DNA of 64,000 nt, taken from Octopus sinensis (lineage: Eukaryota). Every line of letters begins with the position of its first letter. Within the stretch, counting starts at the first letter, position 1. Shown here piece after piece: positions 1 through 64,000 of the stretch. Position numbers and translations under genes: made by a program. The stretch spans positions 17,112,001-17,176,000 of the forward strand of contig NC_043007.1 of NCBI RefSeq assembly GCF_006345805.1, in the 5' to 3' direction. The notes beneath the pieces were generated by a model. It made no database searches. It was given only the letters and a program-made list of their open reading frames with translations, and was not told the DNA's origin.

Positions 1-886
1 GATGGCTGAATGTGATTTTCACATCCCACTGGCAGAGGAGCCAGACAGGCGGCACTGGCAACGGCCACGCTTGAATGGTGCTTTTTACATGCCACTGGCA
101 CCGGGGAAGTCAGGCACCACTGGCAACGACCATGCTCAAATGGTGCCCACCATATTTTTTTTAATGTTTAGCATGGCCATGTGGTAATATTATAGAATGT
201 GGAGACTTGCTCATCCTCACTATTTATTTCCTTTTATTCAGTTTGTTTCGAAGGAGATTTGGATACTATTTCTAGTAGATCAAGGGATAATATAGAGGTT
301 CTGTTAACATTTCTATATAGGAGGTCTGAGGTCTGTTTTGTATTGATCATAATTGAAGAAAAAGAATAATTTTTGACTCAATATGACATAGAAATATTAT
401 CTTGAACTTTTTTATACCAGAAAACAGATATAGCCACTCAAATTTTTTTAATCCTTAACTATAGAAAGCAGTTTTAGATACTAATCTATCTTTTGTTGAA
501 GAATACCATGTCTGAAATTATTTTTTGTTGAGATATACCAAGTTTATTGAGGCAGTGTGACTTGCAGAAAATATCAATTCTATTTTTTTGGGCAGATATT
601 TTGCATCATTACTGAAATGAGCTTGAAAATTAGTTTCACACTGTCCATTTTGTTGAAATTTTTAATGGGGAGTTAGTTAATAATTTGGCACAATTAAAAT
701 GAATTTCTTGATTGCTTTTAGTTTAATTATGGGGGCAGGCATTGCTGTATAATTAGGAATCTCTCTTTGCAACCATGTGGTTTTGGGTTCAGTTCCACTC
801 AGTGGCGCCTTGGGCAGTCTCTACTATAGGGTTGACCTGCGTAGTACCTTATTAGTGAATCTGATAAATGGAAACTGTGTAAAAGC

Positions 887-951
<65 letters not shown>

Positions 952-3164
952 TATATATGTGTGTCTTTGTGTCTGTTTTCTTGCCACTGTTTGGTAACCA
1001 GTGTTGGTTTGTTTTATACTCTTGTAACCTAGCAGTTTGACGAAAGAATGATAGAATAAGTTCCAAGCTTAACAAAGAAGTGAGAACTGGGATCAATCTA
1101 TTTGACTAAAAAAAAAAAAAAAAAATCTTCAAACCAGTATCCAAGTATGGTTGCAGTCCAAAAGAAACAGATAAAAACAAAAAAACAGCTTAACTGTTTC
1201 ATTCAAAGGCATCCCCATCATCCTTGATCTTGTTTTTAAAACAATCTTCAGTTGTTTATCCTATGTTAAAAACTTCTTGGGTATATCTCAATTTTCCTTG
1301 AGCTAACCACCTGACCGAATCATTAGAGAATCAAAATGCATGCAGTATTTAGTTCCAGCCTTTTACTTTCTGACTTCAGATCTTGCTGGGGTCATCTTTC
1401 CTTTTCAGCTTCTTGTAGTCAATAAAATAAAGTACCGATCCAGTATTGTGGTCAATTTATTATAGCTATAAAGCATCCAGGAGATGTGAATAGAATTAGG
1501 ATTGAAGACTCTAGGTCTTATTTATGGCACTGTTTTCTCTGTTACATTCCATATCACACAATCTGATTCTATCCAATCTTTCTTTCTCTCACAAACGGTA
1601 TTTTGTGGCTTCTGTTTTCTTTCAGATTTACATCGTATTTCTGGTAGAATATACATAATCAATTCATCTCTTTTTAGCAATTGCTGTCCTTCGTACAGAT
1701 TTGCATTTCTTAAGCATGCACTGATGTGCACGTATGCACACGCACAAACCCACCCACACATGCATGGCACCATGCACACACACCTATATATCATACAATC
1801 AGTCGTATGTATGTTGGGAATGTTTCTTTTGTTATTGATAAGAATTGAGTTCTCCAAGCTTATCCAGGAAGCCATTATAGATGCTACATAGCAATAACCC
1901 ATCGCAAATATTGAAGAATTGAGGCATTATATTGCTGCATGTAATGAATGTATATGGATTTGTTAACCCTTTTGTGATTTATGTTTCTATTGATTTTCAA
2001 AATTAGGATTGGAAGGGTTTATAATAAAATATCTATAATTTATTTATTTATTTACTGATATGTTAAAGCTAGCCTTTTAGGATGCAGCTTAACAAAAGGT
2101 TTTTACATAAATCTATGATGAAACTTCCCCTCCAGTTATCTTGTATATAATATTTCAGTGGCTGCTATTTATTTAGTCTCAGATCACCCCTAATCAAGAT
2201 GGCACCAGAGCTTTGATCAAGCCCCAGAGTCAGCCCTAATCACATTTTTAAAAAAAATTTCACACTTAGTGTATTCTTGCTTTATTCAATGTGCCCCCAC
2301 CTCTTTTATTTTTTATATAGATGTTAGGATATGATTTGGAGGAGGTTTGGCTGTTATTTCTAGTAAGTTGAATGAATGTGTAGTGCAGGCCTGGCCCATT
2401 CGAATTACATTGCAGGCCACTTTAATCAATTTTTTGAGGGACGCTTGTATATTTTATGCACTAATAGTAAAATAATCAAATTACAGAATCAAGATTTTTT
2501 TCATATTTTTCGTTTGTTTAAAATTATAAAATTGTAGGCTATTGCTTTATTGCCATTTATAAATCTTAAATTTATTTCAAAACAAATGTTTTACACAAAC
2601 CGTTTTATTTTGAAACTAAACACAATACTTCAAGAAAGTATCAAGCAGGCTGCAAGATAAAAGACTGCTGGTTGCATGTGGCCCGCAGGCCTCAGGTTGG
2701 CCAGCCTTAGCTCTCTCAGTAGCTCTCTCAGTGGCTCCACAGTTAGTAGAAATTTTAATATAGATATGAAAACTAATACAAGCTTTTGGTAATCTGAGAT
2801 CACGGGTTATCTCAAATGGGTTGATATTGAGGATTATATTTATTGTCAGTCTCATTGAAAAACCATTCTTTTACTGTTTGTTTACTCTGGAAGCCTACTG
2901 TAGACTGGTAGTTCCAACCCATAGCACTTCTTGACTGCAGTCCTAAATATCATTTTATCAATACATATTAAAAGAATGTGGATATATATTCTTCGTTCTA
3001 CTTCAGATGAGTCATACTGGTAGAGCCTATATACACACTTTTTCTTTGTTTATTATTTCCTCCCCAAAATAAAACAGTTGTTTGTCTCTCTATATTTCTT
3101 TTTCCAAAATTATTTTTCTAAGCACTAAACCTGTGGTCTTTTCAATACTACTGCTACTACTATT

Positions 3165-3552
3165 TTACTATTTTACTTGTTTCAGTCATTTGACTGTGGC
3201 CATGATGGAGCACCACCTTTAGTCGAGCAAATCGACCCCGGGACTTATTCTTTGTAAGCCCAGTACTTATTCTATCGGTCTCTTTTGCCGAACCGCTAAG
3301 TGACGGGGACGTAAACACACCAGCATCGGTTGTCAAGCAATGCTAGGGGGACAAACAGAGACACAAACATACACACACTCACACACATATATATACACGA
3401 CGGGCTTCTTTCAGTTTCCGTCTACCAAATCCACTCACAAGGCTTTGGTCGGCCCGAGGCTATAATAGAAGACACTTGCCCAAGGTGCCGCGCAGTGGGA
3501 CTGAACCCGGAACCATGTGGTTGGTAAGCAAGCTACTTACCACACAGCCACA
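3165..3552 (-). mobile_element. SINE family A
   Basis: Same family; older or partial copies also near 733-1175, 10000-10415, 12766-13052, 33415-33690, 39020-39430, 52080-52310, 62030-62209. Confidence 0.9.
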
Positions 3553-3989
3553 TATTTTCAAATGCTTTACATTTTCAACTGATTTCACTGTTATGTTATA
3601 TCTCTATAGCATGTGTGTAGTTAGTAGTGGTTGACCTTTGTGCTTTTTAGTCATATTATATCCTTACTTTTGTATTACTATAGTAAACTGGCCCATGAAT
3701 TTAGAAAAGTACTATGTGACATAAAACTTAAAATCAAGATTGTAGAAAAAACAGGCAGATCTGAGTTCAAATTCCGCCGAGGTCGACTTTGCCGTTCATC
3801 CTTTCAGGGTTGATAAATTAAGTACCAGTTACGCACTGGGATCGATGTAATTGACTGAATCCCTTTGTCTGTCCTTTGTTTGTCCCCTCTGTGTTTAGCC
3901 CCTTGTGGGCAATAAAGAAATAAGATATGTCCATAAAAAAAGAAAAAAACACCTTGCACTGACAACAATAGCAGAAGTTTGTACAACCA

Positions 3990-4260
3990 GCCTGCAGATA
4001 AACTGTGAAACTAGAAAAGTTGGAAAGACAATCTAAGGACAATACCACGACCTACATAGGGGAAACAGCCTAAGGCTTAATGTGAAAAGATTGTAGGATA
4101 GGTGAGAATTCAATGAAAAGAAGCAAACATCCTTATTCTATCAGCATTCCATACAGAAACAATGAGTGGATGCAAATAAAAAATGTTGAAATAGGAAGTC
4201 TTTCCAAACATCCAAAAATACCAACATTAAGATAGCTTACAAAGACTATACAAATACAGG
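3990..4260 (+). mobile_element. Penelope-like GIY-YIG endonuclease relic
   Basis: TYIGETA at 4050-4070 followed by a stop, and KKQTSLFYQHS downstream (cf. YIGET...S.L..H). Confidence 0.5.
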
Positions 4261-4418
4261 AAGCATGTAACCCCACACACATAGACATACACATACACAT
4301 GTGCTCCCTATAAAGAATGAATAGTCCAGCAATACCTCCTGCCCACAACCACCATCATAGTAATACAAAAGTAAGGATACTATAAGATTAACAGCAACTA
4401 AGGTCAATCATCTCTCTT

Positions 4419-4517
<99 letters not shown>

Positions 4518-5499
4518 ACTCACATACACACATTCTTAATGATTGCAACAACTATAGCAAAAGGAAGCAAAATAAATAAATATCAATACTGTCTTGAGCT
4601 TGCATAGAGATGTAACATAACAGCAAATAAGATGTGACGCAGCAGTAAATAGGATGTGACGCGGCAGTAAATAAGATGTGACGCGGCAGTAAAATCAGTT
4701 GAAAATGTAAAGCATTTGAAAATATATAACCAATGAAAAGGTCAAAGATTTAATGTTTAGAAAACTAATTTCAATGAACAATTTTTTTTTTTTAAAGAAA
4801 TATAGACATAGAACAATTTTGGTTTTGAGATAACATTTTTAGTTCAGTGTTCTTGCAAAACAAATTCTAAACATTCTTTGCTCCTCTCTCTATAAGTCCT
4901 CAATGAAAATATGAACTTTTAGGCCTGCAACCCTGGTTGAGAACTGCTTTGAAGGGTTTAGTCAATCAAATAAGCTCCAGTGTATTTTGTCAGTTTCTTT
5001 TTGCCAAATTGTTCAGTGATGAGGACTCTAACCAGTATCAATTGTCAGTGTTACACACAGACACACATACGATTGGCTTCTGCAGAGTTTCTGTCTCAAG
5101 ACATTGGTAGACCCAAGGCTTATACGAGAAGACGCTTATCCAAGTTGCCATGTAGTAGCCATGAATCCAAAACCACATGGTTACAAACATAAGGTATCTA
5201 GAGGGACAATAACTCTAGATAAAACTGACAGCAGAGGAGACTTTCCAGTCCTGGTAGACAACTCCTCTGGTGCTATCTGTATATTAAAATACACCCAGTC
5301 AACTATGTAAAGTAGTTAGTTTTAAAAAGGGCATCTAGCCATATAAATCATGTCAAATAACATGACAACATAGTCTTATCTTTGATGTCTAAAACAAACA
5401 CAACAACAAAGATAGATGTCTTATTTTTTGTTTCTGTATGTCATGATGAATCACCATGACACATAATGTAGTGCTGTACAAGGACAGGCCCCACTAACC

Positions 5500-5794
5500 C
5501 CAGGGTTCCTAACTGGGCTCCACAGAAATTTTAAGGGGGTCCACGAGTAAAAAGTTGTGATTTGTGGGTCCATATATAAATTTTGTTTACTATGAGAGGT
5601 ACCTGTATTTATTGAAATTTTCAAGATTTGTATTTGGAATTTCTGTTATGAATATAATGAAATTGTTTCATTGTTAGTTTTTAGTAACCTACAGACAAAT
5701 ATTTTATTTCAAAAATTTACATGTGCATATATGGGGTCCACAGATAAGATAGCTCTCAGGGAGTCCACAAGCAAAATAAGGTTGGGAACCCTTG
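5500..5794. mobile_element. hAT-type MITE, older
   Basis: TIR ccagggttcctaac / gttgggaacccttg; 8 bp flanks cactaacc / ctctaacc; subterminal ggtccaca repeats. Confidence 0.75.
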
Positions 5795-6097
5795 CTCTAA
5801 CCCATGCCAACATGGGGAAAAAAGATCTGACAAAAAAACAAAAGAAAAGCGTAATATATTATGTACTATACTGTGAATATATATTATGAATAGTTATATT
5901 GTCTTTTGTTTCACACACACACTTTTGATCCATGGTTGTTAGTTCGACAAAATATATTTTGTTTTGTCTGAGCCATGGGTGAACAAAATATGGACTAACA
6001 ATTATGGATCATATGTTTATTCACTCTCAGACTTATCTTTGAGTTTTTCATTCTAAATGACATAACTTCTTTAAACTTGTCACCTCCTGAAATATAT

Positions 6098-6300
6098 ATA
6101 ATAGTATTTTATAAGCTTAAAACTTATAAGCGATCACTGTGCAATGACTAAAGAAAATAATCTAATAATGGGGCATATAAGCCCTTGACAGAAAACCTAC
6201 CTTTTTTTGTTGAGGGCTTGTATACCCCATTATTAGACTATTTTCTTTTGTCATTGCATGGTGATCGCTTATAAGCTTTAAGCTTATAAAATACTATTAT
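6098..6300. repeat. Long inverted repeat (~95 bp arms)
   Basis: ataatagtattttataagctta...gcccttgaca / tgttgagggc...taagcttataaaatactattat. Confidence 0.9.
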
Positions 6301-6579
6301 TATTATTTACAGAATTGTAAAAATCGCTTCTAGGGATTATAATTTTATATGACTTAATAGTTGTCACTGTTTAGTTATGTATTTAGGAGTGGCTATAATT
6401 TACATAGGGTAAATGTGTTTGAAAGTTGTGGTTTCTTTGGTTTGTTTCTTCCCAAACAACACTTATTTTATTGCTGTTGACACTGCCAGATTGAGTGGTA
6501 CTGTCCAGGTGTTGAAACCATAATGATATCCATGGGACAGCTGATGATGGTATGGCTGTTTTTGTATATGTGGAATAGT

Positions 6580-6668
6580 TGTTATTATTATTCAGGTCAC
6601 TGCCTGGAATTGAACTCAGACTCTTGGGGTTAGTAGCCCGCGCTCTTAACCACTATGCCATATGGGCA
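6580..6668 (-). mobile_element. Short tRNA-like SINE with (AAT)n tail
   Basis: A/B boxes; second copy at 20776-20860(+); tgtggaatagt duplicated on both sides. Confidence 0.75.
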
Positions 6669-7379
6669 TGTGGAATAGTATTATTGGATTGTTGGTATGG
6701 CTGTGGAATACTATTGTAATACATCCTTTTGATATATTAATGGTGAATGAAAATTTGAGAATAGTAATAATAGTACAATCTAAGCCAGTAGGTGTTGAAT
6801 ACAAATCTATTGTATTGAAGACTTCTTACTTGATCAGTGCAACTAAACTAAGATTTGAGACAAATATAGCTGGTATATTGGGAGAAATCAATTCTGAAGC
6901 ATATACTCAAAAAGATGGGATTATCACAGCTGGACCAGTGGATCTAATGATTTTATATTCATTAGTCCATCTACCTATCTGTGGGCAATAAGCACATTCT
7001 TTCGGAATGTGATGTGTGCTAGATTTGTGTTAGAATGTACTAAATATAAAATTTGAACATCTGCCACTGAGATGACTATCTTGCTAAGAAAATAAAACAT
7101 AGAACTAAAATAGAGAACACCTCCATGTTTATAATCAATAAGGTAGCTTTCAAGACATATTACACCCAGTTCATGCATACAGGCATAGACATACAGTTCC
7201 CAGATATAAAGGCAGACATGCATTCACACAAAGGTACAAACCTGCTTAGAAGCAGATGCACTGTCAGATAGATGCCTATACTTATATGTACAATTAAAAA
7301 AATATATGTAATTTAGTCAGGGTGAAGGGGTTTTATGCCAGTGACCAAGCAGACCTGCCAACACTAGTGAAATTGATGT

Positions 7380-7690
7380 GATTCAAGGTTGAGTTTGGAC
7401 AACTGTTACTTGATGAGGGCAAAGAAGAGAAAAAAAAAGTCAGGCAGGGAGTGAATTCTAGTGGGATGGCATACTGGTGCGGAAGGATTGGAAAGGTAGG
7501 TTATGTGGAGCCTTGAATGAATAATATGAGTGATAAGAAGAGTTGATTGTGTCAGAAGTGGGGATGAACATCAATGGATATGGTATGCAACTAGCTAATT
7601 CCAGAGAGCAGATGCTATTGTGATAGTGGTAGAAAAACAAGAAAGCATTCTGGAAACGGCACACCCATAGACTACAGACTACCAATCAGT
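7380..7690 (-). mobile_element. CR1/L2/Jockey-like LINE 3' relic
   Basis: FFYHYHNSICSLELASCIPYP...SFRTS resembles LFYRY..G.CS.EL...IP.P...RT. Confidence 0.55.
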
Positions 7691-7799
7691 GGGGGAGCTT
7701 TTTGGAAGAAAATGGGTCCTTGTCAAGTGTGTTTATATGTGTAACAGCAGCAGCATTGTCACAGATATAGGAACGTTATTCCATCATCACTTTCATTTG

Positions 7800-8335
7800 A
7801 CCACACACATGCATTCTTACACACTCTCATACACATTCTCATACACTCTCATACACATTCTTATGCACTCATGCACATTCTTGCTCACTCATGCACATTC
7901 TTATGCACTCTTGTGCACATTCTTACGCACTCTTGTCACATTTTTACGCAGTCTTGACATTCTTAGTACTCTTGTGCACATTCTTACGCACTCTTGTGAA
8001 CATTTGTAGGCACTTTTATGCACATTCTTATGCACTCCTGTGCACATTCCTATGCACATTCTTATGCACACTTGTACACACTCTTAGGCACTCTTGTGCA
8101 CCCTTATGCACACTCTTGTGCACCCTCACACACTCTTATAACACTCTCATGCACATTCTTACACTCACGTACATTCTTACTCATATACGTTCTTACACTC
8201 ATGCACATTCTTGCACACTCTCATGCACATTGCTACACACTCTTGTCCACATTCTCACGCACTCATGCACATTCTCACAATCATTCTGTCACACACACAC
8301 TTTCTCTCTCTCTCTCTCTCTCACATACACACATA
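7800..8335. repeat. Degenerate CA-derived minisatellite (cacattcttatgcactc-like)
   Basis: Recurrent 10-12 bp units cacattctta/cacactctca ending in (CA)n/(CT)n. Confidence 0.9.
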
Positions 8336-9204
8336 CTTTGTGTTATTTCTCTAGATTAGCAAGAATGTATTTTGATCTTTCTTTCCTTCACCTTTTCTCT
8401 CTTTTCCTGTCTAATCTCTTGTCTGTAAATAAACTTTGTTTCAAATCACCATTTGTGTTTTCTTTAGATCTTATAAAAACATGTCTTTTCATTGTCCTCT
8501 CGCCCTCTCTCTCTCTCTCTCCCGCACACACATTCATATAATATATACATGACATATAAACCCAATTGCATTCACGCTTAAATTTGACCACTTTGTCCCC
8601 CATCACCATCCCCATCTTCACCACTACTGTTGCCGCTTCTTTGAAACTTCCTTTTATTTCCATGAGAATGTTTGTTTACCATCCACAGATTGGAGAGTTG
8701 ATGCTGGTGATTTTGGCTTGTTTAACACATTCAGGATTCACTTAGGAAAATGTAACTGCACCATATATTACATACATATATTTGCATACATACTTATATG
8801 TATGCATGTATGTATTTTTTTTTTATTTATATTTTACCACTTTCAGCCTCTTCTTTCTGAACCATTTTATAGTTTCTCAGATCCGAGAGAATCACAGCAT
8901 ACATACTTATCGCTTAGCAACTAGAAAAGGAAGGGCAGCATCCTTGATGCATTTACGGAGCCTCCAAGTTTGGTGAGCAAAGGAGAAGGGAACCAGGTGT
9001 CATAATTTGCTGCAACATTAGGAAACAGCACATCAAGTTATCAAGTTTTTTGTTAGCTTTAGGGTCTCCTGTGCTGCTCAGCGCATCAAGCAACAAGCTT
9101 CCTCTATTGGTGTCTGTTGGTTGCTATTCTTGCACATATGTTCCATCCGGTGTTGACTATCTCCAGATCATTTTGATATGTCCACTACCTAGTGATCTTC
9201 AACC

Positions 9205-9437
9205 TATTTCTTTATTACCCACAAGGGGCTGAACATAGAGGGGGCAAACAAGGACACACATAGGTATTAAGTCGATTACATCGACCCCAGTGCGTAACTG
9301 GTACTTAATTTATCGACCCCGAAAGGATGAAAGGCAAAGTCGACCTCGGCGGAATTTGAACTCACAACGTAACGGCAGACGAAATACCGCTAAGTATTTC
9401 GCCCGGCGTGCTAACGTCTCTGCCAGCTCGCCGCCTT
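9205..9437 (-). mobile_element. tRNA-derived SINE family B (~230 bp)
   Basis: aaggcggcgagctggcaga...gagttcaaattccgccgaggtcgactttgcctttcatcctttcggggtcgataaattaagtaccag; related pieces at 3760-3925, 17010-17125, 42660-42870, 45825-46000, 48440-48670, 55947-56170. Confidence 0.88.
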
Positions 9438-11164
9438 AAACCTGTCCCTTTTATGCCTGCCATCAGGTGGTACCCAAGTCATGGCTGTTTTCGAGTGCTG
9501 TTGATTGGTTAGACCAAGAGTGTTGCCACCCAGGTGGAATTGGCACTCTGCTACAATCTCTTGCTAGAAGGTGCTCAAGGGCCAGTGCTGGTGCAAAACC
9601 AGGCAGTAGATTTTCAACCACCGAAAACAAATATAACCAGTCTTAGTCTTTTGTGCAGCTTTCATTTACCAAATTCCACTCACAGGCATGGCTATGATAA
9701 AATATACTTACCAAGGTGCTGTGCAGTGGAATTGAACCTGGTACCTTGAACTTGTGAAATGGGCTTCTTAACCATATGACATGCTTGTGTTTATAGGTGT
9801 GTATGTGGTGGGATTAAGGATGTGTGAGTATATCAGTGAAATAAAGGTGTGTGTGATGAAATATAATTCCTAGAAACTAAGAAGACAAGTGATAATCTGT
9901 CAGAAGAGTCCATAAAGTAATAAGATAAGAGTGATGAACTTTACTACTGTATCTGTGAAGCGATAGAAATGGAACCATCTGCAAAAGTGTACATGTATAG
10001 GTGCAGGCATGGCTGTATGTTTAAGATGCTTGCTTTGAAACCACATGGTTTTGAGTTCAATTTCATTGTGCGGCACCTTCTGCAAGCATCTACTACAGCC
10101 CCAGATTGACCAATACCTTGTGAGCGAATCTGGTAAATGGAAACCGTGTGGAAGCCCATTGTGTATATATAGATATATCTACGTGTGTGTGTGTCTTTAT
10201 ATGTGTTTGTCCCCACAACACACACCTCTTGACAACCGGTGTTGGTTTGTTTACATCTCCATAACCTAATGGTTTGACAAGTGAGTCCGCTAGAATAAAT
10301 AAATACCATGCTTAAAAATAAATATGGGGATTAATTTGCTTGGCTAAAACCCTTCAAGGCAATGCCCCAGCATGGCTACAGCCCAATGACTGAGACAAGT
10401 AAGAGATATAAAAGATATACATTCCTTTTTTTAATTATCCATTAAATAACTCACGTATATATGTATGACCCAGTTGGTGGAGTCTGAGATTCCCATAAGA
10501 TACTTTGTAAGGTCTGAGTAAGTTAGAATGGTTCAGAAAGACATTGCTATGCATTGACAATTTGAATGGCTTTCTCTTTTTATTTACTAATTAGCAATTC
10601 TCTTCATATTTAATATCTAATAGCACAAGGTCACAAAGTTTGATTAGAGCTAAAGTATAATGAAATTCACCACTACCCACCCCGCTGCACTTAATTTTGA
10701 GGGGAAGCAGGATATAGTTGATGTTAACTCCTCCCACCGCCTCATGGTATGAGCTGAGGCTGACTTTTGGTACAAACACGGCTGTGTGGTTAAGAAGCTT
10801 GCTTTGCAACCATGTGGTTTGGGGTTCAGTCCCACAGTGCAACACCTTGGGCAAGTTTCATCTGTGTATACTCCCAGGCCAACCAAAGCCTTGTGTGTGA
10901 ATTTGGCAGATGAAAACTGTATAGAAGCCCGTTGTGCATGTGTGTTGTCTGTTTGTCCCCATGTCTACTTGACAACCAACCGTAGTTTGATATTTAAACT
11001 CAGGATATAAAGAGCTAAAACAGATCCTACCGCATATTTTGTCTGATGTTGTAGCAATTCTGTTCCATTGCTCTGAGACATTTGTCCATAAACTGTGGAA
11101 GGACACTTCAAGTGTTTTTGCCATTTGCACCAATTTGGTCAACAATTTAATAATTCTACTATAG

Positions 11165-12760
11165 ACACAAGGCTTGACATTGTTGGGAAGGGGACGGTCA
11201 ATTGTATCGACCCTAGTGCTCAACTGGTGCTTATTTTATTGATCCTGAATGGATGAAAGGCTAAGTTGACCTTGGTGTAATGTGAACTCTGACTGTAAGG
11301 AGTCAGAAGAAATGTCGCTAAGCACTTTGTTCAATATGCTAGCGATTCTGCCAGCTAGCTGTCTTATTCAATAATAAATACACTTTAATAATAATAATAA
11401 TAATTTTTTTTACTGCCGCGAGGGAGACAAAAGGAAACTATTACGAAGAGAAACTACAAAAGGGGAGGGGATTTATAATGACTGTAAGAAAAGAAAAAAA
11501 TGTAAGCAAATTGAAATCCAAATAAAAGTGCTCCCTCTCAGTTGTGATCTGTCTCACAGATGCATATTTAGAGTCGGTTCATTCTGCTGCGGCAAACCCT
11601 AACCCACCTTCCACTATATTTACTGGATGATAGTACTTAATACTTTCCGTTCTACTCTCATTTACCCCTTCAAGTGGTATTTGAAAAAAGTTGTTGATGC
11701 CTAGTAGTAATGATTTTGCCACAAGACCAGCAGTTTTGATCGAAAGGGTAAGTCAATTACATCAACCCCAGTTCTTGGCTGGTTCTTAATTTTATCAGTT
11801 TAGAAAAGATTAAAGGCAAAAGTTAACCTTGGCAGTATTTGAACTCAGGCCTTAAAGACCTAAAAAAAAAAAACAAAAAAAAAAACACTAAGTATTTTGT
11901 CTGATGTGCTAATGCTTCTGCCAGCTTGTCATCTTAATAATGATAATTCTTTTAAATTTGGACACAAGGCCAGCAATTTTGAAAGGAGAGTGATTATATT
12001 GACCCCGGTACTTGACAGGTACTTTATTTTATTGCCCCCCCCCCCTCAAAGAAAAGGGATGAAAAGGAAAGACTTAGGTGGCATTTGAACTCAGACCATT
12101 AAAAGCTAGAAGAAATGCTGCTCAGCATTTTGTCTGCTGTACTAATGGTTCTTCCAGCTTCCTGCCTTCTACCCTGTATTAATGATGATTTCAAATTTTG
12201 GCACAAGGCCAAAATTTCAGGGTAGGGGATAAATCAATTACATTGCCCCCCTGTCTCTCTCAAGTACTCAACTGGTACTTACTTCATTAACTTTGAAAGG
12301 ATGAAAGGCAAAGTTGATCCAAGTGACATTTGAACTCAAAACGTAAAGTTTGAAGAATGTTGCTAAGCATTTTGTCCAGTGCAGTAACGATTCTACCATC
12401 TTGACACATTATATACTGTATTTTAATATGTATAAGAAACCCTTTTTTGTCAAAAATTAGGTTTAAAAAAATATGGGAGTTTCTTATACATGGATAGTAT
12501 TATAATCCCTTACAAAACCTTTTTTCCAAATTTTAAGACCCCCAAATTAGGTGGTTCCTTATACATGTTAAAATACGGTAATAATAATAAGTTTCAAAGT
12601 TTGGAACATGGCCGGCAAGTTTGAGACAGGGGTTAAGTTGATTGCAATGACCCCAGTGTTTCACTAGTACTTATTTTATCGATCCTGAAAGCACAAAAGG
12701 CAAAGTCAACCTTAGCAGAATTTGAACTCAGAACGTAAAGATGGATGAAATGCTATTAAG
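11165..12760 (-). mobile_element. Cluster of about five degenerate SINE family B copies in one orientation
   Basis: Repeated gacccc..gtacttattttat..gaaaggcaaagttgac..tttgaactcag modules near 11165, 11710, 11945, 12185, 12590. Confidence 0.8.
12414..12580. mobile_element. Tc1/mariner-pogo type MITE
   Basis: TA-ctgtattttaatatgtataag ... cttatacatgttaaaatacgg-TA. Confidence 0.8.
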
Positions 12761-14176
12761 CTATATAGCCTCGGGCCGACCAAAGCCTTGTTAGTGGATT
12801 TGGTAGACGAAAACTGAAAGAAGCCCGTCATAGATATATATATATGTATGTATATGTCTGTTTGTCCACCCCAACATCGCTTGACAACCGATGCTGGTGT
12901 GTTTTCGTCCCCATAAAGTAGCGGTTCAGCAAAAGAGACCGATAGAATAAGTACTAGGCTTCCAAAGAATAAGTCCTGGGGGTTGATTTGCTCGACTAAC
13001 GGTGGTGCTACAGCATGGCCACAGTCAAACAACTGAAACGAGTAAAAGAGTGAAATAAATTTTTGTTGTTTTTTGGCATCAATTAAAACTTTGAAGAAAC
13101 TTTTTCCCTCCCTATTCTACAAGTTTTAGACTGATCTATCTCTCTCTCTGTCTTTCTCTCTCTATGCAAAAAATTGGTGCTTGCTACATTCTGCTGCTGC
13201 TACACAATTCCTTGCTTTGGGGTATAGATTTTTTTTAAACATGAATTAAATAACTTCAGATCAACAATGGACTATCATCATTAGCAACACTTATGCAGGA
13301 AAAAATTAAATTTTTCGCAAACTCACTGCTATTTTATTGGATTTACTTATAGAATACGTTTTTTTTTTTTTCTTTGAGGTTTTGAAAGAAGGGAAAAAAA
13401 TTTATTTCTTGAAATAATCCAGATACTCATCACCTTGCAAATGTTTCCCCTTTTATGTTATTGGCTGATGTGGATAGAGACAGTAAGTCTGCTTCATAAG
13501 GCAGTGCCCACTGTTTGCTAATTTTTCTTTTTCTTTTTTTTTTATTTTGTAAACAGTAAATTTTTATTTTATTTTATTTTTATATTTATTTCCTTTTATG
13601 TTGTTTTTCGCTCTAACTTCAAAGCATGATGAAGAAATTTTGCAAAACTTGTTAGATATAATTTTTTTTTTTTTTTTTTTTTTTTTTTTCCAAAAATTAT
13701 ATTTCTGAAAGAAAAAGTAAAAGAAAAATTATATCTAAGCTTTATTTATTTATTTATTTTTTCCATTTATTTCTCAAGATTTAATTTCCTAAATGCACAA
13801 AAACTACCTTTACAATTTTTTATTTTGTTCAATTAGTCGCTTTGTAAAAGTCTGTTTTGTATCTCAATGTATTTTTTACATTTTACATTTTTCATTGTAA
13901 AGCTTTAAATATTGTTTTAATTAGTTTATTTTGCATTTTGTTTGTATTTTTTTTATTAATTTCCATGCACTCCAAAGGATTTTCAATGAAAGGTATTTTT
14001 ATTCGGCTCCTTAACACCTACGGATTGCTGTTCACTTCAGGTTCATCACAAGACTTGTTTTTAATTTAGGCAGTGGGCAGTATTTAATTACACTGAACTG
14101 GTTAATTTTTGTGTGTTTGTTTGTGGTTGGTTTTTCTTGTTCACAGATTATTTCACTTACAATGTGACCAGATATC

Positions 14177-14218
<42 letters not shown>

Positions 14219-15029
14219 ACATGCGTGCGTGAGAAAGCTGTTAAATTTCACTTGTCATTGGATGTATTATGCATGCATGTATGTGCGTGTGAGAGAGAGA
14301 GACAGAAAGCTGTTAAAGTTGGTTATCATTGGATAGTGTCCATGTGAGAGAGACAGATAGAGAAAGAGAGGTCATTGGATATAATGTGTGAGTATGTGTG
14401 TGAGAGATGGAAATAGAGAGAGCTGTTAAATTTGGTTATCATTGGATGAAATGTGTGTGTGATATAAACAACTAGTTGTCATTGAAAATGTGTGTGTCTA
14501 GCAAAATGCAAGTGTGTGACTGGATTAAATGTGTAACTTATATTTGTATCTGTTAATTAGTTGTAGCTTACTACAGTTGTGTCAGTGGATGCAGGGTATA
14601 TGTCTGTATGTATGTATGTGTGTATGACTTTTAATTGCTGTTTTGTCACAGGTTGTAGTGAAGCACCTGATGGAATGTCGGAACTATTAGTGATCATTAT
14701 CGTGTTGTAAGGAATGTTATTTGGCCATATTTCATCACCATTTCTTGTTGATTGCTCCACCTCCTTTGCACTTCATCATCACTGCCATAGTGCCAATTAT
14801 AAACAAAGACAGCCAGGACAATAAACCCTCGTCTTCATCTAAATTGCATGATCACAAGTATCACTATTGAAACCAGTTTGGTTTTCATCTTAAAGAAGTT
14901 TGCATGTTTATGGTTTAGGTTGGTGAACAGTTCGTATATAGGAGTGTTGATCACTACTAATCAATTTCATGTGTATTTCTTTTTTATTTAGAATTTTCAC
15001 TTGCAGGAGGGTATTTTAGATTCTCTTAT

Positions 15030-15590
15030 CTATCTATTCATCCGTCTGTCTGTCCACGTCTGTCTATCCATATGTCTGTTCATATTTCTATCTATCCACC
15101 TATCCGTTCGTCTGTTTGTCTGTCTATCCACCTATCCATTTGTCTGTCTGTCTATCCACCTATCCATTTGTCTGTCTGTCTGTCTATCCACCTATCCATT
15201 TGTCTGTCTGTCTATCCACCTATCCATTTGTCTGTCTGTCTGTCTGTCTATCCACCTATCCATTCATGTCTGTCTGTCTATCCACCTATCCATTTGTCTG
15301 TCTGTCTGTCTATCCACCTATCCATTTGTCTGTCTGTCTATCCACCTATCCATTTGTCTGTCTGTCTGTCTATCCACCTATCCATTCATGTCTGTCTGTC
15401 TATCCACCTATCCATTTGTCTGTCTGTCTGTCTGTCTATCCACCTATCCATTTGTCTGTCTGTCTATCTACCTATCCATTCATGTCTGTCTGTCTATCCA
15501 GTTATCCATTCATGTCTATCTGTCTATCCAGTTATCCATCCGTCTGTTTGTCTATCTGTCTATCCACCTATCCATTTGTCTGTCTGTCTT
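15030..15590. repeat. Compound minisatellite (tctatccacctatccatttgtctgtctg)n
   Basis: 28-36 bp units built from TGTC/TATC tetramers; explains ORFs at 15001-15885. Confidence 0.95.
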
Positions 15591-18500
15591 TTCATATGTT
15601 GGTCCATCCATATATGCCAGTCATTTGTCTAACCTGTTTCAAACGAATATATCTATCTATCTTGCAATCTATCTGTCTACCTATCTATCAATCACTTTAT
15701 TTAATGATGAAGTCTGTTCATTCCTCCAGAAAGTGCTTCAGCTGTCTTATCACCAAGATTACCTACTCATTAAATTATTATGGTTGGTTATTTTATGGAC
15801 ACTTTGTACCCTTAATGAAATCCTCAGTCAGAATCAGAGTAACACTATATCTAGCAGGCTCCTAATCCAATTTCCATTTGCTTGATTTTGCTCGCTAAGC
15901 TTGATCACCCTGAGGCTATAATGGAAGATAATTTGCTAAGTGCTGTGCAGCGGGATTGTGAAAGTGAACCACATAAACCCCATTGCTGTGCACCCACATG
16001 TGTGCATATATGTACATGTGTATATATGCATGTATGTATACATAGAACAGCTCTTTTATAAAATGTCACCTTGAAAACAAAGCTATCACTAATTTCTTAG
16101 AAGTATATGAAGGATTTCTTTTTTGTATTTTTGTATTTCGGAATGGTCATTTTGCCAGTTTAGCCAATAAAAACACACACTATATATTTGGTGTTACTTT
16201 GCTTCAGCGTTATTTATTTTTTACATTAATCTTAATCTTATTTCGGCCAGAGTTCTTTCGTCACACTCCTGTATTTTTTGTTTTTATGTTAAAAACTACC
16301 TAAGGTGTCATGCAGTGGGACTGAACCTGGAACTTTTAACTTATGAAGTGAATTTCTTTACGATATAACTATGCTTGTGTTTATAGGTGTGTGTGCGTGT
16401 GGGGAGAGGATGGATGTGTGGGTATGTCAGTGGTATAATGGTGGCGTTCAGATTACACTCTCAAGACAGAATTTAGATGTATGTATTTGTTTCATTTTCC
16501 TTGAGTCAAACAGACATTTACCGTTTGTTTGTTTGTTGAGTGAATCACTCACCACCTTAATTATTTTATCCCTAAAATACTTGTCAAGATTGGAATTGCT
16601 TGAACTGTTTTTATACTGACCTGCCAACTTGACCCTCAGTCCCCCCCTATTACAATCCCTGTATTAAAAAGCATTCCTATTTAACTCCTTAGTATTTAGA
16701 TTACCTTGTTATAGTGCTTATTTATTCACATTGCTTTCATTTAATCATGTATTATCTTGTGGCTTCAAGATTTTATTTGCTTATTTTTAAAGTGACATTG
16801 TAGGTTAGGTATGAGAAGGCAGATCTGACCAGTTTTACTTAAAATGGGTTGAATATTTGAGCCAGATATGACTGTTTAAATGCTAAAGTGTCAACCCATT
16901 TGTGACTAGATTTTTAGCAAAATACATTGTCTATCGATGCCTGTGACCATTTACAAGGATCCCAAGACTAGTGGGAAGGAAGGAAAAAGATATCCTTTTC
17001 TCTTCTAGGAACAAGGCCCGAAATTTTGGGGAAGGAGGCCAGTCAATTAGATTGACTCCAGTATGCAACTGGTACTTAATTTATCGACCCTGAAAGGATG
17101 AAAGGCAAAGTCGATCTTGGTGGAAGGAAGAAGATGTCCTTAAACCAGAGACATAGTCAGTATACTAGCAACCTAGTGGACTCTGCTAAGGACATTCATG
17201 GCCCCAGGTGATGGTTTTAAACTAGATAGCAGTCTGTAGCAGGATTTGAAGTTTGACCACAAAAAACCTGGAAGAGATATAGCAAAGCATTCTGGTCCTA
17301 CATTCATTCTTATAGTTTTGCCTGGACTGGTTACCTTTTTATCAAAGTTGACTTTGGCTGGATTTGAACTCAGAACCAGAGAGAGTGAGTCAGTCATTAG
17401 TGTCAGATAGAAAACCTTGGGGTATTTGTTTTGACTAAATGTCATCAAATTCTTGATTATTTTCCGAATATCAGGAAACAACTGACTTTGTCATTTTTAA
17501 GCTGCTTGCTGAGATATAAATTAATAAAAGGTACTTCAATGAAATTATAAAGGAAGGTTTCAATCTAAATATTGAATACTTGATGCTACTTTGGTATGTA
17601 ATCTATATGTCATGAAATTGCTTTGGTATGCAATCTACACTTTATATTGTGATCTACAATAAAAGTTATAATTATCAAGAACAAGGAATGCACCTGTATC
17701 GGTTTCAAGAGAATGTCTGGTTAGAGAGTGTGAAACATAAGTCTTAATAATAAATGTGTAAAATGTACAAAAATTTTGATTATGTTTTTACTTTTCTAGC
17801 TGATGTTTGTTCAATTCGCCCATAAAATTAGTAAACTTGTTTCAAATCTGCTGCCACTTAAGGATTATTTAAAAAAAAAAAAAAAAAAGTAAATCGGTTC
17901 TAGGGTCAATTTGTTTGACTAAAACCCTTCAAGGTGATGGCTCAGCATGGTTGCAGTCAAATGAGAGAAACAAGTCAGACAAAAGATTAGCTGACTGTCT
18001 AATCTTCAAGTCCTCAAGTTAACAATCTTGTTATTCTTCATTGATATTCTTCTAGGATGTTTACAACCACTCACCTTAAGTTTTTTTTTTTTTTAACCTT
18101 TGGATTAATGTTAACTTGTATGAAGTGTCTCATTTAAAGTGCACATCACTGCAATAACATCAATGTTCGTTTGCATGAATTAATTTTACCTTTAATGAGA
18201 CATAACAATTTATTTATTTAAAAAATAATTTTTCTACTGTTCTTGCTTTTAACAATGTTACCTACCTAGATCTGTCGTTATCTTTTAACCTGGTTTAAAT
18301 ACTCTTCTCAAACCATTGCCGCTCATGTTCATTGTACACCATTTCTCTTCCCTCTTTTTCTAAATTGTTTCGCTCTCACTGCTTCTCTATCTGTGTAAGA
18401 GGAATGTAATTTAAATGCAAGCCAAAAGTAATGTTTAATCAATGAAAATAGGAATTATATACATGTGTGTGTGTGTATGTGTGTCACACATATATACTTC

Positions 18501-19163
18501 CATATCATCTCATATCAATAGTTATATGAAAATGAATATTCACAGAACAGTGATGATCGTGATAATGACGATAATTTCTCATTCAGTTTTCTGCAGTATT
18601 TACGAATCGAGTAGTGTTTTTTTTTTTTTTGTTAATGACACTCTTGAAAGCTTAAAAGGGAACATTTAAAGTTGATTGACTATCAATGTAATCGTTCCAT
18701 CCCTCCCTCCCTCCCTATCAATGTGCCTTTCTACTGTCATTCTGTTTTTTTTCTTAACCCTCCACAGCCTATCAACATCTATTTCTATATACTACAGTAA
18801 ATGTATTGCTATGTATTTATTCCAAATGAACTCCTGGAATGCTCAGTAATCACTCTAGACATAATTACTTATCTCTCTCTCTCTCTCGCTATCTATCTAT
18901 CATCTCTCTCTCTGTCTCTCTCTGTCTCTCTTTATTGTTATTGTTTATTATTGAAATGTTCTATTGTCCTCATTTCTTTCAGGAAATGACTTTAAAAAAG
19001 AAGAAAGAAAAAAACACATACAAACAGACTCTAAAATATAATATTGTTCATCACATTTACCATCTATACTGTTTTAAGACGGTTCCATTGGTAGATCTCA
19101 CTGATATAAATCAGAATTAGCTTTCAGTATGATTCTTTACATGATCATGCCACACACATTCAA

Positions 19164-19212
<49 letters not shown>

Positions 19213-19560
19213 AGCATCTTTACACACACACAAGCACACCTTGTTTTTGTTGTTTATCCTGTTTCAGTATTACCCTTGGATATATATTAATGATTGTTTT
19301 CTAAACCATTTCTCATTTATGATTGTGCGATTGTATCTCTTGTTAATAGTTTGCTATATCCTAAACTTACCACACCAACTAATGTGTCTGAACAAGCCAA
19401 GGCATATTTTGTGCATAACTTGTACAATGTGATTTGATCCCTAGCTACCAGTTTAACTAAGACTACTCTATCCTATATCCAATTTGCCAAGTAACAGGAT
19501 CTTAATGAGCCAAAGAAGCTTCTACAAGACCAATCTGCACTATGCAACTGGCAAATTTTC

Positions 19561-20031
19561 TTAACCCTTTCAATACCAACCCAGCTGAAACCGCCCCTGG
19601 CTCTGTAGTACAAATGTCTTGTTTTCATAAGTTTTGAATTAGAATCTTCCACCAAACCTTAGTCACAATTTATGTTCCTAACACTAGCTTAATGATAACT
19701 AAGTTATTCTACTAAATTCTTTGTTATATTTAAAATTAATTGAAAGAAACACAGAGCATCTCAACAGAAATATGTTAACAAAAGGGTTAAAGTCACCATG
19801 ATATTTTTAACCAACCCTTCTGATACCAACCCAGCTGAAACTGCCTCTGGCTCTGTAGTACAAATGTCTTGTTTTCATAAGTTTTGAATTAAAATCTTCC
19901 ACCAAACAATTTATGTTCCTAACACTAGCTGAATGATAACCAAGTTATTTTATTAAATTCTTTGTTATATTTAAAATTAATTGAAAGAAACCGGGAGCAT
20001 CTCAAAATAAATGTGGTAATGAAAGGGTTAA
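19561..20031 (+). mobile_element. Two tandem piggyBac-type MITEs (family P1, ~230 bp)
   Basis: TTAA-cccttt ... aaaggg-TTAA termini (19561-19790, 19807-20031); further copies 27041-27259, 37318-37513(-), 62991-63218. Confidence 0.85.
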
Positions 20032-20718
20032 GCAGTATCACTTTTCTGTAAAATGTAGATCACCTGTTTTACAACCTGCTGTTGTAGCCTGTTCCATAAT
20101 AAAGATAGGATGCTCCACTTTCTTTGCCTGCAACACCACCATCAAAACACTGTCAAACTGATTAGCTGCTTCAGTTTTATGAGTCTTTTTCAGCAGGAAT
20201 GATTGAGGTCTCAACAATGTTATCTATAGGTAAATTCTCGATTATATTAAAAATTAAAACTTCAAAGTAGATTACTTATTAGAAATGCAACCAAGAAAGT
20301 ATTGTCTACACATTTACCACAGATTTTGATAGCAAATCTGGAGCTGTCTCGTTTAATATTGATGCTTAACATATGTACAAAGTTCCACATGTTTGTAGGT
20401 AGGAACATTGTTATATTGCCCATCCTTCATTCTGATGCTCTGTCAATTCTAAGTCCATCCTTTACCTGTCCAAAGCAGTTTCATAAGTTTATCCCAAATG
20501 TCAATGCATGTTTTCAGGCTTTTAGTTAACCCTTGTTTCACCTGTTCTGAGTAATGTAAAGCTTTCCTTTCATAAGTCCCATGTTACTGTGGTAGTTGGA
20601 AGCATTTGGGAATGTGTATATTATATGATGCATATCACATGTAATACACAGGACAGGCAAAGGGTTAATACTGTAGGTATTTAAAACTACTGACATTTAT
20701 TTTAGCTACTTCAAAGCT

Positions 20719-21172
20719 AATACAGTTCTATATTTAAGAGATGAGGAATTATTTACATTCGACTGATATGCCCACGGGCATATGGCGTAGTGGTTAAGAG
20801 CGCGGGCTACTAACCCCAAGATTCTGAGTTCGATTCCAAGCAGTGACCTGAACTATAATAATCATAATCATCGTCGTTTAACGTTCGCTTTCCATGCTAG
20901 CATGGGTTGGACGGTTTGACTGTGGGCTGGTGAACCAGATGGCTGCACCAAGCTCCAGTCTTGATCTGGCAGAGTTTCTACAGCTGGATGCCTTTCCTAA
21001 CGCTAACCACTCCAAATAATAATAATAATAATATCGAAGAATACCTTAGGAATGAGAACTCAGGTTCGAAATTTCCCCAAGACACCTGAAGAAGGCTGGA
21101 GGGTATATCAGCCAAAACGTTGTTTTAACAACAAACAAGATGAGGACAAATATCTATCGAATGTAAATAATG
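20719..21172 (+). mobile_element. Penelope-like insert with hammerhead-like motif, carrying two nested SINE fragments
   Basis: 12 bp TSD tacttcaaagct (20707-20718, 21173-21184); short inverted repeat attatttacattcga / tcgaatgtaaataat; ctgaaga-a-ggctg..cagcc-aaaacgtt at 21086-21121. Confidence 0.7.
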
Positions 21173-23639
21173 TACTTCAAAGCTGATGAAAAGTAAATTT
21201 AACCCATCAGAATCTGAAAATGTTGAGATGCAACTCTATTAGGCATTTGTCTTTCACTTTATTGAATCTGTTTGTTGTTTATCCTAATATTACTTAACTA
21301 TTCCATGTGTCTCCTTACAAGTCCTGTATAGGTGTCTAATCTTCTATGACAGTATAACAGCAGTGTATCGGTATGTCTGCTGTCAGCCTACTTATATAAT
21401 GATATAGACCTTCTGCATACTGTCGAATGGGAATCTGTTCTTTAAACCATAACACTAAACAATATCACATCAAATATTTTTGACATCAGATACTGTTGTT
21501 AGTCATTAAGCTCCAGCAAAGCTTGTTCTCAAGTCAGGAACAATAACATCCTGTTTTAAATGGAAATATTTCTTTTATATTTGCAAAAGTCATTATTGCC
21601 AAAACAATTAAACTGCAATGGCTATTAAGTTACAAAACAACATTATAACTGTAAGTACATAGATCTCCATCAATGTTGACGATGAATATTCAGTTTTTGA
21701 TCAACCAAACTACCTCCTCATTGAATTAGTATGTAAATGGATAAACATTCCACAGATGTCACACTGACAACACACAGTTGGAAAAAGCTGGACCTTTAAA
21801 TTACAGGTGAATCTATTCAGTGGACTGTCACGCAGTTTCTGTCAACCCGATTTCTCTTGCTTTACTTGGGTTGACCCTGATCTATTCTAAAGAACATTTG
21901 CTCAAGATGCTATGCAATGAGACTGAATCTGAGACCTTCTGTTCACAAGGACCCTCTAAACTACTTTTCCAGGTCATTAAATTGTCATAATGATACAGTT
22001 TTTTTCTTTCAAAAGTCCTTTATTACACTTTAACCTTTCATCACCTGGCATAAATCCACATTCCCTTATTACTACCCCCACTTCAGTGAAAGGATTTTGT
22101 CTTGCAAGTTACTTGGTGAGGTCACGGATGACAGTCCCATGTTAAAAGCACCCAATATGTTCTCTAAAGTGGTTGGCATTAGGAAGGGCATCTAGTCGTA
22201 GAAACCATACCAAAACATATAGTGGGGCTTGGCACAGTCCTTTGGCTCACCAGCTCCTGTCAAACCATTCAACCCATGCCAGCATAGAAAAAAAGATTAA
22301 ATGATGGTGATGATGATGATTTAAAATTAAAAACCATTAAGTTACCAGATTAAAATTTCCTTAGATATTCTATAAAGTCTTAAGTGTCAGACGGTTTATT
22401 TTTCTGATAATCTATATAAGTATTATTCATCCTAAAGACAAGCAACAGTGTGGAAGTATCAGTAGAACTACTGGCAAAGATCCTTCTGGCATTTAGTTGC
22501 ATCATTTTATTTACTGAATTTAACTACCATTGGATTTGTCTTTTCCTTCATCTGTTAGTCGGATGATAACATAGTCAACTACATTTCCTTTCCTTTGAAT
22601 TTATGACTGTTTACTAATGTAGGAAATACTTTGTCCCAAAGTGTGGTGAGTACCATTGAGTATCTGTAATTTCCTAATGTGTCACATATGCAGCTTGGTT
22701 TTGTAGCCATACCATTCTACTTATGTCACTACGAATCTCAAGAATGGCATGAGCATCAAACAGCAGTACTTAAGGCAAATGTCTTCTATTATAGCTCTGG
22801 GCAGTTCAGTGCTTTGTGAGTGAATTTGGTAGGTAGAAACTGTGGAAGCTCATCATAATATGTGTGTCATTGTCTGTGTTTGATCCCCCACTGTACTGCT
22901 TGATAACTGGTGTTGGTTTGTTTACATCCCTGTAACTTAGTGGTTTGGCAAAAGAGACCAACAGAATAAGTACCAGACTTAAAAATAACTGCTGCTCATT
23001 TGTTTCATCAAAATACTTCAAGGCAATGCACCAACATGGCTGTGGAGGCATATGGCCTACTGGTTAGAGCAGCGGACTCACGGTCGAGGGATCGCAGGTT
23101 CAAATCCCAGACCAGGTGATGTGTGTGTTTATGAGCGAAACACCTAAGCTCCACGCGGCTCCGGCAGAAGGTAATGGTGAACTTCTGCTAACTCTTTCGC
23201 CACAACTTTCTCTCACTCTTTCCTCCTGCATCTTGCAGCTCACCGGCGTCCCGTCCAGGTGGGGAACTTATCTCTAAGGAAACTGGGAAACCGGCCCTTA
23301 TGAGCCAGGCATGGCTCGAGAAGGAACCAACATGGCTCCAGTCCTATGACTGAAAATGTAAAAGATAAAATATAATGGGAAAAAAAATCATCTACAAATG
23401 CTTCATTCTTTTGTGGAACTGTAGACCAAAGACACTAGCACACATGCACACACACACACACAGATCTTGCTCTATCTTTTCCTTCTTGTTTCAGATCAAC
23501 TTAGTAACCTCTACTCCATTATTTATAGCCCTCTGCCTTTTTAGCTCACTGTACAGTCCAGCCTTTTATGGATCTTATATCTGATCCAGCACACCTACGA
23601 TTCTAACAGGATAGACTCAACACCAAGCAAATTTACTGC

Positions 23640-24010
23640 CTATTTCCTGGTTGGAGATGTGGTCTTGCCAAGTAATGTTCATTATTGATCATAACTGGTT
23701 GCTCATCAGCATTTTGATATGTTGCTGATTCAGTGTGTAAGTCTCAGCAACATACAAGAGACAGGATGGTACTACTGCTCAATATATTTGGTATATTGTT
23801 CATAGTTTCATGTTTCTACAGTTAAATTATTGAGCTTCCTGAAAGCAATTGTAGCAGACTGTATGCAGCATTCCACTTCCATATCTAGGCTGTTACGGTA
23901 AAAAATCATACTACCCAAATAGTTAAACATTTTCACTACACTTAGTGGTTGTCTTGTCCTCATGATGGTTGATGGTTCATGATCTAGCATTTGAGATTTA
24001 CATTGATATG
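23640..24010 (-). mobile_element. RTE-clade LINE reverse transcriptase relic (late RT domains)
   Basis: VVKMFNYLGSMIFYRNSLDMEVECCIQSATIAFRKL resembles the F.YLGS...LD.EV..RI..A..AF..L motif. Confidence 0.8.
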
Positions 24011-24599
24011 AATTCAGATTAAAAAATTTTTTTTTTTGTTTTCACATTTATCAACAAGCTGAACGTTGTCACCTCACGCACATTCAGAATATATAACTTT
24101 CTGGCTATTTTTTTGGAAATGAGTCCACCTGAGTTAACTCATCAATGAGGAGAAATTTGTGATTGTAAATATTATAGTATGGAGGCGCAATGGCCCAGTG
24201 GTTGGGGCAGCGGACTCGCAGTCGGAGGATCACAGTTTCGATTCCCAGACCAGGCGTTGTATGTGTTTATTAAGCGAAAACACCTAAAGCTCACGAGGTT
24301 CCAGCAGGGGGTGGTGACGACCCCTGTTGTACTCTTTTGCCCCCTCTCTTTCTTCCTGTTTTTTGAGTAACGCTGCGATAGACTGGCATCCCGTCCAGCT
24401 GGGGGGAACACATACGCCACAGAAACCGGGCCCATGAGCTTGGATAGGCTTGAAAGGGCGCATAAAAAATAAATATTATAGTACTTCCTAGTGGACCTTA
24501 AACATAGTTAAGTTCAATAACCCACCATCTGCTCTTATGTGGATAATCTTGCTTGCTGTGTTTTGAAATGCAGCATCCAGAAATAATACAAAGAGTGTT

Positions 24600-25640
24600 G
24601 GAGCAAATATATACAAACCTGCTTTCATTGGAAAAGTGGTTTAGCTGGTGCTCCCAAGAAAAATCATGGAAGATTATATCATTGTGGGACTGCTTGACTA
24701 TTCTTTTACTCTTTTACTTCTTTCAGTCATTTGACTGCGGCCTTGCTGGAGCACCACCTTTAGTCAAGGAAATCGATCTCAGGACTTATTCTTTGTAAGC
24801 CTAGTACTTATTCTATCGGTCTTTTTTTGCTGAACCGCTAAGTTACGGGGACATAAACACACCAGCATCAGTTGTCAAGCGATGTTGGGACAGGGAGGAC
24901 AAACACAGACACATAAACACACACACACATATGTATACATATATATGACGGGCTTCTTTCAGTTTCCGTCTACCAAATCCACTCACAAGGCTTTGGTGGG
25001 CCCGAGGCTATAGTAGAAGACACTTCCCCAAGGTGCCACGCATTGAGACTGAACCAGGAACCATGTTGTTGGTAAGCAAGCTACTTAACACACAGCCACT
25101 CCTGAGCATACAAATTCTATCTGCGCCTATCTTCACATATTGATCTTGACACCCAGATCTTTTGAGCAGGGTCTATAAGCCCTGTCTTAGTAACTATTGA
25201 AAGACATGTGAAGCAAATTCTTCCTGAAACCCATTGTGGATTTTGTATGTCTAGGAGCACCAACAATATGTGTATCACCTTGTGGAAAATTCAGCAAAAA
25301 GCTGTTCTCATTCACTGATGTTAAAATGACTCTTTTGTTGACCAAAGGTTAGTTTCTCAGTAAGGAGCAGGCATCAACTCGTGACTTGCTCATATGTTTT
25401 GCCCAGGGATATGTGAACAACCAATTATATTTTACTATAGAATGTGTAAGTTTGGCAGAATGGCTCCTCATAACTTGTACACAGTTTGAATTTGAGTTTT
25501 TATTATTAATCATTTAATTCACAGTATGGAACTCAACAAAATTGACTTACAGCGTTTCTCATACTTGATTGATAGCTGATATCTCTTTTGTTCACACTAC
25601 ATTAATAGTTAATATCTCAACTGCTCACAGACAATGGATA
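24600..25640 (+). mobile_element. RTE-clade LINE reverse transcriptase relic (early RT domains), split by a SINE
   Basis: HVKQILPETHCGFCMSRSTNNMCITLWKIQQK at ~25205-25300 resembles ILPESQCGFR..RST.DMIF.LRQ.QEK; AQGYV near 25400 resembles QGCV. Confidence 0.7.
24703..25105 (-). mobile_element. SINE family A inserted in an RTE LINE relic
   Basis: Colinear with other family A copies. Confidence 0.9.
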
Positions 25641-25920
25641 ATTGATATATCATCTGTTGATAATTATCTCCATTCTTCATACTCAATGGATGGCTGATGT
25701 TTCTAGTGTTCACACTCTTTTGTTATTGTTAACACTATCATGGTGGAGAGAAAGCCGGAACGGCAGCACATTGCACTTACAGTATTTTGCCTGGTCCCTT
25801 TATGTTGAGTTCAGATCACATTAAGTGATGACCTTTGTTTTTCTTCCTACAAGGATTGGTAAAAGTAGTAACAGTCATATACTGGGTGTGGAGTGTCAGC
25901 CCAGCTGCCTTCCCCTACAC

Positions 25921-26099
25921 CAGTGCTTTTCAACCTTTTTGCTGGAGCGGAACCCCAAGGAAACATTCCACTGGCTCGAGGAACCTCTGTGCAATAATTT
26001 AATTGTCTTATGCACACATATCTGCACAGGAGAATAAAAAATTACTGTTGATTTTAGCAGTTTTGTAACTTCTTGCGGAACCCTGGTTGAAAACCACTG
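25921..26099. mobile_element. hAT-type MITE
   Basis: TIR cagtgcttttcaacc / ggttgaaaaccactg with perfect 8 bp TSD ccctacac (25913-25920, 26100-26107). Confidence 0.9.
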
Positions 26100-27732
26100 C
26101 CCTACACACACACACACGCGCGCACACATTCCAAGTTTATTCCAAGTGTCAAGCCTTTCTGTTTTGCTCCTGCCAAATTCCTAGTCCCTGGTTACAGTGT
26201 CTATTAATTTCTTCAGGCTTTCATTTAACAAAGTTAAGTCATTTGGAAGATTCTGTTGGAACAGGGAGAAGGTGTCCGATAGAAGCAATATCAACCAATT
26301 ACCATTGTTAAGAGGTTTGGTTAATGTCTTGAGAAAGTGAAAATTACTTTTATTCCTTGGTTGATATGTCTGTATGAAAGAGTAGCTGCACTCTGTGTTT
26401 CAGTATGAGATTGGCACTTTAATTATCCATCTTCTATGTAATATATTGTTGCTGATTAGTAGAGCAGATAAAACTATTGCTTTGTTACAGATAGCTACCT
26501 TGTTCTTTCAATTGGTTAAATCATTCATTCAGATAATGTGTGTGTGATAATTACTACATTGTGAAGAATTCTGAACGTCTGTGACTTAATCATGTGTTTT
26601 GTTACATAATTAATTAATTCATTAAAGTCATTAATATTTTCCTTTCCATGAATTACTGTAGTCCAAGAGCCACTGCTTGATTGGAATTTCTGAAGAGAGA
26701 GAGAAAGAGAGATGTTACCATAAATGGTGTTGGATAAGTACACATACTAGTGTTGGGGATATGATTGTTTCAGTTCCTGGAAGTGATGCTAGTCTATCAG
26801 AAGTAGCGTTTTCAAAATATCTGGGACCTATTTCTTCAACAGTAGAATGATCCGAATCAAGTAGAATGAAGTATCTTGTCCAACAGTTTTGAACTCCTGA
26901 TCCACCAGCTAGTAATTCAATACATTACCCATAGAGCCAATCTGTCTGGCACATTGGTTTCCTACATTGGTGCAAACCCTCAAATTTAAGGGAAGGGTGT
27001 AGTTGAATAAATTAACTTTAGTACTTGACTGATACCTATTTTAACCCTTTCGTTACCAAACCGGCTCTGGCTCTAAGTACAAATGTCTTGCTTTCATAAG
27101 TTTTGAATTACTATCTTCCACCAAACCTTAGTCACAATTTATGTTCCTAACACTAGCTTAATGATGACTAAATTATTTTACTAAATTCTTTGTTATATTT
27201 AAAGTAATTGAAAAAAAACACAGAGCATCTCAAAATAAATACAGTAATGAAAGGGTTAATGAATACCTCACCCACCTAACGAGAACAAAAGGTAAAATCA
27301 ACTCAACAAAGTTTCAACTGAAAATGTGAAGGAACAACTATCTCAACAGTCTGTCATTTCTGCTAATCTTCTAACATAAAGGAATATGAAATGATATAGA
27401 TGGATATAAATAGTTCTTTACATACACACTATTTAAGCAATAACAGCTTGGAGTCATTCAAAAACATACAAAAACTTAACTTCACTTAAATACTTATTTG
27501 GTGTCAAAATTTTCATTGCACCGACTGCAATCTGGTCACAAACAGAGCTCTGTTGTAACTGAGTTGCAGTGGGAAGATTTTGGTGAAAATTTTGACACCA
27601 AATAATAAATGTTTAAGTGAAGTTAAATTTTGTGTGTTCTTGAATGTCTAATATGTGCCTTCAATACTGTAATTGTTAAACAGACTGTCTAGGATCAAAT
27701 CATTTTCCAATTAAGTACATCTCTGACAGTCT

Positions 27733-27958
27733 TTAACCCTTTAGTGTTTAAACCGGCCACATCCAGCCCAAATATTCTGTGTTTTACATTTCAACTCGCC
27801 ATATCTAGCCTCTCGCACCTAACCTACATTGACATTCTAAAAATAAATATTCACATCATTGAGATTTCAAAGCCATGAGATAATGCATGATTAATTCAAA
27901 ACAATTTGAGTGAAAAAGTATTACATTTAACAGAGTAATCTGAACATTAAAGGGTTAA
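27733..27958. mobile_element. piggyBac-type MITE (family P2)
   Basis: TTAA-ccctttagtgtt ... aacattaaaggg-TTAA; copies 44779-45007, 50122-50769 (split by SINE), degenerate 16681-16894. Confidence 0.85.
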
Positions 27959-28157
27959 AGACCTCTGTAAAAAAAAGAAGAAAAAAAAGTATACATAACG
28001 GTGATGCATCAGCATGGCTGCAGCTTTGAGCTGAAACTAGAAAAAAAAAAAAAAAAAAAAGAGAATAAAGCAGTTTCGAAACAGTACAATTTTGTCATCA
28101 TATGGTTTGGAGAATGGACCTTAGTCATGGGAAAATAAAAGGATGATGGTGACAATT

Positions 28158-28460
28158 GTTTGTTCCTTCTCGAGCCATGCCTGGCTCATTAGGGCCAGTT
28201 TCCCAGTTTCCTTGGCATATAGGTTCCCCACCTGGACGGGGCGCTGGTCCGTCACAGGTGAGCTGCAAGATGCAGGAGGAAAGAGTGAGAGAAAGTTGCA
28301 GCGAAAGAGTGAGCAGAAGTTCGCCATTACCTTCTGCCGGAGCCATGTGGAGCTTAGGTGTTTCGCTCATAAACACATACATCGCCTGGTCTGAGATTCG
28401 AACCCGCGATCCCTCAACTGCGAGTCTGCTGCTCTAACCACTAGGCCATGTGCCTCCACG
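28158..28460 (-). mobile_element. tRNA-derived SINE family C (~300 bp)
   Basis: tggaggcacatggcctagtggttagagcag...ggttcgaatc...cacctaagctccac; related copies 23042-23330(+), 24179-24465(+), 40410-40630(-), 52460-52760(-). Confidence 0.88.
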
Positions 28461-29258
28461 ATGGTGACAATAGCGGTAGTGATATTGTTACAAGATCATC
28501 ATCAATATTATCACCACTGCTACCTAAAGACGAAATTTTGATACAATTGTTAGTAAAATTCTCTTAGCTGGTTGGTATTCCTTCCCTTTAAGAATATATT
28601 CTGGTTATAATTTCTAAGCAATGTATCTCACAATATACTTCTGCCTCAATTTGTATTGATTCAGGGAAAACAATATCTTGTTTAAATTAGTTTTGTGCAT
28701 TGTAACTGAACTGAAGAAAGAGGGTCAATAGAGGAATCTGGCCCCTGTCTGTTTATCCATCAGTGTTTCAGTTATCTACACATCATCTCCATCCATGTTT
28801 CACATTTCATTTGGCATGCTGTTTTCTTTGCATGTGTTCTTTCTTTTCATTTTGTGTGTGTGTGTGTTTTTTGGTTGTAAATGGTTTTCTTATAAAAGCT
28901 GTAAATTTAATATTTTTTCAGGAGAACAGGTTGGGTAGATGGGTGTTATCAGATTGTACGATGCTCAGGTTTTTTTTCTAAAAACGTTAGTGATTTTAGT
29001 GAAATGAATCTGCTATACAATCAAGGATTGAAACTGGATCACTTTACTTGCCTATGGCTTTATTCTTCTGTGTTTGATGTATTATCTGCTAATAATTTTC
29101 TTTTATTTTTAAGCATGTGTATTTCACTTACTCTCTCTCTTTCTCTACATTCTCCCTGTATTACACACGCACACACTCTCTCTCTCTCCCTCTCTCTCTC
29201 TCTCTCACAAGAGTGAGCTATTATTGATTAAATAACTATTAATTATATACAAATATAT

Positions 29259-29678
29259 GCGCAGGAGTGGCTGTGTGGTAAGTAGCTGGCTTACCAACCA
29301 CATGGTTCTGGGTTCAGTCCCACTGCGTGGCACCTTGGGCAAGCGTCTTCTGCTATAGCCTCGGGCCGACCAAAGCCTTGTGAGTGGATTTGGTAAATGA
29401 AAACTGAAAGAAGCCCATCATATATATGTATATATATGTGTGTGCTTGTATGTTTATGTGTCTGTGTTTGTCCCCCTAGCATTGCTTGACAACCGATGCT
29501 GGTGTGTTTATGACCCCGTCACTTAGTGGTTCAGCAAAAGAGACCGATAGAATAAGTACTGGGCTTACAAAGAATAAGTCCTGGGGTTGAGTTGCTTGAT
29601 TAAAGGCGGTGCTCCAGCATGGCCGCAGTCAAATGACTGAAACAAGTAAAAAAAAAAAAAAAAAAAAAAGAAAAAAAG
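29259..29678 (+). mobile_element. SINE family A, full length with poly(A)
   Basis: Colinear with 50177-50592. Confidence 0.92.
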
Positions 29679-30079
29679 ATGTTATGTTGGTGACCCCTTG
29701 GAAAACAAAATACAGAATTCATTCAAGCATCTGATATGAATTATTGTTAAAATGATTGATTTTTCACACTTATAACCACATCTTTATATATGAAACATTT
29801 TCTAACGTCTACATTTAAACTCTCATCCAATCAGTTCGATCTCAGATATGTCTGGATATGTATCTAGGACCACACCAAATTCCAAACAAAAAGTGTTTAT
29901 TTATAGACAAAGCGTACTAACATTACTATTCACTAAGCTACTGACACAAGTAATATTCTGACTCAATTCGACTTCAAAAATTATGACAGTGCTGATGACT
30001 GTACCCCAGCATGATCCTAACACATTGGCTGGATCCACTAAAAGAGTACCTATCCAAATACTATAAAAGACCTTTTTTT

Positions 30080-30481
30080 TTTTTAACTTGTTTCAGTTAT
30101 TTTGACTGTGGCCATGCTGGAGCACCGCCTTTAATCGAGCAACTCGACCCCGGGACTTATTCTTTGTAAGCCCAGTACTTATTCTATCGGTGTCTTTTGC
30201 CGAACCGCTAAGTGACGGGGGACATAAACACACCAGCATCGGTTGTCAAGCGATGTTGGGGGGACAAACATACATGCACACACATATATATACATATATA
30301 TACATATATATATATATATACGACGGGCTTCTTTCAGTTTCCGTCTACCAAATCCACTCACAAGGCTTTGGTCGGCCCGAGGCTATAGTAGAAGACAATT
30401 GCCCAAGGTGCCATGCAGTGGGACTGAACCTGGAACCATGTGGTTGGTAAACAAGCTACTTACCACACAACCACTCCTGCA
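30080..30481 (-). mobile_element. SINE family A, full length
   Basis: Reverse complement of 29259-29650. Confidence 0.92.
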
Positions 30482-30589
30482 CCTACAAATTCTTTTCATA
30501 AAAATTAATGGCTATATAGCAAAAGGATTGAGACTATAATATTCTAAATTATTCTTAGCCATGTGATTTAAGAAACCTTGAATTTAAGA

Positions 30590-31038
30590 AGCTGGGTCGT
30601 CGAAGTGAACACTGGCAGAGCACCAGTCGGCATCTTTTACGGTCGGAACTACGACGGTATCTGATTGTCTTCAAACCTCCAACTTTCGCTCTTGATTGAG
30701 GAAAATGTGCTTGCCACACACCGTCGCTGCAGTGCGTCTTGCGATGATCCAAGAATTTCACCTCTAACGTCACAATAAGAGTGGCCCCGATTGCTCCCTT
30801 CGATCATTGCCTTGTCGTGAACGGAGACCAATGGATGACGTGCGGACGAGGCCATTTTCCATCATTCCATGCCTTTTGTATGCAAGCCGGTGGGGCTCAC
30901 TCTGAGCACTCTAATTTTTTCGCAGTGAACGTACCAGCCGCCTCGGACACTCAACGAAGAGCACCCTTGTAGGAACCGTGCGGACCGAAACAACCAGGAG
31001 GTGGGCGCGTTACCGCAACATGAACAGCGATGCCCGAC
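30590..31038 (-). pseudogene. Dispersed 18S rRNA fragment (about V4-V5 region)
   Basis: GC-rich island containing reverse complements of conserved SSU motifs: agtcggcatc..ggtcggaactacgacggtatctgat, tccaagaatttcacctcta, cactctaattttttc; only ~450 bp, no rDNA context. Confidence 0.9.
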
Positions 31039-31725
31039 GATGACTGTACCCTGGCATGATCCTAACACACTGGCTGGAACCACTAAAAGAGTACCTATCC
31101 AAATACTATAAAAGATTCAACACGGCCCTCTGACCTATCAAATTCTATACCTAAAAATTAATGGATCGAGACTAATATTCTAAATTATTCTTAACCATGT
31201 GATTTAAGAAACCTTTCTTCTCAAATTTTAATATCTCACTTTTTACCCCTCACTCTTTTGTCTGCTCAAGACTGCCTATGATGCAAACCCTTTCATTTTC
31301 AAAATGTTCTTGTTTAAATTAAAATCTTCTACCCTAATTTTCTGTAAGAATCTTTTGTTTTGAAAAATATCTTCCAAAGTCAAGTTTAATAATGAAAAAT
31401 TTATCTTCCTAAATCTCTCCGCAATCTTATTTTCAAAATTAATTGAAACATTTAAGCATTTGTATTTCATGACTGTCATGAAATTTTTTTTTGTCTATTA
31501 AATTTTTTTATACAAGTTTATTTTCCCCAGAAGATTTTTTTTTTTTCTTTTTTTCCACAGAAATAATTTCCTTCAGAGTTCAGCAGTTCTGAAGATTATT
31601 TTTCTCTCATTTCCTCCTGATCTTTTGATGTTTTTTTAATTTTATTTATTTAATCTGTATGCGTTTCTTGACACTTCTAGCAAATCCTTTAATCTCTCTT
31701 AATAAATGTTGTTTCAATTTTTCAG

Positions 31726-31806
31726 ATTTCTTATTCAAATTCCTAGTCATAGGAAGTGCTGGTACTGGGAAGTCCTGTATTTTACATCAATTCATTGAGA
31801 ACAAAT
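31726..31806 (+). CDS. RAB4: Rab4 small GTPase, coding exon (81 bp; G1/P-loop)
   Basis: ttttcag acceptor and gtaagt donor; translates (D)[26 protein letters not shown], the Rab4 N-terminus with GxxxxGKS. Confidence 0.96.
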
Positions 31807-32308
31807 GTAAGTATAAAGTTTTCTTTTACATTGCACTCCTATCCATCTGGTTGTTAGTTAGCTCTGATCCAGTTGGTATTTCCAGCTATGACCATCCCAT
31901 CTTTTATTCAGAGATATTGTATTTATAACTATATATATACTCACACACTCCTGTCACAACCTGGGACCTTGAAGACTGCTATAACACTTGAAAGTATACT
32001 AGTCCCCTAATATTTGATATTCAACATTTCATCTATTCAATAAGACAATCAATACTTCAATTCATTTCATTTTACTATATATATACTATTTATACTATAT
32101 ATTCTACATTAATATTATAAAGAATATAAATAAAACATAAAAAACAGAGTTGGAATTTCTTTGAATAATATATATATCTCTATACACAATCACACAAACC
32201 TTTTATATATATATATATAATGTGAATATGTCCTTTTGTTGTTTTTTTTTAAGCTGCTAGTGTCTCATTTTGGGGAGATTCAGCCAGAGTGGGTAATATC
32301 TTTCTTGT

Positions 32309-32344
<36 letters not shown>

Positions 32345-33774
32345 GCACAAGGACTTAGAAATTATAAATCACAAATGCACAATCACACACACTTTCTAAG
32401 TTGTTGTGAATCTGGTATATAATGCATGAGGACTCATTTGGTGCACACAGGCAAACTGTCTGCAAAGCTTTAGTGATAGCCACAATAGTGTACTGTCCCC
32501 ATATTCAAGATGCTGCTGCTATACATACAGGCATCTTAGACTGCATTGGAAGAAGGCTATCAACTAATTGACATGAAATCACTCACAAACCTGTTTCTTT
32601 GACAGTATGGGTCTGTAAATAATACTAAGAATCATTCTTAGGTTTTCCCATCACTTTCCTTCAGCCAGTTGAGCATCATTGGATCTTCTTTTACCTCTTA
32701 TTGAGGTACCTTTGGCCACTGAACAACAGTACCACTTGTTGCATACGTCCACAGAAGGTGATAAACATATGCAAACAGGCTGAGGTAGAACAGCAGCTAA
32801 CCTGCATTGAGGTGGGTGGATATCACAAATCCTCCATATACCCAGCATCTCAGGTCTCCCCCACAAGACTCAGGCCACCTTCTATTGTACTGAAAGCAGG
32901 AAACTGGCTTTTATTCTACACATTTTTAAATTCAAAAGTTAACACTACCAAACTACTCAGTTACCAAACCTTGTTTAGCTGCTAATTTACGGTACAGATG
33001 GCACCACTGGTCCTTCAGACAGTTGTGTTTGCTGTGTGTACTCTACCACAAGTATTGCATTATCTTGCTATATTTTTATGTATTTTTTAACTGAATATTC
33101 TTCAGTCTCTGACAGTTGTTAATGGGTATTTAACTAACATAATCCAAACTATTTAAGCCACAATTCCTAATACTATTGCTTTGAGAGAAATAGCACAAAA
33201 AATGTGATGTACTGAACAATGCTGTCACCAGTCCAACTGATTTACAAACGGTTCTTATCAGAATGCTTATTAAAAATAAATATGCAAGGCATTGTTTTGA
33301 ATTTTACTGTCCACCATGCATTGTTGTTGCAAAAGAGAAGCTGGTGACGAAATACCATAGTCATTAGCATATTCATGTTCAAATCTGCCAGAACATATTC
33401 AGAATAAATGTAGGTATAGGAATATAGTAAGAAGTTTGCTTTCCAACTACATGGTTCCAGGTTCAGTCCCACTGTGTGGCACCTTGGATAAGTGCCTTTT
33501 GCAATAACCTCCTGCTAACCAAAGCCTTGTGAGTGTATTTGGCAGACAGAAACTAAAAGAAGTCCATTGTGTGTGTGTTTGTGCTTCACCACTTTTTAAC
33601 AACCAATGTTTGTGTGTTTACATCCCTGTAACTTAGCAGAGGTGATGCCCCAGCAAGGGCAGAGTCTATGACTGGGACAAAGAAAAAGATAAAGTAGGTT
33701 TTGAATCTTGCTCTTTACTATGCATATAATTTATTACAGAACATGTTTCTCAATTAGGTATCTCTTTCTCTCTT

Positions 33775-34172
33775 TCTCTCTCTTTTACTTGTTTCAGTCA
33801 TTTGACTGCGGCCATGCTGGAGCACTGTTTTTAGTCGAGCAAATCGACCCCGCGACTTATTCTTTGTAAGCCCAGTACTTATTCTATCGGTCTCTTTTGC
33901 CGAACCGCTAAATGATGGGGACATAAACACACCAGCATCGGTTGTCAAGCAATGCTAGGGGGACAGACACACAAACACATACACACACACACATATATAT
34001 ATATACATATATACGACAGGCTTCTTTCAGTTTCCGTCTACCAAATCCACTCGCAAGGCATTGGTCGGCCCGGGGCTATAGCAGAAGACACTTGCCCAAG
34101 ATGCCACGCAGTGGGACTGAACCCGGAACCATGTGGTTGGTAAGCAAGCTACTTACCACACAGCTACTCCTG
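33775..34172 (-). mobile_element. SINE family A
   Basis: Colinear with other family A copies. Confidence 0.9.
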
Positions 34173-35679
34173 GAATGAAAATTTTTTGTTTCAATAGTTG
34201 ACCAGGCCCCAATTAGACCTTCATCTTCAGAAGAGTGAACTGGCTTCAATCTTTAATGACATGTAATTGGTAGCTGGCACATTCAGTAATGCTCCCAGCT
34301 TCTCTTCTCAGATGTGTGTAATTTAGGGGTGGGGGTGGGGACATGGAGTTCACTCTATAGTGCATACTCTTGTTCAACAAGCAATTCACCACATATGTAA
34401 AAATGTTTGAGTTATAGAAAAGAAAATGAACCTAATTTGAGACCCACTTCAATTAAATTTAAGTAAATCTCAAATTTTAAACTAGCTGCCCACAGTGTTA
34501 TGGAGAAATCATTCCCTGTTGTTCAAATAAAGGGATGCTTTTATTTATTTAGCCTAGAATGGGAGAGAATGTAGCTAGATTGGATTTCACTTATCTGCAT
34601 AATACAAGTCCAGACAGCACAGTTATTGCATTTGCCTTTGTATGCAAGATTCTTTCAAGCAAGATTGGTGTGTATCTGGCTGATCTAGTGACCAAAATCT
34701 TTAAAAGTTTACTCAACCTGTTTGAAGATACAAATGTTGGTCAACAAAGCTGATGAGTAAATGAAAGACATGCTCCTTTTAGAACTTTTATCAGATAAAT
34801 TTAAACAAGGATGATTATATAAATAAACATTCAGACGCTGGCCACAATCATTTACTATATGAACTTACTGTACAATGGCTTACTATATGGAAATTATTGG
34901 ATACAGAAAGGTAGAAACACAAATATGAACATTTGTAAGTTGGGTAAGAACCACTACAAATACTAAAAACTATAGAGGTCATCATCATCATAGTTTAACT
35001 TCTGTTTTCCATGCTAGCATGGGTTGGATGGTTCAACCAGGGTCTGGGAAGCCAGGAGGCTGCACCAGGCTCCAGTCTGATCTGGCAGTGTTTTTACAGC
35101 TGGATGCCCTTCCTAATGCCAACCACTCCGTGAATGTAGTGCTTGCTTTTTACATGCCACCAGCACAGGTGCCAGGGGAGGCTGGCAACGGCCATGATCG
35201 GTTGGTGCTTTTTATGTACCATCGGCATGGAAGCCAGTCATATTGTGTGTGTTTGGGTGTGTTGTGTTTATTCCCCTCCACAACTTGACAACCAGTATAG
35301 GTTTCTTTGTCTCCATAACTGAGCAGTTCAGCAAAAGATACCAAAAGAGTAAGTATCAAACTTAAATAAATACTGGGGTTGATTTCACTAAACCTTTTAA
35401 GGACTGAAACATGAAAAAGATAAAATAAAAGAGATGTAACGAAGCCTATTAGAATATTTTAAGTTCATAACTAGGGTGGATTTGCCATTCATGCTTCCTG
35501 GACAAGTTAAAATAAATAACAGCTAAGTACACGAGTCAATTTAATCAGTCATACTTTGTAGCCTTGTGACTATTTGAAATCATTATAAGAATATTTTTAA
35601 TTAATTCTTTTTTTTTTTCTCCATCAAAATTAATGTTGTTAAATTGCTGATGTATATACTTTTTTTGTGTCAGTGTTAA

Positions 35680-35916
<237 letters not shown>

Positions 35917-36849
35917 TAAGTAACAGAGATTAGTTAATTTGAGTTTCCCTCTATTAAATCAAACTAACTGGAAAAGGTTGACCAATGTATTAGCATTAAC
36001 GAAGTAAATGAAATGAAAGGATTTGAATTGGGAGTTAAAGCTTAATTGATGATTTGGCTTGTGAGAATGACAACAATTAAATGCTGCTGAAGGTTTTATA
36101 TAGAAGACGATTTGCTAATGAAGATGAGACATTTTACTGTGGATAACTAGGTTTTGTAGTCTAAATTCTGAGGAATTGTTTCTGGACTGGTCAAATTGCT
36201 GAAGGTTAAAAAGAATCAAGCTGTTTTCAGGTTAGAAGAATATTGGTTACTTTCTGACAAATAAAAACTTATGATATGTCTTTTTGCAAAGGGTTTCGGA
36301 TATAAATGTAAAACAGCTCTAACTGGGAACTGAAATCAAGTCCTGTTACCAAGTTCCATAAATATTGAGTAAATTTCTGAAATTTGTTTGTAAAACAGCA
36401 AGAAATTCTTGTCCACTTTATGTGTAGTAGTCGTAGTGCACATATTGTGACCATAATGTAAGATCTAAGTAGTTTGAGATTTCTCACTGACCACAACATC
36501 ATAGAAGTTTAGGTTGATCTTGACAAATCCAAACCAGATATGACATCATCATCGTTATCCTTTTTCATCTGCCTTCCATGCTGGCATGGGTTGGATGGTT
36601 TGACCAGAGCTGGCCAGGTATAAGACCGCACCAGACTTCTGTGTCTGTTTTGGCAGGGTTTTTACAGCTGGATGCCCTTCCTAACACCAACCACCCATCC
36701 AGCAGAGTGGACTGAGTGCTTTTAATGTGGCACAGGGTCAGTTTTGGCAAGGTTTTTACAACTGGATGCCCTTCCAAATCCCAACCACTTTACTATGTGG
36801 ACTAAGGATAAAATAAATAGGGAACACAAACCAAGATGAAACTAAGGCA

Positions 36850-37205
36850 TGCATAAAAGTATTGGTGTCACAGGTTATAATATGGCAAAGCAATGTATTA
36901 GCTGATGTCCAACGGTTCATGTTCCAAGGATATAAAATGTAGTTTATATTACAACTAAATGTAGTACATTGATAAGTTACTCTGGGAATGTGGTTAGAAT
37001 GCCAAAGGAAAGGATCACAAAACAGATTCTTCAACCTGAGCCAACCAGCAGAAGGACTGGGGATAGACCAAGAGCAATATGGTTGGATAATATCCTTAGC
37101 CTCAGTTGGCCATGTTTTAGAATCCAACAGGAAAACAGTGATGATGGTTGTTTCTGATAGGGTCCAGTGGAGGAGGTACTTGGAGGGCTTTATCCACCCC
37201 TGACC
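36850..37205 (+). mobile_element. RTE LINE C-terminal relic
   Basis: VVRMPKERITKQILQPEPTSRRTGDRPRAIWLDNI resembles GHVVRM...R.PKQIL....G.R..GRPR..W.D.I. Confidence 0.8.
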
Positions 37206-37804
37206 CAGAAATAGTAGATGGTGAAGATGAATGTAGTACAGTTGAATTGTCTGTGAAGATATTAAATGCTTCACTAATTCCTGGTTTTACCATTTCCCCA
37301 TATAAAATGGACAGCTTTTAACCTTTCCGTTACTGTATTTTGAGATGCTCTGTGTTTAGAATTTAGTAAAATAACTTAGTTATCATTTAGTGATAGGAAC
37401 ATAAATTGTGACTAAGGTTTGGTGGAAGTTTTTAATTCAAAACTTATGAAAACAAGACATTTGTACTACAGAGCCAGAGGCGGTTTAAGGCGGGTTGGTA
37501 ACGAAAGGGTTAATGAAAGTACAATGTCGAATGCATTGACAAACATCACTACTAAGTTTGTGAGAGTACCAGTACTTCCAGTCATCTACCTGGTGTCCAA
37601 TCAGCCAACCATTTGTATACTAACATTTGTCTACCATTACAGAAAATAGTCTTTCTTTTCTTTTTTACCCTCATCTACTTTATCTTGCCAGTTGTACCAG
37701 CTAGATATTGGGCGAATTCTTGAGGAACAGACAACTTGATCAGCCAAAATAAATTTAATATGATTCTCTTGATGTCTAATCATCTGTTGACTTATCTTTT
37801 ACAG

Positions 37805-37867
37805 TTCAGTCACCCGGAGCTATTACCGAGGAGCTGCTGGTGCTTTATTGGTCTATGACATCACAAG
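37805..37867 (+). CDS. RAB4: Rab4 coding exon (63 bp; switch II)
   Basis: ttttacag acceptor, gttagt donor; SVTRSYYRGAAGALLVYDIT(S); not in the ORF track. Confidence 0.96.
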
Positions 37868-38002
37868 GTTAGTAATGCTGTGTGGCTCTGTGTGCATGCA
37901 TGTGCCATGCTTTAGGATGCATCCTTTCGCCAGTCTTGGGAGCCAAACACTTGTTCCTGTATCACCTTTTGTTTTCATTACATTCTCATAAATATATTTT
38001 AC

Positions 38003-38400
38003 GGAGATGTACTTGCATAGCAAGTGACTTGATCTGAGATCGTGTGCTGGAACGTAAACAATTGCAGTGTGGAAGGTGTTTATAAGCCATTTAAGAAACA
38101 CACAAAAACCGTTAGATTCACTTCAACATTTAAATTTGATTTGTCAAATTATTTTCGTTGTTTTGAGACTGCGACCTGTTCCCTGACAAAATTCCAAGAT
38201 GCAGCACAAAGTTTTGTCAGGGAACAGGTCGCGGTCTGAAAGCGACGAAAATATTTTGACAAATCAAATTTAAATGTTGAAGTGAATCTAACGGTTTTTG
38301 TGTGTTTCTTAAATGGCTTATAAACACCTTCCACACTGCAATTGTTTACGTTCCAGCACACGATCTCAGATCAAGTCACTCGCTATGCAAGTACATCTCC
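38003..38400. mobile_element. Palindromic Penelope-like insert with two inverted hammerhead-like motifs
   Basis: ~189 bp arms (38003-38191 / 38212-38400), 20 bp loop, ctcataaatata repeated on both flanks. Confidence 0.75.
38212..38263 (+). ncRNA. Minimal type I hammerhead-like motif, G3-C8 core variant
   Basis: tttgtca-GGGAACA-g-gtcgc-ggtctgaaa-gcgac-GAAA-a-ta-t-t-t-tgacaaa. Confidence 0.55.
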
Positions 38401-40006
38401 ATAACTCATAAATATAGTAAGTAGTAAAAGTATTGTTTCTGGTGCCAGGACCCATGGGGTCAGTTACTCAATTTCCCTGGCATATAAGTGACTGAGATCA
38501 CAACACTCCCCTGGAGGGGACGCTAGTTAGTCGCAGGGTTACTTACTTACAACTGCGTGGACTGGAGTGCTCACGAAGGCCATGCACTGCTCAGTCCAGG
38601 AATCAAAACTCTGATCTTGTGTTCATAAGTGCAAGACTCTTAACTCCTAGGCCACATGCCTTCATCCATAAATATGGTAGTTGTTGCTTCATTATTGCTC
38701 TTTTCTCTTTTGTGGTGGAATAAGTTCACAATGATTGTATTACCTGTTACACCTCTCACTTGCTTTTAACACAGGCGTAGATGATGTTGAAGTAATCAGT
38801 AGTGTTGGTCATTGAATTTAGGAAGGACTTGTGTACTGTTTGATAAATAAAACTTTTTAATGGTGGTGGTAGTTAGCTAAAAGTCAATCCTGATTGAGCA
38901 GACCTAACATCAAAAGTATTCTGGCTGTGGACATTTTTTCTCTCTTCAGACCTATATGTCGAGGACTGCAATGAGATGGCAGGGTGTTAGGGTATGATTT
39001 ATGGGAGATTTTGGTGCAGAACTGGCTGTGTGGTAAAATGTTTGCTTTACAACCACATGCTTCTGGGTTCACTTCCACTGTTGTGCCATCATGGGTAAAT
39101 GTCTTTTATTATAGTCCCAGGCCAACTAGTCCTGTGAGTGGATTTGACAAAAGGAAACTGAAAGAAGCCTGTTCGTGTATGTGTGTGTTACTGTCTCTTT
39201 GCTTGGACTTCATGTGATAGTTGTAAATAAGTGTCACTATCATATAAGTGGTGTCCTTCACTTCCAAACTTTCATAAAACAATGTCTGGTCATAGGGAAG
39301 CTTTTCCCTTCCTGGGAACTGGCAAGTTTTGGCAAAAGGAAGTATAATCCATCCGTGGAAAATTCACCTCAGCGAATTCTGTCTGACCCATTTGAGCATG
39401 GAAAAATGGACATTAAAACAACCACAATGATGATGGTGATGATTAGCTGGTGGTGTTAATTAGAATCTTGGTTCCTGCTGTTGTTGCTTAGACGAGTGCT
39501 CTGCATCCTTTTTTCACTTGTAGTACACCTACATTCTTTTCAAAATTTGACAGCGCACCTGAACTAAAGATATAACTAAAAGTATAGGGAAAGAAATTAT
39601 ATTCAGGTTACTGTGGCACACCTAGCATCATTTTGTGACACATCAGTGTGCCATGGCATACCAGTTGCACAGCTCTGGCTTAGACCAATGCAAACCTATG
39701 AGCAAAAGTGTTCTAGCTATGACCTTCCCATGATCACAATAACCAATGTCTTTTAAAGACTGTAGGTGTGATTTGATGGGGACCTGGCTGCTATTTCTAA
39801 CAAGTTGGTAGTGATAATAATATTCACCACTGAGCCCAGGTCAGCTGTAATTCAGTAAACATATTCTCAAAGTTGTTCCAACTATGACCATCCTGTATTT
39901 TAATTAAACATAATTTATCTAAGACTATATTACCTTCCCTTCTTCCACAGCCGTGTTATTCAACTGAAAACCTCATCCTTAAGTGCTGTCTCTCTTATTA
40001 TTTCAG

Positions 40007-40161
40007 TCGAGAAACATACAACGCTCTAACTAACTGGTTAACAGACGCCCGCACACTTGCTAGTCCGAACATTGTCATCATATTGGTGGGCAACAAAAAA
40101 GATTTGGAAGCTGATCGTGAAGTAACATTCTTGGAAGCTAGCCGCTTTGCACAAGAGAATG
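40007..40161 (+). CDS. RAB4: Rab4 coding exon (155 bp; G4 NKxD)
   Basis: tttcag acceptor, gtaatg donor; [51 protein letters not shown]. Confidence 0.97.
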
Positions 40162-41371
40162 GTAATGTCTCCTTCTTTGTTCTATCCATAGATGAAACCT
40201 TGATTGTGTAATGAGATTTTTCTTTTCATATATATATAGGGAGAGTTTACGAAAAAAACAAAAGACGAAGACAGGTGGTGTACAAAACAAACTGATGTAT
40301 TAGTATAACGCTCAGGAATAGAAAAAGTATTTTACGTTTCGAGCCTACGCTCTTCTACAGAAAGGGACACAGAAAAAACAAGGAGAGAAAAAAGGAATTA
40401 TTTATTTATTTATGCGCCCTTTTCAAGCCTATCCAGGCTCATAGGCCTGGTTTCTGTGGCTTATGTGTTCCCCCCAGCAGGACGGGACGCCAGTCCATTG
40501 CAGCGTTACTCAAGAAACTGGAAGAGAGAGTGAGAGAAAGTTGGGGCGAAAGAGTACAACAGGGGTCGCCACCACCCCCTGCTGGAGTCTCGTGGAGCTT
40601 TAGGTGTTTTTGCTCAATAAACACACACAACATATTAACACACAGCTGTTGTTGAAAAATATATTTAACTATATTGTAATTATAAAAAACAGTATTGGTA
40701 TTTTCTGCAGGCTTTGTTTCCATGATAAACTTGAGATACCTCAACAAAATATAATTTCAAACTTTACTTTCCTTGACAAAAGATAGGTCAGTATATAAAA
40801 CTGTTTTTTGCAGTGAAAATTCATGGAATTTTGAATGAAAGGTGTTTATAATCACCCATTTTGAATAAGATCAGTAATATATATTCAGTATATTGAAATA
40901 ATGAGTTCCTATGCTTTATGGTGTTGCATAATTTTCTTCATATATTTGTCAAATCTATCTTAGCTGATGGTATATTCCGAACAGTGTCTCAAACACATGC
41001 ACATTAATAAACATAATATATGTTTTCAAGAGCTACTATTAGTTTCATGCGATGTAAACAGTTCAGACAGCATTTTTAAACATGTCTGGTGTCTCTGCAC
41101 AATCCTCAGGCAAAACATGTAAAAAACAGGATATATAATGACTGTGAGATCAACCATGCTTTTAATCACAACTGAAATAGTTTTGGTTCTGAAACCCACA
41201 CTTTCTTCCGAAGAGTTATCTCTCAAATTATTATAGATCAAAGATATAAAGATGTATTCACATGTAAAATTTAATTCGTATGGTTTCTGTTATGCCGTGA
41301 CTGCAGCTGTAAAAGCTTCAGCCTCTGCTTTCGGCTTTACTGATATTGTGACTTGTGATTCTCTTTTTCAG

Positions 41372-41467
41372 AGTTGATGTTTTTGGAAACAAGTGCTTTG
41401 ACTGGAGAGAATGTGGAAGAGACATTTTTGAAGTGTGCACGGTCAATACTTACTAAAATTGAATCAG
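41372..41467 (+). CDS. RAB4: Rab4 coding exon (96 bp; G5 ETSA)
   Basis: tttttcag acceptor, gtaaat donor; (E)[31 protein letters not shown]. Confidence 0.97.
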
Positions 41468-41522
41468 GTAAATGCATTGCTTAATCAATAGTTGTATATG
41501 TGTGTGTGTGTATGTGTGTATA

Positions 41523-42390
41523 TCATCATCATCATACTGGCATGGGTTGGCTGGTTTGACTGAAAACTGGTAAGCTGGGGAGCTGCACCAGGTACCAATC
41601 TGACTTGGCATAGTTTCTACAGCTGGATGCCCTTCCTAATGCCAACCACTCTGAGAGTGTATTGGGTGCTTTTTATGTTCTACCAGCATGAGGGCCAGTC
41701 AGGCGGTACTGGCATAGGCCACGCTTGAGTAGTGCTTTTTATGTGCTACTGGCACAGGCTGCCAGTGAGGCAGCACTGGCAATGACCACCGCTCGAATGG
41801 TGCTTTTTACGTGCCACCGGCATAGGACCTGTCAGCCAGCACTAGCATTGACCACATTCGAATGGTGCTTTTTACGTGCCACCGGCATAGGACCTGTCAG
41901 CCAGCACTAGCATTGACCACATTCGAATGGTGCTTTTTACGTGCCACCGGTACAGGAGCCAGTCACGTGGCACTGGCAACAATCAAGCTTGAATTGATCT
42001 TCTTATGTGCTGCTGGCACGGGAGCTAGTCAGGCGGCACTGGCCATGACCACACTCAAATGGTGCTTTTTATGTGCCACCAGCACGGGAGCCAGTTGGGT
42101 AGCACTGGCATTGATCACGTTTGAATGGTGCTTTTTACGTGCCACCAGCACAGGAATCAGTCAGGCAGTATTAGCAAGGATCACACTTGAATGGTGCTTT
42201 TTAAGTGCCACTGGCACGGGACCAGTCAGGCAGCAATGGCATCGACCATGCTCGAATGGCACCACCAGCATAGGTGCCAATCAGGCAGTACTGTCATTGG
42301 CCACAACAATGACTTCACTTGACTCAACAGGTCTTCACAAGCACAGTTTATTGCCCAATGATTGAAGGGTGTTCTTAAATGGGCTGGGTG
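41523..42390 (-). mobile_element. SINE family D with (GAT)n tail and internal ~65 bp tandem array
   Basis: (cat)n..gcatgggttgg..ctacagctggatgcccttcctaatgccaaccact then ~10 units ggtgctttttacgtgccaccggca; related copies 1-150, 20866-21013, 22130-22320, 34980-35240, 36545-36800, 43120-43470. Confidence 0.8.
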
Positions 42391-42399
42391 CTCTTAAAT

Positions 42400-42648
42400 C
42401 GGTTATCAAGCAATGTTGGGGGGACAAACACAGACACAAACATATACACACACACACACACGTATATATATATATATACATATAATCGACAGGCTTCTTT
42501 CAGTTTCCGTCTACCAAATCCACTCACAAGGCTTTGGTCGGCCCGGGGCTATAATAGAAGACATTTGCCCAAGTTGCCGTGCAGTGGGACTGGACCCAGA
42601 ACCATGTGGTTGGTAAGCAAGCTACTTACCACACAGCCACTCCTGCAC
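42400..42648 (-). mobile_element. SINE family A, 5' half
   Basis: tRNA-like head and core present, tail missing. Confidence 0.85.
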
Positions 42649-43552
42649 CTATAAAATGACAAACTGGTAGAATTGCTATGGTGTTGGACAAAATGCTTAA
42701 CATCATTTCTTCCGGTTCTTTATGTTCTGTGTTCAAATTCTTCCAAAGTCAGCTTTGGTTTTCATCCTTTCAGGTTCACTAAAATAATTACCAGCTGAGC
42801 ATTGGGGCCAACATAATTGACTTACTGCTTTCCCTAAAACTGCTGGCTTTGTGCCAAAATTTGAAACCATTATGATTATTATTATTATTTTCGTCTGCCT
42901 CTTTTCACTAATAACTTTTCCATAGCCATATTTCTTACGAAATACTCCATTTATGTGTTTAAATAAATTTTTTAAATGATCTACAATTTTGAAGGATTAC
43001 TAAAACAACAAGCATTTTCACTATTTAAAATGAATGTTTAGAACATAACTTATAAGATTCATAGTTTTAATTATGATGGAAGAATTAAATTTAAATTCTT
43101 TGCATTGATTGGTTTTGTATCATCATCATCATCATCATTTAACGTCCACTTTCCATGCTAGCTTGGGTTGGACGATTTGACTGAGGACTGGCAAACCAGA
43201 TGGCTGCACCAGGCTCCAATCTTGATCTGGCAGAGTTTCTACAGCTGGATGCCCTTCCTAACGCCAACCACTCCGTGAGTGTGGTGGGTGCTTTTTGCGT
43301 GCCACCAGCACAGAGGCTAGAGGAAGCTGGCAACAGTCACGATCGGTTGGTGCTTTTTATGTGCCACCTGTACAGGAGCCAGTCCAGCGGCACTGGCAAC
43401 GACCTCACTCGAATGTTTTTTTTACGTGCCAGTAAGGCGACGCTGGTAATGATCACGAAGCAAAAATGGTGCCAGGTAAGTTATGGTCAAAAAGGTTAAT
43501 CTATATCTTTTTTTAATTCTTCTCTCTCTCTCTCTCTCTTCTCTTAATCCAG

Positions 43553-43662
43553 GTGAACTTGATCCTGAAAGAATGGGTTCTGGTATTCAGTATGGAGATG
43601 CTTCACTTCGCCGTCTGCACCGGCAACAACAACAGACTCAAAGACCAGACTGTGCCTGCTGA
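43553..43662 (+). CDS. RAB4: Rab4 last coding exon with CXC prenylation motif
   Basis: (CT)n tract and ccag acceptor; (G)[35 protein letters not shown] then TGA at 43660-43662; [15 protein letters not shown] is Rab4-diagnostic. Confidence 0.96.
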
Positions 43663-45686
43663 GGAGATTAGCATCGACACCTTAACATTCTCTGGCTGCT
43701 ACACACCTGTCTTATTTACTTGTCTCGCTGCCAGCTAAGGTTCATTTTACTGAGATTCCTTCATACACTAATGCTACTTTTACTATAACTTCTATTAGGC
43801 ATTGGTCATGATGCAAGGGAAGAACACTCTCTGTTGATAATTTGGAAGATAATTCAACCAGCCAACATTTAATAATAACGATAATTATATATTAATATTA
43901 ATAATAACAATGATGATGGCAATGATGTGAAAGCAATTTCTACATGAACAAAACCTCCACTGTATTCTTTTTGTTTGCCACAGTCTGCAAAGGTTGATTA
44001 TTATTATTATTATTGATTTTGTTTGTCTTTTGGTTCAGTGCTATTTTTACAATCACTGTTGTGTCATTATTAGCTGTATGTTGCCGCAATACAGTTTGTC
44101 AACAGTTTCTGTCTTTCGTTCCGACCTCCGCTCTCATTTGTTTTATTTCTCCAATACACTATACATACTTACAGAGCCACACACCACATTATATAATATT
44201 TAGCATGGCTAATCCCCCACGTTCCGATTATTAATCCCCCCACAAGCTAAACCCCCGCCCCATTTTCAATGTTTTTCTCATCTCTGATGCAGATGGAAGC
44301 AAAAAGAAATTTGACCTTTCAATTACAAAGTTTCAAATTTTCTCCTCTATAAATTTATTTAAAAGCCGAAAAGTAATTAAATCAGATGACTTGTTAATTA
44401 TAAATTAAATTTTGCTGCTGAGTACTGTATTTCTCATGGCTAGCAGTTCTGCTTCCATCCAGCTATCTACCAAGACAACTTTCCTTTTTGATTACATCTC
44501 TGTAACATCCACCTTAAGTGTTTCAAACCAGTTACCAATATCTTCTTCATAAAATACCTTTATTTACTCCTAAACACTTCCTCCACTCACAGATTTAAGA
44601 AGGAACATTTTTTTTGTTTGTTTAATTTTTCAAATATAAATCACAACTAGAGTATATTATCTAAACATCCCAAGACTGAGCTTTCTCTCTCTCCTAAGGA
44701 ATATTATGTCCAGTTCAAAAATATTTTTTAGTGAAAAGGTAAATAACTGAACATGTTACCATCCTAGGATGTGATAATTTAACCCTTTAGTGTTCACATT
44801 ATTCTGCCAAAATTAATGCTTTTACATCTTCATTGTTTTGAACTAATCATGCATTATCTTGTAGCTTTGAGATTTTGATGAGGTAGCTGTTAATTTTTAA
44901 GATGATATTGTAGGGTTGGTGTAAGAGACCAGATATGGCCAATTTGAACATAAAACAAGCAGAATACTTTTGGCCGGATATGGCCGGTTTAAATGCTAAA
45001 GGGTTAAACGAGTAATGGTAATTAACAACATAACTAATGAGCTGGTGTATGAATTTGTTTCTCTGTTTCCTAGTGTTGATAGCAAGAGGTTTGGTATAAG
45101 CCACTGTTTACTTTGATAGGGAGCAACTGAACAATTCTGTTTTCTGTTCATGGTCAGCTTCTGGACGACCTACTCTAAATAATAGCAATGACGATTACGA
45201 TGATATATGGTGGCTGCTGTACAAAGCATTTTGAACCAAATATGAGGCAATTGTTGTGTGGAATAATGTGAAAATTGAATAACCTGAAAAGAAATTTTTT
45301 TTTTTTTAAATTTTCATTTTAGAATTTATAGATTCAGCAATAACAGTTTCATTATGGTTCGTCCCCCCACCCCACCCTTTTTTTTTTTTTACATAAATTT
45401 AACTTAATATAAAATTATGAAAATTATGTGATTGTTTTTTTGATTGTTGGCCAAGTTGCCAAATCCCAAACCTGACCTAATGATTTAATGGTTTCTTTAA
45501 TTTAATATCTTATTTTTGTTATTCTGAAACAAAGCTTTAAATTCTTTGGGGGAGTTTTCTAAACCTTCCTTTGTTCAAGTTATCCCCTAGCTTGTGAAAT
45601 TAATATAAATAAATTATATATAAGTTATATGTTAAATTAGTATATATTTCAGAAAAGTTATGTTTAATTTACACCTAAATTACCCC

Positions 45687-45719
<33 letters not shown>

Positions 45720-47228
45720 AAGCAGTACAGATCTCTATTATTATATATTTTTGTTTATTCAGCATGTATGCTAGATAATTTCTATTGAATCATCTAATTT
45801 GCATTTATTATTATTATTATTATTAAGGTGGTGAGCTGGTAGAATTGTTAGCTTGCTAGGCAAAATGCTTAGCAGTATTTTGCCTTTCATCCTTTTGGGG
45901 GTCAATAAGTTAAGAACCAGTGAAAAACTGCAGTCAGTGTAATTTACTAGTCTTCTCCCCACAAAATTCCAGGCCTTGCGCCTTGAGCAGAAAGGATTAC
46001 TATTGAAGCAGCATTAATATTAGATTAGTGAGTTTTCAAATTTTTGTTGCAATCAGTACCTTAGTTGGCTTACTTCAGCAATATCTCCATAAATTGCCTT
46101 TTTAAAGTTTAAATACTTGGCATGTCTGTAGAGAAAATCCTGCAACATCCTTAGTGGCTTACCGCAACACTCCGACCAAACACACACATGATGCTTTTGT
46201 TTCCGACATTTTTTTTTTTTTCCAATGTGATGAAAATATTTATTGTTACTGAATCGTTATTAATGCTTTATTTACTTAAGGCACTCAGAAAGTTTGCTAT
46301 TTATAATAAACTTTGTTTTACTAAGGGAAGTGGTGTTTCATTTGGTTTAAACATTGTGACAGTGTTAATGTTAATGGCTGAATTATTTGGAAGCTGGGCT
46401 ACCTTTGGAAAACCTGTTTTAATAATTCTTTATATATATATATATGTGTGTGTATATGCCACTCAAGTAGCCTGTTATTCTGGAGTTTCCACTGCATGCA
46501 AGTGCCTTTTTAGACAACTCAGACTGAGCCATGTCTACCTTGTTTCAAGAAGCAGTCATGCTAAGAAAACTCCAGGGTACTAGACCCGCTCAAACAACCT
46601 ACTGCACTCTACATTTGTATTGAGTACTTCTCCGGATCATTACCAACAACAGTGTGTGTGTGTGTATGTATATATATATATATATATATATATTTTAGGT
46701 TGTAATCTTAAGCAATGCTAGGTTTGTATCGCTATATGTGATATTTCCATCTTGTAGGTTCTTAAATTGTAATGTCCCAGTGCCATACAACAATGCTACA
46801 GAGAGAAAGAGAAAAGCTTTATTTTTTTCCTGAAAGGAGGTACAGCCCTTTTTTTTTTTCTTTCCTCACTACCACTGTCTGTCTTCCAAATAAATTTAAG
46901 GAGACAAAATGATACTGGTCTTGAGCAAACACTATGTGTATTAGCCTTGTGTGTATAATACACCCATATATATATATATATATATCTGTAAACGTAAATG
47001 TAATATGTGACAATTATTCGGTAGTCAAGATAAAAAACTCCGATGGCGTTTTTCCGATGGCCAGATAACTGAAGAGATGGTGGCGTGGATTTCCACCTCA
47101 GCATCCGAAACTCAGAGTTTTATCTTGGCAACTGAATAATTGTCACATCTACAGATAAATTCCTCTATTTACATAATATCAAGGTCTCTTTCTTTCTTTT
47201 GTTATCTTACCGTTTTTATCTATATATG

Positions 47229-47286
<58 letters not shown>

Positions 47287-48982
47287 GCACACACACACAT
47301 ATATATATACATATACATGCATACACACAATTTTTCTCTTCTGTTCACACCTGTATATACAAAGCATACTGCCATGACATAAAATTTAGATTCATTTATT
47401 GTTTTAAAACTAGGCAATAATGAAAACAACAGGTAAGAACCGAGGTATGTTAAGTGTGCCAAGAAGAAAGGAAATTTCTTTTGTTTTGGGGGTCAGACTC
47501 TTCATCTGAGATTGAAGGAGGAGGCCATTACTATAGACAGACTATCACTTTTCTTTAAATCCACTGAAAGCAAAATAGTTGTGCATCATCTACATATGTG
47601 GTGTATCCATGGCTGTGCAGCCTGTTTCACAAGGAACTCCTTTATAAGGAACATCTACTCAATGACTCTATGCTGTTCTATAACATTTGAACAAAACTAC
47701 ATATATAATGTCTCTATGTATATATATGTGTGTGTGTGTGTGTATGTATGTGTATATATATCATTGCTTTTCCTTTTAGTTTGAAATTTATTTACTTTTC
47801 TTATTAATACTTTAAATCTGGATTTGCTCCCTGCATTTTTTTTTCTTCTCTTTTGAAACTCATTTCAGATACTTTTATATTGTATCATATTTCTATTTAA
47901 TTTAATTTAATTTAAATTTTTTCCTCTTTCTATTAATCATGTTGAAAATTATATCAATTTCTTCTTTTTTTTTTGGTTTTTTAGAATACATACTATGAAT
48001 GCGAATTGTATTAACAACAAGTTAACCTAACTTGTTAAAGTTTGATCCCTTTTCAATTATCAGTTATCTAATATTTTACATTTGAATATAATATTTCCAA
48101 AAATCCAACACATTGAAATTTTTCTGCCTGTGTTCTAACAACCAACAACCTCTTTCTATTATTAAGAAAACAAAACTCCTTAAAGTTCACTATCATTTGG
48201 CAAGTGACTTCACCAGCAAGCACCAAGCATGTAGACATACATGAGGTTCAGTGTAACCCCTAGATACTTCTCTTTCAAACTTGGTTCATAGTATTTAGAT
48301 GTGCACTTAATTTCATCTCATTTCTTTGATGTTAATAGTAATGATAGTAATGTCCCCCAAAACAATTTGTTACTCCTTTCAACTTAAACTGGTCATATTC
48401 TTATAAAATCATCATTATTATTATTACTATTATTATTACTAAGGTAGCAAGCTGAATTATTACTGAGTCAAACAAAATGTTTAGTGGCATTTCTTCTGGT
48501 CTTTTACTTTCTGAATTTAAATTCTGTCACGGTCAACTTTGCCCTTCATCATTTTGGGGGTCAATAAAAAAAAAAGTACCAGTTGAGTAGAGGGGGTGGG
48601 GAGATGTCAGTGTAATTGACTTTCCTCTCTCCTCGAAATTGCCGGTCTTGTGACAAAATTGGAAAGAATTATTATTATGGAGTTGGCATAAATGTTATAA
48701 AACTGGACCAGACAGTCTGAAGTGTAAAGTTTTTGTTTGTGTCTTACTGTGCTTAATACAAAATCTTTCAAGGTTAATTCATCATTGAGATCAATAAATA
48801 CTTCTAAAATGTTATGCTTGACATTGGTGCACTTAAGAGTTGCCACTGCTTTTATAAAACAGGCCAAGTTTCTCTTTCTTAGAAATAAAACCTTACAATT
48901 AACAGTGGTCAAGTTGATGGATTATAGATTTTAAATTTGTATTCTGCTGCTAGTATTATTGAATGTATATCTTAGCTTTGTC

Positions 48983-49225
48983 TTAATTCCCTTGGCACCG
49001 TGTGGAGCATAGGTCGCCACTAAGGGATTTCCATCTGTCTGTATCTTTGGCAATGGATTGCAGTTTTCCCCAGGGGTAGTTGCCTGCCAGCGTTTCAGTT
49101 TCTATGGACCATCTGTTGTTTTGGTCTGCTATGCTTCTGTCTTCTTCAGGGTGTCCATTGGAGGGCTTACCTTGTAATGCTGGGTATGGGTTTCCATAAG
49201 GTGTGTCACAGCCACATGAGAAACA
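48983..49225 (-). mobile_element. RTE-like LINE 3' end relic
   Basis: WSIETETLAGNYPWGKLQSIAKDTDRWKSLSGDLCS resembles the W..L...A.DR..W..L...LC terminus. Confidence 0.7.
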
Positions 49226-50176
49226 ACTATTCAATATTAGAATATTTGAAACAATTATTAATGTATGTCTGTAATCTTTACATTGTAGCTTCCCCCCCCC
49301 ACACCTCAATATTTTTTTTTTTTTTTTTTGTGCATCTTCAGAGTTTGTTTTCAGAGTTTGTTTAATCCAGGAATAGAAGGGTCAATCAGTCTTGAAATTG
49401 AAACAGATCCCTATTCTCGTTAATGAGGTTTTGCGTCTATCTCTCTACCAGCAATGATTTGTTGCGTTAGTTACCTTTGTATTAATTTAAAAGTAAGCTT
49501 TGGAAAAACAAATCAAATAAAACACACACACATAGGTTCTAAAGAAAAAGAAACCAGGTGAGAAAAAGTTTCATAAAGAAACAAAACCTTTGCAATATTA
49601 GAATTTAAAATATTTCTCTAAAAAAAAAAAAAAACTATTTAAATATTTTTTGCCCCTTTTATTGTTTCTAATTTGCTGTTCATCTTAACCTGACTGGTTT
49701 GATGTCAGGTCATTTGAAAATATCTTAAAATCCCTCCAAAAAAATTCTCCTCTTATAACAACAAAGATATCGTCTAACCTTTCTTATTTTGTATTTAGTT
49801 TGGTCATCTATTCTTCTGACAATGATAATGACGAGTTATTTTCAATGGAATTATCTGAACTTTTCTGTATACATCCTGGCTCTCTCTCTCCCTCATATCC
49901 ATTTCCTGGCCTACAGCAGCATGCACAGAATAGTAAAGTCTGTAAAAGGATTCTTTTATCATAGCTCACTTTCATATTTCTATCTGAACACTTGGAAACA
50001 TGAAACTAAAGAGTTACGATTTAAAAAGCTTCAGCTTCAAATAAAATATATTTACTTTGTTACATGTAATAAATATGTTCTCACTTTGTGTGTACACTTC
50101 AATGCCAGTGTTGTGCCGACTTTAACCCTTTAGTGTTCAGATTACTCTGTTAAATGTAATATTTTTTCACTCAAAT

Positions 50177-50592
50177 AGGCGCAGGAGTGGCTGTGTGGTA
50201 AGTAGCTTGCTTACCAACCACATGGTTCCGGGTTCAGTCCCACTGCGTGGCATCTTGGGCAAGTGTCTTCTACTATAGCCTCAGGCCTACCAGTGCCTCG
50301 TGAGTGGATTTGGTAGACGGAAACTGAAAGAAGCCTGTCGTATATATGTATATATATATATATATATGTATGTATGTGTGTATATATGTTTGTGTGTCTG
50401 TGTTTGTCCCCCTAGCATTGCTTGACAACCGATGCTGGTGTGTTTACGTCCCCCGTCACTTAGCGGTTCGGCAAAAGAGACCGATAGAATAAGTACTGGG
50501 CTTACAAAGAATAAGTCCCGGGGTCGATTTGGTCGACTAAAGGCAGTGCTCCAGCATGGCCGCAGTCAAATGACTGAAACGAGTAAAAGAGT
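50177..50592 (+). mobile_element. tRNA-derived SINE family A (~400 bp, internal TA tract), full-length copy nested in a piggyBac-type MITE
   Basis: A-box tggctgtgtgg, B-box ggttcagtccc, ccttgggcaagt core, tail gactgaaacgagtaaaagag; MITE sequence resumes on both sides. Confidence 0.92.
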
Positions 50593-53500
50593 AAATTGTT
50601 TTGAATTACTCATGCATTGTCTTACAGCTTTGAGGTTTCAATGATGTGATTGTTTATTTTTAGAATGTCAGTGTAGGTTAGGTGTGAGAGGCTAGATATG
50701 GCTAGTTCAAATACAAAACAAGTAGATTACCTGGGCCAGATGTGGCTGGTTTAAACACTAAAGGGTTAATAGTGTGTGTCTATGAGTGTGTGTGAAAGAG
50801 AAATAACGTTGCATTAATATCAGCTTCTGTTCCGTATTAAGACACTGTTTGTCTTTAGCATTTCTTTCTTTTATCACCCTTATCCTGCTTCTTGCAGAAG
50901 GTTCTGACTGTGATAGAAGAGACCTTTGTTCTGATGTTTTATTTACAATTTGAGAGGGTCTCTGCATGTTTACTTGACCTGCTAGAAATAGCAGCCAAAT
51001 TTTCTTCAAATTACATTTTACATTCTCGAAAAAAAAGAGGAAGGTGCATTCTAGGTACATTATAATTTGGCAAATAAGATGGTATGATTAGCATGTGTAA
51101 TGCCTTTTGACCTTAGGTCTGCTTGATCAAAACTGACCTGGCGCTAAACAGCAAGAATTGAACTTGAAATCCAAAGACTGTTGGCATCTCCCTAAAAATT
51201 TTGTCGCTTGATAACGAAATATTGCCATGTTATAATAATTTGAATAAAACCTATTCTGTCAGGTTGGTGTAAATATAAGCCTATAGCTACCAGTTCCTCT
51301 TTATTTCTGTTAAAATTACAATAAATCTATAGAAAGATAGATAACTTGTCTAATTTGTTGTCGAGAAATCCCTTCTCTGCTCTGTCAGAAAACCCGAAAG
51401 TGTATGTGTGCGTGTGTGTGTATATGATATCTTGTAAAACAGTTTATAAAAATAGCAGTAGCTATGAGGAAAGAGGAAGGCATACCTGAGATTCAAGGAT
51501 CAAGTCTTTTTTGCTAAAAAATATTTTATAACTCTGTTGAATTTCATAACAAGAAATTAGGCCTAAAGACTTCCCAGAAATATTTCATTAATTTGTTAGA
51601 GCATCGGATAAAATGCCTTGCAGTATATATATATTCTAGCTCTTTACAGTCCAAGTTCAAATCCTGTAGTGGTCATCTTTACCTTTTTATCCTTTCAGGG
51701 TTGATAAAGTACCTGTTAAGTACTGGGGTTGATTTAATCAACTAACTCCTTCCCCAAATTTCTGGCCTTATTCCTATTTTAGAAATGATGGCCATTACTA
51801 AATCCTCCCAAGGTTAATTAAAAATGCCTTAGGTATTTAGTCGTGTCTGTTAATATTCTAAGTTTAGATCTTGCTGTGGTTGATTTTAGCTTTTCATCTG
51901 TCTTGGGTTGATAAAATGAGTACAAGTCAAATACTGGGGGAGGGGTCAATATATTTGTCCCCTTCCATCAAATTTGAAATCTTGTATCTATGTAAGAAAG
52001 TATTAGTGAGGTTGATTAATCCAAATCTACTGGAATATAATTTGTGGCATTATCTACAAGTGAGAAATTTTTAACATTAGTAGAAGAAACTGTGTGGAAT
52101 CCCATCATGTATGTTTTGTTTGTCTCCTTACCATTGCTTGACAACCGGTGTTGGTTTGTTTATATCCCCATAACTGAGCGGTTCAGCAAAAAAGACTGAT
52201 GGAATAAGTACCAGTCTTAAAAAATAATTACTGGGGTCAATTTGTTCAGCTAAGCCCTTCAAGGTGGTGCTCCAATATGGCTGCAGTTCAATGACTGAAA
52301 CAAGTAAGGTGAAAGATTAATGAGAAGTATTATAAAGGAAATAGTAATCTTCTCACAAGATTGAAGTATAATATTGGTCCCCAGTTAAAGCCATGTCATT
52401 TCACTAACACTAAAAATGCCTTTAGGAAATGCATGTGTATCACTGCATCTCCTATATATCACTGTGACTGACCAGACTATCAGATGTTGCTACACATCGC
52501 TGGTCACAATGCGCTTTGCATTGTTTTAGCCTTCAAGTGATGCCACCCTGCTGGCTAAGCGAGCAGGCCAACAGAAGAAAGTGAGAGAAAGTTTGTGGCG
52601 AAAGAGTACAGCAGGGATCGCCACCACCCCCTGCCGGAGCCTCATGGAGCTTTAGGTGTTTTCGCTCAATAAACACTCACAACACCCAGTCTGGGAATCG
52701 AAACCGCAATCTTACAACCGTGAGTCCGCTGCCCTAACCACTGGGCCATTGCGCCTCCACAGTATCTCCTATATATATACAATAGCAAAATATGGCACCT
52801 CAGTATCTAGTCATGGAAAAGACCAACATTATGAAAAGTAAAATATGATGGTGCAGCAGATGGTTCCACATTGTCTCAACTGTCAGTTGCCACAGCTTCT
52901 GTCCTGTCATTTATGGCTTTGCCAAAAGCATTCCTGCCAAGGCTTGTCATTTCCTGTAAACACTCATAAATGTTAATGGCAAACATTCTAGAGAATATAT
53001 TTATATTTCACTTGGCTACAACAGTAATTAATGATGGATAGCTCTGTGGAGGCCATAAATGTTGACAGCTCTGTACATGGAAGCAGATTGCAAATTTGTA
53101 TTTCTGTTGTTTCTAAGAGACTGCTAATTGCATACATTTATATTTCATGGAATTTTACAATATTTTGAATAGTAGATTTAAAAACAAAATATGTAGTAAA
53201 GTAAGTCAGGTTGCCAACTAGGTGTGGATTGTTGCTAAGATATTAGACCATAATACTTTACGTTCATAGCATAGCTATAGGAGGCAAGAATGTTGGACTA
53301 CCCTGGTGAACACTTTTATTGGGGCAGTACTTTTGGGTCTTCTATATAAACCTGTATAACTCAAGGGCTGTCCTGGGTGGCACACATTGTAGCTACACCA
53401 CTGTTTCATGGTGTATTTTCTTGAGAGCAAGTCAGCTTTGTGGATCTTGTTTCTCCTCAAGCAACACTCTTGGAAGGATTTGAGTTCAGCACTGTAAGAT

Positions 53501-56500
53501 AATAAAGCACTTATATTTACAGAGCTGTGGATTAACAGAATTGTTAGCATTGGCTAAAACATCTTGTGATATTATTGCTCTTTGTTCTGGTTTCAAATTC
53601 CACCAGTCCTCTTTACCTTTCATTCTTCAGTGGTTGTACTACTCATATACCACATATTGATAGTATCCTACCCCTAAATGTGTGGCCTTGTTATATTGGA
53701 AATTAGTTGAACAAAGCTCTTGCTGGTTATAGTGGTCACCTATGTTTACCCATTGTTTTTACATCTAAGTGTGCTGGGCTATTTGAGAGTGATATGTCTT
53801 GACTTAGACACATAGTACAGCATTATTGCTGGGATATGATCCTTGAATATTTCTATGAAACATTCTAACTACTTGGCCAACTGGAGCTGTCCTTTATTTA
53901 ATGTTTCTAATAGAAATATTCTTAAATGTTCTGTGAACTGGATATCAGTTGGTGGCTGAAGATATTTTGTATCTAAATGAAGCTAACCAGATCCATTTCA
54001 GATTCAGCGCACCATTAATGGCATGGGCAATTGGAAACAGCAGAGTTATGTTTTTTGCATGAAGTTTAGGTTAATGTAACCAGAACAAAATTATCAGTAA
54101 ATCTATAACGTGTCCTTAACACTAAAATATGAGGAAGTTTTATTACTGGAGCATTTATTAAATTTGATTGAAATTTAATATAATAATATATAATAATAAT
54201 GAAATTATTGTATACAGTGCTCAGGTGCACCACAACTTGTCAAAAAGTGCGTATAAAGTATATGCAGTAATGTACAAATGTCTGGAAAGCGAACAATGTG
54301 TGAGTCAGATACATGCTTGTGTGTGTATGGAGGGGAAAAAATCAGGTGTAGTGTTGGCGAATCTCAGGAAGCATGGAAGTTTTGAAGGATGCAGTGCTCT
54401 AACAACTAATACCGGCAGTTTGTTCCATGCTTCAGCAACTCTTAATAGATACTATATGATTAATCTTAATTGTTAAGATTATAAAGCATACACAGGCATA
54501 TATACACACGCACACATGTTCTATTATCTTAGCACCAAGTCCTATCTTTGTACTGATGACCTACAGCTAGCTATTACTACCACTGACATTATACATTTAT
54601 GTCCTTATATATAAGTGATTGTATGTAATGCATATAATTTAAATGGTAACCATTTCTCTGTTTGATCCAAATCTCTGTAAGCATGATAAACCTTTGCCAA
54701 TATCATGGAAATCAGAATGCTCTTCTCCCAGTGTGATCCAATGCAGAGTATAGACAAATATTTGATATATATATATGTCTATGTATATATTCATGTATGT
54801 ATAAAATAAAATCAAGAACAGAACACCTCTGCCACTATCTGGCGTATACAGGTGCTTACACTTATCAAGTATTCACCCTAAATTTGCAGTACCATGTATG
54901 TATAAATATATGTAAAATAGCATGGTGTATAATACTAACTTCACACTCTAAAGATATTAACTATTTGATATTAATATCAATTGTAAAATGGAGTCAATTG
55001 GTTGAATTTAGTCTTCACACCTTTATAAATATTTTAATTTCTTTATCATTTTTGTGTATTTTACATTATTGCTTGGAATGGCAAATTTTAGATTCTGTAT
55101 TTTGTTATATATATATACACATATATATATATATATATATATATATCTTTAGGTAAATATATTCAATGAGAATATTATATACTGAATTTATATTGAGTGC
55201 TCCATTGTATAAAAAATATTAATACTATTAAAGTATTTATATATTTAATACGAGCGATATATACATATATTTTTTAATATATTATTATTATTAATAAAGA
55301 AAATCAATATCCATACTCATCGTAACGATGTACTCAGCAGCTTTTCTTTCAGCTCTTTACATTCTGAGTCCAAAGAGACCATCAAGGTTGACTTTGCCTT
55401 TCACACGGGTATATCGTTATGATGAGTCTGGATATTGGTTTTTTCTATATTAATAGTTATAATATATATATATATATATATTGATAACTCATCTTGTACT
55501 GTCGTGTTTCTTGTAATTGTTCTGAAAATTAGTTCTGTAGTTAGAGCATTGGACAAAATACTTTGCAGTTTTTTTTGGTTTTTTTATGTTCTGAGTTCAA
55601 CTTTGCCTTTCACCCTTCTGGGATCAATAAAATGTAGTACCAGTGAAACAACTTAAATCTTAAGTCTAGATTATGATGATGATGATGTTAAGAAGAAAGT
55701 AGAAAAAGAATTAATTATCCAAAAGTGACTTAAGATTAACATTGAAGTTAGTGATGTGGTGGTGATGATGATGTTTGCCAGGTTTCTTTCACACCTTAAA
55801 TATTTGATTGGGAGGCAGTTTTAAAGAAAGTTAAAATTTGCAAAACAGAATTTTTTTTTGAAAAATCGTCTTTCCAGAAATTTCTTTTACTTTTTCTTCT
55901 AAATAATTTTTTTTCCTAGGCATTTAAATTTTTTTTTTTTTTTTTTAAGGCAGTGAGCTGTTAGAATCATTACCATTCTGGACAAAATGCTTAGCACCTT
56001 TTCTTTTAGCTCTTTTACATTCTGAGTCCAAAAGAGACCATCAAGGTTGACTTTGCTTTTCATCCTTTCGGAGATGATTAAATAAGTACCAGTTGGGCAC
56101 TGGGGTCAGAGTGACCTACTTACTCTTTCCTTTAAAATTGCTGGCCTTGTGCCAAAATTTGAAATGATCATTATTATTTTCAATCCTTTTCTTGATAGCG
56201 CATCATATATGTAGGGGCCAGCTGGATGTTTTGTAAGATTCTGATGTAATCCATTGCATCAGGGGCATAAATGAATTTACCTATTTATGTCGGGTTATTT
56301 CAGATAACATGCCAATAAAGATTTGGTGCACCCTATAAACCCTATGTTGCTTTTGGAGAGGGTGGGCTACTGTGTAGCTGGGCCCGAATCTGTTACATTT
56401 TTCTGTCTCTTTCTCTCACACACACAACTCTCTTAGGGAAATCTTTACGTTTTCTTTATTATAGAGATGTTCCTAATTAACTGTCAGTTTTTACAAATAC

Positions 56501-56506
56501 GATATA

Positions 56507-56548
<42 letters not shown>

Positions 56549-56961
56549 CATACATACAATACAGATAAAGGGTGAAATATAATTAATTGAATAAAATCAA
56601 CAAATTTCACCAAGTAGTTTTTCAGTATGGAAAGGACCATATTCGGTAAAATTATATATAATTATAACAATGAGGGTCTTTGCAACTTTCGGTATGTGGT
56701 CTAGCAACCTGTTGCAAAGAACCTCATTGTTATAATATATATATATATATATATACTAAGGCATGTTGATTTAACCATGAAATTATTTTTTTTAATTTCT
56801 TAAGATTATCTCCCTTTATTCAGAGTTTCTTAACTGTTATCACAAGGTTTTTATTGTTTGTTTTCCTTCTCTGTCCCCCAACAGAAATTTCAGTAAATTA
56901 AGAATTTACCATGTGTGGCATTCTGTACACCTTCCAGTTGAGTTATATATATATATATATA

Positions 56962-58735
56962 CACACATATATATTCCTTTGTATACCAACGCAAACGTTG
57001 TGGCCATGCTGGGACACCATATATATATACATAGATACATATATATATATATTCCTTTGTATACCAACGCAAATGTTGTGGCCATGCTGGGACACCATAT
57101 ATATATACATATATACATATATATTCCTTTGTATACCAACGCAAATGTTGTGGCCATGCTGGGACACCATATATATATATATACATAAATACACATATAT
57201 ATTCCTCTGTATACCAACGCAAATGTTGTGGCCATGCTGGGACACCATATATATATACATATATACATATATATTCCTTTGTATACCAACGCAAATGTTG
57301 TGGCCATGCTGGGACACCATATATATATACATAATATACATATATATTCCTTTGTATACCAACGCAAATGTTGTGGCCATGCTGGGACACCATATATATA
57401 TACATATATACATATATATTCCTTTGTATACCAACGCAAATGTTGTGGCCATGCTGGGACACCATATATATATACATATATACATATATATTCCTTTGTA
57501 TACCAACGCAATGTTGTGGCCATGCGGGACACCATATATATATACATATATACATATATATTCCTTTGTATACCAACGCAAATGTTGTGGCCATGCTGGG
57601 ACACCATATATATATATACATATATACACATATATATTCCTTTGTATACCAACGCAAATGTTGTGGCCATGCTGGGACACCATATATATATATATATACA
57701 TATATATTCCTTTGTATACCAACGCAAATGTTGTGGCCATGCTGGGACACCATATATATATACATATACATATATATTCCTTTGTATACAACGCAAATGT
57801 TGTGTGGCCATGCTGGACACCATATATATATATACATATATACAATATATATTCCTTGTATACCAACGCAAATGTGTGGCCATGCTGGACACACCATATA
57901 TATATACATATATACACATATATATTCCTTTGTATACCAACGCAAATGTTGTGGCCATGCTGGGACACCATATATATATATATACATAAATACACATATA
58001 TATTCCTTTGTATACCAACGCAAATGTTGTGGCCATGCTGGGACACCATATATATATATATACATATATATTCCTTTGTATACCAACGCAAATGTTGTGG
58101 CCATGCTGGGACACCATATATATATATATACATAAATACACATGTATATTCCTTTGTATACCAACGCAAATGTTGTGGCCATGCTGGGACACCATATATA
58201 TATATATATACATATATATTCCTTTGTATACCAACGCAAATGTTGTGGCCATGCTGGGACACCATATATATATGTATACATAAATACACATGTATATTCC
58301 TTTGTATACCAACGCAAATGTTGTGGCCATGCTGGGACACCAATATATATATATATACATAAATACACATGTATATTCCTTTGTATACCAACGCAAATGT
58401 TGTGTGGCCATGCTGGGACACCATATATATATAATATATATATACATATATATTCCTTTGTATACCAACGCAAATGTTGTGGCCATGCTGGGACACCATA
58501 TATATATATATATATACATAAATACACATGTATATTCCTTTGTATACCAACGCAAATGTTGTGGCCATGCTGGGACACCATATATATATATATACATATA
58601 TATTCCTTTGTATACCAACGCAAATGTTGTGGCCATGCTGGGACACCATATATATTATATATATATACATAAATACACATGTATATTCCTTTGTATACCA
58701 CGCAAATGTTGTGGCATGCTGGGACACCATACATA
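56962..58735. repeat. Minisatellite, 24 units of ~70-80 bp (constant ~45 bp core plus variable TA/CA tract)
   Basis: Core attcctttgtataccaacgcaaatgttgtggccatgctgggacacc counted 24 times; explains all long ORFs at 56890-58853. Confidence 0.97.
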
Positions 58736-59099
58736 CATATATATATATATATATTATATATATACATATATATATATATATAATATATATATATAATATA
58801 TATATATATATATGATTGAGTGGACAGATGAAAGAAAGTGGCACTTGACACAATTGGTAGAAGTTTCAGATTTGGTTCTATGAGTCTGACAAATTTGGTT
58901 CGTTTGGTGAACCTACAAAAATTTTAGTTGCATGAAGCTGAATCAGACTTTTATTAAATGAAATGCATGTATAACATACACACACACACACATATATATA
59001 TAAAGAGTGAAATATAATTAATTTAATAAAATTAATAAATTTCACCTAGTAGTCTATTTTGGTATGGAAAGGACCATATTCGGTAAAAATTATATATCC

Positions 59100-59262
59100 T
59101 TATAATAAAGGGTTATTTGCAACAAGTTGCTTAAACCACATACCGAAAATATTAGAAATAGCAGCCAAATAGGTAATAGTAATGATAACCTATTTGGCTG
59201 CTATTTCTAATATTTTCGGTATGTGGTTTAAGGAACTTGTTGCAAATAACCCTTTATTATAA
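59100..59262. repeat. Near-perfect hairpin (75 bp arms, 13 nt loop)
   Basis: 59100-59174 pairs with 59188-59262 with about one mismatch. Confidence 0.92.
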
Positions 59263-60534
59263 TTATATATATATATATATATATTTGTGTTATTGTATGT
59301 TCAGTAATGCTAGACCACTGGTGTGAAATCGATGTTAATTAAATTAATATCTAATTTCTCACCCTCATTTTAAATTTAAAAATTATATATATATAATATA
59401 TATATACATATATATACATATATATATATATATAGCAGTTTAGGTTCCTCATAAATTTTGTGTTATTATTAGTAAAGAAAATGAATGAATTTAGACAAAT
59501 ATAGACTATACTGAAATAAAATTACAACAATGGATGATACTGTTACTATTAGTTCTTGTACTACTAGCTTAATCTTCGCATTGAACTGTTTTTTTAACAT
59601 TCTCATCTATGCTACGTTGCTTTTGGTTTTATCTCCAACCATTATTCCTGCATGTGTACATTGCATCCAAGAATCAGAGATCAAATCAGTCGAAATGTAG
59701 TATAGATGTAAATATTAAAGTTTTTTTGGGGTTTTTTTTTTCTCTCCAAAGATGAAGTTACTAGTCTGAAAAGTTATATAGTGTTGGATAATAACTGTAG
59801 TTGAAACACAAGCACATACAATCACTTCCTTGTACTTCAGAAGTTTTAAAGAAATTCTATTTTATTTTCCATATGGATACATTGAGTGTACTTTTACCAT
59901 CTTTGCTGTTGGTGCTTGTCTTGATTTCCATTTAGTTCCAGTTCCTTACTCAAAAAGCATTGCAAAAACATTGTTAAAAAACTATTAGTTTTTTTTTTTG
60001 TTTTATTTTTGTCTCCCAACAGCTTTTTCTGTTTCTCATCATAACAACTTTTTTTCTTTTTTTTTTTTCTTTCAGAACATTTTTCACTTCTGTTATGGCT
60101 CAGCCTTGACATTAAATGCTGTAAATAATACTTAAAATATTTCTTTTCTAAAAGAAAAGAGAGAAATAAAAAAATTTTAAAAATCATACATAAAGAAACT
60201 AAAACTAATAAATAATAATGATATACAGAAATATATTAAAAAAAAAAAATTGAGATTAATAAATTTTATGGATAAATGAAAATATTCATCTCCTGAAACA
60301 ATTATGGAATTTTAAATATGGAAACTCAATTCTGAAACAATCAATCATTTATTTTTATTTTATTATAATAATAATTATTATTATTATTTTGACATCTTAT
60401 TCTTATTTTTAATTAGAATTATCACTTTTTTTTTCTTTGTTCAACGCCTCTCAAGTTTTGATGTACAATGCAGTGTCAAATGTAAATAGACTGCTTCCAT
60501 CTAACCAAATGCTTGTGTGTTTTGGAAACATGTG

Positions 60535-60551
60535 AATAAAATGTCAATAAA
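60535..60551 (+). terminator. Tandem AATAAA, candidate distal poly(A) site on + strand
   Basis: aataaaatgtcaataaa followed by a T/GT-rich tract, after ~1 kb of repeat-poor AU-rich sequence. Confidence 0.35.
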
Positions 60552-60684
60552 CTACTTTGTTACATATTACGTATTTTTGTTACTTTATTTTTTGATTTCG
60601 TTTCCTCTTTTTCTTTTATCATCTAATCATTTCAGACATTGAACTATGGCCATTCTGGGGCATCATTTTGAAAGGATTTTAGTT

Positions 60685-61063
60685 ACTCTTTTACTCTTTT
60701 ACTTGTTTCAGTCATTTGACTGCGGCCATGCTGGAGCACCGCCTTTAGTCGAGCAAATCGACCACAGGACTTATTCTTTGTAATCCCATTACTTATTCTA
60801 TCGGTCTCTTTTGCCGAACCGCTAAGTGACGGGAACGTAAACACACCAGCATCGGTTGTCAAGCAATGCTAGGGGGACAAACACAAACATATACACACAC
60901 ATAAATATATATATATATACATATATACGACAGGCTTCTTTCAGTTTCCGTCTACCAAATCCACTCACAAGGCATTGGTCAGCCCGAGGCTATAGCAGAA
61001 GGCACTTGCCCAAGATGCCATGCAGTGGGACTGAACTTGGAACCATGTGGTTGATAAGCAAGC
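60685..61063 (-). mobile_element. SINE family A
   Basis: Colinear with other copies; extreme 5' end absent. Confidence 0.9.
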
Positions 61064-61224
61064 TCAGTCCTGGTACTCATGGCTTTTTAATTTTTTAGTC
61101 TAGTACTTTATCAGACTCTTTAGCTGAACTACTAAGTTAACGAGAACATAAACCAATACATGTAAAAGGAGGAGGTGGGTGACAAGCACATACACACAAT
61201 ATACAAGGTGGGCCAAATATATAT

Positions 61225-61590
61225 GGTGCAGGCATGGCTGTGTGGTAAGAAATTTCCTTTCCAATCACATGGTTCCGGGTTCGGTATCACTGTGTGGCAC
61301 TTTGGGCAAGCGTCTTCTACCATCTTGGGCCAACCAAAGCCTTGTGAGTGGATTTGGCAAGTGGAAACTGAAAGAAGCCCATTGTGTGTGTGTGTGTATC
61401 TTTGTCCCCTATTCCTTGACAACTGGTGTTGGTGTGTTTACGCCGTCATAATTTAGCAGTTTGGCAAAAAGACCAATAGAACCAAAAGTTCTAGGCTTAA
61501 AAAACAAAAATTCTGAGGGCAATTTGTTCAGCTAAAACCCTTCAAGATGGTGCCCCAGCATGGCCACAGTCAAATGACTGAAACAAGTAA
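61225..61590 (+). mobile_element. SINE family A, older subfamily
   Basis: ggtgcaggcatggctgtgtgg...gactgaaacaagtaa; flanked by duplicated atacaaggtgggccaaa. Confidence 0.88.
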
Positions 61591-61615
61591 TATATATATA
61601 TATATATATATATAA

Positions 61616-61729
61616 TACAAGGTGGGCCAAAAATCACACACAAAATGAGTTCAATACACATTTGTACATAATGAATAATATAAATAAAATGTCAAATGTC
61701 TTGGTGCGTGACTTTTGGCCCATCCTGTA
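61616..61729. mobile_element. Tc1/mariner-type MITE
   Basis: TA-caaggtgggccaaaaatcac ... gtgacttttggcccatcctg-TA. Confidence 0.8.
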
Positions 61730-62558
61730 TATTGTGTGCATGTGCTTGTCACCCACTTCCCCCTTTTTACATGTATTGGTTTGTTTATGTTCCTCTAACT
61801 TAGTAGTTCACCAAGAGTCTGATAAAGTACTAGATTAAAAAAAAGAAAAAAACAAATAAAAAATCATAAGTACTGTTTTTGATTTATTCAACTGAAACCT
61901 TTCAAGATGGTGCCCCAGAGTGGCCATAGTCCACTGTCTAAAACACTGTCCCTATCTCTGCCTATGTTCCACAGGCTGGACTGGCTGATGGCCAATTCTA
62001 TGAGGTCCTTCTGCAGACAACCTCAATATCACTTGACAACCGATGCTGGTGTGTTTAATTCCCCGTAACTTAGCTGTTCGGCAAAAGAGACTGATAGAAT
62101 AAGTACTAGCCTTACAAAGAATAAGTCCTGGGGTCGATTTGCTCGATTAAAGGCGGTGCTCCAGCATGGCCACAGTCAAATGACTGAAACAAGTAAAAGA
62201 GTAAAGAGTATACTAGGAAGGATTATGGAAGCTCAAAAACCCTGCAAACCAGCAGAAATTTAGAGAGATTCTAATAGAAGCCTCTGATGATAGAGAGAAG
62301 AAGGAAGGGGCATATAACTTAGAGGACAATTGGGAGTTCCCGTGGACAATCTGCTGGAGGCCACTGACCCAATCTGTGGCTGGTGAAAAGTCCCAGCTAG
62401 GTCATCATAAGTGAGAGAATGCCAAATATCAATCATTACAAAATAAAGCTAAAGTGAACGTAAAGTGAACGTTACAAAATGCCAGATATCATCATTACAA
62501 AATAAAGCAAAAGTGAACATAACAGTAATACACGTGTGTTTGATATGGCTATCGTGAT

Positions 62559-62624
62559 TTTATTAAGAGACAGTTGTTATAGAATTGTTTCACACCTGTA
62601 AATTCGCCAAACATATAATTTATT
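62559..62624 (-). terminator. Candidate polyadenylation signals of the RSPH4/6 gene
   Basis: tttatt on + (AATAAA on -) at 62619-62624 and 62559-62564, about 50 and 110 nt past the stop. Confidence 0.5.
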
Positions 62625-62675
62625 GAAACTAGGAAAATAAATAGTTCTGGGACATCTAAAGTTTTGTTTGAAGTT

Positions 62676-62904
62676 TTAAGCCTCTTCTTCTTCCTCTTCC
62701 TCCTCTTCTTCTAATTCTTCTTCAGCTGCGGCATTGGCCTGCTGCTCAGCTCTCAAGGCAGCTTCTTGCTCTGGAGTTGGGTCATCAATCTCAATCACTT
62801 CCGGCCCGTCTAAGTATTCATCCATTGGGGCTGGTATTAGAGGTGGGGTGTAGTTTTCAGCCGCTGCCTTGTGACCCCAGCCAATGTAAATATTTTCAAA
62901 TCTC
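62676..62904 (-). CDS. RSPH4A: Radial spoke head protein 4/6 family (RSPH4A/RSPH6A-like), last coding exon
   Basis: Minus strand ttgcag acceptor; RFENIYIGWGHKAAAENYTPPLIPAPMDEYLDGPEVIEIDDPTPEQEAALRAEQQANAAAEEELEEEEEEEEEEA-stop matches the FENxYIGWGHK...GPE..E.DDP C-terminus with acidic tail; upstream exons lie beyond the window; 4A vs 6A cannot be resolved. Confidence 0.9.
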
Positions 62905-63447
62905 CTGCAATGATTAAAAGGGGGGAAAAAAACAACTATAAAACAACTAAAACAAACATCAGTTTGCCTGTCTGATGACAGGTTCTAGTCTTAACCCTTT
63001 TGATACCAACCCAGATGAAACCACCTCTGGCTCTGTACTACAAATGTTTTGTTTTCATAAGCTTTGAATTAAAATCTTCCACCAAACCTTATTCATAATT
63101 TATGTTCCTAACACTAGCTTAATGATAACTAAGTTTGTTTTTTTTTCCCTAAATTCTTCGTTATATTTAAAAGTAATTGGAAGAAACCTCAAAATAAATA
63201 CAGTAACGAAAGGGTTAAACCACAATGGAAAAGTTAGAGTAGAGAGGTTGTCCAACCATCAAGCTGTCATTCTCCACAGTTTATAAATGTCCAAATTTGT
63301 AAAAGCCATCCCGCCTGTGCAGATGTAGTGGAAAAAGAGATGTGTGATCAGCAAAGTGATATAAAAAAAAACAATAAAAAATACAAATGTAAACAAGTGA
63401 GAAAAAAAACAAAAGAAAAACTAATATTAGACAAAACATTTACGACG

Positions 63448-63825
63448 TATTCTGTTGTGTCTGGGGAGAGTCATTTTCTTTTTGTCCCTTATGATTTAAC
63501 ACACTCACCGGTAAAATTTCCACTTATTTCTTATTTTTATTTTCCTAAAATTTTCGTTGCGCCTTGCAACCTTTTCAATAGTCTTGACTTTGGTGAGCCC
63601 AGGGGATTATAGCAGAAGACACCCAAAGTCATAGCAGAAGACACTTACCCAAAGTGCTGTGCAATGGGATTGAACTTGAAAACTGCTTGGCTAGAAAGTA
63701 ACACTATTGAAAAGGTTGCAAGATGCAGCGAAAATTTTAGGGAAATAAAAATAAGAAATAAGTGGAAATTTTACCGGTGAGTGTGTACAAAAAGAAAATG
63801 ACTCTCCCCAGACACAACAGAATAT
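63448..63825. mobile_element. Palindromic Penelope-like insert with inverted hammerhead-like motifs and SINE fragment in the loop
   Basis: Arms ~63448-63582 / 63703-63825. Confidence 0.7.
63545..63581 (-). ncRNA. Minimal type I hammerhead-like motif, U3-A8 core variant
   Basis: Minus strand cta-TTGAAAA-g-gttgc-aaggc-gcaac-GAAA-a-t-t-t-tag; mirror copy on + at 63704-63740. Confidence 0.55.
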
Positions 63826-64000
63826 GCTTCAACACACGAACTAATATAAAGAATCTTGCAAACAAAATCCAAAAACGAAATTTACAACGTATATATAAAC
63901 AAAAAAATTACAACTATCCTACACTTGTATATGCCATATTTGCTGGTGTATAAGATGCACGTGTGCATAAAACTCACTGGTTTTCCAAGAATATTTTGTG

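Follow-up and report, generated by a model that had tools for sequence, protein, structure and literature searches.

What kind of element left the palindrome at positions 63448 to ~63885 of this stretch of Octopus sinensis DNA, and whether the hammerhead-like motif carried by both of its arms is maintained by selection, are the questions raised by this locus. The window, i.e., the whole stretch of 64,000 nucleotides that was analysed, contains further sites of the same layout that differ at core positions 3 and 8, the two bases that pair in the active hammerhead. The palindrome is probably a head-to-head pair of 5'-truncated pseudo-LTRs of a Penelope-like element (PLE), in which the motif would be a slow self-cutter of the source transcripts, assisted by dimerization or by protein, and the 3-8 pair would have been kept by selection as its identity changed.

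Anatomy of the palindrome

The palindrome extends beyond the span of 63545..63740 quoted for it by the earlier note, and its centre derives from an unrelated repeat. It is composed of the following features.

63448..63592, minus strand: left arm, a 5'-truncated family A pseudo-LTR with a short 3' end and no tail
63572..63578, minus strand: left-arm core U3-U4-G5-A6-A7-A8-A9, predicted cut after 63548
63593..63699, no strand: central spacer, a 107-nt piece of an abundant unrelated repeat with 28 matches in 20 of 101 sequences
63700..63885, plus strand: right arm, a family A pseudo-LTR with a tail of ~60 nt, present on the right side only
63707..63713, plus strand: right-arm core U3..A8, with a stem I of 3 bp and a palindromic stem III (AATT), the cut being predicted after 63737

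On the minus strand, the left arm is ordered as CTA, TTGAAAA (63578-63572), G, GTTGC..GCAAC, GAA, AATT, T (63548), and TAG; on the plus strand, the right arm consists of CTA, TTGAAAA (63707-63713), G, GTTGCA..TGCAGC, GAA, AATT, T (H17, 63737), and TAG. The hammerhead layout with U3-A8 described earlier for both arms was thus read again in each of them. A second copy of the family A palindrome, 96% identical and with the same centre, is located 427 kb away. The arms lie on opposite strands, and since they are antisense to each other and their read-through RNA is predicted to fold into a single long hairpin (~-219 kcal/mol), they cannot be a hammerhead dimer pair. Because this predicted hairpin buries the motif, the copies in the window are likely dead. 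In the family A arms (63499-63512 on the minus strand and 63773-63786 on the plus strand), CCG/GTGAGT resembles a 5' splice site, and an ATG frame downstream of it extends across the tail; introns close to pseudo-LTRs have been described in PLEs.

Other hammerhead-like sites in the window

Arms and repeats of six further families, B to G, were located in the window.

37992..38190, minus strand: left arm of a family B pseudo-LTR, whose G3-C8 core lies at 38183-38177 and whose stems II and III are damaged
38197..38401, plus strand: right arm of a family B pseudo-LTR, with its G3-C8 core at 38220-38226 (GGGAACA, with U4 changed to G here), a stem I of 7 bp, AATATT as stem III, and a cut predicted after 38256
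27455..27539, minus strand: arm of family C, which is related to B and older, with a G3-C8 core at 27539-27533 (GTGACCA), 5' strand of stem I truncated
27585..27677, plus strand: inverted partner arm of family C, truncated inside the hammerhead
16126..16272, minus strand: family G arm, sister of A, truncated inside stem II, family state C3-G8 with C9, absent from the earlier list of sites
21030..21170, plus strand: family D hammerhead-like repeat, C3-G8 core at 21086-21092 (CTGAAGA), G12 gone in this copy
47040..47160, plus strand: family E hammerhead-like repeat, C3-G8 core at 47069-47075 (CTGAAGA), stem II imperfect, stem III longer
40270..40400, minus strand: family F arm, C3-G8 core at 40360-40354 (CTGTAGA) with U6; a different GIY-YIG-type ORF precedes the family F arm in one locus (L097)

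All five of the other cores reported earlier were found at their sites, with reservations: G4 at 38220 is a minor variant (U4 is present in 93 of 97 family B arms), U6 at 40354 is typical of the whole family F (19/19), and the copies at 21086, 27532, and 47069 have lost parts or are imperfect. The literal CUGANGA core is absent from A, B, C, F, and G, the cores being UUGAAAA in A, GUGAACA in B, GUGACCA in C, CUGAUGC in G, and CUGUNGA in F; a CUGANGA search misses A, B, and C, as had been anticipated. The minimal type-I features are present, namely a core enclosed by stems I and II, GAAA, A15.1-U16.1, a non-G at 17, and a palindromic stem III, with a stem I of only 3 bp in A.

The scan was carried out with a strict hammerhead descriptor in which positions 3, 4, 7, and 8 were free. 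It gave four matches in the window, three of them with a Watson-Crick 3-8 pair, against 0.15 matches (0.05 paired) per shuffle in 20 shuffles. In 1 Mb of the genome, sampled as 100 evenly spaced 10-kb stretches, there were 16 matches (nine paired), against 4.0 (1.2 paired) per shuffle in five shuffles. The descriptor missed 21086 (G12 lost), 27532 (5' strand of stem I lost), 40354 (U6), and 47069 (stem II imperfect and stem III longer). An Rfam scan of the window returned 82 matches up to E 5, none of which was a hammerhead, and the single-strand folding z-scores of seven sites were weak (+0.5 to -2.2).

Coding elements upstream of the arms

The complete elements are ordered as reverse transcriptase (RT), CX4-5CxxC linker, GIY-YIG, a UTR of 0.5-1.0 kb, the hammerhead motif, ~130 nt, and a tail of ~55-60 nt. 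Upstream, family A copies pass through CA-rich sequence and then reach a GIY-YIG-type frame and an RT. In 18 of the 30 loci found with the A protein, for which the flank covered was only 1.5 kb, the RT/GIY-YIG ORF of A is followed downstream by an A arm of the same orientation, compared with 0/30 loci of an unrelated Neptune-type endonuclease that served as control; the corresponding counts are 5/10 for B under a strict filter and 11/11 for G. The distance from the stop codon to the hammerhead core is 529-1,043 nt. The B and G frames span 839-1,044 aa and carry RT motifs and a YIG/YVG motif; two open frames of B, of 839 and 1,042 aa, lie 0.9-1.0 kb upstream of the core. Pfam GIY-YIG was above the cut-off in two A frames (E 1.5e-6 for an A frame), the RVT_1 match was weak (E 0.002-0.02), and the Pfam search of two B frames gave no match. 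The element proteins possess two Cys and two His in the endonuclease, DKS, and the CX4-5CxxC linker. Of the earlier proposals, the minimal type-I hammerhead layout and the Penelope link are supported; among the 37 window ORFs of at least 110 aa, a PLE protein was not recognisable by eye.

By protein sequence, family G is closest to A, with an identity of 59-61%, and the best named relative is from Octopus vulgaris. A quick protein tree of 48 rows, composed without named reference proteins, placed (B,(A,G)) together with an SH-aLRT of 99. The RTs of A, B, and G (L345:962-3478, L346:810-3941, and L333:2645-4084) have 131 residues between motifs A and B, compared with 62 in a Neptune-type element of the same genome; public sets contain many relatives at 30-56% identity (138 proteins). 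A young Neptune-type PLE of high abundance (L258:1034-5600) has a frame of 776 aa and a 3' region of more than 2 kb in which a hammerhead was not recognised, and its 3' end is family-H-like. Two neighbouring frames were considered as parents of B and rejected: the Neptune-type ORF that neighbours a B arm in L131, as only 1/30 such loci has a downstream B arm, and the G-type endonuclease beside a B arm in L278, as G's own arm lies between. As for expression, the B arm is covered by contigs from four runs of uncertain kind, and contigs cannot show ends.

Head-to-head pairs are composed of one long and one short arm in 28/33 cases in A, 25/28 in B, and 8/8 in G, counted after overlapping fetches had been collapsed by context, so a few duplicates may remain. 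L218, at one time taken for a tandem, is an inverted pair, and a direct 5' pseudo-LTR (a partial head-to-tail pLTR-ORF-pLTR) was not seen in the few long loci examined. An ORF link was obtained for A, B, and G, whereas family C yielded none. In A, B, and G, this link and the long/short head-to-head pairs, which match published PLE anatomy, identify the elements as truncated ends of autonomous EN+ Penelope-like elements. The element protein would copy the RNA from two start points ~55-60 nt apart, one per target strand, and these would yield a long and a short arm meeting at their truncated 5' ends.

The earlier note had instead proposed a set of non-autonomous ribozyme-bearing retroelements, which would be retrozyme-like. 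Most copies are indeed short and without coding sequence, and animal retrozymes are described as PLE derivatives. The families nevertheless continue upstream into their own ORF at the loci counted above, their 5' ends are variable, and same-strand neighbouring arms in the loci examined are few and irregular (three in A, one in B, and none in G), unlike tandem retrozyme arrays, all of which makes this proposal very improbable. Miniature inverted-repeat DNA transposons (MITEs) would likewise have long inverted arms; here, however, the arm lengths differ by a fixed tail, the centres are variable, arms often occur singly, and the sequence belongs to an RT element as its 3' end, so that the ORF link refutes this origin and its probability is practically negligible.

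Identity of the 3-8 pair across families

Within the truncated PLE ends, the 3-8 pair was followed genome-wide by patterns with positions 3 and 8 free and all other positions exact, and its states were counted by hand on the first 100 matches listed for each family. The arm totals are lower bounds because the other positions had to match exactly. Family A has at least 2,906 arms with U3-A8 in 89 of the first 100 listed; family B, at least 5,463 with G3-C8 in 92 of the first 100; and family G, at least 2,735 with C3-G8 in 97 of the first 100, while the reversed-pattern controls for the three families gave 0 matches in the genome. The claim of three Watson-Crick solutions in separate families is therefore borne out. 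In the examined loci, found partly with core-containing queries, the family state was present in 94/99 arms of A, 88/97 of B, 21/26 of C, and 20/21 of G; the corresponding counts in D, E, and F are 11/12, 5/5, and 18/19. In family C, the core is G3-C8 as in B, and stems I and II have changed on both sides between B and C. The small family H has U3-A8 in three of its four arms with a core and U3·G8 in the other; it was observed at L306:103-480, L157:38-190, and L106:3685-3804 as a hammerhead-like repeat, with a Neptune-like endonuclease upstream in L106.

Metagenome relatives carry the motif after the ORF in 4/9 cases (by scan and by eye), three with C-G and one with U-A. L358 and L360 have C-G, L357 has U-A with C9, and L356 has C-G with U15.1-A16.1, the last seen by eye only. 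The motif was not recognised in the other five, of which two end inside the ORF, one ends just past the match, and two have flank. L356:2517-5100 also has a tandem arrangement, with a stop-free frame of 1,632 residues, a long repeat-rich N-terminal region, and the hammerhead-like motif. By parsimony, C-G would be ancestral, and three lineages (A, B/C, and L357) would have left it, each for another Watson-Crick pair. A different 3-8 pair in each family suggests that the predicted self-cutting fold has remained under selection.

A drifting core in which the pairs match by chance is an alternative to selection on the fold. In a genome rich in AT, C-G turns into U-A by only two transitions; copies with a wobble or with G·G occur, and few independent switches have been sampled. 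On the other side, G-C requires two transversions, and all three lineages that left C-G are dominated by Watson-Crick pairs, while independent change would give mostly one-sided states; the rough estimate is at most 1 in 3 per lineage and ~0.04 for three. Moreover, the stems are still paired, although the proteins are only 52-61% identical. Drift is accordingly regarded as quite improbable.

Older and younger layers within families

Family A comprises layers of different age. The older layer, defined by diagnostic bases, has 341 arms by pattern, and the first 100 listed consist of 72 U-A, 20 U·G, two C-G, and six other states. In the young layer, G8 was found in 14/1,529 arms (Fisher p 4e-19). 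When a downstream diagnostic was added to the older layer, a hand count of 79 arms gave 31 U·G, 34 U-A, six C-G, five C·A, and three other states, and with a loop diagnostic added, G8 was present in 25/27 arms (hand count). It follows that a U3·G8 source element was amplified before the young U-A burst. The path of A likely ran from C-G through U·G to U-A, which is the simplest order because the sister family G has G8. Its direction would follow from that comparison, as the G8 layer and the middle A8 layer are not told apart by age: the pairwise likeness is 83.7% among eight G8 arms, 83.5% among three middle-layer A8 arms, and 90.8% among eight young arms.

Changes within families follow a different course. 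Twelve double changes were found in A, eight of them C-G with ~6-7 expected, mostly on older diagnostic bases, and C3 is no commoner on G8 (6/37) than on A8 (5/41) backgrounds (p 0.75). In B, two of 11 double changes are paired, compared with ~8 expected; compensation within families was rejected, and in B the double changes match neutral decay. Purine changes at C8 of B are to G in 77 of the first 100 listed of 221, while on the position 3 side C3 accounts for 21/58. Genome-wide, C8 to G is ~3x commoner than C8 to A and ~8x commoner than G3 to C in all subfamilies of B, with local clusters on C20 and C30. Arms with G3·G8 make up ~3% of B (115 vs 3,328), and an ancestral G3·G8 layer was rejected since such arms spread over all loop types. 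Core conservation is close to that of the flank in the young families (0.964 vs 0.940 in A and 0.986 vs 0.990 in G), family C being the exception (0.938 vs 0.838); a core barely better kept than its flank is expected of dead copies.

Covariation is confined to comparisons between families; within B the double changes follow neutral decay, and the U3·G8 lineage of A spread as well, so the earlier claim of selection on the catalytic fold goes further than these results.

Fold, predicted cutting, and start points of the copies

Stem III is a loopless palindrome (AATT or AATATT). The active fold, and with it cutting, would therefore take two ribozyme copies joined through stem III, with exchange of their stem I strands. 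By nearest-neighbour calculation, which ignores tertiary contacts and help from protein, the double hammerhead lies above two monomers by 6.0 kcal/mol in A, 2.0-3.4 in B, and 2.8 in G, and by 4.5 and 7.1 in canonical examples. Family A has a stem I of only 3 bp and a stem III of 4 bp of AU.

The 3-8 pair is part of the active conformation of the hammerhead, according to the published account of the PAc PLE of Anolis, in which an engineered C3G/G8C swap partly restores cutting (Frangieh 2024, PMC11167929). In one mutational scan, only the G:C swap rescued activity in the 3-8 region, and other double mutants remained low. These rescues by G3-C8 favour B and leave U-A and U·G open. A9U is reported from functional natural ribozymes, and A6C is reported to have low activity. 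In PAc, the reported hammerhead mutants had no effect on insertion in vitro, uncut RNA was the main insertion substrate, and cutting required the element protein (Frangieh 2024, PMC11167929).

In the unbiased sample and the window taken together, 0/18 arms of A and B start within 5 nt of the predicted cut, and 11/18 start within 25 nt upstream of the core. That no arm starts at the predicted cut implies that templates intact at this site predominated, in line with PAc in vitro. In L091-L190 and the window, the 5' truncations of A and B cluster 7-22 nt upstream of the core (11/18 arms), just before the CA-rich UTR; this cluster is possibly a reverse-transcription stop or a joining hot spot.

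Against strict catalysis stand the fixed C9 and U6, the spread of the U3·G8 lineage, and the 0/18 copies starting at the predicted cut. C9 was found in 96 of the first 100 listed arms of G and U6 in 19/19 of F, both as fixed core changes without compensation. The fold might therefore persist for another reason than cutting, for instance to bind the element protein or to stall reverse transcription, with a structural 3-8 pair and vestigial catalysis. Arm starts upstream of the core with none at the cut, fixed C9 and U6 variants in successful families, uncut RNA as the main insertion substrate in vitro (PMC11167929), and the non-cleavage roles left open in the published text of Cervera 2014 (PMC4209133) favour such a role. 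It is opposed by G5, G12, A13, and A14, which are the majority state in seven of the seven families examined (A6 in six), by the place of the 3-8 pair in the active conformation (PMC11167929), and by the changes at position 9 reported in functional natural ribozymes; on this balance it is unlikely. The slow, assisted self-cutter in PLE source transcripts remains the preferred reading.

Comparison with known elements

The Schistosoma Cercyon and other metazoan PLE hammerheads share with the octopus families the type-I layout, a loopless palindromic stem III, an unpaired base following position 9, G10.1-C11.1, a predominance of solo or opposite-strand copies, and the same UUGAAAA core (PMC4209133). 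Agreement with the published consensus in the bulged base 9a, in G10.1-C11.1, and in the palindrome of stem III argues for the PLE reading (Cervera 2014, PMC4209133). The novelty of U3-A8 in Penelope hammerheads was overstated earlier: it had already been reported from Schistosoma PLEs with ~1,300 hits, the UUGAAAA core appears in the supplement, and a two-copy fold via stem III was proposed in the same work and found to be weakly active (Cervera 2014, PMC4209133). By contrast, the G3-C8 and C9 cores and the wobble intermediate were not found in the parts of that work that were searched, and GUGAACA, GUGACCA, and CUGAUGC had 0 hits in the searched parts of its supplement. Natural U3-A8 hammerheads are another case of natural 3-8 covariation; at this pair, U3-A8 alone is named in the section covered, without a family history (Perreault 2011, PMC3088659).

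The Neptune and Nematis EN+ PLEs are similar in their single RT and GIY-YIG ORF, CX2-5CxxC linker, CCHH-type residues, inverted truncated 5' copy, one-sided tail, and many copies ending at (TA)n (Craig 2021, PMC8557442). Compared by features, the tail is ~55-60 nt here and 30-40 nt there, and DKS here replaces DKG there. An insertion between RT motifs A and B is described for N-terminal-EN PLEs and not for canonical ones (Craig 2021, PMC8557442). The Hydra clade, which lacks CCHH and has DKT and a CxCX5C linker, was not matched, as two Cys and two His, DKS, and CX4-5CxxC occur here. PAc, a Poseidon element of Anolis, likewise derives its tail from two RT start points (Frangieh 2024, PMC11167929); its G-C swap is engineered and its ORF starts inside the hammerhead, whereas G3-C8 here is natural in a high-copy family. 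Non-LTR retrozymes possess a type-I hammerhead related to PLE pseudo-LTRs and form tandem non-coding arrays, unlike the inverted truncated ends of coding elements described here (Li 2026, 10.64898/2026.07.22.740005). Further background is given in PMC6765202, PMC3884650, PMC6155905, PMC9901934, and PMC10085705.

For natural G3-C8, engineered swaps or nothing were found in the literature covered, which did not include Lünse 2017, Przybilski and Hammann 2007, and Martick and Scott 2006; nothing on octopus PLE hammerheads was found in the literature searched. Lünse 2017 is reportedly a large-scale survey of PLE hammerhead variants. The statement that natural G3-C8 is unreported is a weak one because the supplements of Lünse 2017 or one Cervera file may hold it. 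The U3-A8 core is already published, and what is added here is a G3-C8 family whose ORFs are nearly intact, together with the wobble layer and the range of core variants within a single clade.

Significance for hammerhead evolution

The role of hammerheads in PLEs is an open matter in the sources available, as one clade thrives without them (Craig 2021, PMC8557442) and cutting is dispensable for insertion in vitro (PMC11167929). Sister families that keep the 3-8 pair while both bases change, with a wobble layer between, provide comparative evidence for a selected active fold. Matched constructs of natural origin, and ORFs that are nearly intact, are available from these families. In this one genome of 2.72 Gb, the arms of A, B, and G outside the CUGANGA descriptor exceed 11,000, so hammerhead censuses undercount. 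A tentative, bolder reading is that the genome holds a fossil record of a ribozyme tertiary core pair stepping from C-G through U·G to U-A, together with the first natural G3-C8 in a high-copy and recently active retroelement, and that one Penelope clade tolerates G3-C8, U3-A8, C9, and U15.1-A16.1, all missed by standard searches. As part of this tentative reading, the tolerance would likely stem from support of the fold by the element protein and from cutting that is tuned to a low rate.

Other features of the window

Near-perfect palindromes with 7-nt centres and AT-rich flanks are present at 6090-6308 and 59091-59271, and the hammerhead layout was not recognised in them. Large inverted pairs built of common repeats occupy 29256-30485 and 60690-62205, and long minisatellite-like arrays at 56890-58670 and 14960-15630 yield spurious open frames. 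On the minus strand, 30557-31245 holds a degenerate piece of eukaryotic 18S rRNA that contains an insertion (Rfam, 175 bits).
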